Below, in pieces: positions 1 to 64,000 of a stretch of DNA of 64,000 bases. Position 1 is the stretch's first letter; the number at the start of each line of letters is the position of its first letter. A program made the translations under genes and the position numbers. The DNA is taken from positions 2,080,001 through 2,144,000 of the forward strand of contig OY762964.1 in assembly GCA_963667035.1 (NCBI GenBank), written 5' to 3'. This DNA comes from Candidatus Cloacimonadales bacterium (GTDB lineage Bacteria > Cloacimonadota > Cloacimonadia > Cloacimonadales > JAFGVF01). The notes under the pieces were generated by a model. The model was given only the letters and a program-made list of their open reading frames with translations, searched no databases and was not told where the DNA came from.

Positions 1-1
1 T

Positions 2-1489
2 GAAAAAGAAGCTCTTGAAAGTGCAAAAGAAATTGCTAAAGGTCTTCCTGCATCTCCTGGTGCTGCTACAGGTAAAATCTGTTTCTTCTCAGAAGAAGCT
101 GAAGCTATCGTTAATAAGAACAAAGGTGAACAACTTATTCTTGTTAGAATCGAAACTTCACCGGAAGATCTTGCAGGTATGAATACAGCCCAAGGTATCC
201 TTACTGCTCGTGGCGGCATGACCTCTCATGCTGCTGTTGTTGCTCGTGGAATGGGTAAATGCTGTGTATCCGGTGTTGGTAATCTTGAGATTAATTATAA
301 AGCCAGAACCATGAAAGTTGATGGTGTTGTATATAACGAAGGTGACTGGATTTCTCTTAACGGTTCAACCGGTAAAGTATACGAAGGTAAAATCGCTACT
401 AATGATCCTGAGCTTTCAGGAAACTTCGGTAAACTTATGGATCTTACTAAGAAATTCACAAGAATGTATGTAAGAACTAATGCTGACACACCTCATGATG
501 CTGAAGTTGCAAGAAACTTTGGTGCCGAAGGTATCGGTCTTTGCCGTACAGAACACATGTTCTTCGACGGAGAAAGAATCAAAGCTATGCGTGAAATGAT
601 TCTTGCCGAAGATGTTGAAGGCAGAAAGAAAGCCCTTACAAAGATTCTTCCTTACCAAAGAGAAGACTTTGAAGGTATCTTCAAAGCTATGAGTGGATTC
701 GGTGTAACAGTTCGTCTTCTTGACCCACCATTACACGAGTTTGTTCCTCATGAGGACGCTAATCAGAAGATTATGGCTGAAGAAATGGGAATTTCAGTTG
801 AAGATGTTAAGAAGAAAGTTGAAGACCTTCATGAATTCAACCCAATGCTTGGACATCGCGGTTGCCGTCTTGGTAATACATATCCTGAAATCACAGAGAT
901 GCAGGCAAGAGCTATCATCGAAGCTGCTCTCAATGTGAAAGCTGAAGGTTACGATCCTAGACCTGAAATAATGGTCCCGCTCGTAGGTGTTTATCAAGAA
1001 CTTAAAATGCAGTCAGATATCATTAAAACAACTGCTGAAAAAGTATTTGCCGAAAGAGAAGAAAGAATCGACTTCATGGTTGGTACTATGATTGAGATTC
1101 CTCGTGCTGCTCTCACTGCTGATCAGGTTGCCGAATATGCCGAGTTCTTCTCATTCGGTACAAATGACCTCACTCAGATGACATTCGGTTATTCCCGTGA
1201 TGACTACGGAAAATTCAAAGATGTATATCTTGACGCTAAACTCCTTGATGTAGATCCATTTGAAAGCTTAGATCAAACAGGTGTTGGTCAGCTTGTTGAG
1301 ATGGGTGTTCTTAAAGGTAGAAAGACAAGACCAGAGCTTAAGGTTGGAATCTGCGGAGAACATGGTGGAGAACCAAAATCAGTTGAATTCTGTCACAGAA
1401 CAGGACTTAACTATGTAAGTTGCTCACCTTTCCGTGTACCGATTGCACGTCTTGCTGCTGCTCAAGCTGCTGCTAAAGAAGTTAAATAG
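2..1489 (+). CDS. ppdK: Pyruvate, phosphate dikinase (5'-truncated by window edge)
   Basis: Frame open from base 2; [13 protein letters not shown] phospho-His motif, [37 protein letters not shown]. Confidence 0.97.
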
Positions 1490-1509
1490 TTAACTTATTT
1501 ATAGATATC

Positions 1510-1540
1510 GGGACAAGCATCATGCTTGTCCCTTTTTTAT
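1510..1540 (+). terminator. Rho-independent terminator after ppdK
   Basis: GGGACAAGCAT-C-ATGCTTGTCCC followed by T-run. Confidence 0.9.
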
Positions 1541-1581
1541 TTTCTAACACATAAAGTATTAATTATCAAACAATTTATCCA

Positions 1582-1611
1582 TTGACACCAAAACTAACTA
1601 TCCGTTAGAAT
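1582..1611 (+). promoter_or_regulatory. Putative sigma70 promoter for flavoprotein pair
   Basis: TTGACA (1582-1587), 18 nt, TAGAAT (1606-1611), about 30 nt before ATG 1640. Confidence 0.55.
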
Positions 1612-1639
1612 TGATTTTATTCAACTTGCTGGGGGTTAA

Positions 1640-2221
1640 ATGCAAGTAACCGTTATTGATGGATGTGGATACTATGATGATTATGCAAACCAACTTAGAC
1701 AATGCCTAATCGATTCATTTAAATCCGAAGTTTATAATTTTGAGATAGTATCAATTGAGAAGTACTTTATTAAGCCGTGCGTTGGATGCTTAAACTGTTG
1801 GTTCAAGACGCCCGGTAAGTGCATATTTAAAGACGATATGGAGACAGTTCTTAAAGCACTTATTAACTGTGATATCCTCATATTGTTAGGTGATATTGCC
1901 TTCGGTGGTTTCAGTAGCACTTTAAAAACAGCTTTAGACAGGTCCGTAAGCCTATTCGTACCTTTTTTAACTAATAAAAAAGGCACATCGCATTATCAGT
2001 TAAGATATCCGCCCAAAAGAGGAATTGCCTATCTTGGCATATTAAAAGATGAACATTACCCTAGTCTGGAAGATACATTCATTAGGTTGACCAACAAGAT
2101 GTCTAGTGATTTTGCCTCCGATAGCAATGTCTCTTTAGTTATACATCAAGATATAAAACCATATGAGGAGTGCTTAAGAATCAAAAAAGTTCTTCACGAA
2201 GGATTGCTATGCAAGCTTTAA
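1640..2221 (+). CDS. Flavodoxin-fold / iron-sulfur flavoprotein family (FMN_red-like)
   Basis: IKPCVGCLNCW..TPGKC..KDDM cysteine cluster; FGGFSSTLKTALDR. Confidence 0.85.
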   Translation: MQVTVIDGCGYYDDYANQLRQCLIDSFKSEVYNFEIVSIEKYFIKPCVGCLNCWFKTPGKCIFKDDMETVLKALINCDILILLGDIAFGGFSSTLKTALDRSVSLFVPFLTNKKGTSHYQLRYPPKRGIAYLGILKDEHYPSLEDTFIRLTNKMSSDFASDSNVSLVIHQDIKPYEECLRIKKVLHEGLLCKL

Positions 2222-2871
2222 TCCTTATCGGAAGTCCCAAGGCAAACAAATCCAACTCATTCTCTATTGCAGAATATCTGTCCATTAAACTACAAAGAAA
2301 AGAAGTGCGATGCCATTTCCAGAACATTCTTGCCAATTATACAAAGATTTCCGATATTGTTAGATTTATAGGGAATGTTGATATTGTAGTGCTGGTAACA
2401 CCACTATATTCATGTGCCTTACCGGGTCATGTAACCTATTTTATGGAAAGAATATACATGGAGTTGGAACAATCAAGCAAAAGAGAGATTGCAACTTTCA
2501 TGATTGTTAACTCCGCATTCTCAGAGCACTACCAATCTGACATAGCTTCCGAGATATTCAAGAACTGGAGCGATATGTGTGATTTTAATTATCATGGAAC
2601 AGTTGCAATCGGAATGGGACAAGCTCTGAAGGGAATTTCTCTACATAAACGGTTGTTTACTTTGAGATTAAGAAGAAATCTTACACTACTTGCTAATGAC
2701 ATTAGTAAAGGAGAATCAATATCTTCATTTATTTTCGATAGATTCAAAGACCCTCTACTACCGGTATGGTTCTATAAGAGAATTGCTGAACTCCAAGTTA
2801 AACATAAATTCAAGAAATACAATACTAAACCTTTCATAAAGCCCTACATGCGAAAAAATATTAATGACTAA
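2209..2871 (+). CDS. NAD(P)H-dependent flavodoxin-like oxidoreductase
   Basis: Start moved to ATG 2209 (MQALILIGSPK..SNS); VTPLY..LPG motif; overlaps upstream paralog. Confidence 0.8.
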   Translation: MQALILIGSPKANKSNSFSIAEYLSIKLQRKEVRCHFQNILANYTKISDIVRFIGNVDIVVLVTPLYSCALPGHVTYFMERIYMELEQSSKREIATFMIVNSAFSEHYQSDIASEIFKNWSDMCDFNYHGTVAIGMGQALKGISLHKRLFTLRLRRNLTLLANDISKGESISSFIFDRFKDPLLPVWFYKRIAELQVKHKFKKYNTKPFIKPYMRKNIND

Positions 2872-2874
2872 ACT

Positions 2875-3753
2875 CTAATCCCTGTTCTTAAGATAGTAGT
2901 TCATACTGACTCTCATAGATGTCAGAGTTATCTCCTTAACATTTGGATTAGACTCCAGTTTCTTTAAGAGATTCTCAGATCTGAAAAGCTCTTTCTTATG
3001 TTCAAGAACCATTAGATAGTATCTGAAAGCATCAATATCTGTGTTTATGTTAACAATATAATTCTCTAGCAGCTCAATTCCTTTGGAATAAAAGCCGCAA
3101 CTGAGAGCGGCTCTTGCATAGAGGTAGATATATCTTAATCTCCATCCGGTATCTTCAAGAACCTCTTCAATTTGTCTAAAAGCTTTTACAGCCAAAAAGT
3201 TCTCACCAATCATGTAGCGTATAATCCCACCTAAAGCAATTATTCTAGCATCATTATCAAAATCTCTGAGTCCTATATCCACATAATCAAGAGCTTCATC
3301 AAATTTGCCGGACTGAGCCAGAATTTCTATATATTGTATAATAGTTTCAGGATAAGGTGAATCATAGATATATTGGTCCAGAAAGTCTATTGCTTCGCTT
3401 AGTTTGTTCAATCTATGCAAGACATAGACCTTCTTATGAACAACATTAATGGGAACATCATCAAGCATATCAAAATACTTCAAAGAAGAGACAAAATCGT
3501 CAATCATTAGATAAGCATCAGCTGTTTTACTGATGAGTTCTTGGTCCGAACTACCGTATTTCATAGCTTGTTTGTACAATTCAATGCTCTTATTGGGAGC
3601 ATTTTTTTCCATATATATGTCACCCATTAACTCATATAGTTCAGAATTATGAGGATGAGAATCTATACCTTCTCTAACAAGGTTAACCGCTTTCAACCAA
3701 TTGGTTTTTGCAAGCTCTCTTGCACTAACTAATAATCCTTCTACATTATCCAT
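2875..3753 (-). CDS. Tetratricopeptide repeat protein
   Basis: Repeated helical TPR-like motifs (LYELMGDIY..A..LYKQA). Confidence 0.7.
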   Translation of the reverse strand: MDNVEGLLVSARELAKTNWLKAVNLVREGIDSHPHNSELYELMGDIYMEKNAPNKSIELYKQAMKYGSSDQELISKTADAYLMIDDFVSSLKYFDMLDDVPINVVHKKVYVLHRLNKLSEAIDFLDQYIYDSPYPETIIQYIEILAQSGKFDEALDYVDIGLRDFDNDARIIALGGIIRYMIGENFLAVKAFRQIEEVLEDTGWRLRYIYLYARAALSCGFYSKGIELLENYIVNINTDIDAFRYYLMVLEHKKELFRSENLLKKLESNPNVKEITLTSMRVSMNYYLKNRD

Positions 3754-3755
3754 AT

Positions 3756-4727
3756 TTATATTTTAAATAACCTTTTCAATTCTCTCATGATAGTATCGAC
3801 ATCAGTGGTCTGATTAATCAAATTTCTTGTCTTCGAACCACCTGGAATACCTTTTGTATATGTACTGACATGTGCTCTAAACTCTTTTATTGCCTGTTCA
3901 TGTTTATGCTCATTATCTTCAAGTACATATTTCAAGTGTTTTTCAACTACACTATACTTATACCTAAAACCAAGTGGTATAGTATATTTATCATCCAAGT
4001 AAGCTCTAATTTCCTTGAATATCCACGGCTTACCCAGACTCCCTCTACCAATCATTATTGAGTCGCATCCGGTTTTATCGAACATTTCCATTGCAGTAAG
4101 CACATCATTAATATCACCGTTGCCAACCACCGGTATAGATACTGCTTGTTTTAGATTCTTTATGTGCTCCCAGTCGGCAACTCCCGAAAAGAGTTGAGAC
4201 CTGGTTCTCGGATGCAGGCATAGTAAATCGGCTCCTGCGTCTTCCATCATCTTACCATAATCAAGATAGTTGATAGAATTGAAGTCCCAACCAGAGCGAA
4301 ACTTAGTGGATAGAATAATATCAGTTCCTTCAAGAACTTTTCTTACTTCTTTGACAATTTCCACAGCCAACTCAGGTGTTTGCATTAAAGCAGACCCGGC
4401 TCCACGTTTTACAACCTTTTTAACCGGACAACCCATGTTAATGTCAATACCATCCGGTTTTAATTCTGCTATTATCTCTGCACCTTTTGCCATTATAGAG
4501 GGTTTGTTTCCAAAAATTTGAACAAAATAAGGACGCTGTTCTTCAGTTGACTTAGCATATTTTATGGTATTACTTTCACCGTAGACTAAGCCATCGGCAC
4601 TTACCATTTCGCTAACCAGAACATCTACCCCACACTCTTTACATATCCTTCTAAAGGCATTATCCGTATAACCTGCCAGAGGAGCTAACCAAATCTTTCT
4701 GTTAACCACATAACCCGTATTCTTCAA
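3756..4727 (-). CDS. dusB: tRNA-dihydrouridine synthase B
   Basis: LAPLAGYTD, DINMGCP, HPRTRSQ, GNGDI, MIGRG motifs. Confidence 0.95.
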   Translation of the reverse strand: MKNTGYVVNRKIWLAPLAGYTDNAFRRICKECGVDVLVSEMVSADGLVYGESNTIKYAKSTEEQRPYFVQIFGNKPSIMAKGAEIIAELKPDGIDINMGCPVKKVVKRGAGSALMQTPELAVEIVKEVRKVLEGTDIILSTKFRSGWDFNSINYLDYGKMMEDAGADLLCLHPRTRSQLFSGVADWEHIKNLKQAVSIPVVGNGDINDVLTAMEMFDKTGCDSIMIGRGSLGKPWIFKEIRAYLDDKYTIPLGFRYKYSVVEKHLKYVLEDNEHKHEQAIKEFRAHVSTYTKGIPGGSKTRNLINQTTDVDTIMRELKRLFKI

Positions 4728-5467
4728 ATCAACCTCTTCAGTTTATACATGAATAAAGATGCGGCAATAGCGGCATTAAGCGATTCAATGTTCTCTGTTT
4801 GTGGTAATCTGACTTTATGATTCAAAAGGGGGATAACATCTTCTCTGATACCGTGAGCTTCGGAACCAATTACTAGAATCAACGGTTCTTGAGGAATATC
4901 CAATGACCTGATGTCGATAGAATCTTCCAGCACCGCACCTATCTTTACCTCTTCCCTCTCTTTAAGCCAGTTAGTGGTCTTGTACTCTATCGGAATAGAG
5001 AAAACCGTTCCAAGTGATGATCTGATTACTTTGGGTGAAAGCAATTCACAACTATCTTCAGATAAGACAATTCCCGAGATGCCCGTAGCTACGGCTGTTC
5101 TTATAATTGTTCCCAAATTACCCGGATCTGAGATTCCATCCAGATAAAGGATAAAATCATTGTCTTTTATAGGTTTTGTTATTGCAGGGAAAAGACAAGC
5201 AATATCTTGGGGATGCTCCGTATCACAGATTAGTTTCATCTGTTGCGGGGTTACATCATAAAAATCAACTCTAACATTCTCCAAGAATGGGAAATCTTTA
5301 TGAGAATTCCCTTGCTTTAAATATACTTCTTTAGGGTACAAACCATTATGAATTGCTTGTTCAACAGTCCGCACTCCCTCAACAATTACTTCTCTCTTTA
5401 TTTTCCTAAACTTCTTCTGTTGAAGTTTCTTAAGCTCTTTACAAGCGTTCTTACTTAATGGCTTCAT
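4724..5467 (-). CDS. TrmH/SpoU family RNA methyltransferase
   Basis: DPGNLGTIIRT, IGSEAHG, ESLNAAIA SPOUT motifs. Confidence 0.93.
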   Translation of the reverse strand: MKPLSKNACKELKKLQQKKFRKIKREVIVEGVRTVEQAIHNGLYPKEVYLKQGNSHKDFPFLENVRVDFYDVTPQQMKLICDTEHPQDIACLFPAITKPIKDNDFILYLDGISDPGNLGTIIRTAVATGISGIVLSEDSCELLSPKVIRSSLGTVFSIPIEYKTTNWLKEREEVKIGAVLEDSIDIRSLDIPQEPLILVIGSEAHGIREDVIPLLNHKVRLPQTENIESLNAAIAASLFMYKLKRLI

Positions 5468-7151
5468 TGAATACTTTTCTTAGTTCCTCTTTTTCAATAG
5501 TATCTATCTGATGATTGAAGTCTCCGTTATCATCAATCATAAACTTTTTTGCATATTCTACATAGGTATCCGAGTCAAGTAAGAATTCAACAATATTCTT
5601 ATCAATCTCTTTAGCTCTTACTGCATAACCGAGTATCCTAAATGTTTCTGTGAGTAGTTTACCTTTTTTGTATGGTCTGTCGGAAGCAGTGAGAGCTTCA
5701 AACATATCAGCTACAGCCAGTATTCGAGATTGGACAGGTAACTGTTCTTCATTCAAATGTTTAGGATATCCCTTACCATTAAGTTTCTCGTGGTGAGAAG
5801 CTGCATATATAGCAACATTCTCATATTTCTTAGGGAAGGTCAGTTCGGATAATATATCCCAAGAAACTTGAGCATGATTATTCATGATTTCTCTTTCTTC
5901 AGGAGTAAATGTACCCTTTCTTATACTAAGATTCTTTAGCTCGGAATCATTAATAATGAAGTATTCTTCTCCATCGGAATGATATTTAAACTGGTGTATC
6001 TCTTTAAGTTTATCTATTGCTTCATCGGATAGGAACTCTCCACCGATATTGGCAACTTCAATAAAACTTAGATAATCGTTTATTCTCTCTAAGAGCTTTT
6101 TGGTTTTATCTCTGAATTCATTATCAACTCCGGGTTTATGAGATTCTTTAAGAATGACTTGTTTAAGTAGTTGACCTCTTAATCTGACTACCTCAATACC
6201 ATCAATGAGCTTCTCTAGTTTTGTTGCCTTATCCATGATAAATTCGGGAGTAGAAATCTTACCGACATCGTGCATCCATCCTGCTATTGAAATCTCAGTT
6301 ATCTCGTTAGCACTAAATTTAAGGTCCTTATAATAACCATAATCTGCTTTATTAATAGCATGACTAATCATTTCTGTTAAAGTCGCTACTTTAGCTATAT
6401 GACCACCTGTATATTTAGATTTCTTATCAATTGCAACAGCAATAGCTCTGATTACTTGCCTGATAAGTTTTTCCAAGTCTTCAATCAAGCGTTTATTAGA
6501 AAGTGAGATAGCTGCCTGAGATGCCAAAGAATTCAACATCACTACATGCTCGGGAGAGAAGCTGATAATATTGTTCTCTTTATCCATTGCATTAATCAAT
6601 TGAATCACACCTAGAATCTCACCTTCGTGATTCTTTAGCGGGATTGCTACCATCGATTTACTTCTATAACTATTGGTTCTGTCTATCTCTCTTGTTTTCT
6701 CGGCATCAAACATGCTTTGCTTATACACATCATCAAAATTCTGTATCTTTTTAGTATGGAACACATAAGAAACCATATTCTTCAGTATCTTGTTTCCATT
6801 CTCGTCAAACAATTGCACTACAGGCCAGTTTAACTCTCCGTGAGAACCACCAATATGTAAGTTCATTGATCTGTTATAAACAAGCTTGTATTCAAGAGAT
6901 CTGTTATCGCTACTAACGGTATAAATCGTTGCTCCATCCGAATTTGTATATTCAAGAGCTTCTTGTAGGATTAAATCCAGTATTTTGTTTATATCATTCT
7001 CACTTGATAGTGCTTCTCCAATCTGAGTAAGTTGCTTTATATGTTCTAATTGCCTTTGAGCATGAAAGTTAATTGTATCAACTACAGTATTCAACATTTC
7101 ATTAATTTCAGGATCAGTACTGAATGTATAATTTCGCATAAGTTGCTCCAA
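5451..7151 (-). CDS. GAF + HD-GYP domain phosphodiesterase
   Basis: GAF (YRSKSMVAIPLKNHEGEILGVIQLIN); HDVGK, HHEKLNGKGYP, RILAVADMFEALT. Confidence 0.9.
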   Translation of the reverse strand: MEQLMRNYTFSTDPEINEMLNTVVDTINFHAQRQLEHIKQLTQIGEALSSENDINKILDLILQEALEYTNSDGATIYTVSSDNRSLEYKLVYNRSMNLHIGGSHGELNWPVVQLFDENGNKILKNMVSYVFHTKKIQNFDDVYKQSMFDAEKTREIDRTNSYRSKSMVAIPLKNHEGEILGVIQLINAMDKENNIISFSPEHVVMLNSLASQAAISLSNKRLIEDLEKLIRQVIRAIAVAIDKKSKYTGGHIAKVATLTEMISHAINKADYGYYKDLKFSANEITEISIAGWMHDVGKISTPEFIMDKATKLEKLIDGIEVVRLRGQLLKQVILKESHKPGVDNEFRDKTKKLLERINDYLSFIEVANIGGEFLSDEAIDKLKEIHQFKYHSDGEEYFIINDSELKNLSIRKGTFTPEEREIMNNHAQVSWDILSELTFPKKYENVAIYAASHHEKLNGKGYPKHLNEEQLPVQSRILAVADMFEALTASDRPYKKGKLLTETFRILGYAVRAKEIDKNIVEFLLDSDTYVEYAKKFMIDDNGDFNHQIDTIEKEELRKVFNEAIK

Positions 7152-7220
7152 TGTTATAGTTAACTAAATAATAATTGTAAATCAATGCTTTAGTCAACAA
7201 ATTTCTGATTTCGGATATAT

Positions 7221-7247
7221 AAAAAGACCGATACTTATGTACCGGTC
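7221..7247 (-). terminator. Rho-independent terminator (minus strand)
   Basis: Minus strand GACCGGTAC-ATAA-GTATCGGTC-TTTTT. Confidence 0.65.
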
Positions 7248-7418
7248 CATGTCTTAATAAATCAATGTATCTATTCATCAATACAATCTTACTTGTATAC
7301 CAATCACCCTTAATCAGTGTCGTTCAAGCTGAACGACTTACAACCTCTTTATTTGAACTATCTTATTCATGTCTCATGGAGTCGTACTCCTTTTTGGTCG
7401 TATGGATTCGTGCTCAGG

Positions 7419-9218
7419 CTATTTAAGTAATATAACTTTTTGAGTAGAGATCTTATCGCCATTCGACAGCTTACAGAAATATACTCCACTAGCTACATTC
7501 TCAGGTTTCCATTCATAGCTATGTTTACCTGCAATTACATTCCCTGCAAGCAATGTCTCAACTAACTCACCTTTGATATTATATATTTTAAGTGTTACAT
7601 AGGAGCTGTTTGTTAAGCTATAAGATATTGTTGTTTCCGGATTGAAAGGGTTTGGATAAACAGAATCAATAGATAAAGTTGGAACATTCATAACAGTATT
7701 GTCTGAATTACCAACACTCTAGTATGTGAATGACTGTTCTTCTGCGAATGTAGAACGAGCAAAGGAATTATCAATAGATTGGCAACTCCAATAGTAAGTT
7801 TCATTCTCATCAAATACTGAGCTTTTGATAAGATAGAAGCAATTAGAGTTGATTCTACCAAATACAGGTCTCAATGCTCTACCATCCGGTAACGCCATTG
7901 GGGAAACAATATCACAACCGCCCGGAGTAGAACCTATCCTAACTTCATAAGTCAAACTAATATCAGGTTGCTCTATATCTGTTCCCATATCCCATTCAAA
8001 CTTAAAATATTCTCCTTCTTCGCTGATACTTAGATTAGTTGGAGGAGTTGGAACGTTATTAGTTGGAGTGTCTTCATTTCTGTATACTCTTGTAATCGGT
8101 ATATTATTACTACTTGTCCCTGTTAGTACAATATCTAAATCTGAGTCATTGTCATAATCACACCATTCTAATGAACAATTAGATAATTGATATAGTGAAA
8201 TTGTTGTTTCATCAAGTAAGCTACTATCATTACTAAATAATGATGTAAAGGTTTCATAAGGACTATTCCAATATTGGTCACCTGAAATTGCACAATCAAG
8301 GTCAGAATCATTATCAAAGTCTCCCCACTCACAGTCTCCGAAGAAAGCTCCGGGCAAGTCCATACTCAAATCGACAAAAGTTCCAGTTAAGTTCATATAA
8401 ACAGTAGATATACTTTGTGCATCCGGTTTTAAACCTGTTAGTAGAATATCCTGATAACCATCATTGTTGAAATCTCCATGACATAATGATGAATATCTAA
8501 CTCCATTAAGTACATTATCGATAGGATTGAAACCATTCCCGGTATTCTCATAAATAATGGCTCTAAAATTTGTTGATGAATCTAAGCCTGTAACCACTAT
8601 ATCAATCAAAGAATCATTGTTATAATCAAATACTAGAATTGAACCTGTTTGTAACTGTTCAAAGTCTATACTTGATTGAATGAAACCATTATCTGTATTC
8701 TCGTACAAGACAGTATTATAATACTCATCATTTGTATATCCCATAACTAACAAATCCGAATCTCCATCGTTATCATAATCAATAAAATGACTTTCTCCTA
8801 CAAAATCAATTATTGGAGTATCCAAAACATTAATTGACCCTTTTTCATTAATATACAATTGGGATATATATACATCTGTTGGATCTATCTGGGATAGACC
8901 ATTTATAAATAGGTCTAAATCACCATCATTATCGTAATCGAACCAAGTATGTTTACCTAATATTGACCCACTAATATTAGAAACTATACTTGTTAACTCA
9001 GCATTAGAGTTCTGATAAAGACCTGTTTCGATTGTTGTGGATTCTTGATTTCGTGCACCAGAAACACATAAATCTATAAAACCATCATTATCAAAATCAA
9101 CCCAAGAGACACAACCCTTCTTATAGTTCTCAATATTGGAACTAGTATTTGTTAATGTTATTCCAAAGCAAATTGAAGATAAAAGCACTATCGTGATTAT
9201 TGAGATAATCTTACTCAT
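7419..9218 (-). CDS. Secreted FG-GAP/VCBS-repeat beta-propeller protein with T9SS type A C-terminal domain, interrupted by one in-frame TAG (7719-7721)
   Basis: Signal peptide from ATG 9218 after GGAGG; repeated D[FY]DNDGDLD motifs; FN3-like segment; ORFs 7719-9233 and 7419-7691 share a frame: FTY*SVGNSDNTVMNVPTLSIDSVYPNPFNP...SGVYFCKL..KVILLK. Confidence 0.8.
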
Positions 9219-9379
9219 AATTTCCCCCTCCAATAAAATTTCGTAACAAAGTATAGCTATGGAGCAGACTATTTATGAAATAATTCACAAGTTCTAAATC
9301 CGCTATATATCTATTATCTCGTTCATGATAAGCAATAGTTATATAGTCAAGTAGATTGTTTTCAAAAATAATAGAGATT

Positions 9380-9680
9380 AGCTCACACTTCTCTCCTGAT
9401 TTACCCATGTGTAATAAGCAATAAATAGAAAGATGTTAATCACTAACAACCTACATAATTCTTACTTTTCAAGTAAGGGTTATGCAAGTGTTGAGTAAGT
9501 GTTATGTAAAGAATATGTGAATATTGCTCATGGGAACATAATGGGAGTAGAAGTGGAAGATATATGATTAGTTTCTTACTCGACTTATAAGTTCATCTGA
9601 TACCAATCTGATTCTAATCCGATTCTCTACTATCGTAACGAGTATCTAACGAAGAGCTAACGGGCATCTCATGAGTAATA
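9380..9680. repeat. Intergenic array of 11-bp-phased degenerate repeats, partly an imperfect palindrome centred at 9469
   Basis: GTAAGGGTTAT/GCAAGTGTTGA/GTAAGTGTTAT/GTAAAGAATAT (9473-9516); ATCTGATACCA/ATCTGATTCTA/ATCCGATTCTC (9595-9627); GTAACGAGTAT/CTAACGAAGAG/CTAACGGGCAT (9635-9667); CTTACTT-TTC-AAGTAAG core. Confidence 0.7.
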
Positions 9681-9834
9681 AGGAACTGCAAAAAAGTATA
9701 AAACAGCCATTGTTATACGTCTTACAGATAACTGTAACGTTCCATTACAATTCAACAATTAGTGTATCATATAATACATGTATGACATTAACTGCATGTT
9801 ATGTATATAATTAAATACTATTTATCATAAGAAA

Positions 9835-9946
9835 CGCACATTAAGGTGCAACGTAGCGTTACATGCGTGCGATATCTGCGCACAAGCTTAAAAGGCTGTA
9901 TAACAACACGTTACGGATATTAAAACAAATTGGCACAGATATGGCT
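9835..9946 (+). promoter_or_regulatory. Putative sigma54 promoter with upstream palindromes and IHF-like site
   Basis: TGGCAC-AGATA-TGGCT (9931-9946) vs TGGCAC-N5-TTGCW; TAACAACACGTTA (9901-9913) vs WATCAANNNNTTR; palindromes TGCAACG-TAG-CGTTACA (9847-9863) and GTGCG-N7-CGCAC (9867-9883). Confidence 0.65.
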
Positions 9947-9997
9947 CTAACAATAAATTGTCGAAAACATTTATTGTTCTTTTGAAAAGGAGTTGAA

Positions 9998-12070
9998 ATG
10001 AGAATTTGTTTGTTATTGTTATTTACTATGGGGATAGCTCTGCTATCAAGTTTACAAATCAATGGGGATATAAATCAATCAATAGTTTGGTCTGAAGATG
10101 TTTATATAAATAGTGATGTAGTTGTCACAGGGACTTCAGTTCTGACTGTTAATCCGGGTATAAATGTTGTTTTTACAGGAAATTATGCCCTGGAGTTTAA
10201 CGATGAAGCAAGAATAATTGCCGGAGGTGAGGGGAATTCGGTCAGGTTCACGGCAGATTGGGATAACGATAGTACATTCGGAGAGACCGGAGTAAATAGT
10301 GAACGTTGGCATGGAATAAAATTCATGAACATGGACAGTCAAGCCGATTCCTCTTACTTCACCAATTGTATCTTTGAATATGGATATAAGGACGGAAGCG
10401 GAAGCGAGTCGGATGAACTAAATGGTGGAGCTGTCTATATAGACCATTTTTATAAAACCGAGTTCAATAATTGCAGTTTTAGAAACAATTCTGTTCACGG
10501 AGTCAGCTCTGCAATGGGGGGAGCTGTATACTTAAACTGGGGAGGTTCCATTTTTAGGAACTGCTCCTTCTATGATAATTCTTCTACTGTGGATTTTAGT
10601 TTCCGCTCTGATGGAGGAGCTATTTACGGAGTAAGACACGATATAGAACTATATAATTGTCATTTCTCAGGTAATACCGTTGATGACAGAGGAGGAGCTC
10701 TCACATTCATAGAGGGTTCATTTGCTTTACTATATAATGTTATTATGGATAATAATGAAGCTAATAGTGGTGGAGCATTGTTTGCGGAAAACACTTCACT
10801 ATACGTATCAAATGCAACAATAGCCGATAATCATGCAAGTAGCGGAGGAGCTTTATATAATAGATTTTGCGATGCATTATACGGTAACTGCATTATATAT
10901 GGTAACACTGTTAGCTTCAGAGGTTCACAGGTTTATAACTATTCAAGCGACCCGGTATTCAATAGTTGCTTGATAGAAGGAGCTGACACAAGTTTCTATA
11001 ATGAAGGTAACTGTAATTACGCTTACGATGCAGATTGCATTAATCTGAATCCACTGTTTGATAATAGCAATCCTAATATGCCATACTATCTAAGTTCCGA
11101 CTCACCGGCAATCGATAGTGGAGTGGAACAATGGTATTCATCTTTCTATCTATATGACTATCTGCTCAATCCAAGAATTGCTAACGATATAATAGATATG
11201 GGTGCTTATGAAATAGTAGGCAATGTGTTATTACAAGAAACACAGTTACAGTTTGGTGGAGTAAACGTCGATAGTAGTAGAATACTAATTTGCTATCTCT
11301 ATAACAGAGGAATGGATGCAGTTAACATAATCGATTATGAAATTGATAACAATGCTTTTTCTATATCTAATGATGAAGTTGTTCTACCTGCTGAGGATAG
11401 TCTACTTATTCGAGTAACTTTCGCTCCAAATTCAATGGGAGTAAGCAACGGAGGACTTACAATTCGTACAGATGCAGGAGATTTTGTTATAAGATTGAGT
11501 GGAAATGGGCTTGAGAGAATAATAAACTATGAATTTGGAATCATAACATACAACTGTCTTCTAGGTGAATCAAGAGAAATTGAGCTCTTATTGGAAAATA
11601 ATGGTAATCTGGGATTAGAGATTACACAGCTAAACTCAAACAATCCTAATCTTACTATAACAGAACCCTTACCTGTAACAATTGATGCAGATAGCTATGT
11701 AGAAGTTAGTTGCCTTTATACTCCCGATACTCTTGGAAGAGAGGATATAACAATAGCAGTTACTTCTAATGCTCATAACCAGCAAGTCTTAAATGTTGTA
11801 ATAAATGGAGTTGGGGATAAGTTACCTACTCCACAAAATGTACAAATAACAAACAATGAAAGTGTGATTGAACTAAACTGGGATGAAGTAAGTGTTACAG
11901 AGTACGGATATTCAATTGAAGATGTTACATATTTAATTGATATAAGTGCGACCCCTTCATTCGACCAATACGAACGAATAAATTGTAATAATAACTCTCA
12001 CCAATACATCCCCGGGGAAAATGTAAAGCAAGCTTGGTTCAGAGTATTAGCTCGACACATTAGTAATTAA
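9998..12070 (+). CDS. Secreted right-handed beta-helix (GGAI/GGAL, POMP-like repeats) protein with two ASH/choice-of-anchor-D-like Ig domains and a C-terminal FN3-like domain
   Basis: Signal peptide; repeated N.A..GGA motifs; SPAIDSG...IDMGAYE (choice-of-anchor-Q-like); LSGNG; PTPQNVQI..LNWDEV. Confidence 0.8.
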   Translation: MRICLLLLFTMGIALLSSLQINGDINQSIVWSEDVYINSDVVVTGTSVLTVNPGINVVFTGNYALEFNDEARIIAGGEGNSVRFTADWDNDSTFGETGVNSERWHGIKFMNMDSQADSSYFTNCIFEYGYKDGSGSESDELNGGAVYIDHFYKTEFNNCSFRNNSVHGVSSAMGGAVYLNWGGSIFRNCSFYDNSSTVDFSFRSDGGAIYGVRHDIELYNCHFSGNTVDDRGGALTFIEGSFALLYNVIMDNNEANSGGALFAENTSLYVSNATIADNHASSGGALYNRFCDALYGNCIIYGNTVSFRGSQVYNYSSDPVFNSCLIEGADTSFYNEGNCNYAYDADCINLNPLFDNSNPNMPYYLSSDSPAIDSGVEQWYSSFYLYDYLLNPRIANDIIDMGAYEIVGNVLLQETQLQFGGVNVDSSRILICYLYNRGMDAVNIIDYEIDNNAFSISNDEVVLPAEDSLLIRVTFAPNSMGVSNGGLTIRTDAGDFVIRLSGNGLERIINYEFGIITYNCLLGESREIELLLENNGNLGLEITQLNSNNPNLTITEPLPVTIDADSYVEVSCLYTPDTLGREDITIAVTSNAHNQQVLNVVINGVGDKLPTPQNVQITNNESVIELNWDEVSVTEYGYSIEDVTYLIDISATPSFDQYERINCNNNSHQYIPGENVKQAWFRVLARHISN

Positions 12071-12085
12071 TTCTCAAAACAAACT

Positions 12086-12119
12086 AAAAGGGGTAGCTGA
12101 TTAGCTATCCCCTTTTTTT
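12086..12119. terminator. Bidirectional terminator between convergent genes
   Basis: AAAAGGGGTAGCT-GATT-AGCTATCCCCTTTTTTT. Confidence 0.7.
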
Positions 12120-13274
12120 CAATTGTTTCTCTTTTAGTAAGCTGTAATATAGATTTTCAATATCATTTACCAGACGTTCTGAAGAAAACATCTCATAGGC
12201 TTTCTTTGAGGCATTAGCACCAATATGAGAGAAATCATCACTGTTTTCCAACCAATTGGATATTGCACTAACAAATCCTTCTAAATCATCTTGATCAAAG
12301 TAAAAGCCATTAATGCCATTCTCAATAAAATCCGAAATACCACCAACATTGGTTGAAAAAACCACTTTCAGTTTAGACATAGCCTCAATGAGAGCTACAG
12401 GAGTACCTTCGTTAATAGATGTTAGCATAACTGCATCAGTTGCTGAATAGGCTAATCCCATGTCTTTAATCATTCCGGTAAAAATAATTCTATCGTTATT
12501 AGTGATATTTGTAGCTTTCTGCTTTATATCTTCTAGTAAATCTCCATCTCCAACGACCATAAAGTAAACATCATCATTCCTCTCAAGAACTTGTTCTGCA
12601 ATCTGAAGGAAGAATGAATGATTTTTAATGTGAGTAACTCTTCCAACTATCGAAACAACTTTCGCAGAAGCAGGGATATTAAACTTAGATCTAAATTGAT
12701 TCCTTTTAGAATCATTTACAACAATTCTTTCAAAATCAAAACCCAAAGGAATTACAACAATCTTCTCCGCAGGTGCAATAGATAGACTTATCAACTCACT
12801 CTTTTGTAACTCACTAATAGCAATAATCTTTGCTGAAAGTGAAGCTAAGATTCTGTCGATGAACACAAATACTCTTGTTTCAAAAGGTGTAAAATATCCA
12901 TTGTAAATGTTACCGTGGTATGTGTGTACTATTACAGGTACACGGCAAAGCCATGCAACAATTCTTGCAATACCACTTTTTGAAAGATGAGTATGCACTA
13001 TATCCGGCTTTTCTTTCCTGATAATCTTTATCATTTCAATTAAAGCAAAGATATCTCTAAAAAATGAAATCTCTCTACTAAGAGTTTTAATACATCTTGG
13101 AGTAATACCATATTCTGTGGCAACATAAGACATATCGGTCTCATGAGGTTCGATAACACCACATACTAGTTTAGATTTGAAATTAGTTTTATCTAATTTT
13201 GATGATAGAATCGACACATGTATTGTTGGTCCTCCAACACAGAGTCTTGTTATACTTCTTAATACTTTATACAT
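12105..13274 (-). CDS. Glycosyltransferase family 4
   Basis: DIVHTH, TSINEGTPVALIEAM (EX7E), TNVGG. Confidence 0.93.
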   Translation of the reverse strand: MYKVLRSITRLCVGGPTIHVSILSSKLDKTNFKSKLVCGVIEPHETDMSYVATEYGITPRCIKTLSREISFFRDIFALIEMIKIIRKEKPDIVHTHLSKSGIARIVAWLCRVPVIVHTYHGNIYNGYFTPFETRVFVFIDRILASLSAKIIAISELQKSELISLSIAPAEKIVVIPLGFDFERIVVNDSKRNQFRSKFNIPASAKVVSIVGRVTHIKNHSFFLQIAEQVLERNDDVYFMVVGDGDLLEDIKQKATNITNNDRIIFTGMIKDMGLAYSATDAVMLTSINEGTPVALIEAMSKLKVVFSTNVGGISDFIENGINGFYFDQDDLEGFVSAISNWLENSDDFSHIGANASKKAYEMFSSERLVNDIENLYYSLLKEKQLKKRG

Positions 13275-14329
13275 TTGTTCTCCACAAGATTAATGAAAGC
13301 ACTTGCAACTTCTTGTACTTCGATTGAGTTTATACATTTAAAGTTATAGGGACACCCTTTTTGATTACAAGGTGAACAAGGTTCTTTATGAAAAAGAGCT
13401 ATACTATTCATTCCTAAAGGACCGGAAATAGATGGTAAATTTGGTCCCATAAGAGCTATGGTTTTTATGCCACTCATCCATGCAATATGCATTGGTCCAC
13501 TATCATTCCCAATAAAAATCAATGAACTTGAGATAAGCTTTTGAGTTTCTTTAAGATTCATACGACCCGCAAGGTCTTCTATATCATAGTTACTCTTTTC
13601 TTGAATCAACTTGTTTAAAACCTTATCTTGTGGTCCTCCGATTAGCTTAATATCTGATGATTGAATATTATATTTCTCAATCAATAAATTAATCAGACTA
13701 GCAAATCTTTCTGTTGGCCATCTTCTTCCTTCAAAATCTGCTCCTGCATGAATGATCACATTTTTCCCTGACGAGGAATAAAATGAGTTAATATCATTCA
13801 AGCTAACTCCAAGTGATTCTAATATTATATCACTTCTGTTCGCAAGATGCAAATCTCTCATCTCAATCATTTGTGATTCAACTTTATATCCAACAGCTTG
13901 AAACTTGAACGATGATATATATCGGGAAGTAAAGGATACAATATAACCGAGAACTCTTCGAGAGCTAAGAAGTGCTACGATACTATGTCTTAAAGCCCAG
14001 CCAGGAATAATGATTAAATCATATTTTCGTCGGCGAATCATCTTTATAGTTTTGTAATAGCTTTGATGTGGTATTACTTCCTCTAGCTCAACAAACTCGT
14101 TAATCAAATCTGTGTATGAAGAGGGAAAGCAACCAGAAACTTTAAAATTACTACTTTCTTTTAAGGATTTTATGAAAGGAACTAAGCAGATTACATCACC
14201 TATCCCCATTAAGTCAATCACCAAAACAGATTTAATCTCTTTAACAGATTTCGATGGTGTAAGTGTCTTTCTAAGCCAGTAAAGTACTGTAAAAAAAGAC
14301 ATTAATATGTGTTTAATTAGATTTCTCAT
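13259..14329 (-). CDS. Glycosyltransferase family 9 (heptosyltransferase-like)
   Basis: GIGDVI, RRWP..RF, IGNDSGPMHIA, CSPC..CP..KC. Confidence 0.92.
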   Translation of the reverse strand: MRNLIKHILMSFFTVLYWLRKTLTPSKSVKEIKSVLVIDLMGIGDVICLVPFIKSLKESSNFKVSGCFPSSYTDLINEFVELEEVIPHQSYYKTIKMIRRRKYDLIIIPGWALRHSIVALLSSRRVLGYIVSFTSRYISSFKFQAVGYKVESQMIEMRDLHLANRSDIILESLGVSLNDINSFYSSSGKNVIIHAGADFEGRRWPTERFASLINLLIEKYNIQSSDIKLIGGPQDKVLNKLIQEKSNYDIEDLAGRMNLKETQKLISSSLIFIGNDSGPMHIAWMSGIKTIALMGPNLPSISGPLGMNSIALFHKEPCSPCNQKGCPYNFKCINSIEVQEVASAFINLVENKCIKY

Positions 14330-15590
14330 TATGTTTGCTTAGCACTTCTATTAGCTGCTGAGTTTGAGATTCTCTTGAAAACTTATGTATGCTTTCATCA
14401 TCTCTGATAATATTGTAGTTCATTATTCTATTTACTGCTTCAAGTAGCATTGCTTCATTATTCGGTTGTGTAGCGACTCCAAGCTTATAATCATTAATAA
14501 GCTTCTCCAGTACTCCATCTTTAGGACATATTGCTAAAATCGGTTTGTTAAGTCTTATATATTCAAATACCTTTCCGGTAATAACTCCTTTAGATTTAAT
14601 ATCATCATTCACTATTAAAACTAATATATCAGCACCAGCTCCCATCTCTAAAGCTTGCTTATGAGATTTATATCCAAGATACTTAAAAAAAGAAAACTTA
14701 CTATTTACATCATTCAATATAGATTTTGGTATAGTACCAATACTTATAAACTGAAAGTCCATAGAGTTCTCTACTTTATGTAACGTCTCCAGAATTGGAA
14801 GTGGAGAGCGTTTATAATCATAAATCTTCCCCATATAAAAAAACGTGAATTTATCGAATTTCATCGGAACAATGTCATTAAAATCATCCTCGTCAAATCC
14901 GTTAAGAATCACTGTACTCTTGGATTTTAACTCGGGTATTATCTCAAAGTATTCCTCAAGTATTTGTTCAGTAGCAACAGTAAAATAATCACATTTCTTA
15001 AGAACCATGTTATCTAGTTTTTGTATTTTTCTGAGTCGAGTTCTGTTAACATTCTCAGAGAGCTTAGGTTCAAACTGCCATGAATCACGATAATCAGCTA
15101 CATAAAAAATTCTCGAGCCAAACTTCTTCTTAAGTTTCAACCCTATAAGTTGTGCAGAGAAAGGATAAGATGTGATAAATACTTTTTCGATACGCTCTTT
15201 TTTAATGACTTTACTTGCTTTATATATTGCAAAAGGAACCCATCCTATCTGTTTATCGTATGGGAAGATAAAATCGTTTACGAGTTTGATTATATTCCAG
15301 ATTATGGATTTTATTAATGAAGGTTCTTGATACTTAACAGAATCCTTGGTTTTAGCTATTGCGTCTCTTGCTTTACCTTTGATTCCCAAACTAGGTGTGT
15401 AATGAACAATAACAGACTTTGGTATATCATTACATAAAGTATAATCCAAAATGCTCTTAACAGGTTTTTTAGGAGTAATGACATGAACTTCATGACCTGC
15501 TTTTGAAAGGTATTTAACAAATTTTAATGCTCTTTGAACGCCACTTTCACCTGTAGGAGGAAACTCGTTTATAATCATTAAAACTTTCAT
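14313..15590 (-). CDS. Glycosyltransferase (GT4-like)
   Basis: FPP..SGVQR..KFVKYL, DYRDSW, NGFDEDDF, TGKVFEY. Confidence 0.88.
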   Translation of the reverse strand: MKVLMIINEFPPTGESGVQRALKFVKYLSKAGHEVHVITPKKPVKSILDYTLCNDIPKSVIVHYTPSLGIKGKARDAIAKTKDSVKYQEPSLIKSIIWNIIKLVNDFIFPYDKQIGWVPFAIYKASKVIKKERIEKVFITSYPFSAQLIGLKLKKKFGSRIFYVADYRDSWQFEPKLSENVNRTRLRKIQKLDNMVLKKCDYFTVATEQILEEYFEIIPELKSKSTVILNGFDEDDFNDIVPMKFDKFTFFYMGKIYDYKRSPLPILETLHKVENSMDFQFISIGTIPKSILNDVNSKFSFFKYLGYKSHKQALEMGAGADILVLIVNDDIKSKGVITGKVFEYIRLNKPILAICPKDGVLEKLINDYKLGVATQPNNEAMLLEAVNRIMNYNIIRDDESIHKFSRESQTQQLIEVLSKHNEKSN

Positions 15591-16813
15591 TTTAAACCTT
15601 CTACACGGTTTAATGGTCCTTTGCTTTTATACATCATTACTGTTGCTTTGTAGTGATTATACAACTCTGTATTCTTTCCTAGGAATCGTTCTTCTACTGA
15701 TTTTGCAGCATTTTTACTTAACTGAGCCTTCATATCCGGTTCATTTATCAGCATTTCAAGAGCTTCTTTAATATCATGAGGTGAACTTTTATCAACTAGC
15801 AATCCGGTATCTCGATCTTTAATTATATCCAAAGGACCCCAAGTTCTGGTTGCTATAACTGGTAAACCACAAGCCATAGCTTCTACTAATGCTAATCCAA
15901 ATGGCTCATACAAAGATGGGAAAACCATAACATCAGAGATTTTGTATAGATCAACAAGCTTACGCTGGTGGATATGATTAATGATTGTAAGTTTCTTATC
16001 AATACCCAATTCTTCTGCTTGCAAGATTAACTCATTTTTTAAAGGACCTCCTCCTACAAGAATAAGTTTAATATTGGGTGAATTTAACATAGCAATAGCT
16101 TTTATAATATCAGAATGGGCTTTTCTTTTTATAAAAAAGCCTACAGATAAGACAACGAAATCTTCATCTCTAAGATTAAAATCATGTCTTGAAAGCTTCG
16201 GTTCATTAGTATTGAAAATATTCCCATTATAACTGTTTTGGATAGTTATGCAATTTGCTTGTGGCTGAATCTTTCTTACAAATTCGGTAAAAGGTTTTGA
16301 TACTCCAATAACCGATGAGGCATTTAAAAGTGCTTTTTTATGCAATCTCAAAACTGATGTTTTCTGCATTCTAGCCCCCCCCATCTCAATAGAGTTAGGG
16401 TAGCATTTATACGAATCAGCTCCATGACTAGTTATGATGTAAGGGATACCCCATGCTTTTGATAGAAGCATGGCTGCATGACCTGATGGATACCCATTCT
16501 GTGCATGAATGACATCAAACTTAAGGGAATGATACTTCTTTTTTAACAAAAAATAGATCAATCTGGAACTGACTGATTGCATAATATGCTTTGGAAGAGA
16601 TGGATACACCGTTAATGAATAGAATTTATCTTCCAAACTATACTCAGAAAATTTATTCCTTACTTTCTCTGGATTATGTTTCGAATCACGGAAGTATGTC
16701 CAAGAACCTATATGAACATCAAAGTAGATTTCAATATCGTTCTTCTTCTTTAAATCATTAATCTGATTTTGAAGAAAAGATGAATCGTAGTCGTTTAAGA
16801 ATAGTACTCTCAC
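15587..16813 (-). CDS. Glycosyltransferase family 4
   Basis: DVIHAQ..YPSG, HGAD, PSLYEPFGLALVEAMACG. Confidence 0.92.
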   Translation of the reverse strand: MRVLFLNDYDSSFLQNQINDLKKKNDIEIYFDVHIGSWTYFRDSKHNPEKVRNKFSEYSLEDKFYSLTVYPSLPKHIMQSVSSRLIYFLLKKKYHSLKFDVIHAQNGYPSGHAAMLLSKAWGIPYIITSHGADSYKCYPNSIEMGGARMQKTSVLRLHKKALLNASSVIGVSKPFTEFVRKIQPQANCITIQNSYNGNIFNTNEPKLSRHDFNLRDEDFVVLSVGFFIKRKAHSDIIKAIAMLNSPNIKLILVGGGPLKNELILQAEELGIDKKLTIINHIHQRKLVDLYKISDVMVFPSLYEPFGLALVEAMACGLPVIATRTWGPLDIIKDRDTGLLVDKSSPHDIKEALEMLINEPDMKAQLSKNAAKSVEERFLGKNTELYNHYKATVMMYKSKGPLNRVEGLK

Positions 16814-18054
16814 TTGTTTTTCCTGATCAATGAATAGATAAAAGCATTACTTATTACACTACTAAGTATGTAAATTGTTGTTGTTGAATAGGCTGCTCCA
16901 ATGATGCCAATCTTTTGAATCAAGTATGCATCAAGTATAATATTAGTAACGCCACTAATCAAAGCTACTATTAGATTCCATTTAACTTTGTGAAGAGCTG
17001 CTAATGTGTTTCCGGCAGGTATACGAAAAGTACTTGCAAAGAAAAAGCCAATAATCAATACTCTAAAGGCAGGTACAGCTTCCATATATTTCTCGGTAAA
17101 TATGAGTTTAATTAAAAATGGAGCTCCAAAATAAAGAGTTATGACAATCGCTCCATTAACTAGAGCAAGCATCTTAATTAGTTTTAGATACTTAGTTCTT
17201 AAATACTCTTGATTGTTGATATTTTTGCAGAAATAAGGATAAACAAACGTCATTATCGAAATAGGTAGAAAAGTAAGATTAAAAGGTATCATTGAGGCTG
17301 TTTTATAAAGAGCAACAGCATTACCGGAACTAATAATCTGACCAATTAAATGAGTATCAATTAAGTAAAGAAATTGAGAAATAGCGTTGTTTAGTGTTGA
17401 AAGAAGTGAATACTTGATAAACTCTAATTTATTGATTACTATCCTAGTACTCTTTTCTATTCTCTCTTTATCTAGAATGAATGAAGCAATACTTGTTAGC
17501 ATCCATGTTGAAACAAAAGCTATTGCAAGTCCATTGACACCCCAGAAATAAGCAGATACAATTAAAAGAATTAAATGAGTTATTGCTCTAAAGATTGTCA
17601 AAGTTGAGAACAAGCGATTTTGAAGTCTTCCTCTGTAGTAATTGAGATACCCTTCCGAGTATCCGCTAAATATAACTGCAAAAAGAAGTATTTGTAACAA
17701 GCTCTTACTTTCAGGAATTTTTAAAGGAATAGTATAGATAATTATATAACCTATTACTACAATAACGATATTGGAAGCAAATGATAACTTTTTACCATAA
17801 CTCATATATGATAGACAAGTCTCTTTATCGGAATTCAAACTAACAAACTGGAGAATACCCATATGAAAACCTAAATTCTGAAAGAGAAAGAAAAACATGA
17901 GAAAGTTTAGTGAAAATGCCCATACACCATAATCATTAACAGGAAGTATTCTAACTAAAATAAAAGATGTAGCAAGCATGCAAAACTTCTGTAATACATT
18001 TGCTGTAAAAATATGCCCTAATCCATTCTTAAGTAAATATCTCAATAGATTCAT
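16810..18054 (-). CDS. wzx: Wzx-type oligosaccharide flippase
   Basis: About 12 hydrophobic segments; LVRILP..DYG; NIILDAYLI..GIIGAA; glycosyltransferase context. Confidence 0.85.
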   Translation of the reverse strand: MNLLRYLLKNGLGHIFTANVLQKFCMLATSFILVRILPVNDYGVWAFSLNFLMFFFLFQNLGFHMGILQFVSLNSDKETCLSYMSYGKKLSFASNIVIVVIGYIIIYTIPLKIPESKSLLQILLFAVIFSGYSEGYLNYYRGRLQNRLFSTLTIFRAITHLILLIVSAYFWGVNGLAIAFVSTWMLTSIASFILDKERIEKSTRIVINKLEFIKYSLLSTLNNAISQFLYLIDTHLIGQIISSGNAVALYKTASMIPFNLTFLPISIMTFVYPYFCKNINNQEYLRTKYLKLIKMLALVNGAIVITLYFGAPFLIKLIFTEKYMEAVPAFRVLIIGFFFASTFRIPAGNTLAALHKVKWNLIVALISGVTNIILDAYLIQKIGIIGAAYSTTTIYILSSVISNAFIYSLIRKNK

Positions 18055-19682
18055 AGCTTTGAATAAAAACTCAGTGCTTTAAGTAATGATACGACTCTTA
18101 ATCTATCACTAATATTTTCGCTTGAGAAGAGCATGTGTAAATCATCTTGCAATTGTCTATCCTGAACCAGTGTTTCATGTTCCGAATATGAATCATTAAG
18201 AAACAATCTGAAATCACTATTTTTTTTATACCAGTATTCAAATGGATTCATTGATGCGGTTTTTCCTGTCAATCTTCTTTGAATTGCCCATTTTATTCTT
18301 ATTGATTTCTTTTTTAAATGTGAATCAGAGAGTCTGCAACCATATTTCTCCACAATGGTCTTATCTGCTTCAGGTAATTTCTTTAAAATATAGTTTTCCA
18401 GTAGCATTCTTTTATATCTCAATTCAGGACTTGTATGAAATGCTAGAGTAAGAAAATCCTCATTAAGAAATATTGAGCTAACTTCCAGGATGGGATTTCC
18501 AATTAAAAAGGCATTTATCATCCCATTTACAGCCCTATTGTAAAATACAAATAACTCATCGTTAGGATACTTAGAATATTCGTTTAAGTAATCATCTTTA
18601 AAGCGAGAAATCAATACTCTATCTTTGTTAAACAAATCAATAGCTTTATTAGTATGACTTGGTCCTTGTAAATAACCACCAAAGCCTCCTTCACCAAGTC
18701 CGCCTGTATGCATAACAAAAAAGTTACTTGAATTAATATTATTGAGAACAAAAGGTAATCCGGTAGTCCCGTAATAATTAACTAGACCGAAATTAGATTG
18801 AATTGGTTTTTCCCAATCAGTTATAGATTTACAGTTATCAAGAGGATAAAATAGGATGTTATCATTATTAATCTCAGCAAGCTCAAGACTAATTCTGGCA
18901 TCAAGAGAGTCTTTCGCAGCATAGGTAAAGTGTACACAGTTTTCCGTATTATTTCTCTTTAAAAGATAGTATACTACCCTTGAGTCAAGCCCGCCACTAA
19001 GAGTAACTAAATGTTTTCTTTGTTTATAGTTATTCAGGTCAATATCTCTTTGTATAGCTTTTGAAAGGATATCGTCTATGGAGTTAAGTGAATAGTCCAA
19101 GTCGTCTATTTTAGATTCATTACTATACATATGATATCTTTTCTCAATTAATCCGTGTGTAGATATATTCAGAATTGTTCCGGGCTTAACTTTACTAATA
19201 TCTTCGTGTATTGTATTATTACCTAACATATAACCGAAAGTTAGCAATTGATAACAACCGGACAAAGAAATAGTATAAGATAATCCACATTCTTTAATCT
19301 TTTTAAGAATATGTATGTAGTTATTTGAGACGATTACTATATCATTGGATTCGAATAAAAATAGTGGTTTAGTATTAGCTCTATCGGTAACAATCTTAGT
19401 TATACTTCTTCTTTTATCAATCAAAATTAATGAATATCTACCTTCAAGTTTATCTTGGAAGTCTATATCTGATTTCATATATAAATCAATTATTAATTCT
19501 GCTGTGAGTGGGGTATCTATGGATGAAGCTAAATTCTTTCCGTAAACAACGCCCCAGACCAGTAGTTGATATTCAGGACTATTAAATACTATGTAATTTT
19601 GTATTGAATTCTCTCGTAATACACGAACATTATGATTATCATTATACGATTTTCTTTTGTAGATGTATTCAAAAATAAACAT
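18051..19682 (-). CDS. Asparagine-synthase-related amidotransferase (polysaccharide modification)
   Basis: LEGRYS...TDR..TKPLF GATase-like N-domain; LSGGLDSR PP-loop; TGGLGE. Confidence 0.8.
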   Translation of the reverse strand: MFIFEYIYKRKSYNDNHNVRVLRENSIQNYIVFNSPEYQLLVWGVVYGKNLASSIDTPLTAELIIDLYMKSDIDFQDKLEGRYSLILIDKRRSITKIVTDRANTKPLFLFESNDIVIVSNNYIHILKKIKECGLSYTISLSGCYQLLTFGYMLGNNTIHEDISKVKPGTILNISTHGLIEKRYHMYSNESKIDDLDYSLNSIDDILSKAIQRDIDLNNYKQRKHLVTLSGGLDSRVVYYLLKRNNTENCVHFTYAAKDSLDARISLELAEINNDNILFYPLDNCKSITDWEKPIQSNFGLVNYYGTTGLPFVLNNINSSNFFVMHTGGLGEGGFGGYLQGPSHTNKAIDLFNKDRVLISRFKDDYLNEYSKYPNDELFVFYNRAVNGMINAFLIGNPILEVSSIFLNEDFLTLAFHTSPELRYKRMLLENYILKKLPEADKTIVEKYGCRLSDSHLKKKSIRIKWAIQRRLTGKTASMNPFEYWYKKNSDFRLFLNDSYSEHETLVQDRQLQDDLHMLFSSENISDRLRVVSLLKALSFYSKL

Positions 19683-19689
19683 ATCTCAA

Positions 19690-20982
19690 TCAATTAACAT
19701 CTTCAAAACAAATCTTTTGCTGAGATATTAGTAAGTTTCTCACATTGAAAGAGAATGCAAAACTTGTTAAATAAGCTATATGTATCCACATAACAAAGAT
19801 ATTAAACATACTTGAAGGCAAATTGCTTACTACAAGAAACACAAATACTGAAATCAGATTGAATTCTGATAGCACTTTTAGTCGTCCCTTTGAATAAATC
19901 ATAATAAGAAACAATCTTATTATCAAAACTGCAATAAATATCAAAAATGGGATAACAACAAACAGACCGAAATTTGCTACCAATTCAAACAAATAACTGT
20001 GGGGATTTTCAATCCAGTCAGTATCTCCAAAGAATCCTTTTTTTGTATGGTAATCAAAGTTACCGGCACCTACGCCTATGAAGTGGCTATCTCTACAAAG
20101 ATTAATAGCTCTTTTAACCATGTTGATTCTTATCTGAGTTGAGCCAATGTTATAAGTCTCTGTTTCCGAGGAAACAGATGTATAAAGCCCCACACAGTAT
20201 TTCTCTGCTAATTCAAACTGCTTAGGATATTTTAAACTAAGGGAGTAAATCAACGCAATTATTATAGCAATAGCTATTGATATTACACGCCAGTTTGAGT
20301 ATTTTATAAAGGTATACGCATAAAGAGGGACTAAAGCGATTAATGCTATTCTTGCTCCCTGAACGATAATGATTATAAAACTTACAAGTAAGGCAATAAG
20401 GAATAGTAACTTAAAAAAATTGTTTTTACTAACAGCATACTTATAGCAGATAATTGGAGTAATAAATGATGTCACCATTGCTTGAATATTCTCACCATAG
20501 AATAAACCGGTTGGATTAGGTAAGATTGAGTCAAAGTGACGAGAAGTCGGGAGATGACTAAATGACGCCATTTCCCAGATACACACTAGATTGTAAATTA
20601 TGAATACTACTACTAAAAGATTTGTATATTTCTTCTGCTCTGAGAAATCTTCATGCAGATTATACATCACAAGATAGAACAAGCTTGCATGCACTAATAT
20701 CATATTAACATGCTTAATTCCGAAATCAAATGATTGAGCCCAAAACAAACTTGCCATTGAGTAAAACACATAAATTATAAAAAATTGGTTTACTGAGAAT
20801 AATTTAAAAGACTTAAGAGATCCTTGAGAGAGCATGAATTGATAAGCAATCAATGCTACATTCAAAAGAATTGAGATTTTTACAAGCTGAATTTTTATTG
20901 GGAAAAAAGTAACTAAAATAAGAACAAAATAAAGTATCACACTTATGTTCTTTAATAGTGCTGATGAATCCTTAATACGCAT
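19690..20982 (-). CDS. O-antigen ligase/polymerase family protein
   Basis: Multi-TM; GARIA, ST.IR, GVGAGNF, NPHSYLFELVANFG (Wzy_C-like). Confidence 0.85.
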   Translation of the reverse strand: MRIKDSSALLKNISVILYFVLILVTFFPIKIQLVKISILLNVALIAYQFMLSQGSLKSFKLFSVNQFFIIYVFYSMASLFWAQSFDFGIKHVNMILVHASLFYLVMYNLHEDFSEQKKYTNLLVVVFIIYNLVCIWEMASFSHLPTSRHFDSILPNPTGLFYGENIQAMVTSFITPIICYKYAVSKNNFFKLLFLIALLVSFIIIIVQGARIALIALVPLYAYTFIKYSNWRVISIAIAIIIALIYSLSLKYPKQFELAEKYCVGLYTSVSSETETYNIGSTQIRINMVKRAINLCRDSHFIGVGAGNFDYHTKKGFFGDTDWIENPHSYLFELVANFGLFVVIPFLIFIAVLIIRLFLIMIYSKGRLKVLSEFNLISVFVFLVVSNLPSSMFNIFVMWIHIAYLTSFAFSFNVRNLLISQQKICFEDVN

Positions 20983-22185
20983 TTATGAAAAGAATATCTT
21001 TCTTGCCTGTATCAGTTTCATTTTTTTATCTTGGGGAACATATTCAATCAATATACTGATAACAATTGAAAAGAATAAAGCAATAAAGAAAGAAACAACA
21101 CAAACAATTGCTCTTTTAGGTTTAACTCTTAATCCTGGTAAATCAGCATTAGAGATAATGTTAATAGTTGGCAAGTCTTTCAGCTCTTCCATTTTAGCAA
21201 GTTCATATTGAGGATAAAGGAATTCATAAATCTTTCTATTTATCTTCAATTTCATTTCCAGAATTTGAGACTGCATAGCAATTGAAGGGATATCATTAAT
21301 CGGAACTATAAATTCGGAAATTCCACCGACAGTCTCCATATTATCAATCTTCTTCTGGAGTTCATCCCTCTTAAGAACTAACTCATTTAACATTGGAGAT
21401 TTATCACCATAGAGTTCTTTACTAATAGTAATTTGAATATTGGTTTTTGTTAACTCTGCGACTAAATCAGAATACATGGTTAAAATTTTTGATGTCTGAT
21501 CTTCTATTGAAATCATTTTGCTATCTTCTTTCTGAGCCAAGATTTGTGCAGTTAACTCGTTAAACTCTTTATCAATCTCTTGAACTCTCTCTTCCATAAA
21601 GATACGTTTCAGTTTACCTTTAGTCATGTTTTCATTCTGATTATAGTAAACTAATTCAGTCAAAACGTATTCAACTATATCTTTAGATAGTTGCTTATCA
21701 AAAGTATTAGCGGAAACAGTAATTGAATTCGTTTCTTTATCATAAAAGATACCAAATGTCTCTTTTTTTAACTTCTTTATAGCTTTATCCATTTCCTTAA
21801 GAGAATCTTTTTCGGAAATCTCGTAATAAGTTATCAAATCAAATTTTCTTACAATCTTCTTTGCAAAATCCCTACTATCAAGAATTAAAAGGTTATTCAT
21901 TGATTCTTCAGAAGCAAATCCACCCATGAAATCTAATCCCATTCCACCTAAAATAGAATTACCCATACTTGCACTCATATCATCTGAAAGAGTAATAAAA
22001 GTTGCTGATGACCCCCAAACTTCCTTGGCTAGTAAACTATATGCTACAGCTGCGATACTAACTACAATTGTAATAATAAAAATCAACCATTTATGCTTTG
22101 CTATAGTTATTAATATATCAAATACATCAAAATCTGCATCATTTGTTCTAGTAGTATTATTCATAAGCTTCCTATCATCTTTCAT
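20983..22185 (-). CDS. Wzz/GumC-type polysaccharide chain-length regulator
   Basis: N- and C-terminal TMs around a coiled coil; A.LP..RVKPKR motif. Confidence 0.85.
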   Translation of the reverse strand: MKDDRKLMNNTTRTNDADFDVFDILITIAKHKWLIFIITIVVSIAAVAYSLLAKEVWGSSATFITLSDDMSASMGNSILGGMGLDFMGGFASEESMNNLLILDSRDFAKKIVRKFDLITYYEISEKDSLKEMDKAIKKLKKETFGIFYDKETNSITVSANTFDKQLSKDIVEYVLTELVYYNQNENMTKGKLKRIFMEERVQEIDKEFNELTAQILAQKEDSKMISIEDQTSKILTMYSDLVAELTKTNIQITISKELYGDKSPMLNELVLKRDELQKKIDNMETVGGISEFIVPINDIPSIAMQSQILEMKLKINRKIYEFLYPQYELAKMEELKDLPTINIISNADLPGLRVKPKRAIVCVVSFFIALFFSIVISILIEYVPQDKKMKLIQARKIFFS

Positions 22186-22221
22186 GTTGTAATTATGTTA
22201 TTGTTCTTAAGTATACAATTA

Positions 22222-22299
22222 TGGTCGGGATGACAGGATTCGAACCTGCGACCACTTGAACCCCATTCAAGTGCGCTACCCGGACTGCGCTACATCCCG
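22222..22299 (-). tRNA. tRNA-Pro (GGG)
   Basis: Minus strand CGGGATGTAGCGCAGTCCGGGTAGCGCACTTGAAT-GGG-GTTCAAGTGGTCGCAGGTTCGAATCCTGTCATCCCGACCA; cloverleaf, T-loop, encoded CCA. Confidence 0.97.
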
Positions 22300-22507
22300 A
22301 CTCACAAATCTACTTTTTATCTGTTGATTTTGTTGGCAAGTAAAAAGTATCAAACTACCAATATCTGCATTGCAAAACACTAATTACACCGTTATCATAT
22401 TGAATTACCATCATTATTCATCTGTCTACACTAACAATTATCCTTGCTATAAATTAGGATTTACACATTTTCCGATTATAATAACAAGAAAGAGTATTGG
22501 AGGATAG

Positions 22508-23524
22508 ATGAAGAAGATAAATTTGATATTAATCCTATTTTCCCTAATAGGAATTCTATCAGCTCAAAATATTCTACTTTGGGATAACGACAACTATTCC
22601 AGCTTCGTTCAGCCCGGTGATGAATACTATACCGGTACGGAAGTTGCTGTTGGTCGCTCATTGCTAAGAAACGGGCTGACATTTGAAGAAACAACCATAT
22701 TACCCGGAGATTTATCGCAGTATGACGCTGTCTTTGTGACATTAGGCGTTTACTGCCTTTCCTGAGGAGTCACTCCTCCGGGATCAATAGGCTCGGTCGA
22801 GCTAAACATTTTAGTTAATTACTTAAACCAAGGTGGTGCACTTTATATTGAAGGTGTTGATTTTGTTAATGATTACTCATCAACACCATTAATTGATTTC
22901 TTTGGTGTTACAATAGGTAGTACAGGATTAGGCGGAGGAATAGAACAACTCACAGGTTTAGACGGTTCTATTGCCGAAGGTCTTGAATATCAATATCTAA
23001 CCGGAGAGTATCCTGATTATTTAGTAGATGAGATTGTTTTGAACGGAGCAACAGCCGTGTTAAACTCAAATGATGGTAATGTAAGAGTAACTTCTTATCA
23101 ATCAGGAAGCTATCGCACTATTGCTTCTGCTATAGCTATGGGTGGTATTTATGATAGCGAAGAACATACTAGAGCGGATTTGATGGAAAGATACCTAAGG
23201 TTTTTAATACCTGCTATTTCCAATAATGAAGATACTCAGCCAATAGCTAAAGTTGAACTGCATTCTGCTTACCCTAATCCGTTTAATCCTACAACAAATA
23301 TTAGCTTCACATTACCTGAAAATCAAGCTTACTCTTTAAGTATCTATGATATAAAAGGGAGACTTGTTAAAGTCCTTTCAGAAGGATTTGGTAACAAAGG
23401 AATGAACCGTTTTGTCTGGAACGGCACTAACAATGAGAATCAAGCAGTTGGTAGCGGTGTATATCTTTGCAGACTTAATACAAAAGGTAGTTCTAAAACC
23501 ATTAAATTAACAATGATTAAATAA
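22508..23524 (+). CDS. Putative secreted selenoprotein (338 aa, Sec at codon 86, CxxU) with T9SS type A C-terminal domain
   Basis: ORFs 22508-22765 and 23039-23524 are in the same frame and the gap is stop-free: YDAVFVTLGVYCLS-TGA-GVTPPGSIGSVELNILVNYLNQGGALYIEG...; signal peptide; YPNPFNP...GSGVYLCRL..KLTMIK. Confidence 0.8.
22788..22804 (+). promoter_or_regulatory. Candidate bacterial SECIS hairpin
   Basis: TAGGCTC-GGTC-GAGCTA; apical loop GGUC starts 29 nt after the TGA; locally GC-rich synonymous codons. Confidence 0.55.
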
Positions 23525-23540
23525 CTTTTAAGCTATATAC

Positions 23541-23573
23541 AAAAGAAGGGTAGTTGATTTCAACTACCCTTTT
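23541..23573. terminator. Bidirectional terminator
   Basis: AAAAG-AAGGGTAGTTGA-TT-TCAACTACCCTT-TT between convergent genes. Confidence 0.8.
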
Positions 23574-23589
23574 CATCTATAATTATAAT

Positions 23590-26589
23590 CTATTTTATCA
23601 ATCTGAATGTTCTTATTTCGTAAGGAGTAAAACCAAGGTCGATGCAATTAGTGTTTTCAGCAACAACTTCATTTCCTTCTTCAAGTAAATTGGTCTCAAT
23701 AATCTTACTCCAGCTTGTATCAGAGAAGAAGGATACATCAACAGGACGACCGCATGTTTCGTACAATCTGACAATGACATCTTTTCCATCTTCTGAAGGT
23801 TTTACAGTCTCAATTTCCACTTGTATAGCAGGATTTGCATTGTTCTGTTCTATTCTGAAACCTGTTCGATCCGAAATGTTTCTGTTATCACCTAAGTGTA
23901 TAAGAACAGGAGAGTTTAACTCATGTGCAGATTGCAAGACTTCAGAATGAGTATAATCCCCCATGTGAGGAAGATATGCAAAAGTAAACTTATGAATCCT
24001 CATATCACATTCTGCATCAGGATGTTTAGGGCTTCTGAGAAGGGTTAACTCCATCACGTTATCTCTGATTCTGTGACCATACTTACAATCGTTTAACAAG
24101 GCAAATCCATAATCCGGTTCGGAAAGATCAGCAAATCTATGAGCTACTGTTTCAAACTTAGCAGCATCCCAACTTGTATTATCATGAGTTGGACGTTTTA
24201 AGCTACCATATTGAATCTCGTAAGTCGCCTCTCCTTTGTGGATTGTTGTTTCTGCTCCAACACGAAGCATCTTTCTATCTTCTTTCCAATCAACTTCAGT
24301 CTCAATAGTCACTTGTCTGGAGTTCTCTTCAATAGAGACAATCTGTGAGACATTTGATTTCCCTACAGTGAACTCCAATCCAACTTTTATTAAATCATCT
24401 GATTGAGCAATTATTTTTGCAGAGATTAGTTTTGCTTGTTCCGGAATAGTTTCCATGTAGAAGTGGTTAATATCCCAAGCGTCCCAATTATTAGGTTTAT
24501 CCTCCCATAGAAGGATAGTGTTTGCTCTGCTTTTAATAGTCTCACGATGTGCTTCTTTATCATAGATTGAAGTTATCTCACCGGTTTCAGGAGAGAAATC
24601 TACACTAATAACATTGTTCTCAAGGTGGAAATCAAATTCCATTTCCTCTTGTTCTAGAGATGAAACACCGGGTAATGTTTTTAGTTCTTCTTTATCAATC
24701 TTAGTATAACCCATGGCAGGAATAGTAACAGGTACAGTGATTCCATCTTCCAGCATAACAAGTAGTTCTTCTCTATCCCAGCTAAGAGTATTAACTAAAT
24801 AATAAGCCTCTTCCCCATCTCCAAAAAGCTTTTTAAGCATCGAATCTTTAATCTCACTCAATTTAGTTAGATTCTCTTCGGACATTTTGTGTGCATCTTC
24901 ATAAACCCATTTGATTGAAGAACCAGGAAGTATGTCATGGAATTGATTCAGAAGTGTATTCTTCCAAATCTTATCTATTTCTTCTTTTGGCATCATATCG
25001 GATAATACAGCCAGGAACTCAACATCTCTGAGTGTTAGTTCCAATAACCTGTTATACTTCTTCATTAATGCTTGCGAAGTATATGTTCCTCTATGATATT
25101 CCAGATACAATTCTCCTACCCATGTAGGTAGTTTTTCTTTAGGAATTCTGTTAATCTTTTCAAAGAACTCTTCAGCGAAAGCAAATTTGAACTTAGGAGT
25201 ACCTTCAAGATTCTGTTGTCTTTTTCCAAATTCAATATGCAGTCTTCCCGGTCCGCCACCACCGTCTCCGATACCATACAGATTCAAGAATTCATCGGAA
25301 ACATCTGATTGGGCGTACCTATCAGCACTCTTTCTTAACTGCTCAGGCCAATTAGCAAGATTATAGTCATTAGTCGGGAGGAAGTGAGTCAAAATTTGTG
25401 TACCGTCAATTCCTTCCCAATAGAATGTATGATGAGGGAACTGATTAGTTTCATTCCAAGATATCTTCTGAGTCATGAAATAATCAACTCCACATTTCTT
25501 TAGAATCTGAGGTAATGCTGCGGAATAGCCAAAGACATCAGGCAACCATAGATTTCTGACATCTTTTCCAAACTCATCCATGTACAACTTCTTACCATAC
25601 AAACATTGGCGGACAAGTGCCTCACCACCGCTTATATTCATATCAGGTTCTACCCACATAGCACCTTGAAGCTCCCATCTTCCAGCCTTCACAGCTTCTT
25701 TCACTTCTTCAAAGAGTTGAGGATATTCCTCTTTTACCCATTCGTAAAGCTGAGGTTGAGATGCTCCGAATTTGTATTCAGGGAATTCATCCATCATTCT
25801 TAGAGCAGTAGAGAATGTTCTACCGCCTTTTCTTTTAGTCTCTCTTACAGGCCATAGCCAGCCTAAATCTAAGTGAGCATGTCCAATAGAGTAAACAGTC
25901 AGTTCACTTGCATTGGCAGGCTTATTTAAAAGCTCTTTTGTTATATCTAGACACTTCTTGATTCCGGTTCCATCTTTGTAACAATTACAAACCTCATTGA
26001 TGCCATATAGTATCTTCTGGAATCGTGTCGAATTTCTATCCAATTGTTCAGCGAGAGCAATAAGAACTCTCAAATCTAGGTTAAGTTCATATATGTCTTC
26101 ATTTAGACATGCAATCTCGGCTTGTTTGAGAATGTATTTTTCATCTTTAGCTCCAAACAAATCATTAGCACCTGCATCAAACATCAAATCAATATCTTCT
26201 CCGCCTTCCGCATATTCAAACAAAGGAACCCATGCTTTACCCACATGATGATGGTCATCCCTTTTATAAGTAATTGCCACGTGAGGTGAACCATCTTTAA
26301 AGTATAAGCCTTCACCTGCTATATCAATAATGACACCAACTTTTCGCCCTTTAAACTCTTGTGGAACTTTACCCTTAAACTTAAACCAAGCACATCCCCA
26401 ATTGTCAGCCCAGCAATCACCGATATTAATGGGAGTATATTCCGCTTTTATAGCTTCTTCATAAGAAATAGGAACTATTTTATCGTATATGTAGCTTACA
26501 TTCAAGTCCACACCTTTTGTATAGCGTAGATTGAATAGTTCATAAGTGAGTCTTCTTGCTCTATCAAGATAAATATTAATATTCTTCAT
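23590..26589 (-). CDS. Alpha-mannosidase, GH38
   Basis: GHAHLDLGWLWP, WLPDVFGYS, GDGGGGP, GELYLEYHRGTYTSQ, NQFHDILPGS. Confidence 0.95.
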   Translation of the reverse strand: MKNINIYLDRARRLTYELFNLRYTKGVDLNVSYIYDKIVPISYEEAIKAEYTPINIGDCWADNWGCAWFKFKGKVPQEFKGRKVGVIIDIAGEGLYFKDGSPHVAITYKRDDHHHVGKAWVPLFEYAEGGEDIDLMFDAGANDLFGAKDEKYILKQAEIACLNEDIYELNLDLRVLIALAEQLDRNSTRFQKILYGINEVCNCYKDGTGIKKCLDITKELLNKPANASELTVYSIGHAHLDLGWLWPVRETKRKGGRTFSTALRMMDEFPEYKFGASQPQLYEWVKEEYPQLFEEVKEAVKAGRWELQGAMWVEPDMNISGGEALVRQCLYGKKLYMDEFGKDVRNLWLPDVFGYSAALPQILKKCGVDYFMTQKISWNETNQFPHHTFYWEGIDGTQILTHFLPTNDYNLANWPEQLRKSADRYAQSDVSDEFLNLYGIGDGGGGPGRLHIEFGKRQQNLEGTPKFKFAFAEEFFEKINRIPKEKLPTWVGELYLEYHRGTYTSQALMKKYNRLLELTLRDVEFLAVLSDMMPKEEIDKIWKNTLLNQFHDILPGSSIKWVYEDAHKMSEENLTKLSEIKDSMLKKLFGDGEEAYYLVNTLSWDREELLVMLEDGITVPVTIPAMGYTKIDKEELKTLPGVSSLEQEEMEFDFHLENNVISVDFSPETGEITSIYDKEAHRETIKSRANTILLWEDKPNNWDAWDINHFYMETIPEQAKLISAKIIAQSDDLIKVGLEFTVGKSNVSQIVSIEENSRQVTIETEVDWKEDRKMLRVGAETTIHKGEATYEIQYGSLKRPTHDNTSWDAAKFETVAHRFADLSEPDYGFALLNDCKYGHRIRDNVMELTLLRSPKHPDAECDMRIHKFTFAYLPHMGDYTHSEVLQSAHELNSPVLIHLGDNRNISDRTGFRIEQNNANPAIQVEIETVKPSEDGKDVIVRLYETCGRPVDVSFFSDTSWSKIIETNLLEEGNEVVAENTNCIDLGFTPYEIRTFRLIK

Positions 26590-28069
26590 TCTTAACCTCT
26601 ATTTTATCAATAACTTGTTGCCTATAAGATTCAAAATCATAACCTGATTCTCTTAGGTATTTTAAATGCTTCTCAATGACACTTTTAAAACTCTCAAAGT
26701 CTTTATTCTCATCAGTTGTCCAAACTATCTCTGAAAGAGAGAAGATTCGGGGTATCAACATATATTCAAACTCATTTTCCGTATAAATATGCTCAGTCCA
26801 GATATTAGCTTGAGCTCCCAGAATAAGCTTACGCTGTTCAGTATTCAATTCTTCCGGTATTGGATTATATTTATAGACATCTTCCCAGGAAAGAATAGGC
26901 AAATTAACTTTCTTATCTTCCGGGAAAGGTCTTTTATCAAAGTAGAGATTAGCCCAAGGTGTCATAATCGCTTGGTTACCGTGTTGAACTGCAGCCACAC
27001 CACCTCCAATTCCTCTCCAAGACATTACAACGGCTGTATCCGCCAGTCCACCTTCAAGTATTTCGTCCCAACCTATCAGAGCTTTACCTTTTGATAGGAG
27101 ATGCTTCTCAATTTGTCTAATGAACCAACTTTGGAGTTCTTCTTCATTCTTCAAATCTTCTTCTTGAATACGCTTCCGGCAATCAGGACATTCCTTCCAT
27201 CTGGTTTTCGGACATTCGTCCCCCCCTATATGGAAATATTTACTAGGGAATAACTCGCAAACTTCATCAATAATATCTCTCAGGAACTCAAAAGTACTGT
27301 CTTTCCCTGCACAATAAACTTCATCCGATACTCCCCAGTCATTCCATACTTCCATTTCCATTCCGGTACAAGAGTACTCAGGATAGGCAGAAAGAGCTGC
27401 CTGAGCATGCCCTGGAAGCTCTATTTCTGGAATCACATCAATAGATAGTTTCTCGGCATAAGCAACTACTTCCTTGATTTCCTTTTGTGTATAGAAACCA
27501 CCATAAACAGTTCCATCTTTCTCTTTCCTCCAACCGGCATGAGAAGTTAGTTTAGGATACTTCTTTATCTCTATTCTCCAGCCTTGATCCTCAGTTAAAT
27601 GCCAATGGAACTTGTTCAGCTTATACAAAGCCATTAAATCAAGTTGCTTTTTTATAAATTCAATAGAGAAGAAATGCCTACAAACATCAATGTGTAAGCC
27701 TCTCCACTCAAAAGCGGGAAAATCATTAATGATTCCACATTGGATTATAGTCTCTTCTTTATCCTTCGACACCACCATTTGTCTTAATGATTGCAAAGCA
27801 TAAAAGACACCTGTATAGGTTGAAGCGGCTATTCCAATTGAGTTCTCTATAACGGAGAGCTTGTATTCTTCCGTTTTCATAAAATCATTCTTCAGAATAT
27901 GAATCAGAATGCCACTGTCTTTAACGGGTTTCTTACCAAGTATATCTGTAAGATGTTTCTCAATAGTATCAAGTCTGTCATGAAAATGAGTACTATCTAC
28001 TCTATATTCTTGCAGTCTTATTATATCAGGTAGAGTATGAACTTCTTTAGGTTGAGGAATAATTCTCAT
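26576..28069 (-). CDS. Beta-N-acetylhexosaminidase, GH20
   Basis: WRGLHIDVCRHF, HWHLTEDQGWR, PEIELPGH, HIGGDE, WTEH. Confidence 0.95.
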   Translation of the reverse strand: MRIIPQPKEVHTLPDIIRLQEYRVDSTHFHDRLDTIEKHLTDILGKKPVKDSGILIHILKNDFMKTEEYKLSVIENSIGIAASTYTGVFYALQSLRQMVVSKDKEETIIQCGIINDFPAFEWRGLHIDVCRHFFSIEFIKKQLDLMALYKLNKFHWHLTEDQGWRIEIKKYPKLTSHAGWRKEKDGTVYGGFYTQKEIKEVVAYAEKLSIDVIPEIELPGHAQAALSAYPEYSCTGMEMEVWNDWGVSDEVYCAGKDSTFEFLRDIIDEVCELFPSKYFHIGGDECPKTRWKECPDCRKRIQEEDLKNEEELQSWFIRQIEKHLLSKGKALIGWDEILEGGLADTAVVMSWRGIGGGVAAVQHGNQAIMTPWANLYFDKRPFPEDKKVNLPILSWEDVYKYNPIPEELNTEQRKLILGAQANIWTEHIYTENEFEYMLIPRIFSLSEIVWTTDENKDFESFKSVIEKHLKYLRESGYDFESYRQQVIDKIEVKNEEY

Positions 28070-28079
28070 TTATAGCTCC

Positions 28080-31000
28080 CTAATAAGTAAATAGTTTCTG
28101 TAAGTCATCCATAGTTAACGCCTGGAACACGCTTTCTCCTTGTTCAATTATATAATCAAACAGTTCTTTTTTATTTTTTTGAAGGCTCAATATCTTCTCT
28201 TCAACAGTTCCTTTTGTTATAAGTTTATAGACCTGCACTTTCTTGGTTTGCCCAATCCTATGTGTTCTATCAATTGCTTGATTCTCAACCATAGGATTCC
28301 ACCAAGGATCAACAATGATAACAGTATCAGCTGATGTAAGATTTATTCCAAATCCTCCGGTCTTCAAACTGATAAGAAATACTCTTAAGTTATGATTATC
28401 GTTAAAATGGTCAATTCTTGCTTGTCGGTTCTTAGTTGCTCCGTCCATGTATTCATAAGGTACCTGCATTTGATTAAGCATGTTTTTAACTATTTTCAGC
28501 ATCTCAACAAACTGACTGAACACCAGTATCTTTCTTCCGCTATCCAATGCCTCTCTCAAAAGCTCTTTCAACATCTCGGTTTTTCCCGATAGTTCGTCAT
28601 CAGTTTTAAAGCTATCATCAATCAGAGCAGGATGATTGCATATTTGTCTCAATTTAGTTAATCCTGCTAATATATGAATGTAAGAAGACTTGGTTCTGTT
28701 TACGCTACCATCATCATTAAACACGGGCATAAGTGATTTCTTAATCTCTTCAAGTACTTGTAAATATACTTTTTCTTGTATAGGTAGCATCTTAGCTGGA
28801 ATAATCTGTTCTTGTTTATCAGGTAACTCAACAAGCACATCCTTTTTCTTTCTTCTCAGAATAAAAGGTGCGATTAGAGATGTAAGCTTTGCCGTATCTT
28901 CTTTAGTAGTATACATATTCTTAAATCTCTTTCTTGATGGCAGTAATCCCGGCATTAAGAAGTCAAAAATCGACCATAGTTCATCCAGATTATTCTCCAT
29001 TGGTGTTCCCGAGAGAGCTAATCTTCTTTCGGTAGTAAGTTTCTTTATCGCTTTAGTTCTATGAGACGCTACATTCTTAATATGCTGAGCTTCATCGAGA
29101 ATGACATATCTGAATTTCTTTTTCTTCAAATCTTCCAAGTCGTTAACAATTATCGAGAAAGAAGCTATCACGATACCGGATTGCATATTCTTAAGCAGAA
29201 TCTTTCTTTGATTCTTGTTACCTTCCAACACAATGAACGGTAAGGCAGGATTAAATTTGCTTATCTCCGCAGCCCAGTTATAAACTAATGTTTTCGGACA
29301 AACGACCATAGATAGTGAATCTGAAGACTGACTTGAAAGTAGCGATATTGCCTGAATGGTTTTTCCTAGACCCATTTCATCGGCAAGTATACCTCCCAAG
29401 TGAAAACGTTCCAACATTTTCATCCAATAAAATCCCGACTTCTGATAATTACGCATTATAGAATTCAATGAAGGCGGAATATCAACTTTCTTAGCTCTTC
29501 CACGTGTCATTATCTCATTGTACATAGTAGAAAGAAATTTGTCTCCAAAGACTTTTATTGCAGGATTTGATTCTGACAGAGTATGAAGATAAGGGAGGTT
29601 ATAAGTTGCCATTCCATAAATCTTATCCTTTTGTCCTTCGGATTTCTCTATGAGTTTTTCAACATCATCAAACGCTTTTCTATCCATAAAGTATAGTAGT
29701 CTTCCATCTTGCAGTTTCATGAACTTCTGCTTTGTTTTAAAGAATTTCTTTAGTTCTGCATGAGTAAAACTCATATCTTTATAGCGGTACTTCACTTCAT
29801 AATCAAACCAATCTATGTCTTCTTTACTCTTAGCTTGAATCTCTACATTCAACTGAACTTTGTAAACAAACTCTTTCTTAAGTTCAGGAGACACTTCAAT
29901 GTTCCAATTCTCTTCCGAGAGTTCAAAGATAGCTTTCTTAAGCAATTCAACTTGAACTTCACCTTCAAATTCGAGAGCCATATTCTCATTCAGCTTATAG
30001 ATCTGATGTAAAGGTAATGACATTAAGAAGGTGGTAACCTCATTAATTGTCTGAGGTGGAACATAGAACCAGCTCTCTTTACCGTCTTTTCCGTATTTAA
30101 TAAGATTTGCATCCATTCTAAGTAATGAGATAGGCAGTTTCCATTCGGGAGAGTACTCCAAATAACCATCCATATTCACTTTGTTATCTACTTTTCTCAA
30201 ATGGAAATTAACGGTCGGTCTATTATCATAGACTTCCGGCAAAGTAATATTTTCATCAAAATCCAAGTATGACTGCATCAAAGCAAGTTGCTTGGAAACA
30301 ACTGAATGATAATAGATTAAGTCATGCTTCTTTAGATGTAAGCCACCAGTAATAATCTCATTTATTATATCTTTCTGGAACGGTAAGAATTTTGTGTATA
30401 TGGCATTTCTAATGAATATATATGTTGTATTACCGATAAAGAAAGTTCCAATCTTTTCTTTGCTGTTGTGAGTCAGTATATAATTATCCTCATCAATCTT
30501 ACGAACTCTGAAGTTAAGTGATAGTGGCTCATCAGAGAAATGGATTCTATCTCCGGTCTCTTTGATAAAGACTTTATGCTGTAATAACTTTAAGGTTGGT
30601 AAGATGTTTATAAAGTCTTCTTTGTAAATCGTGTAAAATACACCTTTGTTGCTGTAAGAACATTTATGTGTCTGTATAAGTCTATGTAGAAGAACCTCTT
30701 CGTCAGGAAGCAACATAATGTGTTTCTTTGCTTTATCCAATTCTGTCGGAGATTCGTTAATCGGTTCTTTCCCTGCTATTAGAGTTGAAATCAACCTTAT
30801 ATTGAGAGGAGCATACTTGGTGAAATAGATTCTAATTTTGTCAGTTCTGGGATTGTATATATCACTAATCTCTATCTCACTTTGAAGTATCAGTTTCTCC
30901 CAATACTCATTAAAGTTCAAGACATTCTTCTGGTAAGTGATTCGTTCTGAACCGTCTATAATGTCAGTACTGAGATACTTATAAGCATAATCCAGAACGG

Positions 31001-31268
31001 TAAAATAGTGTTCACATGATTCTTGCGAAATGCATTCTTTGCAATTATGTTCAAGTATGACTTCCTCAATCGGATCATATATAATCTTCATATTAAGAGC
31101 AAGTCTTGGTTGTCTTTCTCGATCAGCATTAAAGTGGAAGATAATGTTTCCCTGTTCATCCTTATATTTCCAATAAAACAGGTCATCGGGAGTAGTCTCA
31201 AAAATAGCTTTTTTATAAGTCCATGTGTTGGAATACTGGTGATATTCCTTTCTAAACAGTCGGGCCAT
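28080..31268 (-). CDS. SNF2-family helicase with N-terminal SWIM-like zinc finger
   Basis: Start moved to ATG 31268 (SD AGAGG); CKEC..CEH; LADEMGLGKT, DEAQ, SGTP.EN, DPWWNP..ENQAIDR.HRIGQ. Confidence 0.93.
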   Translation of the reverse strand: MARLFRKEYHQYSNTWTYKKAIFETTPDDLFYWKYKDEQGNIIFHFNADRERQPRLALNMKIIYDPIEEVILEHNCKECISQESCEHYFTVLDYAYKYLSTDIIDGSERITYQKNVLNFNEYWEKLILQSEIEISDIYNPRTDKIRIYFTKYAPLNIRLISTLIAGKEPINESPTELDKAKKHIMLLPDEEVLLHRLIQTHKCSYSNKGVFYTIYKEDFINILPTLKLLQHKVFIKETGDRIHFSDEPLSLNFRVRKIDEDNYILTHNSKEKIGTFFIGNTTYIFIRNAIYTKFLPFQKDIINEIITGGLHLKKHDLIYYHSVVSKQLALMQSYLDFDENITLPEVYDNRPTVNFHLRKVDNKVNMDGYLEYSPEWKLPISLLRMDANLIKYGKDGKESWFYVPPQTINEVTTFLMSLPLHQIYKLNENMALEFEGEVQVELLKKAIFELSEENWNIEVSPELKKEFVYKVQLNVEIQAKSKEDIDWFDYEVKYRYKDMSFTHAELKKFFKTKQKFMKLQDGRLLYFMDRKAFDDVEKLIEKSEGQKDKIYGMATYNLPYLHTLSESNPAIKVFGDKFLSTMYNEIMTRGRAKKVDIPPSLNSIMRNYQKSGFYWMKMLERFHLGGILADEMGLGKTIQAISLLSSQSSDSLSMVVCPKTLVYNWAAEISKFNPALPFIVLEGNKNQRKILLKNMQSGIVIASFSIIVNDLEDLKKKKFRYVILDEAQHIKNVASHRTKAIKKLTTERRLALSGTPMENNLDELWSIFDFLMPGLLPSRKRFKNMYTTKEDTAKLTSLIAPFILRRKKKDVLVELPDKQEQIIPAKMLPIQEKVYLQVLEEIKKSLMPVFNDDGSVNRTKSSYIHILAGLTKLRQICNHPALIDDSFKTDDELSGKTEMLKELLREALDSGRKILVFSQFVEMLKIVKNMLNQMQVPYEYMDGATKNRQARIDHFNDNHNLRVFLISLKTGGFGINLTSADTVIIVDPWWNPMVENQAIDRTHRIGQTKKVQVYKLITKGTVEEKILSLQKNKKELFDYIIEQGESVFQALTMDDLQKLFTY

Positions 31269-31482
31269 TAATTCCTCTTTTCTTTGGTTAGCTTGGGTTA
31301 GATATTGAAAGATAAGTATGTCTGAAACATCGAAATTATGGCAAGTAATTTCTTGAATTATTGGCATTTCTATTTTGAACCGACAATATTCAAGTAATGT
31401 CCCAATCTCTATGGTTTCGTTATGACACATAATATTACTTTCGTCATATTTTATGTTTCATCTATTTACTCACATCAATTTC

Positions 31483-31627
31483 TCCATTTTTGTTTCCCTT
31501 TTGCGCTCCTTTTAACTACCGATTTTTCGGAAGATTTTCTCTCATTTTTCTCCCGTTTCTTTCCCGTTGCGAGCAACGGGAGACCAACGGGAGAGCAACG
31601 GGAGACTAACCCGAGAAAAACCTGTGG
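31483..31627. repeat. Inverted array of 11-bp repeats (CAACGGGAGA core)
   Basis: TCTCCCGTTTC/TTTCCCGTTGC-GA-GCAACGGGAGA/CCAACGGGAGA/GCAACGGGAGA/CTAACCCGAGA. Confidence 0.85.
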
Positions 31628-31664
31628 TTGGTGGACGCCTATAAAGAGCCATTATGGTGGGGCT

Positions 31665-31862
31665 ACAACGTCCTAAATAAAGTAGACACATATATAACTT
31701 AGAGAAATTAAAGGTTTACAGAAAATGAAACAGAAAACAGCATTATGTTATAGTGAAGTATTTAAATGTAAAGTAGTTAAAGAAATAGAGGATGGAGTCC
31801 TAACTATATCCGAGAGTGTAGCAAAACACTCCCGGATTACTATAGAAACAGCATGTGCTTAA
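31665..31862 (+). mobile_element. IS3-family left-end remnant with truncated OrfA (31725-31862)
   Basis: GTCCTAAATAAAGTAGACAC end-like motif, then MKQKTALCYSEVFKCKVVKEIEDGVLTISES..., matching the YS.EFK..VV..I..G..T HTH start of IS3 OrfA; stops at 45 aa. Confidence 0.6.
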
Positions 31863-31998
31863 AACAAATCCTATCTGACTACCTTTCCAATATCTCTCAA
31901 TGTTTTTGCTATGTAAGTTAACATGATTATATCTTGACTCTATGGTAAAGACTGCTATTTTGCCATAAATATCAATAAGATTTTTATATGGAGGATAT

Positions 31999-33351
31999 AT
32001 GAGTAAGTTAATGGTTAGTGTATCGGGGATTAGAGGTATTTTCGGAGATACACTTACTCCTGACGTTGTAATGAAGTATGCAGCAAAGTTCGGGATTCTT
32101 TGTAATAGAGGTAAGATACTTGTAGGTAGAGATTCCAGAACAACCGGACCAATAGTCTATCACTCTGTTGTTGCAGGACTTCTAAGTGTAGGTTGTGAAG
32201 TTGTTAATTTAGGAATAGTATCAACTCCAACTACTTTGTTAGCTGTAGAAGAATCAGATGCTGATGGAGGTCTATCGATAACCGCCTCACATAATCCTGC
32301 TCAATGGAATGCTTTGAAATTGGTTGGCGGAAACGGAATGTTTCTATTCCCCGAAAATGCTCAACAGTTTATAAAAGATATTGATACTCCTATAGATTAC
32401 TGTAATTGGGATGAAGTTCGTGGCGTTAGCGAAGACTTCGAAGCAACTCAAAGACATATCCACAAAATACTCAGCATTCCTTATCTTGACCTTGAGAAGA
32501 TAAGAGCAAGAAAGTTTAAGGTTGTATTGGATTCTGTTAATGGTGCAGGTGGAGTGATTTCACCAACACTGTTAAAAGAACTTGATTGCGAAGTGATTGA
32601 ATTGAATACGGAACCAACAGGTCATTTTGCCCACACTCCTGAACCTTTGACAAAGAATCTTACTCAAATTGCGGAAGCTGTTAGAGAACATGGAGCAGAC
32701 ATCGGTTTTGCAACAGATCCTGATGTTGATAGACTTGCCATTGTAAATGAAAAAGGCGAATGTATAGGTGAAGAGTTCTCAATTCTATTAGCAGAAAAAT
32801 ATATTCTGGCAAAGAATAAAGGTGATATTGTTATTAACTTATCATCTTCCATGGCTTCTGAAGATATTGCTAAAGACTTTGGAGTAACTGTTCATAGAAC
32901 CAAAGTAGGAGAAATCAACGTCGGCAAGAAAATGAAAGAGATTAAAAGCCCTGTCGGTGGAGAAGGCAACGGTGGAGTAATTGTACCTAAAGTTCACTAT
33001 ACAAGAGATGCTCCTGCCGGAATGGCTGTAATTCTTGGGTTACTGGCTGAAGACGGAAGAAAACTATCAGAGATTGTTTCCGAGATTCCTCATTATTACT
33101 TTGCTAAAGGTAAGATTGAGATTCCTGCTGACAAACTTGATCCGGTTATGCAGAATGCGGAAAAAGTCTATGCGGAATATGAAAAAGATACTCAAGACGG
33201 ACTGAAAATTATCGGTGATAAGTTCTGGATTCACATAAGAAAATCCGGTACTGAACCTATCATCAGAGTTTATGTCGAGAGCGAGACAGAGGAGAAATCA
33301 AACCTTATCTGCAAAGAAGCAATTGATAAAATTACTAATGGTATAGTATAG
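31999..33351 (+). CDS. glmM: Phosphoglucosamine mutase / phosphomannomutase
   Basis: SGIRG, TASHNP, DPDVDR, GEGNGG, RKSGTEP; substrate specificity not resolvable. Confidence 0.85.
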   Translation: MSKLMVSVSGIRGIFGDTLTPDVVMKYAAKFGILCNRGKILVGRDSRTTGPIVYHSVVAGLLSVGCEVVNLGIVSTPTTLLAVEESDADGGLSITASHNPAQWNALKLVGGNGMFLFPENAQQFIKDIDTPIDYCNWDEVRGVSEDFEATQRHIHKILSIPYLDLEKIRARKFKVVLDSVNGAGGVISPTLLKELDCEVIELNTEPTGHFAHTPEPLTKNLTQIAEAVREHGADIGFATDPDVDRLAIVNEKGECIGEEFSILLAEKYILAKNKGDIVINLSSSMASEDIAKDFGVTVHRTKVGEINVGKKMKEIKSPVGGEGNGGVIVPKVHYTRDAPAGMAVILGLLAEDGRKLSEIVSEIPHYYFAKGKIEIPADKLDPVMQNAEKVYAEYEKDTQDGLKIIGDKFWIHIRKSGTEPIIRVYVESETEEKSNLICKEAIDKITNGIV

Positions 33352-33363
33352 ATTGTTCATAGA

Positions 33364-33400
33364 GCTACCTGAACCGGATGGTTTCAGGTAGCCTTTTATT
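33364..33400 (+). terminator. Rho-independent terminator
   Basis: GCTACCTGAA-N9-TTCAGGTAGC-CTTTTATT. Confidence 0.75.
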
Positions 33401-33407
33401 GTCATAC

Positions 33408-33523
33408 TGAGCAAGTGAATCCAAGCATCATTTGTAAGTTTCGCTTTGCGTCGTACTTGTGGAATCATATTGATGCAAGCTTAGGAGCTCCTCCCAAGGA
33501 TCGTCGATTCAGTCACCCGTCCA
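33408..33523 (-). ncRNA. Candidate structured RNA of unknown family
   Basis: GC-richer intergenic stretch; closing stem plus two internal hairpins whose wobble pairs work only on the minus strand. Confidence 0.35.
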
Positions 33524-33544
33524 AAGAAATTGCAAGAGGTAAAC

Positions 33545-34618
33545 ATGCATATATTTAGATCCGATCTCAAGGATAAGAAACCTGTTAATGTGAACGTACC
33601 ACATAAAGAAATAATGATGTGCTTGAATGAGAGTACATTTAATCCCTTCAAAGAGCTAAAAGATGAGTTTATTAGGAATCTTGAGCAAGTTGAACTGAAC
33701 AGATACTATCAACCTGTTACCGAATCATTAACAAATGAGTTAGTTAGTTATGTCGGTCATGATTTGAAAGCCGAGAATCTTTTCTGGGGCAACGGTGCCG
33801 ATGAGATGCTTTACTATATATTTGTGGCGGTTAGAGAAGATAAAGAGTCGTTTGCATTATCCTTGTCTCCCTCCTATTTCGACTATAAAAGCTATTCGGG
33901 AGCAGTAGGACTAGATATTAAGTTTCTGACTCTTACTAAAACTTTTGACTTTGATGAAAATGCTTTTATTGAAACAATGAGAGATGATAATTGTAAATTA
34001 GGTATTTTGTGTAATCCGAACAACCCGACAGGGAATACTTTCTCCCTTGATAAGATTCATAGAGTTATCCAGTCAACAGATAAACCTATAATCGTAGATG
34101 AAACGTACTTTGAGTTTTCTAATATCACACTAGCCGATTATATCAACAAATATCCTAATCTGTTAATAGTAAGATCTTTCTCCAAAGCCTTTTCAGGAGC
34201 AGGATTAAGATTTGGTTATATGCTTTCAAATAAATACAATATAGAACAGATACGAAAAGTCCAGACTGTGTTTAATAGTAGTCTACTTATACAGACTATG
34301 GTCTTAACAATGCTTGAGAACAAAGAGATTATGCTTGGACATACTGAGAATGTGATTAAGCAAAGGAACTCAATGCTAGAGGTGATGAGCTCAATAGAAG
34401 GTGTAATCGTTTATAAATCTGCAACAAACTTTCTAACCTTTACACTGGGAGAACTCACTCAAGAATTCTTCCTTTATCTACAGGATAGAGAGATTGCAAT
34501 ACGTGATGTTGGTGCTCATCCGGTACTCAAGAACTGTTTGAGAGTTACCGTTAGCTCTGAAGAACACAATAAACTGTTTATTGATTACTTGAAAGAATAT
34601 ATGGAGTTAATGAAATGA
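33545..34618 (+). CDS. hisC: Histidinol-phosphate aminotransferase-family (class II PLP) enzyme
   Basis: ATG 33545 after GAGGT; LNE, GNGADE, CNPNNPTG, VDETY.EF, RSFSKAF..AGLRFGY. Confidence 0.75.
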   Translation: MHIFRSDLKDKKPVNVNVPHKEIMMCLNESTFNPFKELKDEFIRNLEQVELNRYYQPVTESLTNELVSYVGHDLKAENLFWGNGADEMLYYIFVAVREDKESFALSLSPSYFDYKSYSGAVGLDIKFLTLTKTFDFDENAFIETMRDDNCKLGILCNPNNPTGNTFSLDKIHRVIQSTDKPIIVDETYFEFSNITLADYINKYPNLLIVRSFSKAFSGAGLRFGYMLSNKYNIEQIRKVQTVFNSSLLIQTMVLTMLENKEIMLGHTENVIKQRNSMLEVMSSIEGVIVYKSATNFLTFTLGELTQEFFLYLQDREIAIRDVGAHPVLKNCLRVTVSSEEHNKLFIDYLKEYMELMK

Positions 34619-35379
34619 AAGAAAGAATAGAGAAGATAATACTCGATGCCGGAGAGATAATAAAAGATAACTTTTATCTTGAAAAGAATGTGACAACTAA
34701 ATCAACCGGGATTGACCTTGTTACCGATATTGATAAGAAAGTTGAATTATATTTAAAAGATAAACTCTCGGAAGTAATTCCCGACTCTGCTTTTTGGGCT
34801 GAAGAGACTGACAATAAATTCACGGAAGCCAAGTATCTTTGGATAATCGACCCGATCGACGGTACAACAAACTTTGTGCATAAATTCCCGTTTGTTGCCA
34901 TATCTGTTGCTCTCCGGATAGATAACATTACTCGAATGGGTTTTGTCTATAATCCTATCATGAATGAGTTTTTCTATGCGGAAAAAGGTGGAGGAGCTTT
35001 CCTTAATGGTAGTAGAATCCATGTTGCAAAAGAAACAAGTTTAAAAGCTTCATTAATGGCAACAGGATTCCCTTATGATTATGATGCCACACCTAACAAT
35101 ATGAGACACTTCGATGCTATGATGGAACAAGTACAAGGAATAAGAAGACCAGGATCAGCTGCTCTTGATTTGTGTCATACTGCTAACGGAGTCTTTAATG
35201 GATATTGGGAATTTCATTTGCAACCTTGGGATATGGCAGCAGGTATTTTAATAGTGGAAGAAGCAGGTGGTATAGTTCTTAATACGGAAGGTAAAAACCA
35301 TACTCTTACAGATAAAGGATTAATCTGTGGTAACAAACAAATAGTAGATAATATGCTCTCAGTATTCTCAGGAATATAG
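34615..35379 (+). CDS. suhB: Inositol monophosphatase family protein
   Basis: DLVT.ID, AEE, WIIDPIDGTTNF, RRPGSAALDL, PWDMAAG. Confidence 0.85.
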   Translation: MKERIEKIILDAGEIIKDNFYLEKNVTTKSTGIDLVTDIDKKVELYLKDKLSEVIPDSAFWAEETDNKFTEAKYLWIIDPIDGTTNFVHKFPFVAISVALRIDNITRMGFVYNPIMNEFFYAEKGGGAFLNGSRIHVAKETSLKASLMATGFPYDYDATPNNMRHFDAMMEQVQGIRRPGSAALDLCHTANGVFNGYWEFHLQPWDMAAGILIVEEAGGIVLNTEGKNHTLTDKGLICGNKQIVDNMLSVFSGI

Positions 35380-35433
35380 AACGATAAGAAACAAAAAGAC
35401 AATAGGGATTATACTCAAATTGTTTCTGAGAAA

Positions 35434-36336
35434 CTACCATTCCCCTACTAGTCGTAGTTCTCTTTCCAAAGTTACACCAAATTGCTTTAGAACTGTAGCT
35501 TGTGTAAACTTTATTAGGTTTACCACGTCTTCTGCTGTCGCATTATCCTGATTAACAATGAAACCACAATGTTTATCCGATACTCTTGCTCCACCAATCT
35601 GATGCCCTCTTAAACCACAATCATCAACAAGCTTGCCAGTGAAAAAACCTTCAGGACGTTTAAAAACACTTCCTGCACTTGGTAACACCATTGGCTGTTT
35701 AAGCCAACGTTGCTCTTTTAGCTGCTCCATCTGATTGGATATGTCTTCAAAATTACCTTTAGCCAACTTGAAAGTAGCACTTAAAACTATGTAGTTATCA
35801 GTCTGAATGAGACTATGTCTATAATCGAATTGCATCTCATGAAGTGATTTTTCTATCAAGATACCTTGTAAATTCATAAGCAAAGCTTTCTCAAAGCAGT
35901 CCTTTATTTCTCCACCATAGGCACCCGCATTCATTGTCACTGCACCTCCGACTGAACCCGGTATACCGTAAGCAAATTCAAGTCCGGTTAAGCTTAACTG
36001 CTTTGCTCTTATAGTTAAATCCTCTAGCAATACTCCACTTTCTGCAGTAAGTCTGTTGTCTTCATAACTTATACTATTAAGCTTCGTCATATCCAGAACA
36101 ATACCTCTAATTCCTTTATCACTAACAAGAATGTTAGAGCCGTTCCCAAGAATGAAGTAGGGTAGTTCATTTTGCTGAATAAAGCGAAATAGTTTAGTGA
36201 ACTCCTCAATAGATTGGGGAATTATAAAAAGGTCAGCCGGGCCACCTATTTTAAAGGATGTATGATTCTTTAACAATTCGTTTTCAATGATTGTGGAGTC
36301 AGGGAATTCGGAAATTAGTTTTAGGTAATTATTCAT
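35434..36336 (-). CDS. murB: UDP-N-acetylenolpyruvoylglucosamine reductase
   Basis: HTSFKIGGPAD, GNGSN, GIPGSVGGA..MNAGAYG, PSAGSVFK; start at ATG 36336. Confidence 0.96.
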   Translation of the reverse strand: MNNYLKLISEFPDSTIIENELLKNHTSFKIGGPADLFIIPQSIEEFTKLFRFIQQNELPYFILGNGSNILVSDKGIRGIVLDMTKLNSISYEDNRLTAESGVLLEDLTIRAKQLSLTGLEFAYGIPGSVGGAVTMNAGAYGGEIKDCFEKALLMNLQGILIEKSLHEMQFDYRHSLIQTDNYIVLSATFKLAKGNFEDISNQMEQLKEQRWLKQPMVLPSAGSVFKRPEGFFTGKLVDDCGLRGHQIGGARVSDKHCGFIVNQDNATAEDVVNLIKFTQATVLKQFGVTLERELRLVGEW

Positions 36337-39184
36337 CTTCGTATAGTGGTTTTTTAAGAAAAGGTAGAACCTGAGCTTGTAATTCTCCAATTGAATGAGT
36401 ATCTACAGCGGGAATCGGAAGTACTTCCTTAAAATACTTTCCGTATCTCTTCGTATTTACTCGGTTATCAAGAATGATAATAACACCTCTATCCCTTTTT
36501 GAACGTATAAGACGACCAAATCCCTGTCTTAGCTTAAGAAGAGCATTGGGGACCATGTAGTGCATAAACGAGTTTTTACCTTCAGCTTCCAGCATCTCAA
36601 TATATGCTTCTACAATCGGATCAGAAGGCACCTGGAAAGGTAATTTGTTCAGTATTAACAGTTCAAGTGATTTACCGGGAACATCCACTCCTTCCCAGAA
36701 AGAGCTTGTCCCTAAAAGAATAGCTTGCCCATGCTTTTTAAATTCATTAAGTAAAACTGTTCTGTTGCCACTCTTTCCTTGAGCCAGAATGCTTAATCCT
36801 TGCTTGGCAAAATCTTCTGCAATGGCTTCATAAGTATTATTCAAATCCTTGAATGAAGTGTATAAAATAAGAGTTCCTACTTTTGCAGTAGGGAGTAAAT
36901 CCTCTAATAATCTAAGTGTTTGATTATGGAACAGGTTATCCTGAGGAGCAGGAAGAAAACCTGTTGTTATTAACTTTGCTTGTTTATTATAATCAAAAGG
37001 AGATTCTACAACTGTCTCGATAGCTTTTTCATCAGGTAACAGGTTTATTCCCATTCGATTGCGGAAATACTTAAAACTCCCTCTTAAAGCTAATGTTGCA
37101 GATGTAAAGACAATAGTATCGACTCTGTTGTATAGAATTTCGTTAAGTACTGAGCTAACATTCAAAGGAGCGTAATTGAGTGTCACCTGATAAGCTTTAT
37201 TCTCAATTCCCGGTTTTCCTTCCAACCATAGAGCATGATTTTCAAGACCTTTATCAATCAACTCATCAATTTCTTTCCTAACTTCAGATATTCTCTTATC
37301 CATACCTTCAAGTTGATTCATGTGCTCTTCAAGATTTGCCATTATCTTTTCGCTAATGGTCGATAGCGTATGATGAATTGAACCAAGCTTTTGGCTGACA
37401 GCAGTCCAGAATTTAGAAATCTCACTTAGACCTGAGACAAGCTTCTCAATATCATCATCCGTTTTTAGACGTAGCTTATTCCAATCTCCTCTTTCTTCCA
37501 GTTCCTTAGCTAAATCCTCAAAGAAGTCGGTTGTAAAATCCAATTTTAACTTTAGCTCGGTTGTTAAAGCTGAAATGGCTTTGGTCAGTACCTCTTTATA
37601 GGATTTATCCATATTACTGTTTTCAATATCTTTATGCAGTCCGGTTAGAATCCCTGATTCATGCTTCTGACTCTTAAAATAGAGAGCATTGTTTAATCCC
37701 GTGAAATCAGAATAGTTTAACTGGAATCCCATGTGCTTCGACGCAATATCAGGAAGATTATGTGCTTCATCACAAATCAGGCAGTTATAGTCACCTAACG
37801 TAGCACTTTCATTACTTAAATCCGCTAACATTAGAGAGTGGTTAATTATAATCAGATTTGCGTCTTTCAGCTTCTCTCTTACCTGCATATAGTGGCAATT
37901 CTTATAATGGGAGCAACGCTTACCTGAACATATATATCTATCAGCTAATAGTTTCTTCCACAATCCACTAAACCTATTCTTATCAAATGAACTGTTCTCA
38001 GATACATCACCGGTAGTTGTGAACTCTTTCCAGATCACTAGATAGAGTAAACCTTGTAATTCATAAGGACTACTGATATCAGCAAGATTAAAAGTAACAT
38101 TATCCCAATAACGATTACAAATATAATTATCTCTTCCTTTGACTAGTCCTGCTGTAAAAGGTATTGGTAATATCTCTTTCAGGACCGGAATGTCTTTGAA
38201 GAAAAGCTGCTCCTGTAGGTTCTTAGTATTTGTAGAAATGACTACTCTTTCTTTATTCTCATAGCTATACTTAATTGCAGGTATAAGATATGCAATGGAT
38301 TTTCCAACTCCGGTTCCCGCTTCAACAAGAAGATGCTTCTTGTCCTGTAAAGACTTCTCGACCGCAACCGACATTGCAATCTGTCCGTTTCTCTTTTCAT
38401 AATTTGGAAACTTCTTGCTGAAGAAAGAGTCCTCTTCAAAAAGTCTCTCAATATCATAAGAATTAGGAGCTTGTGTATTATGTTCAATGAAATTACCAAT
38501 CCCTTTCATGGGAGGAAGTGGTCTCTTCGTTTGTAGTAGGGCATACTTTCTTTGATAACTAACTACTTTTTCAAGAAATACAGCCAGAGAAGTGTCTATA
38601 TCAATGCTTCGAGCAATTGTAAGAAGATTGCTGTTGAGACGAATATCAATGTATCTATCAATATACTCTAAGAGCTTAATGAAAACCTTAGCTGTAGTAT
38701 CCGCATCATGAATGGCTCTATGAGCCAAAGGATTAACAACATTAAAATACTCTGCTACGGTACCAAGCTTATGATTGGGCTCGAACGGAAGATAAATCCT
38801 TGTTAACTCAAGTGTATCAAACACATGATTTGTAGGTGGTATTATAGCGTTAAGCATCATGTGATGAGTAACAAAAGGCAGGTCAAAATTTGAGTTATGA
38901 GCAATAAGATAATCATCACCAATAAACTCTCTAAATGCTTCCAATACTTCTGCAACAGGTTTTCCTGATTCTATCTCTTCATCAGTTATATGTGTTAACT
39001 GTTTTATAAAAAAGGGTACTTTTTCTTTTGGCTTGATAAACTCTGAAAATCTTCCTACTTCTATTCCGGCAGAGTATTTAACTGCTCCAATTTCAATAAT
39101 CTCACATGTTTCTTTGTTTAAACCTGTTGTTTCAATATCAAAAGATACGAAATCTATATTAGTAATTTTTGTGTCTTCTTTCAA
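36329..39184 (-). CDS. dinG: DnaQ exonuclease / DinG helicase fusion
   Basis: DIETTG, AHN..FD, HRA..DA (DEDDh); EAGTGVGKS, DEAH, TSAT, EGVDVPG, QGFGRLIR; Fe-S cysteines. Confidence 0.93.
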   Translation of the reverse strand: MKEDTKITNIDFVSFDIETTGLNKETCEIIEIGAVKYSAGIEVGRFSEFIKPKEKVPFFIKQLTHITDEEIESGKPVAEVLEAFREFIGDDYLIAHNSNFDLPFVTHHMMLNAIIPPTNHVFDTLELTRIYLPFEPNHKLGTVAEYFNVVNPLAHRAIHDADTTAKVFIKLLEYIDRYIDIRLNSNLLTIARSIDIDTSLAVFLEKVVSYQRKYALLQTKRPLPPMKGIGNFIEHNTQAPNSYDIERLFEEDSFFSKKFPNYEKRNGQIAMSVAVEKSLQDKKHLLVEAGTGVGKSIAYLIPAIKYSYENKERVVISTNTKNLQEQLFFKDIPVLKEILPIPFTAGLVKGRDNYICNRYWDNVTFNLADISSPYELQGLLYLVIWKEFTTTGDVSENSSFDKNRFSGLWKKLLADRYICSGKRCSHYKNCHYMQVREKLKDANLIIINHSLMLADLSNESATLGDYNCLICDEAHNLPDIASKHMGFQLNYSDFTGLNNALYFKSQKHESGILTGLHKDIENSNMDKSYKEVLTKAISALTTELKLKLDFTTDFFEDLAKELEERGDWNKLRLKTDDDIEKLVSGLSEISKFWTAVSQKLGSIHHTLSTISEKIMANLEEHMNQLEGMDKRISEVRKEIDELIDKGLENHALWLEGKPGIENKAYQVTLNYAPLNVSSVLNEILYNRVDTIVFTSATLALRGSFKYFRNRMGINLLPDEKAIETVVESPFDYNKQAKLITTGFLPAPQDNLFHNQTLRLLEDLLPTAKVGTLILYTSFKDLNNTYEAIAEDFAKQGLSILAQGKSGNRTVLLNEFKKHGQAILLGTSSFWEGVDVPGKSLELLILNKLPFQVPSDPIVEAYIEMLEAEGKNSFMHYMVPNALLKLRQGFGRLIRSKRDRGVIIILDNRVNTKRYGKYFKEVLPIPAVDTHSIGELQAQVLPFLKKPLYEDE

Positions 39185-39196
39185 ATTCTTCCTCTT

Positions 39197-42100
39197 CTAT
39201 TCCCCATCATCTTCGATGCCATCTTTGAAGAGTTCATATCTTCTCATTTTCTTTATCAAACCTTGTCTACTTAGACCAAGATGTTTTGCAGCTTTTGTCT
39301 GATTCCATTCCGTCACCTCAAGAGCTTCCATAATCATGTTCTTTTCCAGTCTCTCTACAGCTTCTTTAAGACTAACATTTTGAGTTAACATATTTACAGC
39401 TTGAGTGTTTTCTGCAAATCTGAAGATCTCTTCCGAGAAGTCTGACGGTTTGATATAGGATTCATCATCAGCTAAAGTAACAGCTCTTTCTATTTCATTT
39501 TCCAGCTGTCTGACATTACCGGGGAAACTGTAGCTCATAAGATATTTAAGAGCTTCGTCGGTAAATCCCTTTATCTGCTTGTTGATTCTCTTATTGAATT
39601 TATCCAGGAAGTGGATAGCAAGAAGAGGTATATCTGTTGCTCTTTCGCTTAATGCCGGGACTTCAATTTTAATAACATTCAGTCGGTAATACAAATCAAG
39701 TCTGAATTCGCCTTGTTCAACTTTCTTCTTCAAAGATACATTAGTAGCACAAACAACTCTTACATTGACTTTCTCGGTTTTTGTTGAACCGACCCTTTTT
39801 ACTTCTCCTTCTTGGAGAAATCTTAAGAGCTTAGCTTGGGTAGAAAGACTTATATCAGCAATTTCATCAAGGAAAAATGTTCCTCCGTCTGCAATCTCAA
39901 AAAGTCCTTTCTTGTCGTATGCAGCTCCTGTGAAAGAACCTTTAACATGTCCGAATAACTCACTTTCAAGCAAGGTTTCAGGTAGTGCACCGCAATATTG
40001 GGCAACAAAAGCTTTGTTCTTTCTGTTTGAACTATAATGAATAGCTCTGGCAATCAATTCTTTACCTGTACCACTCGGACCTTCCAAAAATACGGTAGTT
40101 GGTGTATCTTTAATTTTTCGAATTATATCGAAGATTGCCATCATCTTCTCATGCTTGCCAATAATGTTAGCAAAAATATTAGAAGAGTTCAGCTCTTCAC
40201 GTATAATCTCATGAGTCTTTTCTAAGTTTGTTGCTCTTATGTTTTCAACACTAACGATAATCTGATTTGTCAAAGCATTTAAGAGATTGTTTATCTGGTC
40301 ATTAAAGTAATAACTTTCATGATTTGAGAAGAGCAAAATCACACCTAGAGATTGGTTTCTCATGTTCATAGGGAAAGTTATAACATGATTGTATTTCTTT
40401 CCTTCCTGTGGTTGTTTAAGACTCAAGCGTTTCTTTTGATTGTATGTTTCAAGAATTAATCGCATAAAGTAATCATACGCTTGGTCCTTGAATGTAAAGT
40501 TTCTGAATAGCTTGTATTCCCAACTCTCAGGCATATTCTCAGCATTATACAAGCAGAGTATACCACCATCGGCTTCTGAGATGTTAATAATCTCATCAAT
40601 AGCTGTGTTAAGGAGAAGGTCAAAGTCGTGAATTTCGTTGAGCATTTCAGAGATTGCATAGAATTTATCTAATATACTCTCCTGATACTTAGCTTCATCA
40701 ACTTTCTTCTTGTATTCTTTATTTATCTTCTCGTATAGTAGGTCATTTTGCTCAAGTATCTTTATTGAACCGAAATTTTTAATTACATTTTTGTTTCTTT
40801 TAAGTATATTTAAGGCTTCTTCAGCTTCGCCCGTCTCTGCCACGATATTAGCTAATTCATAGTTGGCTTCGGCTAATTCATAAATTTTGTTGTGTCTTTC
40901 AAATATCTCGACAGCTTTCTCAAGATGTCCCTTAGCCTTATTCAGATCTTTTCTATCAAGTTTAGCTCTTAGGAACCAAGTATTCCCTATCTCGTATTCA
41001 TTATTAAGCTCTTTTGCTAAATTATAAGACATTTTTAAATAGTAATCCGCACTTTCATGGTTCATTGTAACTATAAAATAAACTGCTTGTTTCTGACATC
41101 CCTCAATGATTTCGTTCTTTGCTTCCAAGGCCTTAAAGTAGTCAAAACTCTCTACCAAATATCTATATGCTTCTTTAAATTTATGCATTTTTGTTAAGGT
41201 CGAGCCAAGGTTACCATAAATTTGAGCTTTAATATACTGATCATTTATCTGTGGAAGAAGTTCAAGTCCCTTAAAGTATAAATCATAGGCGATGTTTAAT
41301 TCACCTCGTTTCTCATAGAGTTCACCGAGGTTTATATAGGAGCGAATCAAACCGTCTACGAAGTCAGTCTCTTCCGATTTACCTATAGCTCTTTCATAAG
41401 TATCGATTGCTTCATTCCATTTACCTTGTTGGAAATAAAGAGCACCAATGTTATTCAGAGTTGCAATAGTATTCCTATGGAAGCTGAAATTGATGGCAGT
41501 CTGTAATGACTTATTATATGCCTCTTCTGCTTTATCAAACTCACTGTTATCCATGTGCGTAACACCAATATTATTATAAATATTGGTTATATTGTACGGA
41601 TCACTAAGAAGTTTCTGAATATTCAAGCCTTGGTATAAGTAATAGATTGATTTTTCTTTATCACCTTTATCGTCCATTAATCCGCCAAGATTGTTATAGC
41701 ATATTGACATTCCGTTAAGGTTGTATCTTGATTTTTCAATTTCCAAACTCTTCAGGAATAAAGCTTCACTCTCTTCCCAGTTTCCGCTTAGCATGGGTAT
41801 AACAGCTAAATTGTTATATATAGCTGCAAGACCGCTTATTACATTTCCTTGCTCAAAATATGACTTTGCATCATTGAAACAATTCTCTGCATGATCCCAG
41901 TCATTCGAGTAGTAATATATCTTACCTCTGGCTTTGTGGCAGTTACCAAGTACGGTATTTCTTATTTTTTCACCTTCTATTTTAAACGCTGCCTGAAGGG
42001 CTTTATCCAATTGAGGCATTGCATTCCCAAAATCTTCTTTCTCAGTGAGAATTTCTGCCTTTAATATCAGCAAATTAGCTTTAAAAGTATTTTCCAATTC

Positions 42101-43501
42101 ATCATAAGAATATTTCTTGATAATCTCTAAAGCGAAATTGGAAGAGTTTATCAAATAGAGGTTTTGAGCTAGTAGATAAACTGTTTCTTGATTAGCCAAG
42201 TCCTTTTCAGTACTTAACTGCAAGCAATTTCTGAAAGTATTAGCAGCTTCCTGGTATTTCTTTAAACTCTGATAAGTCTTACCAATAGCAACCATAAGTG
42301 TAAGTTTTTGTTCAGCTTTTTTGGTTTTGCTTAATGAATATTCCAGAATCTCAAGCAGATTCTCAAAATTACATATATTTCTTAATTCTCTTAAAGTTTC
42401 TTCAAAGACTTTAGTATCGAATCTATCCAATAATCTATGGTAATCTGAAAGCTGAGAAAGAGGTGTATTAGTACTTTTAAGGAAGTCAAGAACCATTGAT
42501 GTATAGTTTACCCTTAATTCCTTATCTAAGTTAAGAAACCATCTTTGGAAATGGTCGGGGCTTATAACACACAATCTTTCCTTATGAGCTCTAACGAAAC
42601 TCTTTATTTTTAGAACTTCCAGACTCTTGCTAAACTTAGTTTTACCAATTAAAGTTTGTAACTCTTCAGCTTTTATTCTTCCGTCAGATAAGAAGACAAG
42701 ACTCATAAGTAGTCGATCTGTATCTGTGAGCTGATTAAGGAACATCGCATAAAAATCAGTATTTTGAGTTTTCTCTTCAACATACTTTAATATATCGAAC
42801 TTGTTACCCTTTTTATACTCATCAGAGTTCATAATATCTATAAGTAACAACTCAAGAGTTAGCATATTACCCTGTGTAATATTCCAAAGAATTTCACTCT
42901 CAAACACAAAATCTGAGTTCTTAGATGGGAACACATCCTGTATTATTGAAGTAATGCCTTGTATAGATAGTTCATGTAAACGCTCTACATGAGAGATATG
43001 AAAGTCATGGTCTTTCGTGAAGGCAAAAACTTTGATACCAATATCCTCTGCATATTGGACAAGGAATTGAATGAACTTACGTGAATGTTCAGTTAGAAAA
43101 TCTCCTTCCATAACAATTAAAGTAATAGACCGGAAGTAATAATCCCTATTTATTACTTCGGTGAGATAGAAAAAGAAGTCATAGTCGCAGGTAAACTCAT
43201 AGTCAGAGCTTTTTCTTATAATCTCATCATATTCGGATTCTTTAAGATTAGTTACAGCCAGTACAAGATCTTTTAATTGATTCCAAGACAAGACTCTAGG
43301 ATGATAGCAGAAATAATCCATTTTTCTGCTTTTTAACTCATTCTCAAGATGCTCCAATAAAAGATACTTACCTGTTCCGGTATAACCAATAATCTCAATG
43401 ATTTCGCTTTTTGAATCACCCTCTGTGAAGGTTTTACTATAACTTTTAAAATCTTCAGCTAAATAACTGCTTAAAATGCTTTCCAAGCTTTTGCTCATCA
43501 T
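39197..43501 (-). CDS. Large sigma54-dependent activator: degenerate N-terminal P-loop, TPR array, GAF, AAA+, Fis HTH
   Basis: GYTGTGKY; many YNN[LI]G TPRs; GPSGTGKE, ESELFGHVKGSFTGA, FLDEI, FRLDLYYRL, PGNVRQLEN; NQTKAA..LGLSR. Confidence 0.92.
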   Translation of the reverse strand: MMSKSLESILSSYLAEDFKSYSKTFTEGDSKSEIIEIIGYTGTGKYLLLEHLENELKSRKMDYFCYHPRVLSWNQLKDLVLAVTNLKESEYDEIIRKSSDYEFTCDYDFFFYLTEVINRDYYFRSITLIVMEGDFLTEHSRKFIQFLVQYAEDIGIKVFAFTKDHDFHISHVERLHELSIQGITSIIQDVFPSKNSDFVFESEILWNITQGNMLTLELLLIDIMNSDEYKKGNKFDILKYVEEKTQNTDFYAMFLNQLTDTDRLLMSLVFLSDGRIKAEELQTLIGKTKFSKSLEVLKIKSFVRAHKERLCVISPDHFQRWFLNLDKELRVNYTSMVLDFLKSTNTPLSQLSDYHRLLDRFDTKVFEETLRELRNICNFENLLEILEYSLSKTKKAEQKLTLMVAIGKTYQSLKKYQEAANTFRNCLQLSTEKDLANQETVYLLAQNLYLINSSNFALEIIKKYSYDELENTFKANLLILKAEILTEKEDFGNAMPQLDKALQAAFKIEGEKIRNTVLGNCHKARGKIYYYSNDWDHAENCFNDAKSYFEQGNVISGLAAIYNNLAVIPMLSGNWEESEALFLKSLEIEKSRYNLNGMSICYNNLGGLMDDKGDKEKSIYYLYQGLNIQKLLSDPYNITNIYNNIGVTHMDNSEFDKAEEAYNKSLQTAINFSFHRNTIATLNNIGALYFQQGKWNEAIDTYERAIGKSEETDFVDGLIRSYINLGELYEKRGELNIAYDLYFKGLELLPQINDQYIKAQIYGNLGSTLTKMHKFKEAYRYLVESFDYFKALEAKNEIIEGCQKQAVYFIVTMNHESADYYLKMSYNLAKELNNEYEIGNTWFLRAKLDRKDLNKAKGHLEKAVEIFERHNKIYELAEANYELANIVAETGEAEEALNILKRNKNVIKNFGSIKILEQNDLLYEKINKEYKKKVDEAKYQESILDKFYAISEMLNEIHDFDLLLNTAIDEIINISEADGGILCLYNAENMPESWEYKLFRNFTFKDQAYDYFMRLILETYNQKKRLSLKQPQEGKKYNHVITFPMNMRNQSLGVILLFSNHESYYFNDQINNLLNALTNQIIVSVENIRATNLEKTHEIIREELNSSNIFANIIGKHEKMMAIFDIIRKIKDTPTTVFLEGPSGTGKELIARAIHYSSNRKNKAFVAQYCGALPETLLESELFGHVKGSFTGAAYDKKGLFEIADGGTFFLDEIADISLSTQAKLLRFLQEGEVKRVGSTKTEKVNVRVVCATNVSLKKKVEQGEFRLDLYYRLNVIKIEVPALSERATDIPLLAIHFLDKFNKRINKQIKGFTDEALKYLMSYSFPGNVRQLENEIERAVTLADDESYIKPSDFSEEIFRFAENTQAVNMLTQNVSLKEAVERLEKNMIMEALEVTEWNQTKAAKHLGLSRQGLIKKMRRYELFKDGIEDDGE

Positions 43502-43792
43502 AACCTGCTTTTATTTTTTGCTCTCCGGTCTCCTAACTGTTAACAAAGTAACCAATACACTTTTTTAATTTCATAAGTCAAGCGTAAATTTGTATATCTT
43601 GTTTAATATTGAGAATACCCATCACATATCTTATTGTAGATTAAACCCTTAAATAGGTGTAAACAAACTTCACAATTAATCATTGTTAAGAGATTCTCAG
43701 ATATGGTTGCAGTAAAATATTGATATTTTAAGTATGGGATCTATAAAATAGTAGACTTTAGAGACAGTAGAAAATTAGGGATGATATATCGG

Positions 43793-44128
43793 TTATCTAT
43801 TTCTTCTTCTCAATTCCTTTCTATAGATTTTATAGTTGTTGTATACAACAAATCCAAATACAACATCTGTAATTGTAAACACTAGATTAAATCCCTTCTC
43901 GTCATCTCGAAGATAAAGTACCGTAAAGACAGTAAATGGAATTAGCAATCCTAACTTTAGCAAATATATTCCTCTCTTTACTCCCAACTTTTTCATAACC
44001 AATCTAGCAAGGGGATTTCTTTCTTGTCTATATTTATTGGGTTTCAATACTAACCAGGTGGAATGTGCATCCAGTATATTTAAGATTAAAAAGACTATTA
44101 GCAGTAGAACAGATGTTACACTTTTCAT
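43793..44128 (-). CDS. Small membrane protein, DUF5658-like
   Basis: LNILDA.ST...E.NPL motif; three hydrophobic segments. Confidence 0.65.
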   Translation of the reverse strand: MKSVTSVLLLIVFLILNILDAHSTWLVLKPNKYRQERNPLARLVMKKLGVKRGIYLLKLGLLIPFTVFTVLYLRDDEKGFNLVFTITDVVFGFVVYNNYKIYRKELRRRNR

Positions 44129-44676
44129 TATAACCCCAAGATATCTGCGTGAGCTATCATGGCTAACAAAGCTAGTTCCAAGAACTCAGTTAAATCCATA
44201 TTCAAGGTCTCACAATAACTTATTTGCTCCCTGGATACACCAGCAGCAAAACTCTTGGATTTAAACTTCTTCTTTAAAGACTTTAACTTTACCTGTTCGA
44301 GCTTTTTATCAGGTTGCATAAGTGCAGTTGCAGTTATAAGTCCGTTTACAGGATCGGAAATCCAAAGGGACTTTTCCATCAGGGAATCCAGATTTTTATG
44401 TTTATTGTGAGATTTGATGGCATCTAAAATATGTTTAGGGACATCATATTGAGAAAGTATCTCAATTGCTTTCAGAGCATGATGTTCCATATCATCACCA
44501 ATTACATCTAAATCTATATCATGTAAGAGTCCGGTAATATAGTACTCTTCTTTGTTCGAATCAAATCTCTCAGCCAGTGCTTCCATTACATACGCGGTAG
44601 CTAAACAATGTTTTATGGTATTCGTTGTCGTTACATACTTCTTCAATAACTCTAAAGCATATTCTCTGCTAATCAT
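44128..44676 (-). CDS. HDIG/HD-domain metal-dependent phosphohydrolase
   Basis: REYALELL, KHCLA, GLLHDID, KKKFK.KSFAAGVSRE. Confidence 0.88.
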   Translation of the reverse strand: MISREYALELLKKYVTTTNTIKHCLATAYVMEALAERFDSNKEEYYITGLLHDIDLDVIGDDMEHHALKAIEILSQYDVPKHILDAIKSHNKHKNLDSLMEKSLWISDPVNGLITATALMQPDKKLEQVKLKSLKKKFKSKSFAAGVSREQISYCETLNMDLTEFLELALLAMIAHADILGL

Positions 44677-45475
44677 CTGTCACTTCCTCAAATTTTCTTA
44701 ACATTTCATACGCTGCAACAGCATAGCTTACACCTACATTCAAAGAGTTCTTCCAACCTCTAACCGGAATTCGTATTACGCAATCACATTGATTCAGGAT
44801 CTCAGGGGTAAGTCCAAGAGCTTCGTTTCCCATAACCAAAGCTATAGCTTTGTGAGGGGTATATTCGTACAAGTCTATACTCGGTTCTGCAGTTTCTAAT
44901 GCTAAAATAGTATATCCTTTCTTCTTAAGCATCTCAATAACCATGGAAGTTTCAGCGTAGTACTCCCAATCTACATGTTCGGCAGTATTCATTGAAGTTT
45001 CCTGTACATCCTTCATCTCAGGTGTCGGAGTAATACCACAACAGAATATCTTTCTTGCTTTCACGCATTCTGTTGTCCGGAATATTGAGCCGACATTAAA
45101 AGTAGACCTTAAATTATCCAGAATAACAACCATTGGGATTTCTTTGTAGGAAGTATCGACTTTATCTTTAGTATAAATATGTAGTTCTTTTTCTTTAAAC
45201 CTATCATTTAACTTGTTTCTAAGATTAGCTAATGATAGAGAGAACTTTCTTTCATCATCTATCAAAGTTGAGATTATCCTGTAATCTTCCAGTTCGCCAG
45301 TCTCCTCGTCAATAAATCCAAGACAATTAGCGTAGGACACCTTCAACTCTTGAAAGCGGTTTTCATCTTTTCTGGATAACTCTATAGCTTTAAGAATCTC
45401 AAGCAGTATTCTAAACTGTTTATCAACAGTAAAACTTCTGAATTTACTTTCAGAATAAATCAGTTTCTTCTTCAC
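44669..45475 (-). CDS. TrmH/SpoU family RNA methyltransferase with N-terminal extension
   Basis: LDNLRSTFNVGSIFRT, GNEALG, KNSLNV; GTG start. Confidence 0.9.
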   Translation of the reverse strand: MKKKLIYSESKFRSFTVDKQFRILLEILKAIELSRKDENRFQELKVSYANCLGFIDEETGELEDYRIISTLIDDERKFSLSLANLRNKLNDRFKEKELHIYTKDKVDTSYKEIPMVVILDNLRSTFNVGSIFRTTECVKARKIFCCGITPTPEMKDVQETSMNTAEHVDWEYYAETSMVIEMLKKKGYTILALETAEPSIDLYEYTPHKAIALVMGNEALGLTPEILNQCDCVIRIPVRGWKNSLNVGVSYAVAAYEMLRKFEEVTDD

Positions 45476-45477
45476 TA

Positions 45478-46779
45478 TTAGCTCTTAAAGTCTACTTGAG
45501 AAGTCTTTATATGCAGATCTCTTTGTGGGAAAGGTATCTCAATGTTATTCTCTTTAAAAGCATCCCAGATTGCCAGTAATACTTCCGAGCGAATGTTAAC
45601 GATACCTTTTTGAGGATCTCTTATCCAGAACTGAAGTTCAAAGTTCACGGAACTATCTCCAAACTCTTTTAGAAAACTCTCAGGTTTTGGTCTTTTTAGG
45701 ACTCTTTCGAATTTTCCGGGAATCTGTTCAAGTATCTCTTTAACTTTATGTACATCCGAACTGTAAGAGACACCAATTGAGGCATCTACTCGGATAAGAC
45801 GATTACTATGAGACCAGTTTATAACAGGTTTTGAAATAAGGTCTTCATTGGGTATAAGTATCTCCTTCCCTTCGATAGTAACGAGGGAAGTATATCGGCT
45901 ACTCATCTGCTTCACGGAGCCGTAAGTATTACCCATTTCAATAACATCACCCGGTTTTATGGAATCATCTAATAAAAGGGTGAAACCGCTTAACAGATTG
46001 GAGAATATCTTTTGCAGACCAATACCAATACCAAGACCTATACCACCGGTAAAGATAGATAGAGTTGTCATGCTTATTCCAAGACTACCCATGAGCATAA
46101 ATCCTGCGAAGGCATAAATGAAATAGGTTATGGTTTTGCTTAGCAATACTTGCATTGTAGGACGTAAGGATTTACTGTTTCTCAGTTTTAAATCCAAGAA
46201 ATGCAAGATTTTTTTCATTACCCAGAACAAGAAGATAGCTAGCACAAATGAGGTAAGAATAGAGTACAGTTCTAAATTAACTTCACCAAAGTTAAGCTTT
46301 ATTGTTTGTAGCATTTCCTGAGTTTTGTCCCAAATACCGAGAATACTCAAAATTGCTCTAACCCAGAACCATATCTGGATTACTTTCTTCACAAATGAAT
46401 TGTCTATAATCAAGGTTGTGAGTTTTATCACAAGCCAGATTTGGTAAAAATTAGCAACAATTTTTATGAATGATACAGGTAAATGGGCAAAAATCAAGAT
46501 TTGACTTGCTACCCCAAGGAATATAACGGTTAGCATAGGGCTAACAAATCTGTAAACATACTCCATGAACTTCCTGGTTTTGGGGTGATTCTCATTAATC
46601 TTTATCTTTTTCAGACTTATGTTAATGATTTTTGTCAAAGGATATGAAGCAACTATGGAGCCTGCAACAACTCCAAGTTGGATTAGAATATTCCAACCGG
46701 TAAAATTATTCATCAAAAGCCGATAGAATTCTTTAAGATAATCAATTATTATAGCTTGAACTTCAGTGTAATCTGTCAT
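45478..46779 (-). CDS. Small-conductance mechanosensitive channel family protein
   Basis: GIGLGIGIGLQ..SN..SG, IKPGD.IE, IPNE, FGDSSV, IEIPFPQRDL. Confidence 0.92.
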   Translation of the reverse strand: MTDYTEVQAIIIDYLKEFYRLLMNNFTGWNILIQLGVVAGSIVASYPLTKIINISLKKIKINENHPKTRKFMEYVYRFVSPMLTVIFLGVASQILIFAHLPVSFIKIVANFYQIWLVIKLTTLIIDNSFVKKVIQIWFWVRAILSILGIWDKTQEMLQTIKLNFGEVNLELYSILTSFVLAIFLFWVMKKILHFLDLKLRNSKSLRPTMQVLLSKTITYFIYAFAGFMLMGSLGISMTTLSIFTGGIGLGIGIGLQKIFSNLLSGFTLLLDDSIKPGDVIEMGNTYGSVKQMSSRYTSLVTIEGKEILIPNEDLISKPVINWSHSNRLIRVDASIGVSYSSDVHKVKEILEQIPGKFERVLKRPKPESFLKEFGDSSVNFELQFWIRDPQKGIVNIRSEVLLAIWDAFKENNIEIPFPQRDLHIKTSQVDFKS

Positions 46780-47879
46780 TATTTAATTAAGTCCCTATAT
46801 AACTTCTCTATTTGTTCTCTTTTAACATCCAATGGATTAAGAGCCATATTTCTACTATCCATGACTTCAGGAGCTCTGTGTTTGATAAATTCCTCGGTTA
46901 TAATCATATCTACAGCTGAAAGGTTAAATTTGTCCAACCAGTCATAGAATTGCTCTTTTGAAATACTTATATTTTGAAACAACTCGTCAAGTTCAGCTTT
47001 CAAATACGGATAATACAATTCCATCATCGGTTTCATAAATATCCCGTTTGCCAGACCGTGAGAGACTCCATATACGGTAGTTATAGGATAACCAATGGAA
47101 TGTTGCAAAGTTGTACTCGAATGAGAGATAACCATGCCGCCATATAGAGAAGCTTGCATCATCGCTTCTCTTGCTTCCAAATTATCAGGTTCATTTATAG
47201 CAATCTCAAGATTATCTATTATAAGCTTAATTCCTTTATGAATTAAGGGATAAGTCAACTTCTCTCTTTTATTTGAGTACAATCCTTCCAAAAGATGACT
47301 TAAAGCATCTATACCGGTATCTCTTGTTACCTTAGGTGACATAGAGCTGGTATAAGAAGGATCACAAAACGAGAGGTCCGGGAAGTTAACCGGGGAACCG
47401 AATCCCGCTTTTTTCCCACTTGATTCATCAGTTATAACACTGTATGGAGTAGCTTCCGTTCCTGTTCCACTTGTTGTGGGTATTGCTACCAATGGAAGAG
47501 CTGAGTTATAGAATGAAGGATTAAATATGTCCCTAAGCCTGATATTGTTTTTTGCCAGAATTGCAATTGCTTTTGCTGCATCAATTGGGCTTCCTCCACC
47601 TATTGCAATTATAAAATCACATTTATTTTGCTTACAAATATAGCGACCTTCCTGAACGGATTCCAGTGTAGGATTCTCTCTTATTTTATCATAAATAACA
47701 AATTCCGTATTGTTTTCTTTGAGGATTGAAGTAATATGCTCTAAAGCTCCTGATTTAATTGCTGAACTTTTGCCGGTTACTATCAAAGCATTCGTCCCTA
47801 AACATCTTAGTAATTCTTTGTTCTCATTAACACAATTGTATCCGAATAAAACCTTTGTCGGCATGTAAAAGGAATTCAT
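46779..47879 (-). CDS. Iron-containing alcohol dehydrogenase
   Basis: GGGSPIDAAK, PTTSGTGTE, DALSH..E, H...SHG. Confidence 0.92.
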   Translation of the reverse strand: MNSFYMPTKVLFGYNCVNENKELLRCLGTNALIVTGKSSAIKSGALEHITSILKENNTEFVIYDKIRENPTLESVQEGRYICKQNKCDFIIAIGGGSPIDAAKAIAILAKNNIRLRDIFNPSFYNSALPLVAIPTTSGTGTEATPYSVITDESSGKKAGFGSPVNFPDLSFCDPSYTSSMSPKVTRDTGIDALSHLLEGLYSNKREKLTYPLIHKGIKLIIDNLEIAINEPDNLEAREAMMQASLYGGMVISHSSTTLQHSIGYPITTVYGVSHGLANGIFMKPMMELYYPYLKAELDELFQNISISKEQFYDWLDKFNLSAVDMIITEEFIKHRAPEVMDSRNMALNPLDVKREQIEKLYRDLIK

Positions 47880-48179
47880 TATAGCTCCACATAATATTTT
47901 TGTTATTACTATCAGAATAATTCACTTGCTGTCAAATGTTATTTAATATCACCTATTACATTTCAGGTCAAATGTTTTTGTTTTATATCGTTATATATGC
48001 TAGTGCCATCTCAAATCATAGTCTGAATTATGTTTAAATTTAATGGAGAATTGATACTATTGTATGAATTAATGGATTCAAACAATCCGAAAATCATATT
48101 CAGTGCAAATTGCAATAAGTTACGTTAATTTATTGTCCTAAGACACCCTTTTCTATTCACGTTCTTCGCAGTAAAAAGC

Positions 48180-48335
48180 AACGCACTGTGCTTGCAGTGT
48201 TCAGGCACTGTGAACGCACTATCAACCCACTGAAACACCGGGCTGGTAGTGCCTGCACAGTGGAATCACAGTGGGAAAATACCGTGTTAATGAAGTGTAT
48301 AGTTAATGAACAGTTAAATAGCAGAATTATCGTGA
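48180..48335. repeat. Inverted array of 11-bp repeats (CACTG/CAGTG core)
   Basis: AACGCACTGTG/CTTGCAGTGTT/CAGGCACTGTG/AACGCACTATC/AACCCACTGAA ... GGTAGTGCCTG/CACAGTGGAAT/CACAGTGGGAA. Confidence 0.8.
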
Positions 48336-48412
48336 ATGAATAAATCTGAATTGCATCAATACACGGATTATTGAAGCCGAGGTCTACTCTTAGTTTTGTG
48401 TACTAGTCTTTG

Positions 48413-48727
48413 TTAATCAAGATAATCTATCGCAACTCCTGACATATGATACTTATAGTTTGTTTTCCAGAATAGTATACTTTTGGTCTCATACTCATCA
48501 ATCACAATATTTACGGCATCATCAGCTTCCGGATATTTCTTGATAGCTTCTTCCAACAGTAGAGTAAAACCTGATTTATTAACTTTCTTCTTTAACTCAA
48601 CTCTACCTAATATTCTGTACTTAGATCCATCTGAGGGGAAATTTGTTGTTGTCATTAATGGACGATATTTAGAACAACCTAAAAGTAAAACAAACAGTAT
48701 TACAAAAGAAAATACATACTTCAACAT
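48413..48727 (-). CDS. Small lipoprotein, unknown function
   Basis: Lipobox LLGC after hydrophobic signal; Y.ILG.V, ADDAVNI.ID. Confidence 0.75.
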   Translation of the reverse strand: MLKYVFSFVILFVLLLGCSKYRPLMTTTNFPSDGSKYRILGRVELKKKVNKSGFTLLLEEAIKKYPEADDAVNIVIDEYETKSILFWKTNYKYHMSGVAIDYLD

Positions 48728-48965
48728 AGTACAACCTCATTTTATATAGCTTGTTAAATATATATACAATGGCTTATCATTGTCAAGCCTATTTCTTATC
48801 TTTTACTTTTTTCTTAAGGATCCACTATTAGCTTTATACTTTTAAATCACATTTAGTCCCATCAATATTATTGAGATTCATCATATTATTCATTCTAAAT
48901 ATATTATACAATCCACTCAATATATTAGATTGACAGTTATCTTGACCAATCGCTTATTTGCAAGT

Positions 48966-51149
48966 ATGAAATACGTTAAGTTAACTCCTGATAATTTCAT
49001 CTCAGAAATGCAAAAGGTTTATCCTAATCTGAATCGGACCAAATTGAAAGATGTTTGGAATTATGCTTTGGAAGCTCATGGCGAGCAAAAAAGAGCATCA
49101 GGAGAGCATTATATAGTTCATCCTATGAACGTTGCCTATATCCTAGCCCAGATGGAAATGGATTGTACAACAATAACAGCAGGTATATTGCACGATGTTG
49201 TTGAAGATACAGGAATAACTGAAATAGAGTTGGAAAAAAGATTTGGTGAGCAAGTAGCTAAGCTTGTTGATGGAGTAACAAAAGTAGGCAAACTATCTTA
49301 TTCAATGCAGGCAAGCCCGTTTGAACAACAAGCAGAGAACTACCGAAAGCTTTTGTTTGCCGTTGTAGATGATGTTAGAGTAATATTCATAAAGCTTGCA
49401 GACCGAATACACAACATGAGAACTCTAAAGTATCTACCTCCGGAGAAGCAGAAAGCAATTGCAAGTGAGACTCTGGAAATATATGTTCCATTGGCTAACA
49501 GATTCGGAATAACCGCATTAAAATGGGAACTCGAAGATTTATGCTTAAAACACTTATATCCCGATCAATACAAAGAAATAAACTCTCATATCCACGAAAA
49601 AAAAGCTACTAGAGACAAATATGTAAAATATTTTGTGAAGAAAGTGGAAAGATTCTTGAGTGAATCCGGAATTGAGGCTAAGATATCAGGACGAAGCAAA
49701 CACTTCTTCAGTATATTTCGTAAAAAAATGAGACGAAAATTGTCTTATGAAGAAATCTATGATTACACAGCTATTAGAATAATTGTTAACAGTATTGATG
49801 ACTGTTATCATTGTCTTGATGTTATAAATTCAAAGTTTACACCACTACCGGAAAGATTTAAAGACTATATAGGCCAGCCTAAACCTAACGGATATAGATC
49901 GATTCATCATGTTGTGTTTAGTGAAGAGGGTTGGACTGTCGAGATTCAAATTAGAACCAATGAAATGCACATGGAAGCTGAAGAGGGAAGAGCAGCCCAT
50001 TGGCGTTATAAAGAGTTCTATGATGTCGGTAATAAGAACAACAAAAAACTTGCAGTGCAAACAGAAACAATTGCCAAGCAGGTGCAATGGCTGAGAACAT
50101 TCCTAAAAAATCACCCTGATGCAGACCCGACTAGCTTTATCCGCTCACTTAAATCAGATTTAAACATGGATAACATAATAGTAAAGACTCCAAAAGGAGA
50201 CTATTTGGAACTTCCTGCAGGTTCCACAGCTCTTGACTTTGCATTCTCTGTACATACCGATCTTGGCTTTAAGTGTAATGGAGCAAGAGTTAATGGGAAA
50301 ATAGCACCGTTGGATACTATTCTTAGTAATGGGGATCTGGTCGAAGTAATGAGAGGCAAAGAGATAAAGCCAAGTAAGGATTGGCTTCTATTCTTAAAAA
50401 CTACCAGAGCTAAGCAAAGAGTTAGAAGTTGGTTCAGACAAAAAGAATTGGAAGATGCCTACATACTTGGTCAGAAACTCTTTGATAGATTCTACAAAAA
50501 AACAACTAAAAAGACTAAAAGAGATGAACTTCTTAATCAAGCAATACAACTTTGTAAGTATGAAAGTGACAGAGAATTCCTAATTGCATTAGGTAGAGGT
50601 TCTCTAGATCCTATTAAAGTATGGGAACTTCTGTATCCTCCTGAAGTAGACGTTGATAATTCAACTGATGAAATCAACTTAAAACCTTATGACACAAACA
50701 AGAATGCTATTTCGCTTGATGGAATTGATAACTTGATGGTGCACTTTGCTAAATGTTGTAATCCGGTTAGAGGTGATGAAATCGTTGGCTATGTTACAAG
50801 AGGAAGAGGGCTAACAATCCATTTGAAGGATTGTAAGAATCCTGCCTTTAGAAACTTATTACAGACTGAGAGTGAACGAATTGTTAGTGTGGTATGGGAT
50901 AAACGAGGGAAAGGTAAAGACTTATTCCCTGTTAGAATGGTTGTAGAAGCTATGAATAAGCCACATATATTAGACAAGGTTCTGATAGTGATTGCTAAAG
51001 CGAAAGTAAAGATACACGATCAAAGATACGTTCCGGAAAAAGAAATGCTGAAACTTTTCCTAACAGTACTCGTTACCGATAAAAAGCAACTGGAAAGCCT
51101 TCAGACTAAAATTAGAAAAGTTAAAGGTATCTTATCGGTAAAAGCATAA
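48966..51149 (+). CDS. spoT: Bifunctional (p)ppGpp synthetase/hydrolase (long RSH)
   Basis: AH.Q.R.SGE.Y..HP, LHDVVED, KLADR.HNMRT, KPNGYRSIH, EIQIRT, TGS, AKCCNP, ACT; start set at ATG 48966. Confidence 0.93.
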   Translation: MKYVKLTPDNFISEMQKVYPNLNRTKLKDVWNYALEAHGEQKRASGEHYIVHPMNVAYILAQMEMDCTTITAGILHDVVEDTGITEIELEKRFGEQVAKLVDGVTKVGKLSYSMQASPFEQQAENYRKLLFAVVDDVRVIFIKLADRIHNMRTLKYLPPEKQKAIASETLEIYVPLANRFGITALKWELEDLCLKHLYPDQYKEINSHIHEKKATRDKYVKYFVKKVERFLSESGIEAKISGRSKHFFSIFRKKMRRKLSYEEIYDYTAIRIIVNSIDDCYHCLDVINSKFTPLPERFKDYIGQPKPNGYRSIHHVVFSEEGWTVEIQIRTNEMHMEAEEGRAAHWRYKEFYDVGNKNNKKLAVQTETIAKQVQWLRTFLKNHPDADPTSFIRSLKSDLNMDNIIVKTPKGDYLELPAGSTALDFAFSVHTDLGFKCNGARVNGKIAPLDTILSNGDLVEVMRGKEIKPSKDWLLFLKTTRAKQRVRSWFRQKELEDAYILGQKLFDRFYKKTTKKTKRDELLNQAIQLCKYESDREFLIALGRGSLDPIKVWELLYPPEVDVDNSTDEINLKPYDTNKNAISLDGIDNLMVHFAKCCNPVRGDEIVGYVTRGRGLTIHLKDCKNPAFRNLLQTESERIVSVVWDKRGKGKDLFPVRMVVEAMNKPHILDKVLIVIAKAKVKIHDQRYVPEKEMLKLFLTVLVTDKKQLESLQTKIRKVKGILSVKA

Positions 51150-51171
51150 AGCCCCATATATATGGTAAGAT

Positions 51172-53127
51172 CTATATCTCAACTTGCATAGGATGGTAAT
51201 ATCTGTATCCATCATCCCAATATTCTTGTTTCATCTGCTCAAGTAAATAGGAATCGAATAAAGTAAAATCAGATAGCATGTCCCCTTTCTTGAGAAAATC
51301 AAAGATATAGGACTGAAGTTCACCTTTGAAGAATAAGCCAAATCCAGCTGACAAAAGCTGCTCTATATGTAGAGGTTCAAACTCTGTCACTATCAAGTAT
51401 ACTTCAGCATACTCACTTAATAGTACGAAGTTTCTATCAGTCATATATTTTTCAGGAAGAACAAGGGTAAGAATAGTTGATATTTGCCTGTCCTGTTCAG
51501 AGAAAGGTGAAGCATCAAGGTTAACATAGTGATTTAAGTTTATTTCAAGGGCTGAAGTTAGTTTTATTAGAAAGTCAGGATCAAAGAGCTCTTCTGCTTC
51601 CAAAATTATTTCAAAGCAATTGTTGGGTAAATTCGCAGTAAGCTTCTGCATTGATTTGATTATCTCTTCCATGTAATCATATACCGATTTGACTCGAAAA
51701 TGAATTGCACCACTTTCCGCAAGTTCAAAAATATGTTGCTCCAAAGGATGAGAAAAATTCTCAACAAGAAGTTTATGAACAGGATATACTTCACCATCAA
51801 AGAAGACATTATCCTCTTTTATTCCAATAAAATCGGTAGATAAAAAAGCCGGTGGAAGCGGATCAAAATTAATATCAAATCTATCTTCTGCATATTGAAA
51901 TGCCATTCTCATCTCTTTCTTAGAGAAATCCGGAGTTTTTTGAATATAATAGGGAGCTTTAGCCATATACTCAAGTCCTAATTCTCCGGCTCTGAAAGAA
52001 AAGTCTGTTCCTGATAGTACTGACATTTGAAACACCTGGATATTGGAATCTAATTCTGATTCGGTCACATAATCACATGATTTCATAAAATCATCCAAAG
52101 TATCCCCGGGTAAACCAACTATCAAATCGATCTTACAATCAATACCACCTTTTAGCATCTTACGTGTGTTCTCGGTTAGCATTTTAAGATTCTGGGTTCT
52201 ATTCATCAATTTTAAAGCCTTAGGATTAGTACTTTGAAGTCCTATTTCTATACCTCTGAAATTAAGCTCAATTAATCGTTCAATCTGATTATCAGTTAAT
52301 AAGTCGGCTCTAATCTCTGTATGTATTTCAAGTTTGTTATCCGGGTTTTCCTCTTGAATAATGTCCAAGATTCTATCAAAATCAGGTTGAACATTGAATG
52401 AAGGGTCAAGTAAAAAGACTTCTTGTAAATCAAGCTCTCTAGCCTTACGAATTAAAGCTCGGATGTAATTCTCGGGCATCTGGACTACATTATTATATAA
52501 CTTATTGTAATAGCAGAAACTACATCTGAAAGGACAACCTCGAACTGTTTCAAAGAAAAGAGTTATATCGGGCTTCGTTTCAATCAAATTCAGAATATAA
52601 GGATTCTCCTCAATAGTTAAAGGAGGTCGACAAGCAGTAATCTTGTTGATTATTGTCTTTCCTTCTCTCTTATAAATCAAACCTGAAATCTCTTTATAAT
52701 CCTTACCATTTAAGAAATCGACAAAGGGTATCTCCCCTTCTCCGCTAATTCCGACTTCAAATGATTCATGGTTGAGTAGATTAGTATTATCCGAGTTAAC
52801 TTCGGGACCACCAAACAAGAACTTCATTGATGGGAAAATCTTATGAATTTCTGATACAATATAGAGGGTTTTATCCACATTCCATAGATATGTAGAAAAG
52901 CATACCAAGTCAACATTAGATGAGCATATATAGCTAATAACTGCTCTATTGTTAAGACTATCCGTATACACTCTAGGCATAATTTCAAACTCCCAATCCA
53001 AGCAGCGCTTCTTTGCGTATGCAACAAGATAACCGGGAGCCAAGTGTATGTTTGCCTTAAACTCTAACGGATTAAGACGAGGTATTGCCAATTGTACCAT
53101 TAATGCTTTCTTCATAATCTTCTCCAT
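51172..53127 (-). CDS. B12-binding domain radical SAM protein
   Basis: FSTYLWN, GGPEV, GEGE; RGCPFRCSFC (CxxxCxxC); EIGLQS; GLPGD. Confidence 0.92.
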   Translation of the reverse strand: MEKIMKKALMVQLAIPRLNPLEFKANIHLAPGYLVAYAKKRCLDWEFEIMPRVYTDSLNNRAVISYICSSNVDLVCFSTYLWNVDKTLYIVSEIHKIFPSMKFLFGGPEVNSDNTNLLNHESFEVGISGEGEIPFVDFLNGKDYKEISGLIYKREGKTIINKITACRPPLTIEENPYILNLIETKPDITLFFETVRGCPFRCSFCYYNKLYNNVVQMPENYIRALIRKARELDLQEVFLLDPSFNVQPDFDRILDIIQEENPDNKLEIHTEIRADLLTDNQIERLIELNFRGIEIGLQSTNPKALKLMNRTQNLKMLTENTRKMLKGGIDCKIDLIVGLPGDTLDDFMKSCDYVTESELDSNIQVFQMSVLSGTDFSFRAGELGLEYMAKAPYYIQKTPDFSKKEMRMAFQYAEDRFDINFDPLPPAFLSTDFIGIKEDNVFFDGEVYPVHKLLVENFSHPLEQHIFELAESGAIHFRVKSVYDYMEEIIKSMQKLTANLPNNCFEIILEAEELFDPDFLIKLTSALEINLNHYVNLDASPFSEQDRQISTILTLVLPEKYMTDRNFVLLSEYAEVYLIVTEFEPLHIEQLLSAGFGLFFKGELQSYIFDFLKKGDMLSDFTLFDSYLLEQMKQEYWDDGYRYYHPMQVEI

Positions 53128-53268
53128 TCCATGATGACTCAGTTTCTCGTGATAAACCGATGGGTCAAGTATATTGTTAGCTTATATATTTAGTCTTAGT
53201 GGATTCTCCATATCCAATAGATAGTTATACTCTATATTGAGGTAGGTAAAGAAAAGCTAGTCGCTTTA

Positions 53269-53295
53269 TTAGCAGACTTTATTCATAACTGCTAA
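53269..53295. promoter_or_regulatory. CIRCE-like (HrcA) operator upstream of htpG
   Basis: TTAGCAGAC-N9-AACTGCTAA vs TTAGCACTC-N9-GAGTGCTAA; just upstream of TTGACA (53304). Confidence 0.75.
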
Positions 53296-53364
53296 TTTTT
53301 TTGTTGACAAGATTTCCAGGTGCTATCATATAGGTACAGAATTCATTAAATAAGGAGTTTGAAG

Positions 53365-55368
53365 ATGGCTGAAAAGTTAGAAAAGGGTCAACTTTCGATC
53401 CATACTGAGAATATCTTTCCTATAATAAAGAAATGGCTCTATTCCGAGCATGATATTTTCCTTAGGGAACTTGTATCTAATGCAGTAGATGCAATGAACA
53501 AACGCAAATTAGAAGATGAATCTCTTGAAATTAATGATGATTACAAACTCGAAGTAGTACTTGATAAAAAGAAAAAGACTATTCAGGTCATTGATAAAGG
53601 TATTGGAATGACAGAGGAAGAGATTGAAAAATACATCAATCAAATTGCATTTTCCGGTGCTGAAGATTTCATTGAAAAGTATAAAGACAAGCAAAGCAAT
53701 ATAATTGGTCATTTCGGTCTAGGATTCTATTCTTCCTTTATGGTTGCCGAGAAAGTCACTATTGATTCACTTTCTTGGCAAAAAGATGCAAAACCTGCTT
53801 ATTGGGAATGTGATGGTTCGACCAACTATTCTGTTGGTGAAGGTAGTCGAACAAAAGTCGGTACGACTATAACAATCTATGTGAATAAAGATAATAAGCA
53901 CTATCTAGAAGAAGATAAGATAAAAGAAATCCTTAAAAAGTATTGCAATTTCATGCCATTTCCAATTCAGTTCGGGGAAGAAATTGTTAATCAAATGGAA
54001 GCAATTTGGAATCGTAAACCCAAAGACGTTACGGAAGAAGAATATAAGGAATTCTACAAACAATTCTTTGGAGAATGGACAGATCCTCTTTTCTGGATTC
54101 ATCTAAATGTAGACTACCCACATAGAGTAAAAGGTATACTTTACTTTCCACAAGTTAAGAATGAGTTTGATGTAAATAAGGGGCAGGTTAAACTATTCTG
54201 TAACAATGTCTTTGTTGCAGACAACCTAAAAGACCTCTTACCTGAGTTCTTGCTATTACTTAAAGGAGGTATTGATATACCGGATATACCTCTTAATGTC
54301 TCAAGAAGTTTCTTACAGAACGACCAGATGGTCCAAAAGATCTCTCAGTATATAGTCAAGAAAGTAGGAGATCATTTCAAGAAAACTTTCACAAAGGAAC
54401 GAGACAAGTATGAAGGCTATTGGGATGATATCAGTAACTTTATTAAATATGGCTTACTAACAAACGATAAATTTTATGATGCACTTAAAGACCAGATTAT
54501 CTACAAAACTATGAATGATGATCATGTTACAATTGAAGAGTATTTAAATCGATATCGTTCAGAAGAAAAGCCACACAAGATATACTACACTAATAGTAAG
54601 GACACTCAAGTAACATATCAAAAACTGTTAAAAGACCAAGGTATTGAAGTTATCATTGCTGACTCAGTAATTGATAGTCATCTATTCCAACAGATTGAAA
54701 TGAAGAATACTGAGGTCAGATTTGTTAGAGTAGACTCGGAGCTGAATGATACGCTTGTCGATGATGCCCAAGACGATGAAGTCGATGAGAATGGAATTGC
54801 TTTCTCTGATAAGATAAAAGAGATATTCAACAAAGCATTAAATTCTAACATTGAAGCAAGCTTTGGGAAAGAGCCATTTGAAGAACTTATCAAAAAATAC
54901 CCTCAAGCAACAGAAATCCTTTCAAAATACTCCAGAACAGAAGGAGATCAGACGTTGATTCGTCCTTATAACATCCCGGTAAAGGCAAGAAAGGAAATGG
55001 GTAATGATGCTTTTAATGAGATTTTTAGCCATATTTACACCGATACTAAAGTTGAAGTAAAGAATTTGAAATCTGAAGATATCCCGGCTATGGTAATGTT
55101 TGAAGAATTCATGCGTAGATTCCAAGAAATGAATGCTATGATGAGTCATGGTGATGCAGATATGTTGAAAATGCATACAATAGCTGTTAACAAGAATAAT
55201 TCGACTGTTAAGAAAGTCGTTAAATTCTATGATGAAGGCAAATATGATGAAGCTAAGTTGTTAGTTAATTTTGTGCATGAACTTGCCTTGTTAGAACAGA
55301 AGCGTTTCTCCGGTGCTGAATTGCAAAGCTTCGTTACTAAAGCTAACGACATACTCAAGCTGCTCTAA
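53365..55368 (+). CDS. htpG: Molecular chaperone HtpG (Hsp90)
   Basis: FLRELVSNAVDA, D.GIGMT, IGHFGLGFYSSFMVA, PLNVSRS. Confidence 0.97.
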   Translation: MAEKLEKGQLSIHTENIFPIIKKWLYSEHDIFLRELVSNAVDAMNKRKLEDESLEINDDYKLEVVLDKKKKTIQVIDKGIGMTEEEIEKYINQIAFSGAEDFIEKYKDKQSNIIGHFGLGFYSSFMVAEKVTIDSLSWQKDAKPAYWECDGSTNYSVGEGSRTKVGTTITIYVNKDNKHYLEEDKIKEILKKYCNFMPFPIQFGEEIVNQMEAIWNRKPKDVTEEEYKEFYKQFFGEWTDPLFWIHLNVDYPHRVKGILYFPQVKNEFDVNKGQVKLFCNNVFVADNLKDLLPEFLLLLKGGIDIPDIPLNVSRSFLQNDQMVQKISQYIVKKVGDHFKKTFTKERDKYEGYWDDISNFIKYGLLTNDKFYDALKDQIIYKTMNDDHVTIEEYLNRYRSEEKPHKIYYTNSKDTQVTYQKLLKDQGIEVIIADSVIDSHLFQQIEMKNTEVRFVRVDSELNDTLVDDAQDDEVDENGIAFSDKIKEIFNKALNSNIEASFGKEPFEELIKKYPQATEILSKYSRTEGDQTLIRPYNIPVKARKEMGNDAFNEIFSHIYTDTKVEVKNLKSEDIPAMVMFEEFMRRFQEMNAMMSHGDADMLKMHTIAVNKNNSTVKKVVKFYDEGKYDEAKLLVNFVHELALLEQKRFSGAELQSFVTKANDILKLL

Positions 55369-55391
55369 GAAGCAGAGAATATAGATACTTG

Positions 55392-55417
55392 AGCCACAGG
55401 TGCACCTGTGGCTTTTT
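55392..55417 (+). terminator. Rho-independent terminator after htpG
   Basis: AGCCACAGG-TGCA-CCTGTGGCT-TTTT. Confidence 0.9.
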
Positions 55418-55427
55418 GCTTATGAAG

Positions 55428-55859
55428 TTATTTATCTTGAGTTTGAATCAATTGGTCATTTAAAGTAATAATGCCATTAGCTGCAATTGCAACAACCGGT
55501 AGAAATGTACATTCCTGATCAGAAACAGCATTCAGTGAGTCAGGCATGCATTGAAGATTCTTCTTTTCACTCATAACCCATTCATACATATCAAGAACAC
55601 TACTTATTCCAAAACTTCTACACCTTGATACAATTGGATGCTCATTGTGAAGGACCTTGTAACCCTTAGTTCGTAAGTATTCAATAAACTGTTTTCTTAA
55701 CTCCATTGGTTCATTCGAACTCTTGTAAAGCTGCTTATGAATCAATTCACTCTTATCAATGAAATAATCGCAAAACAAACGAGTTAGTCGTGGAACCAGT
55801 TCAGCCAAACCGCATTCTTTATCTACATCAACTATTGAATCAAGTCTATTGACTTTCAT
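55428..55859 (-). CDS. Hypothetical protein
   Basis: 143-aa ORF with GAGG SD, filling the gap; no recognised motif. Confidence 0.55.
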   Translation of the reverse strand: MKVNRLDSIVDVDKECGLAELVPRLTRLFCDYFIDKSELIHKQLYKSSNEPMELRKQFIEYLRTKGYKVLHNEHPIVSRCRSFGISSVLDMYEWVMSEKKNLQCMPDSLNAVSDQECTFLPVVAIAANGIITLNDQLIQTQDK

Positions 55860-56109
55860 AGAAAACCTCTCTTCTAATATTTCATATGCAAAAGTATAGG
55901 ATAATGTACAAATATATTAAAATAAAGGTTGACTAGCAAGAATATTTTATTTGACTCAATAATATCTACCCTTGATATTTATGTGGAGGTAATATTTATT
56001 CTGAAACTTAATTAGAGTTATGTCTGTGGATTTTTAAAGAATGCTAAGTCGATATTAACATATTGACAAATAAGTTATTATAAAATTTAGTTTTTATAAA
56101 GGAGAGGTT

Positions 56110-56712
56110 ATGAAGAGATTTTTTTTAATAATGCTAACAATACTTACAATGTTCCCACTTTTTTCTAAATCTATTTTAAATAGAGATGCAGTATTTGCTG
56201 ATGTAAGTGTAGGTTTCAGTAGATTAATTTATGGAGTAAATTATTTTGATAGTCATTACAGTGCTGTTGTACGAAGTACTGTTGCACAAAGTGCTTGGAC
56301 CGGTAGTATTAAAGTCGGGGAAAAAATTAGTGACGAGCTTGATGTATATTTATTCTATACTACAAATACATTCAGTGTTAAGAGAGCAAATAACAAAGAC
56401 AAGCGATTGAATAGCGATTTAACAGGGCTAGGAGCCAAATATTACATCACAACAAACAAGAATGATACATTCTTTATTAATCTTGGGATGGGATACTCTA
56501 CTTTCGATTCTTTATTTGATTCCAATACTGATAATTCCACAGGAGTTGGATATGAAATAGGTATTGGACATATTCTTAATGATAAGTTTAGTGTTTCACT
56601 TAACCACTTCTCTACTTCAAACAGTTTATACAATATTGAATATACAATAAACACCGTTACCTTTGTTGCATCATATCGTATATGTAAACAAAAAGCTACC
56701 TCACAGAGATAA
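56110..56712 (+). CDS. Outer-membrane beta-barrel protein
   Basis: Signal peptide; alternating beta-strand pattern (GLGAKYY, NLGMGYS, GYEIGIG); SD GGAGAGG. Confidence 0.75.
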   Translation: MKRFFLIMLTILTMFPLFSKSILNRDAVFADVSVGFSRLIYGVNYFDSHYSAVVRSTVAQSAWTGSIKVGEKISDELDVYLFYTTNTFSVKRANNKDKRLNSDLTGLGAKYYITTNKNDTFFINLGMGYSTFDSLFDSNTDNSTGVGYEIGIGHILNDKFSVSLNHFSTSNSLYNIEYTINTVTFVASYRICKQKATSQR

Positions 56713-56747
56713 ATACTTAGTAAGGTAGCTAAAAAGGAGGCTATATA

Positions 56748-58130
56748 TTATAAGTGAATATTCTTGATGAACTGTTCAACTTCAGGAGTACCTCCTTGGA
56801 AAACTAAATATCCATTATAAGGTTCTCCCTCAGTAATTTCACCATTTACAGGTGTTAACATCAGTCTGCGAACTTCTTCCGGATCATCAGTTTGACCAAG
56901 TACCCAGCCAAGTTTAATATATGCAACTTCAGGAAGCATGTTCTCAGCAGGAATAATACCCTTTGCCATAAGATCGCGTCCGGTATCATAAACAAACATG
57001 TGCACATAACCCCATAGAGTTTGTACTGTCATAAAGATATGTACACCTTTCTTTACAGCTCTCTCAATTGCAGGATATAGAGGTTTATTAACATGACCTA
57101 GTCCTGTTCCTGCAATGATGATACCTTTATAGCCATTATCAACCATTGAGTCTATCATATCAGGTTGCATATTGGGATAGTAATAAATCATTCCGACTTT
57201 TTCTTCAAAGAATGGTTTAATAGTTACATTTCTATCACTTCTACGTTTATTGTACTTCTGTTTAATTGGTTTTATCTCTCTTCTATTTATTGTTGCAAGA
57301 GGGACATCTCCAATTGTACGAAAAGTAGATCTGAAAGATGAATGCATTTTGCGGACCCTTGTTCCTCTATGTAGAAGCCCATATTCATCAGAAGTCGGCC
57401 CGAACATACATATCATTACTTCCGCGATATCTGATTCTCCAGCGGCTTTTGCTGCATGAATAAGATTTAACGCGGCATCTGATGAAGGTCTATCAGAAGA
57501 ACGCTGAGAACCAACCAATACTATTGGTATCGGTGAATTCTGTACCATAAAAGTTATTGCAGCAGCTGTATGATGAAGAGTATCTGTTCCATGTCCAATC
57601 ATAATGCCGTCTACACCATTCTCAATCTCTTTACCAATTGCTATCGCCAATTCTTTGTATTGTTCAGGTCCCATATTCTCACTGAAAACAGCAAACAGTT
57701 TTTCAGTTTTTAAATTACAAACATCTGCTAACTCAGGAACGGCACCATACAATTCTCCCGGAGAAAAGGCAGGGATAACTGCTCCGGTTCTATAGTCCAA
57801 TCTGGAAGCAATTGTACCACCCGTTCCAAATAATTTTAGATTTGGCTTACCCTCAGTATATGGAAATTCCTTTTCCGGAATTTTGTAATTAGCTTTTTTA
57901 TAACCAATCTCTTTCATTTCAGTAATTGTGGATATATCAATACCTACATTGTAACCTGTAATAAGCTTTAAGACTATGTGTCTATCATCATCATTCTCTG
58001 CTCTTGGAAGTATGATACCTTTAAATGTACCGCGAGTAGTTAGAACTTCAGTATCACCCCAGACACGGACCTTAAACTTCTCAAGAAGCTCACGACTCTG
58101 GCCTTTATATCCTTGTGTATTTTCGTTCAT
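56748..58130 (-). CDS. gatD: Glu-tRNA(Gln) amidotransferase subunit D
   Basis: GatD N-domain (IVLKL.TGYNVG), TGGTIASRLDYRTGAV, HGTDT, GSQRSSDRPSSDA, RVRKMHSS.R; start ATG 58130 coupled to gatE stop (TAATG). Confidence 0.93.
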   Translation of the reverse strand: MNENTQGYKGQSRELLEKFKVRVWGDTEVLTTRGTFKGIILPRAENDDDRHIVLKLITGYNVGIDISTITEMKEIGYKKANYKIPEKEFPYTEGKPNLKLFGTGGTIASRLDYRTGAVIPAFSPGELYGAVPELADVCNLKTEKLFAVFSENMGPEQYKELAIAIGKEIENGVDGIMIGHGTDTLHHTAAAITFMVQNSPIPIVLVGSQRSSDRPSSDAALNLIHAAKAAGESDIAEVMICMFGPTSDEYGLLHRGTRVRKMHSSFRSTFRTIGDVPLATINRREIKPIKQKYNKRRSDRNVTIKPFFEEKVGMIYYYPNMQPDMIDSMVDNGYKGIIIAGTGLGHVNKPLYPAIERAVKKGVHIFMTVQTLWGYVHMFVYDTGRDLMAKGIIPAENMLPEVAYIKLGWVLGQTDDPEEVRRLMLTPVNGEITEGEPYNGYLVFQGGTPEVEQFIKNIHL

Positions 58131-60109
58131 TATTCCTCCTCTCTTCCTGTGAGAATAGCTAGCACAGATTCTGAAACTGCTTCTAATGGTACACAACCTA
58201 TAACTTTTAGTCTAAGTTTCCCCATAATTACCTTAACTTTACTTTCCACATCATCATTTCTGATTGTATCTTTAAGCTTCTTAATCTCTTCTCTAATCAA
58301 CTCATCAACAGCATCAGGATGAACTATGTTTAAACCTGCACATACAGCACATGTCTCAATATCTGAATTGGGATTCAAATATACATGTTTCAATAACTCA
58401 TATGCATACTCAATATTAATACTATTTTTAGAGATAAACTCAAACATAGCTAAGATATTTTCGAGGTTGATTATACCATCATGCTTTCTTTCTAATTCCT
58501 TCAAACGATGTGAGAGGAGAACAATAATCTTAACCGGTTCAATATCATATCTTTCAGCAATAAGTTCTACCCAGCTAACAAGATTGTTTCTTAACAGATA
58601 ATCATAAGTATCTTCCGGTGCATTCCATTCTTGAAGAAGAGAGATTTGTTCTTGAAGGAATTTAGGCATCTTATCCTTAATACTATTAATAAGACTTTCT
58701 TCAATTGGAATTGGGGCAGAATCGGTATCAGGATACATTCTATCAGCACCAGGTAACACTCTTTCAAAGATTGTAGTTCCATCTTCGAATGACTTTCTGG
58801 TTTCTTTCGGTACACCTTCAAAAGCCATTAAGCATCTTTCTTTGATTGTTTCTAAGGCTGTCTGTACATCTTCTTCAGGAGCAAAGAATACTACTTGGGC
58901 ATCATTTTCTTTTGCTTTTAGTAGTTTTGCAATGTTAGCATAATCATTTACATTCATAATCTGATTTAAGTCCTCAGAATGAGTCATGTTGGGTTGATTC
59001 AAGCAAGCAACCACTCTAAGTCTTTGACTTATCTCATTTCCAAAACACTGTCCCGGTTGAGTAAACCAGCTAAGTAGTCCTTTGAAATTAGGAAGATTCA
59101 CGGCTACGATTTGCTTACCTTCTAAACAATAACAATCAGATAGCTTAGATTGAATAGTATCCGGAGATATAATCATTGATGATAAATCCCATTCATCGGC
59201 ATTCAATTCTCTTTTATGTAATTCTTCACTCAATAAAACTAGACTTCTTTGTCTAAAAGCTTCATTATGTGTAAGCTCCGGAATCCAACTGATATGTGCA
59301 ACACCTTTAATTTCTATTCTAGTACCACCGGTAGCACTTACATTAACATCTTCTCTACCGGCTCCTATACCTTTTCTTACTTTACCTGTACTTCTTGTAA
59401 GATAACGAATATACTCAGCAGTTTCCTTAACCTCATCAGGTTCTTTCATATCAGGATATGTTACTACTTCAATTAGTGGAACACCTAGCCTGTCAGTAGT
59501 ATAAATTCTTCTATGTCCAATATCTGAGACTTCTCTACAAGAATCTTCTTCTATACTTAACTGAATGATTCCAACTTTACGTCCTTTTGGGTAAATCTCA
59601 CCTTCAATACCGACAATTCCGGTTCTTTGAAAACCTGTAGGAATACTACCATCAAGATATTGCTTTCGGATTATATGGAACTCTCCCACGATGTTCTGTT
59701 TAAGTAGTAGAGATATCTCAAGGGCTATTGCCAGAGCTTCTCTATTAACAGGGAAAGGAGGAGTATCATCCAGCTCGTATGTACAAGTAGTAACATTTTT
59801 GATTCGATAAACTATTTCTTTTTTAGTTTTAAACTCCATTAACGCAGTTCCGTCGTATTCTCCCAATTCACTAAGGGTTGGGCGCATATGACGAACTATC
59901 TCTGTATCAAAATCTTCGAAATCCTGATATATACCAACAGGACAACGACAGAATAACTTCTTCTTTGAATCCAATTGTTGGTGTACTTCTAAACCACTCA
60001 TAAAACCAATATCTTCATATGTCTTACGAGTTGCTTGACTGCGTGGAACCCAACCACATAAGTCTCGGGTCCTCTGATAGTTTTCCTGAGGATTAAGGTT
60101 ATTTCTCAT
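58130..60109 (-). CDS. gatE: Glu-tRNA(Gln) amidotransferase subunit E
   Basis: GLEVHQQL..KKLFC, RPTLSELGE.D, RKQYLDGS..TGFQRT, IEEDS, RIEIKGV, GAD-like insert, LPGADRMYPDTD. Confidence 0.93.
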   Translation of the reverse strand: MRNNLNPQENYQRTRDLCGWVPRSQATRKTYEDIGFMSGLEVHQQLDSKKKLFCRCPVGIYQDFEDFDTEIVRHMRPTLSELGEYDGTALMEFKTKKEIVYRIKNVTTCTYELDDTPPFPVNREALAIALEISLLLKQNIVGEFHIIRKQYLDGSIPTGFQRTGIVGIEGEIYPKGRKVGIIQLSIEEDSCREVSDIGHRRIYTTDRLGVPLIEVVTYPDMKEPDEVKETAEYIRYLTRSTGKVRKGIGAGREDVNVSATGGTRIEIKGVAHISWIPELTHNEAFRQRSLVLLSEELHKRELNADEWDLSSMIISPDTIQSKLSDCYCLEGKQIVAVNLPNFKGLLSWFTQPGQCFGNEISQRLRVVACLNQPNMTHSEDLNQIMNVNDYANIAKLLKAKENDAQVVFFAPEEDVQTALETIKERCLMAFEGVPKETRKSFEDGTTIFERVLPGADRMYPDTDSAPIPIEESLINSIKDKMPKFLQEQISLLQEWNAPEDTYDYLLRNNLVSWVELIAERYDIEPVKIIVLLSHRLKELERKHDGIINLENILAMFEFISKNSINIEYAYELLKHVYLNPNSDIETCAVCAGLNIVHPDAVDELIREEIKKLKDTIRNDDVESKVKVIMGKLRLKVIGCVPLEAVSESVLAILTGREEE

Positions 60110-60198
60110 TGCTTCCTCTATATATTTTTTATATTGTAATATCAAAAAGGAGAGATTCCCACTGAATCAATTTTACCTACCGAACAAAGCACTTTTAG

Positions 60199-62181
60199 TT
60201 AGTCAATCTTAAATTTTAAAATTCCTTTATCGGGTTCAATTTTCTCGATGCTTAATTCTACTTTATCACCTAGAGATAGTTCTTTCTCATTTATATTTAC
60301 TGTAGTTCTTTTCCCAAATGTATCTAATTCAAAGGTCACTCTACTTCTGTTCATATAAACTACAGTTGCTATAAAAGATGTTTCTAAACAAAATTTCTGT
60401 AAATATTTTAAGTACCAATAATTGGATGATTCCTGATACATTGCCCTATGTTTCTTAGTTATCTCTTCTACTTCAGCAATAATGCTAAACAATTCTTCAT
60501 TGGAATATGATAATTCATCATCCAAGAGAAATGCAGACACCTGTCTTTGAACAACTAAATCAGCATACCTTCTTATAGGACAACTCAACTGTGAATATGC
60601 ATCGATTCCTAGTCCACTATGCTCAGATGGAGCTGTAGAGATTCTTGAAGGACGAATAAATCTTATCAATCTATCAGTGACAACAGGGTCATAAGTTGAG
60701 TTATCACCTAGTTCAGGAATCGGATGTTCAGGTTTATCTTGAACACGATAAATACTGGGGATATTGTTATCTCTACAGAATTGGCCTGCAAGATTGTTAA
60801 TAAATATCATCAACTCACCTATTAATCTTCTACTACGAGACCAACGATTGATGTTATTTATTAATATATCATTCTCTTCCACTTTAAGCTGAACTTCAGG
60901 TCTAAGAATTTCTATTGCTCCATTCTCGAATCGTTTCTTTCTCATCATAATGCATAGTTCCTCAATCCTTAGTAAAGCTAGAGCTAACTCACCTTCTCCT
61001 GAATCAAGTAGTTCATCGGCATAATCATAAGTAAGCTTTTTGTTTACTATTACTTCCCCTCGGTATACATTCTTTGAAAGAATTTGCTTTGTAACCATAT
61101 CATATTCTATGATATATGATAGCACCGGTCTTGCTTCATTTTCGACCAAGCTTGTATGTAAAGAGGATAGTCTGGGAGGTAGCATTGGAACTGCTCCTGT
61201 TTCAAGATAGAGAGAAGAGCAACGATCCCTTGCCGTTTTATCAAGCACTGAGTTCTTTTTTACGAAATATTGTACATCAGCAATATGAATTCCAACTGTC
61301 AGTACATTCTCATTATAATCCAAAGAGATAGCATCATCAATCTCTGTAGTTCCTGCATCATCAATACTCATACAAAGCTTATGATTTATTACTAATCTGC
61401 TTTTATCATGCTTATAAGGCACAAGAAGATCAGCTTCGCTTATCTCCTGTTTTGAGAAAGTACTAGGTAATCCGGCTAAAGCAACAAATCTGTCAGTATC
61501 TGCAGAGATGAAACCTGAACCATATAGAATCTCAATAATAATCTCATTCTCATCTTTACTTCTGTTGAGTAGTTTTAATTCGTTGGAATAGAAGTAATCA
61601 CAACGTCTAAAATGATAATTATATATATCCTGTAGCATTGAATGCTCTACAGGATCAGGTTCAATAAAAGTGTTACCAGCTATCTTAAAATAGAGAGCTT
61701 TAAGCTTATTTACATACTCACTCTTTCTGTTTTCTATCTCTATAGAATTTGCTAACTCTTCTTTTTGTTCTTGAGTCCTAGGTGTAAAAAGAAGTCCCTT
61801 TAGACGAAAACAAAGTCTATTGTCCCTAATTGCTTTAATAAGAGCTGATTTTTGCTTTGAATCTGCTACATTGAAATATATATCAGAGAGGTCATCCAAA
61901 GTGTATGTGTCAGAGTTATCTTTAACCATCTCCCAAAGAAGCTCTACGTCTATCTCATTTCGAATAACAGATATAGAGCTTTCGTATTCTTCCATTGTAT
62001 GTTTGAACTCAGATTCGTTAATTTTCTTATGTACTACAACAATTCGATTGATTGGAAACTTCTGTTTTCTTCCTTTTAGGTTTAACACATGCACTTGATT
62101 TATGTTATGCTTAATGACATAACCATATTGAAGCCCATCTGCTTCAAAGTACTCTATCATTAACCCTTCAAGGTTTTCCAA
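60199..62181 (-). CDS. RNB-domain exoribonuclease (RNase II/R family)
   Basis: SIDDAGTTEIDDA, HIADV, GELMI..N, H.GLG..Y.Q..CPIRRYADL. Confidence 0.9.
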   Translation of the reverse strand: MENLEGLMIEYFEADGLQYGYVIKHNINQVHVLNLKGRKQKFPINRIVVVHKKINESEFKHTMEEYESSISVIRNEIDVELLWEMVKDNSDTYTLDDLSDIYFNVADSKQKSALIKAIRDNRLCFRLKGLLFTPRTQEQKEELANSIEIENRKSEYVNKLKALYFKIAGNTFIEPDPVEHSMLQDIYNYHFRRCDYFYSNELKLLNRSKDENEIIIEILYGSGFISADTDRFVALAGLPSTFSKQEISEADLLVPYKHDKSRLVINHKLCMSIDDAGTTEIDDAISLDYNENVLTVGIHIADVQYFVKKNSVLDKTARDRCSSLYLETGAVPMLPPRLSSLHTSLVENEARPVLSYIIEYDMVTKQILSKNVYRGEVIVNKKLTYDYADELLDSGEGELALALLRIEELCIMMRKKRFENGAIEILRPEVQLKVEENDILINNINRWSRSRRLIGELMIFINNLAGQFCRDNNIPSIYRVQDKPEHPIPELGDNSTYDPVVTDRLIRFIRPSRISTAPSEHSGLGIDAYSQLSCPIRRYADLVVQRQVSAFLLDDELSYSNEELFSIIAEVEEITKKHRAMYQESSNYWYLKYLQKFCLETSFIATVVYMNRSRVTFELDTFGKRTTVNINEKELSLGDKVELSIEKIEPDKGILKFKID

Positions 62182-63450
62182 CTAAATCCCCCAATCAACA
62201 GATTTTCTTTTAATTGGCATTGTCATGCATCTGCAACCGCCACCGCCCCGGGCTAATTCCGCACCATCTATTGCAACAACGAACTTTTTATATTGGTTGT
62301 GATCGACTTTACCGGCAATAAGATCTTTAGCGTTTATTATCTCATATCCATGCTTGTTAAGTTCGTCAAGTGTATGTATGTTTCTGCTATATCCCAAAAC
62401 CTTTCCAGGTCCTACTGCAAAGAAGTTTGCTCCACTATGCCATTGTTCTCTTTCTTGGGTCCATTTACTTGCCGGACCACCGCAATGGATTGGTTCAAGA
62501 TCAAAGTTCAATTCTTTTAAAGCTTCAATTAGGTTCTTCTTCGATTCAATTTCTACCTTACCATTATCAATTCTGATACATACTGTTTCCAATCGATTAG
62601 GCTTAAGAATAACCGGTTCATAAACCATGCATTCATTTGTATTGAGGAAAGTAAAAACCATATCAAGATGAATAAACGATTCGGGTTGAAGCGGAAGCTC
62701 TTGAATCACAATATTGAATTTCTCTCTCTTATGTTTGAAATACTCTATTAAATAATCTATCCCTTGAGATGTCGTTCTTCCACCTATTCCGATTACAAGA
62801 GTATCTTCTCGTGCTATAAGTACATCTCCACCTTCAATTGTAATTTTGTTTGATGGTACCTTTTTGCTACTTAAGGGATTGAACGTTCTTGTTTGAATGT
62901 GGGGATGATAGTCAAAGACTGTTTCCATAATAATAGATTCTCTTTCTCTTACCTGATTAGCCATCTTTCCAATTAGAACTTCATCAAATACAGATATTGA
63001 AGCATCTCTCATAAAGAAGAAATTATGTAAAGGTTTCAAGCTATATTTCTCTTTGCTTAAGAATTCAGTTAAGTTATTCTTCTTCATTATAACACCTTCA
63101 AACAATTGACGGGTCAACTCTTCAGGTCCGAGCTTCATCAAATCATCAACTAGATTGAGTTGACATTCATAATTACATATTTTTTCAACAAGATTAAACT
63201 TAACTCTATCGTTTTTAAGTACTTGAGCAAGTAACTCTCTAATTTCGAAAGTATTGGTAAGAATATCCAATGCTCCTTTAAAATCGCTGTATTCATTATC
63301 AGCGACAGAAAGATTCAGTATGTCACTATATAATGCTCTTTCTGCATTCTGAGGAGTCATATTCTCAATCTCTCTTCCCGGACGATGAAGGATTACTCCT
63401 TCTAATTCACCTATTTCCGAGTTAACATTAACATTTATCTTTTCAGTCAT
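62182..63450 (-). CDS. arcA: Arginine deiminase
   Basis: V.SEIG.L, FFMRD, IEGGD, HLDMVF, REQW..GAN, ELARGGGGCRCMTMP. Confidence 0.93.
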   Translation of the reverse strand: MTEKINVNVNSEIGELEGVILHRPGREIENMTPQNAERALYSDILNLSVADNEYSDFKGALDILTNTFEIRELLAQVLKNDRVKFNLVEKICNYECQLNLVDDLMKLGPEELTRQLFEGVIMKKNNLTEFLSKEKYSLKPLHNFFFMRDASISVFDEVLIGKMANQVRERESIIMETVFDYHPHIQTRTFNPLSSKKVPSNKITIEGGDVLIAREDTLVIGIGGRTTSQGIDYLIEYFKHKREKFNIVIQELPLQPESFIHLDMVFTFLNTNECMVYEPVILKPNRLETVCIRIDNGKVEIESKKNLIEALKELNFDLEPIHCGGPASKWTQEREQWHSGANFFAVGPGKVLGYSRNIHTLDELNKHGYEIINAKDLIAGKVDHNQYKKFVVAIDGAELARGGGGCRCMTMPIKRKSVDWGI

Positions 63451-63748
63451 CACTTCTCCAAGATTATTTATGATTTCAAACTTTCGTCAACGCTCCTTAT
63501 GTCAATGGTTTTATCCTGTTGAAATGCCACGGTTTCTCATACTAAGCTGCAATCATTACTTAATATGGTCTTGTTGCGTATAATATATGAAATCAATACA
63601 ATAGATATCCACATTATTTACTTCTATGAATTCTCCCACATCTGTGATGTATATCTGAGAAGGTGGATTTGTTAATTATGAAAGATGTGACTTATGGGTT
63701 TACTATATGTTTATAGAAGGTAACTGGTATAAAGGCATAGCTTTTTAA

Positions 63749-64000
63749 CTAATAATTGTATCCGATATTTATGAAGCCTGAATAGTCTGTATAAATATCA
63801 TTCTTTTGAAGCGATAAGTTTATTGCTCCCAGAATTGTTCTGACGCCTAGGTCAAGACTTCCACCCAAGAGACCATCTTTTCCTCTTAGTAGGTCATCAA
63901 CGTCATCTTTTACTTCAGCGTAATAACTGTTTGCACTTAAATACAAGAAGCTATTGAATCCGTATTGAATACCAAACTTACCCACATATACGTTATTTCC
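63749..64000 (-). CDS. C-terminal part of an outer-membrane beta-barrel protein (truncated by window edge)
   Basis: T.LGAI.LS...FINIGYNY terminal aromatic beta-signal. Confidence 0.6.
   Translation of the reverse strand, partial: GNNVYVGKFGIQYGFNSFLYLSANSYYAEVKDDVDDLLRGKDGLLGGSLDLGVRTILGAINLSLQKNDIYTDYSGFINIGYNY

Follow-up and report, generated by a model that had tools for sequence, protein, structure and literature searches.

Two short reading frames of a Cloacimonadales bacterium probably form one gene for a T9SS-exported Cys-x-x-Sec selenoprotein

Introduction

Does a TGA triplet between two short open reading frames of a Cloacimonadales genome end one gene and precede another, or does it encode selenocysteine (Sec) within a single exported protein? 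The question arises in the window, by which we mean the whole 64,000-nucleotide stretch analysed here (contig OY762964.1 of assembly GCA_963667035.1, positions 2,080,001 to 2,144,000). On its forward strand the ORFs 22508–22765 (85 aa) and 23039–23524 (161 aa, TTG start) share one frame; the TGA at 22763–22765, codon 86, is the sole in-frame break between 22508 and 23524, and 91 codons without a stop (22766–23038) lie between it and the TTG start. Read-through gives a product of 338 aa, in which the TGA stands in the context V-Y-C-L-S-U-G-V-T-P-P-G. The initial annotation had joined the two ORFs in this way, and its coordinates and description of the frame are correct. From homologue comparison, genome content, RNA folding and structure prediction, we conclude that the two short ‘genes’ are in all likelihood one gene for a selenoprotein exported by the type IX secretion system (T9SS), the parts of which are listed in Table 1.

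Table 1. Features of the putative selenoprotein gene and its immediate flanks (window coordinates)
Feature	Coordinates	Strand	Basis
tRNA-Pro(GGG), divergent upstream neighbour	22222..22299	-	
Shine-Dalgarno-like GGAGGA, 3 nt ahead of ATG	22499..22504	+	Read from sequence
Whole putative selenoprotein gene, 338 codons plus TAA, one Sec-UGA	22508..23524	+	Homologue conservation over full length
Predicted signal peptide, aa 1-19	22508..22564	+	MKK, hydrophobic core and LSA
Class I glutamine-amidotransferase-like / ThuA-like alpha/beta domain, aa 20-236	22565..23215	+	AlphaFold2 model, Foldseek, VIA
Cys83 codon TGC, first of the C-x-x-U pair	22754..22756	+	Invariant in 18/18 sequences and 50/50 loci
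TGA, very probably read as selenocysteine U86	22763..22765	+	TGA-or-TGC column and Sec machinery
6-bp hairpin GAGGAG/CUCCUC, taking in the last two UGA bases	22764..22778	+	
G-V-T-P-P-G loop following Sec	22766..22783	+	T89, P90 and P91 invariant
Candidate SECIS hairpin GGCUC-GGUC-GAGCU, 5 bp, GGUC loop	22790..22803	+	Within published bSECIS constraints
T9SS type A C-terminal sorting domain, aa 255-334	23270..23509	+	PF18962, TIGR04183
11-bp hairpin between the gene and the convergent GH38 gene	23546..23571	.	Terminator-like on - strand

Homologues hold TGA or a cysteine codon at one column

Reading through stops, we searched 61 genomes of the same order and took E <= 1e-30 as a strong match. 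Exactly one TGA was present in 22 of the 31 strong matches and none in the other nine, while all 24 weaker matches were without TGA; the TGA form was found in 20 genomes belonging to four families of the order. When 20 relatives’ loci were aligned, 14 placed a TGA and six a TGC in one and the same column, with conservation on both sides and a shared motif, G-x-[Y/W/F]-C-x-x-[U/C]-G-x-T-P-P. Further loci came from a DNA pattern that accepted TGA, TGC and TGT (TGH) at the site and was biased to ...C-x-x-[U/C]-G-x-T-P-P-G, which returned at least 120 stretches in one-genome-per-species contigs. Eighty of these were examined; 50 match the family HMM (TGA in 48, TGC in two) and the remaining 30 match by chance, in genomes rich in GC. 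Across the 70 genes read as DNA, made up of the 20 aligned loci and the 50 loci from this TGH pattern, the column holds TGA 62 times, TGC (Cys) eight times and TGG never. Homologues with TGA or Cys here and conservation on either side are what the initial annotation had proposed to look for, with Trp codons as the contrary outcome, and the former were found.

In an 18-sequence family alignment, T89, P90, P91, G109, Y113, E115 and G150 are invariant and all lie past the TGA. Because these residues fall in a stretch that would be untranslated if the TGA were a stop, a chance read-through arrangement is unlikely. Full-length forms in the protein database comprise six with CxxC (P0003, P0004, P0005, P0008, P0010 and P0011) and one with C-x-x-W. 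Contigs of four sequencing runs are identical at the TGA site, which speaks against the assembly error raised as a possible refutation at the outset, but gives weak support as the runs come from one study that is possibly the source of the assembly. Collectively, the sequence comparisons indicate that the TGA at 22763–22765 very probably encodes selenocysteine.

The genome encodes the Sec machinery

All four components for which a genome search had been suggested, selA, selB, selC and selD, were found. In the source genome, selA (526 bits), selB (328), selD (379) and tRNA-Sec (57.7) all score above curated cut-offs, and selD itself carries one in-frame TGA. Across the order, a selA match accompanies the TGA form in 20 of 20 genomes (in G035 as a partial match at a contig end) and is also present in the six genomes with Cys forms only, while the 17 genomes that gave no selA match are all free of the TGA form.

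Linkage to this machinery differs among lineages. In the source genome, the gene (C1:2,102,508) is remote from the Sec genes, with selA/selB at 1.86 Mb, selD at 2.88 Mb and tRNA-Sec at 1.78 Mb. A T9SS gene adjoins that tRNA-Sec; it is unrelated to the selenoprotein and has no TGA. In a Bacteroidales-type branch, gene, selC and selA form a tight unit: 10 of the 50 loci, every one of Bacteroidales type, carry tRNA-SeC on the same strand, 0.8–1 kb downstream from the motif, and selA follows 44–557 nt beyond that tRNA-SeC in five of five Bacteroidales-type genomes tested (taken from coordinates, assuming the same contig).

A SECIS-like hairpin follows the TGA

According to the available part of PMC13188914, bacterial SECIS elements (bSECIS) have a stem of 4–16 bp, a loop of 3–9 nt whose first two positions include a G, a UGA-to-loop distance of 16–37 nt and an MFE <= -7.5 kcal/mol. 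The window hairpin has 29 nt between UGA and loop, in a region with an MFE of -12.7. In our own implementation of the published constraints, 40 of 55 distinct Sec sequences satisfy them, the window included; the 15 that fail are mostly of Bacteroidales type, with loops lacking the early G.

A position-specific view is more telling. A hairpin of at least 5 bp (mostly 5–7) whose loop opens between +23 and +27 is found in 43 of the 55 Sec sequences, with 36 different stem pairs and with loops such as CGUGA, GUG, GUC, AGUU and others, and its stem survives substitutions that alter the amino acids of the segment P-G-x-V-[G/N/S]-x. Synonymous resampling (300 runs) produced a mean of 15.2 such hairpins (sd 3.3, max 24) against the 43 observed, and a mean MFE of -6.13 (sd 0.37) against -9.47, figures that overstate independence because the sequences are related. 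The window’s genus lacks the +24 register and uses GGCUC-GGUC-GAGCU instead, which is identical or extended in three genus-mates and reaches 7 bp in two.

Single sequences were less informative. The window hairpin alone amounts to 5 bp and -5.4 kcal/mol, and the 50-nt fold of the window alone is not significant (z -1.56; 10 of 200 shuffles); neither are single-sequence fold z-scores (-1.82 to +0.73) nor single-sequence synonymous resampling (91–845 of 1000). Among the resampling tests, only the pooled, position-specific version was informative. RNAalifold on 14 Sec sequences returned just a 3-bp helix, composed of codons for Gly and Pro. With the register fixed, a 7-bp helix showed 62% pairing, and its covariation score, reached by 60 of 500 shuffles, was not significant; a slide of +1 scored higher (0.394) because the hairpin register shifts by one base between lineages. 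The hairpin that overlaps the UGA (22764..22778) is uninformative alone, as it consists mostly of Gly (GGN) and Pro (CCN) codons. The downstream hairpin is not exclusive to Sec forms, since it is kept in five of five distinct Cys-form sequences. A search of Rfam turned up neither a SECIS nor any other relevant family, whether at the gathering threshold or, on 22700–22900, at E <= 10.

Other readings of the TGA

If the TGA were an ordinary stop, through pseudogenization, nonsense mutation or assembly error, the downstream frame would be decaying or a separate gene. Gene callers treat the triplet in just this way, and the database contains the corresponding fragment (P0009, 155 aa), identical to the window’s C-terminal part. 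This reading is nonetheless very unlikely: the same TGA recurs across several phyla in 55 distinct sequences, in which the protein is conserved to either side of it, Cys takes its place in eight of the 70 genes read, invariant residues sit past the TGA but ahead of the next start codon, and the contigs of the four runs, with the reservation as to their origin made above, agree at the site. Decoding as Trp or Gly, by a changed code or a suppressor tRNA, is the least probable of the readings considered. It can point to P0007, which has W exactly at the column, and to P0002, which has W beside the Cys there, but the code of the source genome is standard, with prfB (RF2) at 508.7 bits and TGA ending 152 of 1310 long open frames; the neighbouring long genes in the window carry no in-frame TGA, and the partners of TGA in the column are Cys codons, with TGG in 0 of 70 DNA sequences. 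A table-4 gene model prints W for TGA, which may account for the W in these predicted proteins. A metagenome scan with P0007 returned matches to the T9SS tail only.

A fragmented family with varied genomic contexts

Exhaustive comparison with 1.84 billion representatives by HMMER yielded 648 matches at E <= 1e-3; a word-index protein search found one homologue only. Of 151 listed proteins with the family domain, 60 start within 20 residues of the point just past the Sec column, four end at that column and 86 span it. Starts and ends at the column are the signature of genes split at the TGA, and they bear out the suspicion that annotation pipelines split such genes. The proteins that span the column belong mostly to a wider, Cys-less superfamily carried on large T9SS proteins (S8 subtilase, malectin, PKD).

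By their labels, which can err in MAGs, the 50 loci from the DNA pattern comprise 22 of Cloacimonadota type, 16 Bacteroidales, three Lentimicrobiaceae, two Zixibacteria (a tandem pair), two labelled Armatimonadota, one Ignavibacteria, one labelled Chlorobiota, one labelled Clostridia and two unclassified. Architectures range from the bare domain plus tail, as in the window, to proteins that add Ig-like, NIDO-like or CARDB modules, and the family domain can be internal in some members.

The window gene stands alone: on one side tRNA-Pro(GGG) and a Wzz/Wzy pair point away from it, and on the other GH38 and GH20 genes converge on it. The T-run of the hairpin at 23546..23571, on the GH38 side, is short on the forward strand. 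tRNA-Pro(GGG) also adjoins genus-type homologues at two other loci (L082 and L095). Among 11 loci compared, no neighbour is conserved beyond the genus, and no reductant, partner or transporter gene is kept. A DsbD-like gene stands 2.3 kb downstream in a single genome. In one genus, the immediate upstream neighbours are genes for an ArsP-type permease and for a protein of low-molecular-weight phosphatase/ArsC type (G004); G008 and G009 have ORFs sized like these two arsenic-type genes.

Fold of the Sec-bearing domain and export signals

An AlphaFold2 model built with 36 sequences has a mean pLDDT of 88, and Foldseek matched it to GATase-like structures at E 4e-9 to 1e-6. VIA aligned model residues ~16–247 with class I GATase-like structures at Z 13.6–17.8 and an rmsd of ~3 A over ~170–203 residues. 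Its matches include 3rht (GATase1-like), 4pxy and 1t0b (ThuA-like), STM1381, STM3548, GH42 domains and IFT52-N, as well as related glycosidases and true GATase subunits of HisH, Pdx2 and PabA type (Z 13.6–14.9). The class I GATase-like/ThuA-like character that the initial annotation had attributed to the host domain thus agrees with structural matches at Z 14–18. A thioredoxin fold was considered and rejected, as no thioredoxin-type Pfam or NCBIfam model matches and the listed fold matches are all GATase-like. By sequence, the Sec-bearing domain matches no Pfam or NCBIfam (release 20.0) model, NCBIfam matches above E 0.1 concerning the tail only, and a profile search of PDB sequences brought up no meaningful match (E 0.09 and 3.1).

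Subfamily invariants are C83, U/C86, T89, P90, P91, G109, Y113, E115, G150 and a few hydrophobic residues. The Cys-x-x-Sec-G-x-T-P-P loop comes after a central beta-strand ending in invariant G80, a place for the loop that corresponds roughly to the nucleophile site of the GATase fold, and DSSP assigns residues 84–86 of the model to a short helical turn. The 18-sequence family alignment contains no invariant His, as a Cys-His-Glu triad would require; the protein is therefore classed here as GATase-like in fold only.

Export is predicted from both ends of the protein. The N-terminus shows a typical n-h-c pattern by eye and a helix at residues 2–16 of the model, and the signal peptide is probably cut before Q20. 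At the other end, the sorting domain reported at the outset scores 36.3 bits against PF18962 (cut-off 27) and 41.4 against TIGR04183 (cut-off 23), the model has a beta-sandwich at residues 264–336, and the source genome encodes PorU (615.5 bits) and SprA (472.7 bits). There are 125 further matches to the tail in the source genome, and a tail is present in five of five Bacteroidales-type members tested.

What the Cys/Sec pair may do

In the mechanism that we propose, a ribosome would meet the UGA at codon 86 in a cell supplied by its genome with tRNA-Sec, SelA, SelB and SelD; the hairpin 29 nt downstream (in the genus; ~20 nt in most of the family) would recruit SelB with Sec-tRNA(Sec), and the SelB-bound Sec-tRNA(Sec) would insert selenocysteine at the UGA. 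The signal peptide would then take the 338-aa product across the inner membrane, and the C-terminal tail would route it through the outer membrane via the T9SS, where it may be released or anchored on the cell surface. Its working part would be the Cys83-x-x-Sec86-Gly-x-Thr-Pro-Pro loop in the glutamine-amidotransferase-like scaffold, with the Cys/Sec pair cycling between thiol/selenol and selenenylsulfide as a surface redox centre for an extracellular substrate.

We tentatively prefer this reversible, selenenylsulfide-based redox role, which is plausible although it falls short of being probable. It draws on the invariance of both C83 and U/C86, which suits a lone nucleophile less well than it does a centre of dithiol type, and on the spacing of the two chalcogen residues, three apart in a helical turn, which suggests that the pair acts together. 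Since no reductant or partner gene is conserved alongside, such a surface redox cycle would run without a known electron source. Chelation by the same pair of a soft metal or metalloid (Hg, Cu, As) or of selenium, serving surface capture, detoxification or uptake, is possible but rather unlikely. Both ligand residues are invariant and lie in a flexible loop, arsenic-type genes stand upstream in one genus, tRNA-SeC comes immediately after the Bacteroidales-type gene in 10 of 50 loci, with selA next in all five genomes tested, and the available part of PMC13188914 has exported or metal-related CxxU entries (BtuF, a TonB receptor of FCYXU type and a mercuric transport protein). Yet the arsenic-gene neighbours are limited to that genus, the selC-selA linkage may mean joint inheritance of the Sec trait and a client gene, the source genome’s gene is remote from selA/selB, selD and tRNA-Sec, and no transporter is conserved alongside in the 11 loci. 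A catalytic role, in which Sec or Cys83 would serve a hydrolase or transferase as its nucleophile in the manner of glutamine amidotransferases or of DJ-1/PfpI enzymes, is decidedly unlikely. It would accord with the structural matches to HisH, Pdx2 and PabA-type subunits, with the position of the loop after the G80 strand and with the conservation of E115 and D174 in the wider superfamily; against it, two invariant chalcogen residues three apart are foreign to those enzymes, and a lone catalytic nucleophile becomes less likely because no invariant His completes a triad and because the loop is an insertion on a scaffold whose wider superfamily is Cys-less and lacks it.

Beyond the redox reading that we prefer, the family might be a main client of the Sec machinery in some anaerobes, handling selenium, a related chalcogen or a metalloid at the surface by capture or redox chemistry. 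This broader proposal is improbable; if true, it would make the protein a secreted selenoprotein that feeds or protects the cell’s own selenium economy. According to the available text of PMC13188914, no selenium uptake system that is both specific and of high affinity is known from prokaryotes. The selC-selA linkage in one branch offers a testable lead on why those bacteria retain the Sec trait.

Comparison with known systems

The freely accessible full texts searched yielded nothing relevant on selenoproteins with type IX secretion, and on Cloacimonadota and selenocysteine only tRNA-Sec work. The initial annotation had suggested a new family. That suggestion accords with the lack of any Pfam or NCBIfam model and with a 2026 list of 119 prokaryotic selenoprotein families and subfamilies (Table 1 of PMC13188914), the available part of which has no such entry.

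With bacterial CxxU selenoproteins such as SelW-like, AhpD-like and GrdA proteins (in the available part of the same table), the window protein shares the Cys-x-x-Sec UGA, Cys homologues, a hairpin 16–37 nt downstream and a predicted dependence on selA/B/C/D. It differs in being GATase1-like instead of thioredoxin, AhpD or Rdx-like and in having a signal peptide and a T9SS tail, and it goes unrecognised by the Pfam and NCBIfam models for those families. Exported selenoproteins as such are already known. The Omp28-related selenoprotein (NF045500; ‘hypothetical protein GOS_C’ in the available part of PMC13188914) is exported too, but there a UxxC motif stands right after the signal peptide in a different domain, which has no sequence match to the window protein’s N-terminal domain; the source genome contains two distant Omp28-related relatives, both with T9SS tails.

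A cytoplasmic GATase selenoprotein with a GxUxG motif is described in the available part of PMC12013277 (deep-Sep). It is a different protein: the class I GATase-type domain is common to both, whereas here a Cys-x-x-Sec pair sits in an inserted loop of an exported protein that has no NCBIfam match. We read the Sec of the GxUxG protein as lying at the catalytic-nucleophile position, which is our own reading of a source that, in its available part, gives the motif alone. The solved structures 3rht, 4pxy, 1t0b, STM1381 (3soz), STM3548 (2gk3) and a GH42 beta-galactosidase domain have the same fold (Z 14.5–17.8, rmsd ~3 A, 177–203 residues) at a sequence identity of 11–17%, and their titles include no selenoprotein. 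The GATase-fold module of giant T9SS surface proteins is homologous (HMMER E 1e-10 to 1e-18), shares the scaffold and is likewise T9SS cargo; unlike the window protein, it has neither Cys83 nor Sec86, and its shorter loop commonly reads ...G-I-Y-[P/S]-x-N-H....

PMC13188914, in its available part, attributes a thioredoxin-like fold to the majority of described selenoproteins, whereas here the Cys-x-x-Sec pair is placed on a non-thioredoxin scaffold with a predicted destination at the cell surface. The family is common in lineages of anaerobic digesters and sediments (Cloacimonadota, Bacteroidales-type, Ignavibacteria and Zixibacteria), and its Sec form far outnumbers the Cys form in our sample. 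As databases hold it mostly as fragments, the selenoproteomes and surface proteomes of these organisms are undercounted. Together, these comparisons indicate a real, Sec-dominant and uncatalogued selenoprotein family on T9SS cargo, in which the decoding is ordinary and the fold, the location and the genomic ties are new.

Linkage to the selenocysteine machinery and other neighbours

Bacteroidales-type loci place the family gene, which encodes the T9SS-tailed candidate selenoprotein, before tRNA-SeC and then selA, on one strand and in a compact unit (loci L063, L071, L075, L085, L125, L127, L129, L136, L137 and L139). On one Zixibacteria-labelled contig, two Sec-containing paralogues lie in tandem about 2.5 kb apart (L133 and L134). 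The tRNA-Pro(GGG) beside the window's family gene also adjoins the homologue in two genus-type loci (L082 and L095). Immediately upstream of the family gene, one genus carries genes for an ArsP-type permease and a low-molecular-weight phosphatase/ArsC-type protein, with ORFs of sizes like those of this pair in L186 and L190.

Features in the window, elsewhere in the Cloacimonadales genome (G000) and in a relative
Feature	Location	Strand	Remark
tRNA-Pro(GGG)	window 22222-22299	-	directly upstream of family gene
T9SS-tail-like match	window 7425-7733	-	one in-frame TAG; open frame only 99 codons
812-codon frame leading into TGA-broken T9SS tail	G000:C1 about 2075467-2077906	-	shortly before window
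Candidate selenoprotein with T9SS tail	G000:C1:1142257-1144125	+	outside window; in-frame TGA (loci L271, L272)
Candidate selenoprotein with T9SS tail	G000:C1:726758-729688	-	outside window; in-frame TGA (loci L271, L272)
ArsP-type permease and low-molecular-weight phosphatase/ArsC-type gene	L183 (G004) 6321-7942		

Cys-containing homologues and the wider superfamily

The downstream hairpin is kept in Cys-containing homologues (5/5 distinct sequences; loci L046, L048, L049, L050, L054 and L060), and selA is present in the genomes of all six loci. A recent switch from Sec to Cys may have left the hairpin of these Cys forms behind as a fossil SECIS. Within the wider Cys-less superfamily, Asn-His is often conserved at the place of the subfamily's Cys-x-x-Sec, although the loop alignment is approximate (P0023, P0025, P0032, P0041, P0060 and other proteins); the domain often occurs in two copies per protein, adjoining S8 subtilase, malectin or PKD modules.

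Other interrupted T9SS-tailed frames

Two interrupted tails lie in or near the window. The TAG-containing match is possibly a broken cargo gene. In the 812-codon frame, the TGA replaces the usual Gly of T9SS tails (...IYNIR-TGA-QKV...); this TGA has the look of a nonsense mutation or an error, not of a Sec codon.

Elsewhere, the genome encodes two further candidate T9SS-tailed selenoproteins, in which the TGA falls immediately past the signal peptide, in the UxxC contexts W-U-G-Y-C-P and T-U-G-F-C-P. Exactly one TGA occurs in 28 of the 68 match rows among relatives. Compared with the NCBIfam model for Omp28-related selenoproteins (NF045500), both are weak matches at 37 bits (cut-off 200).
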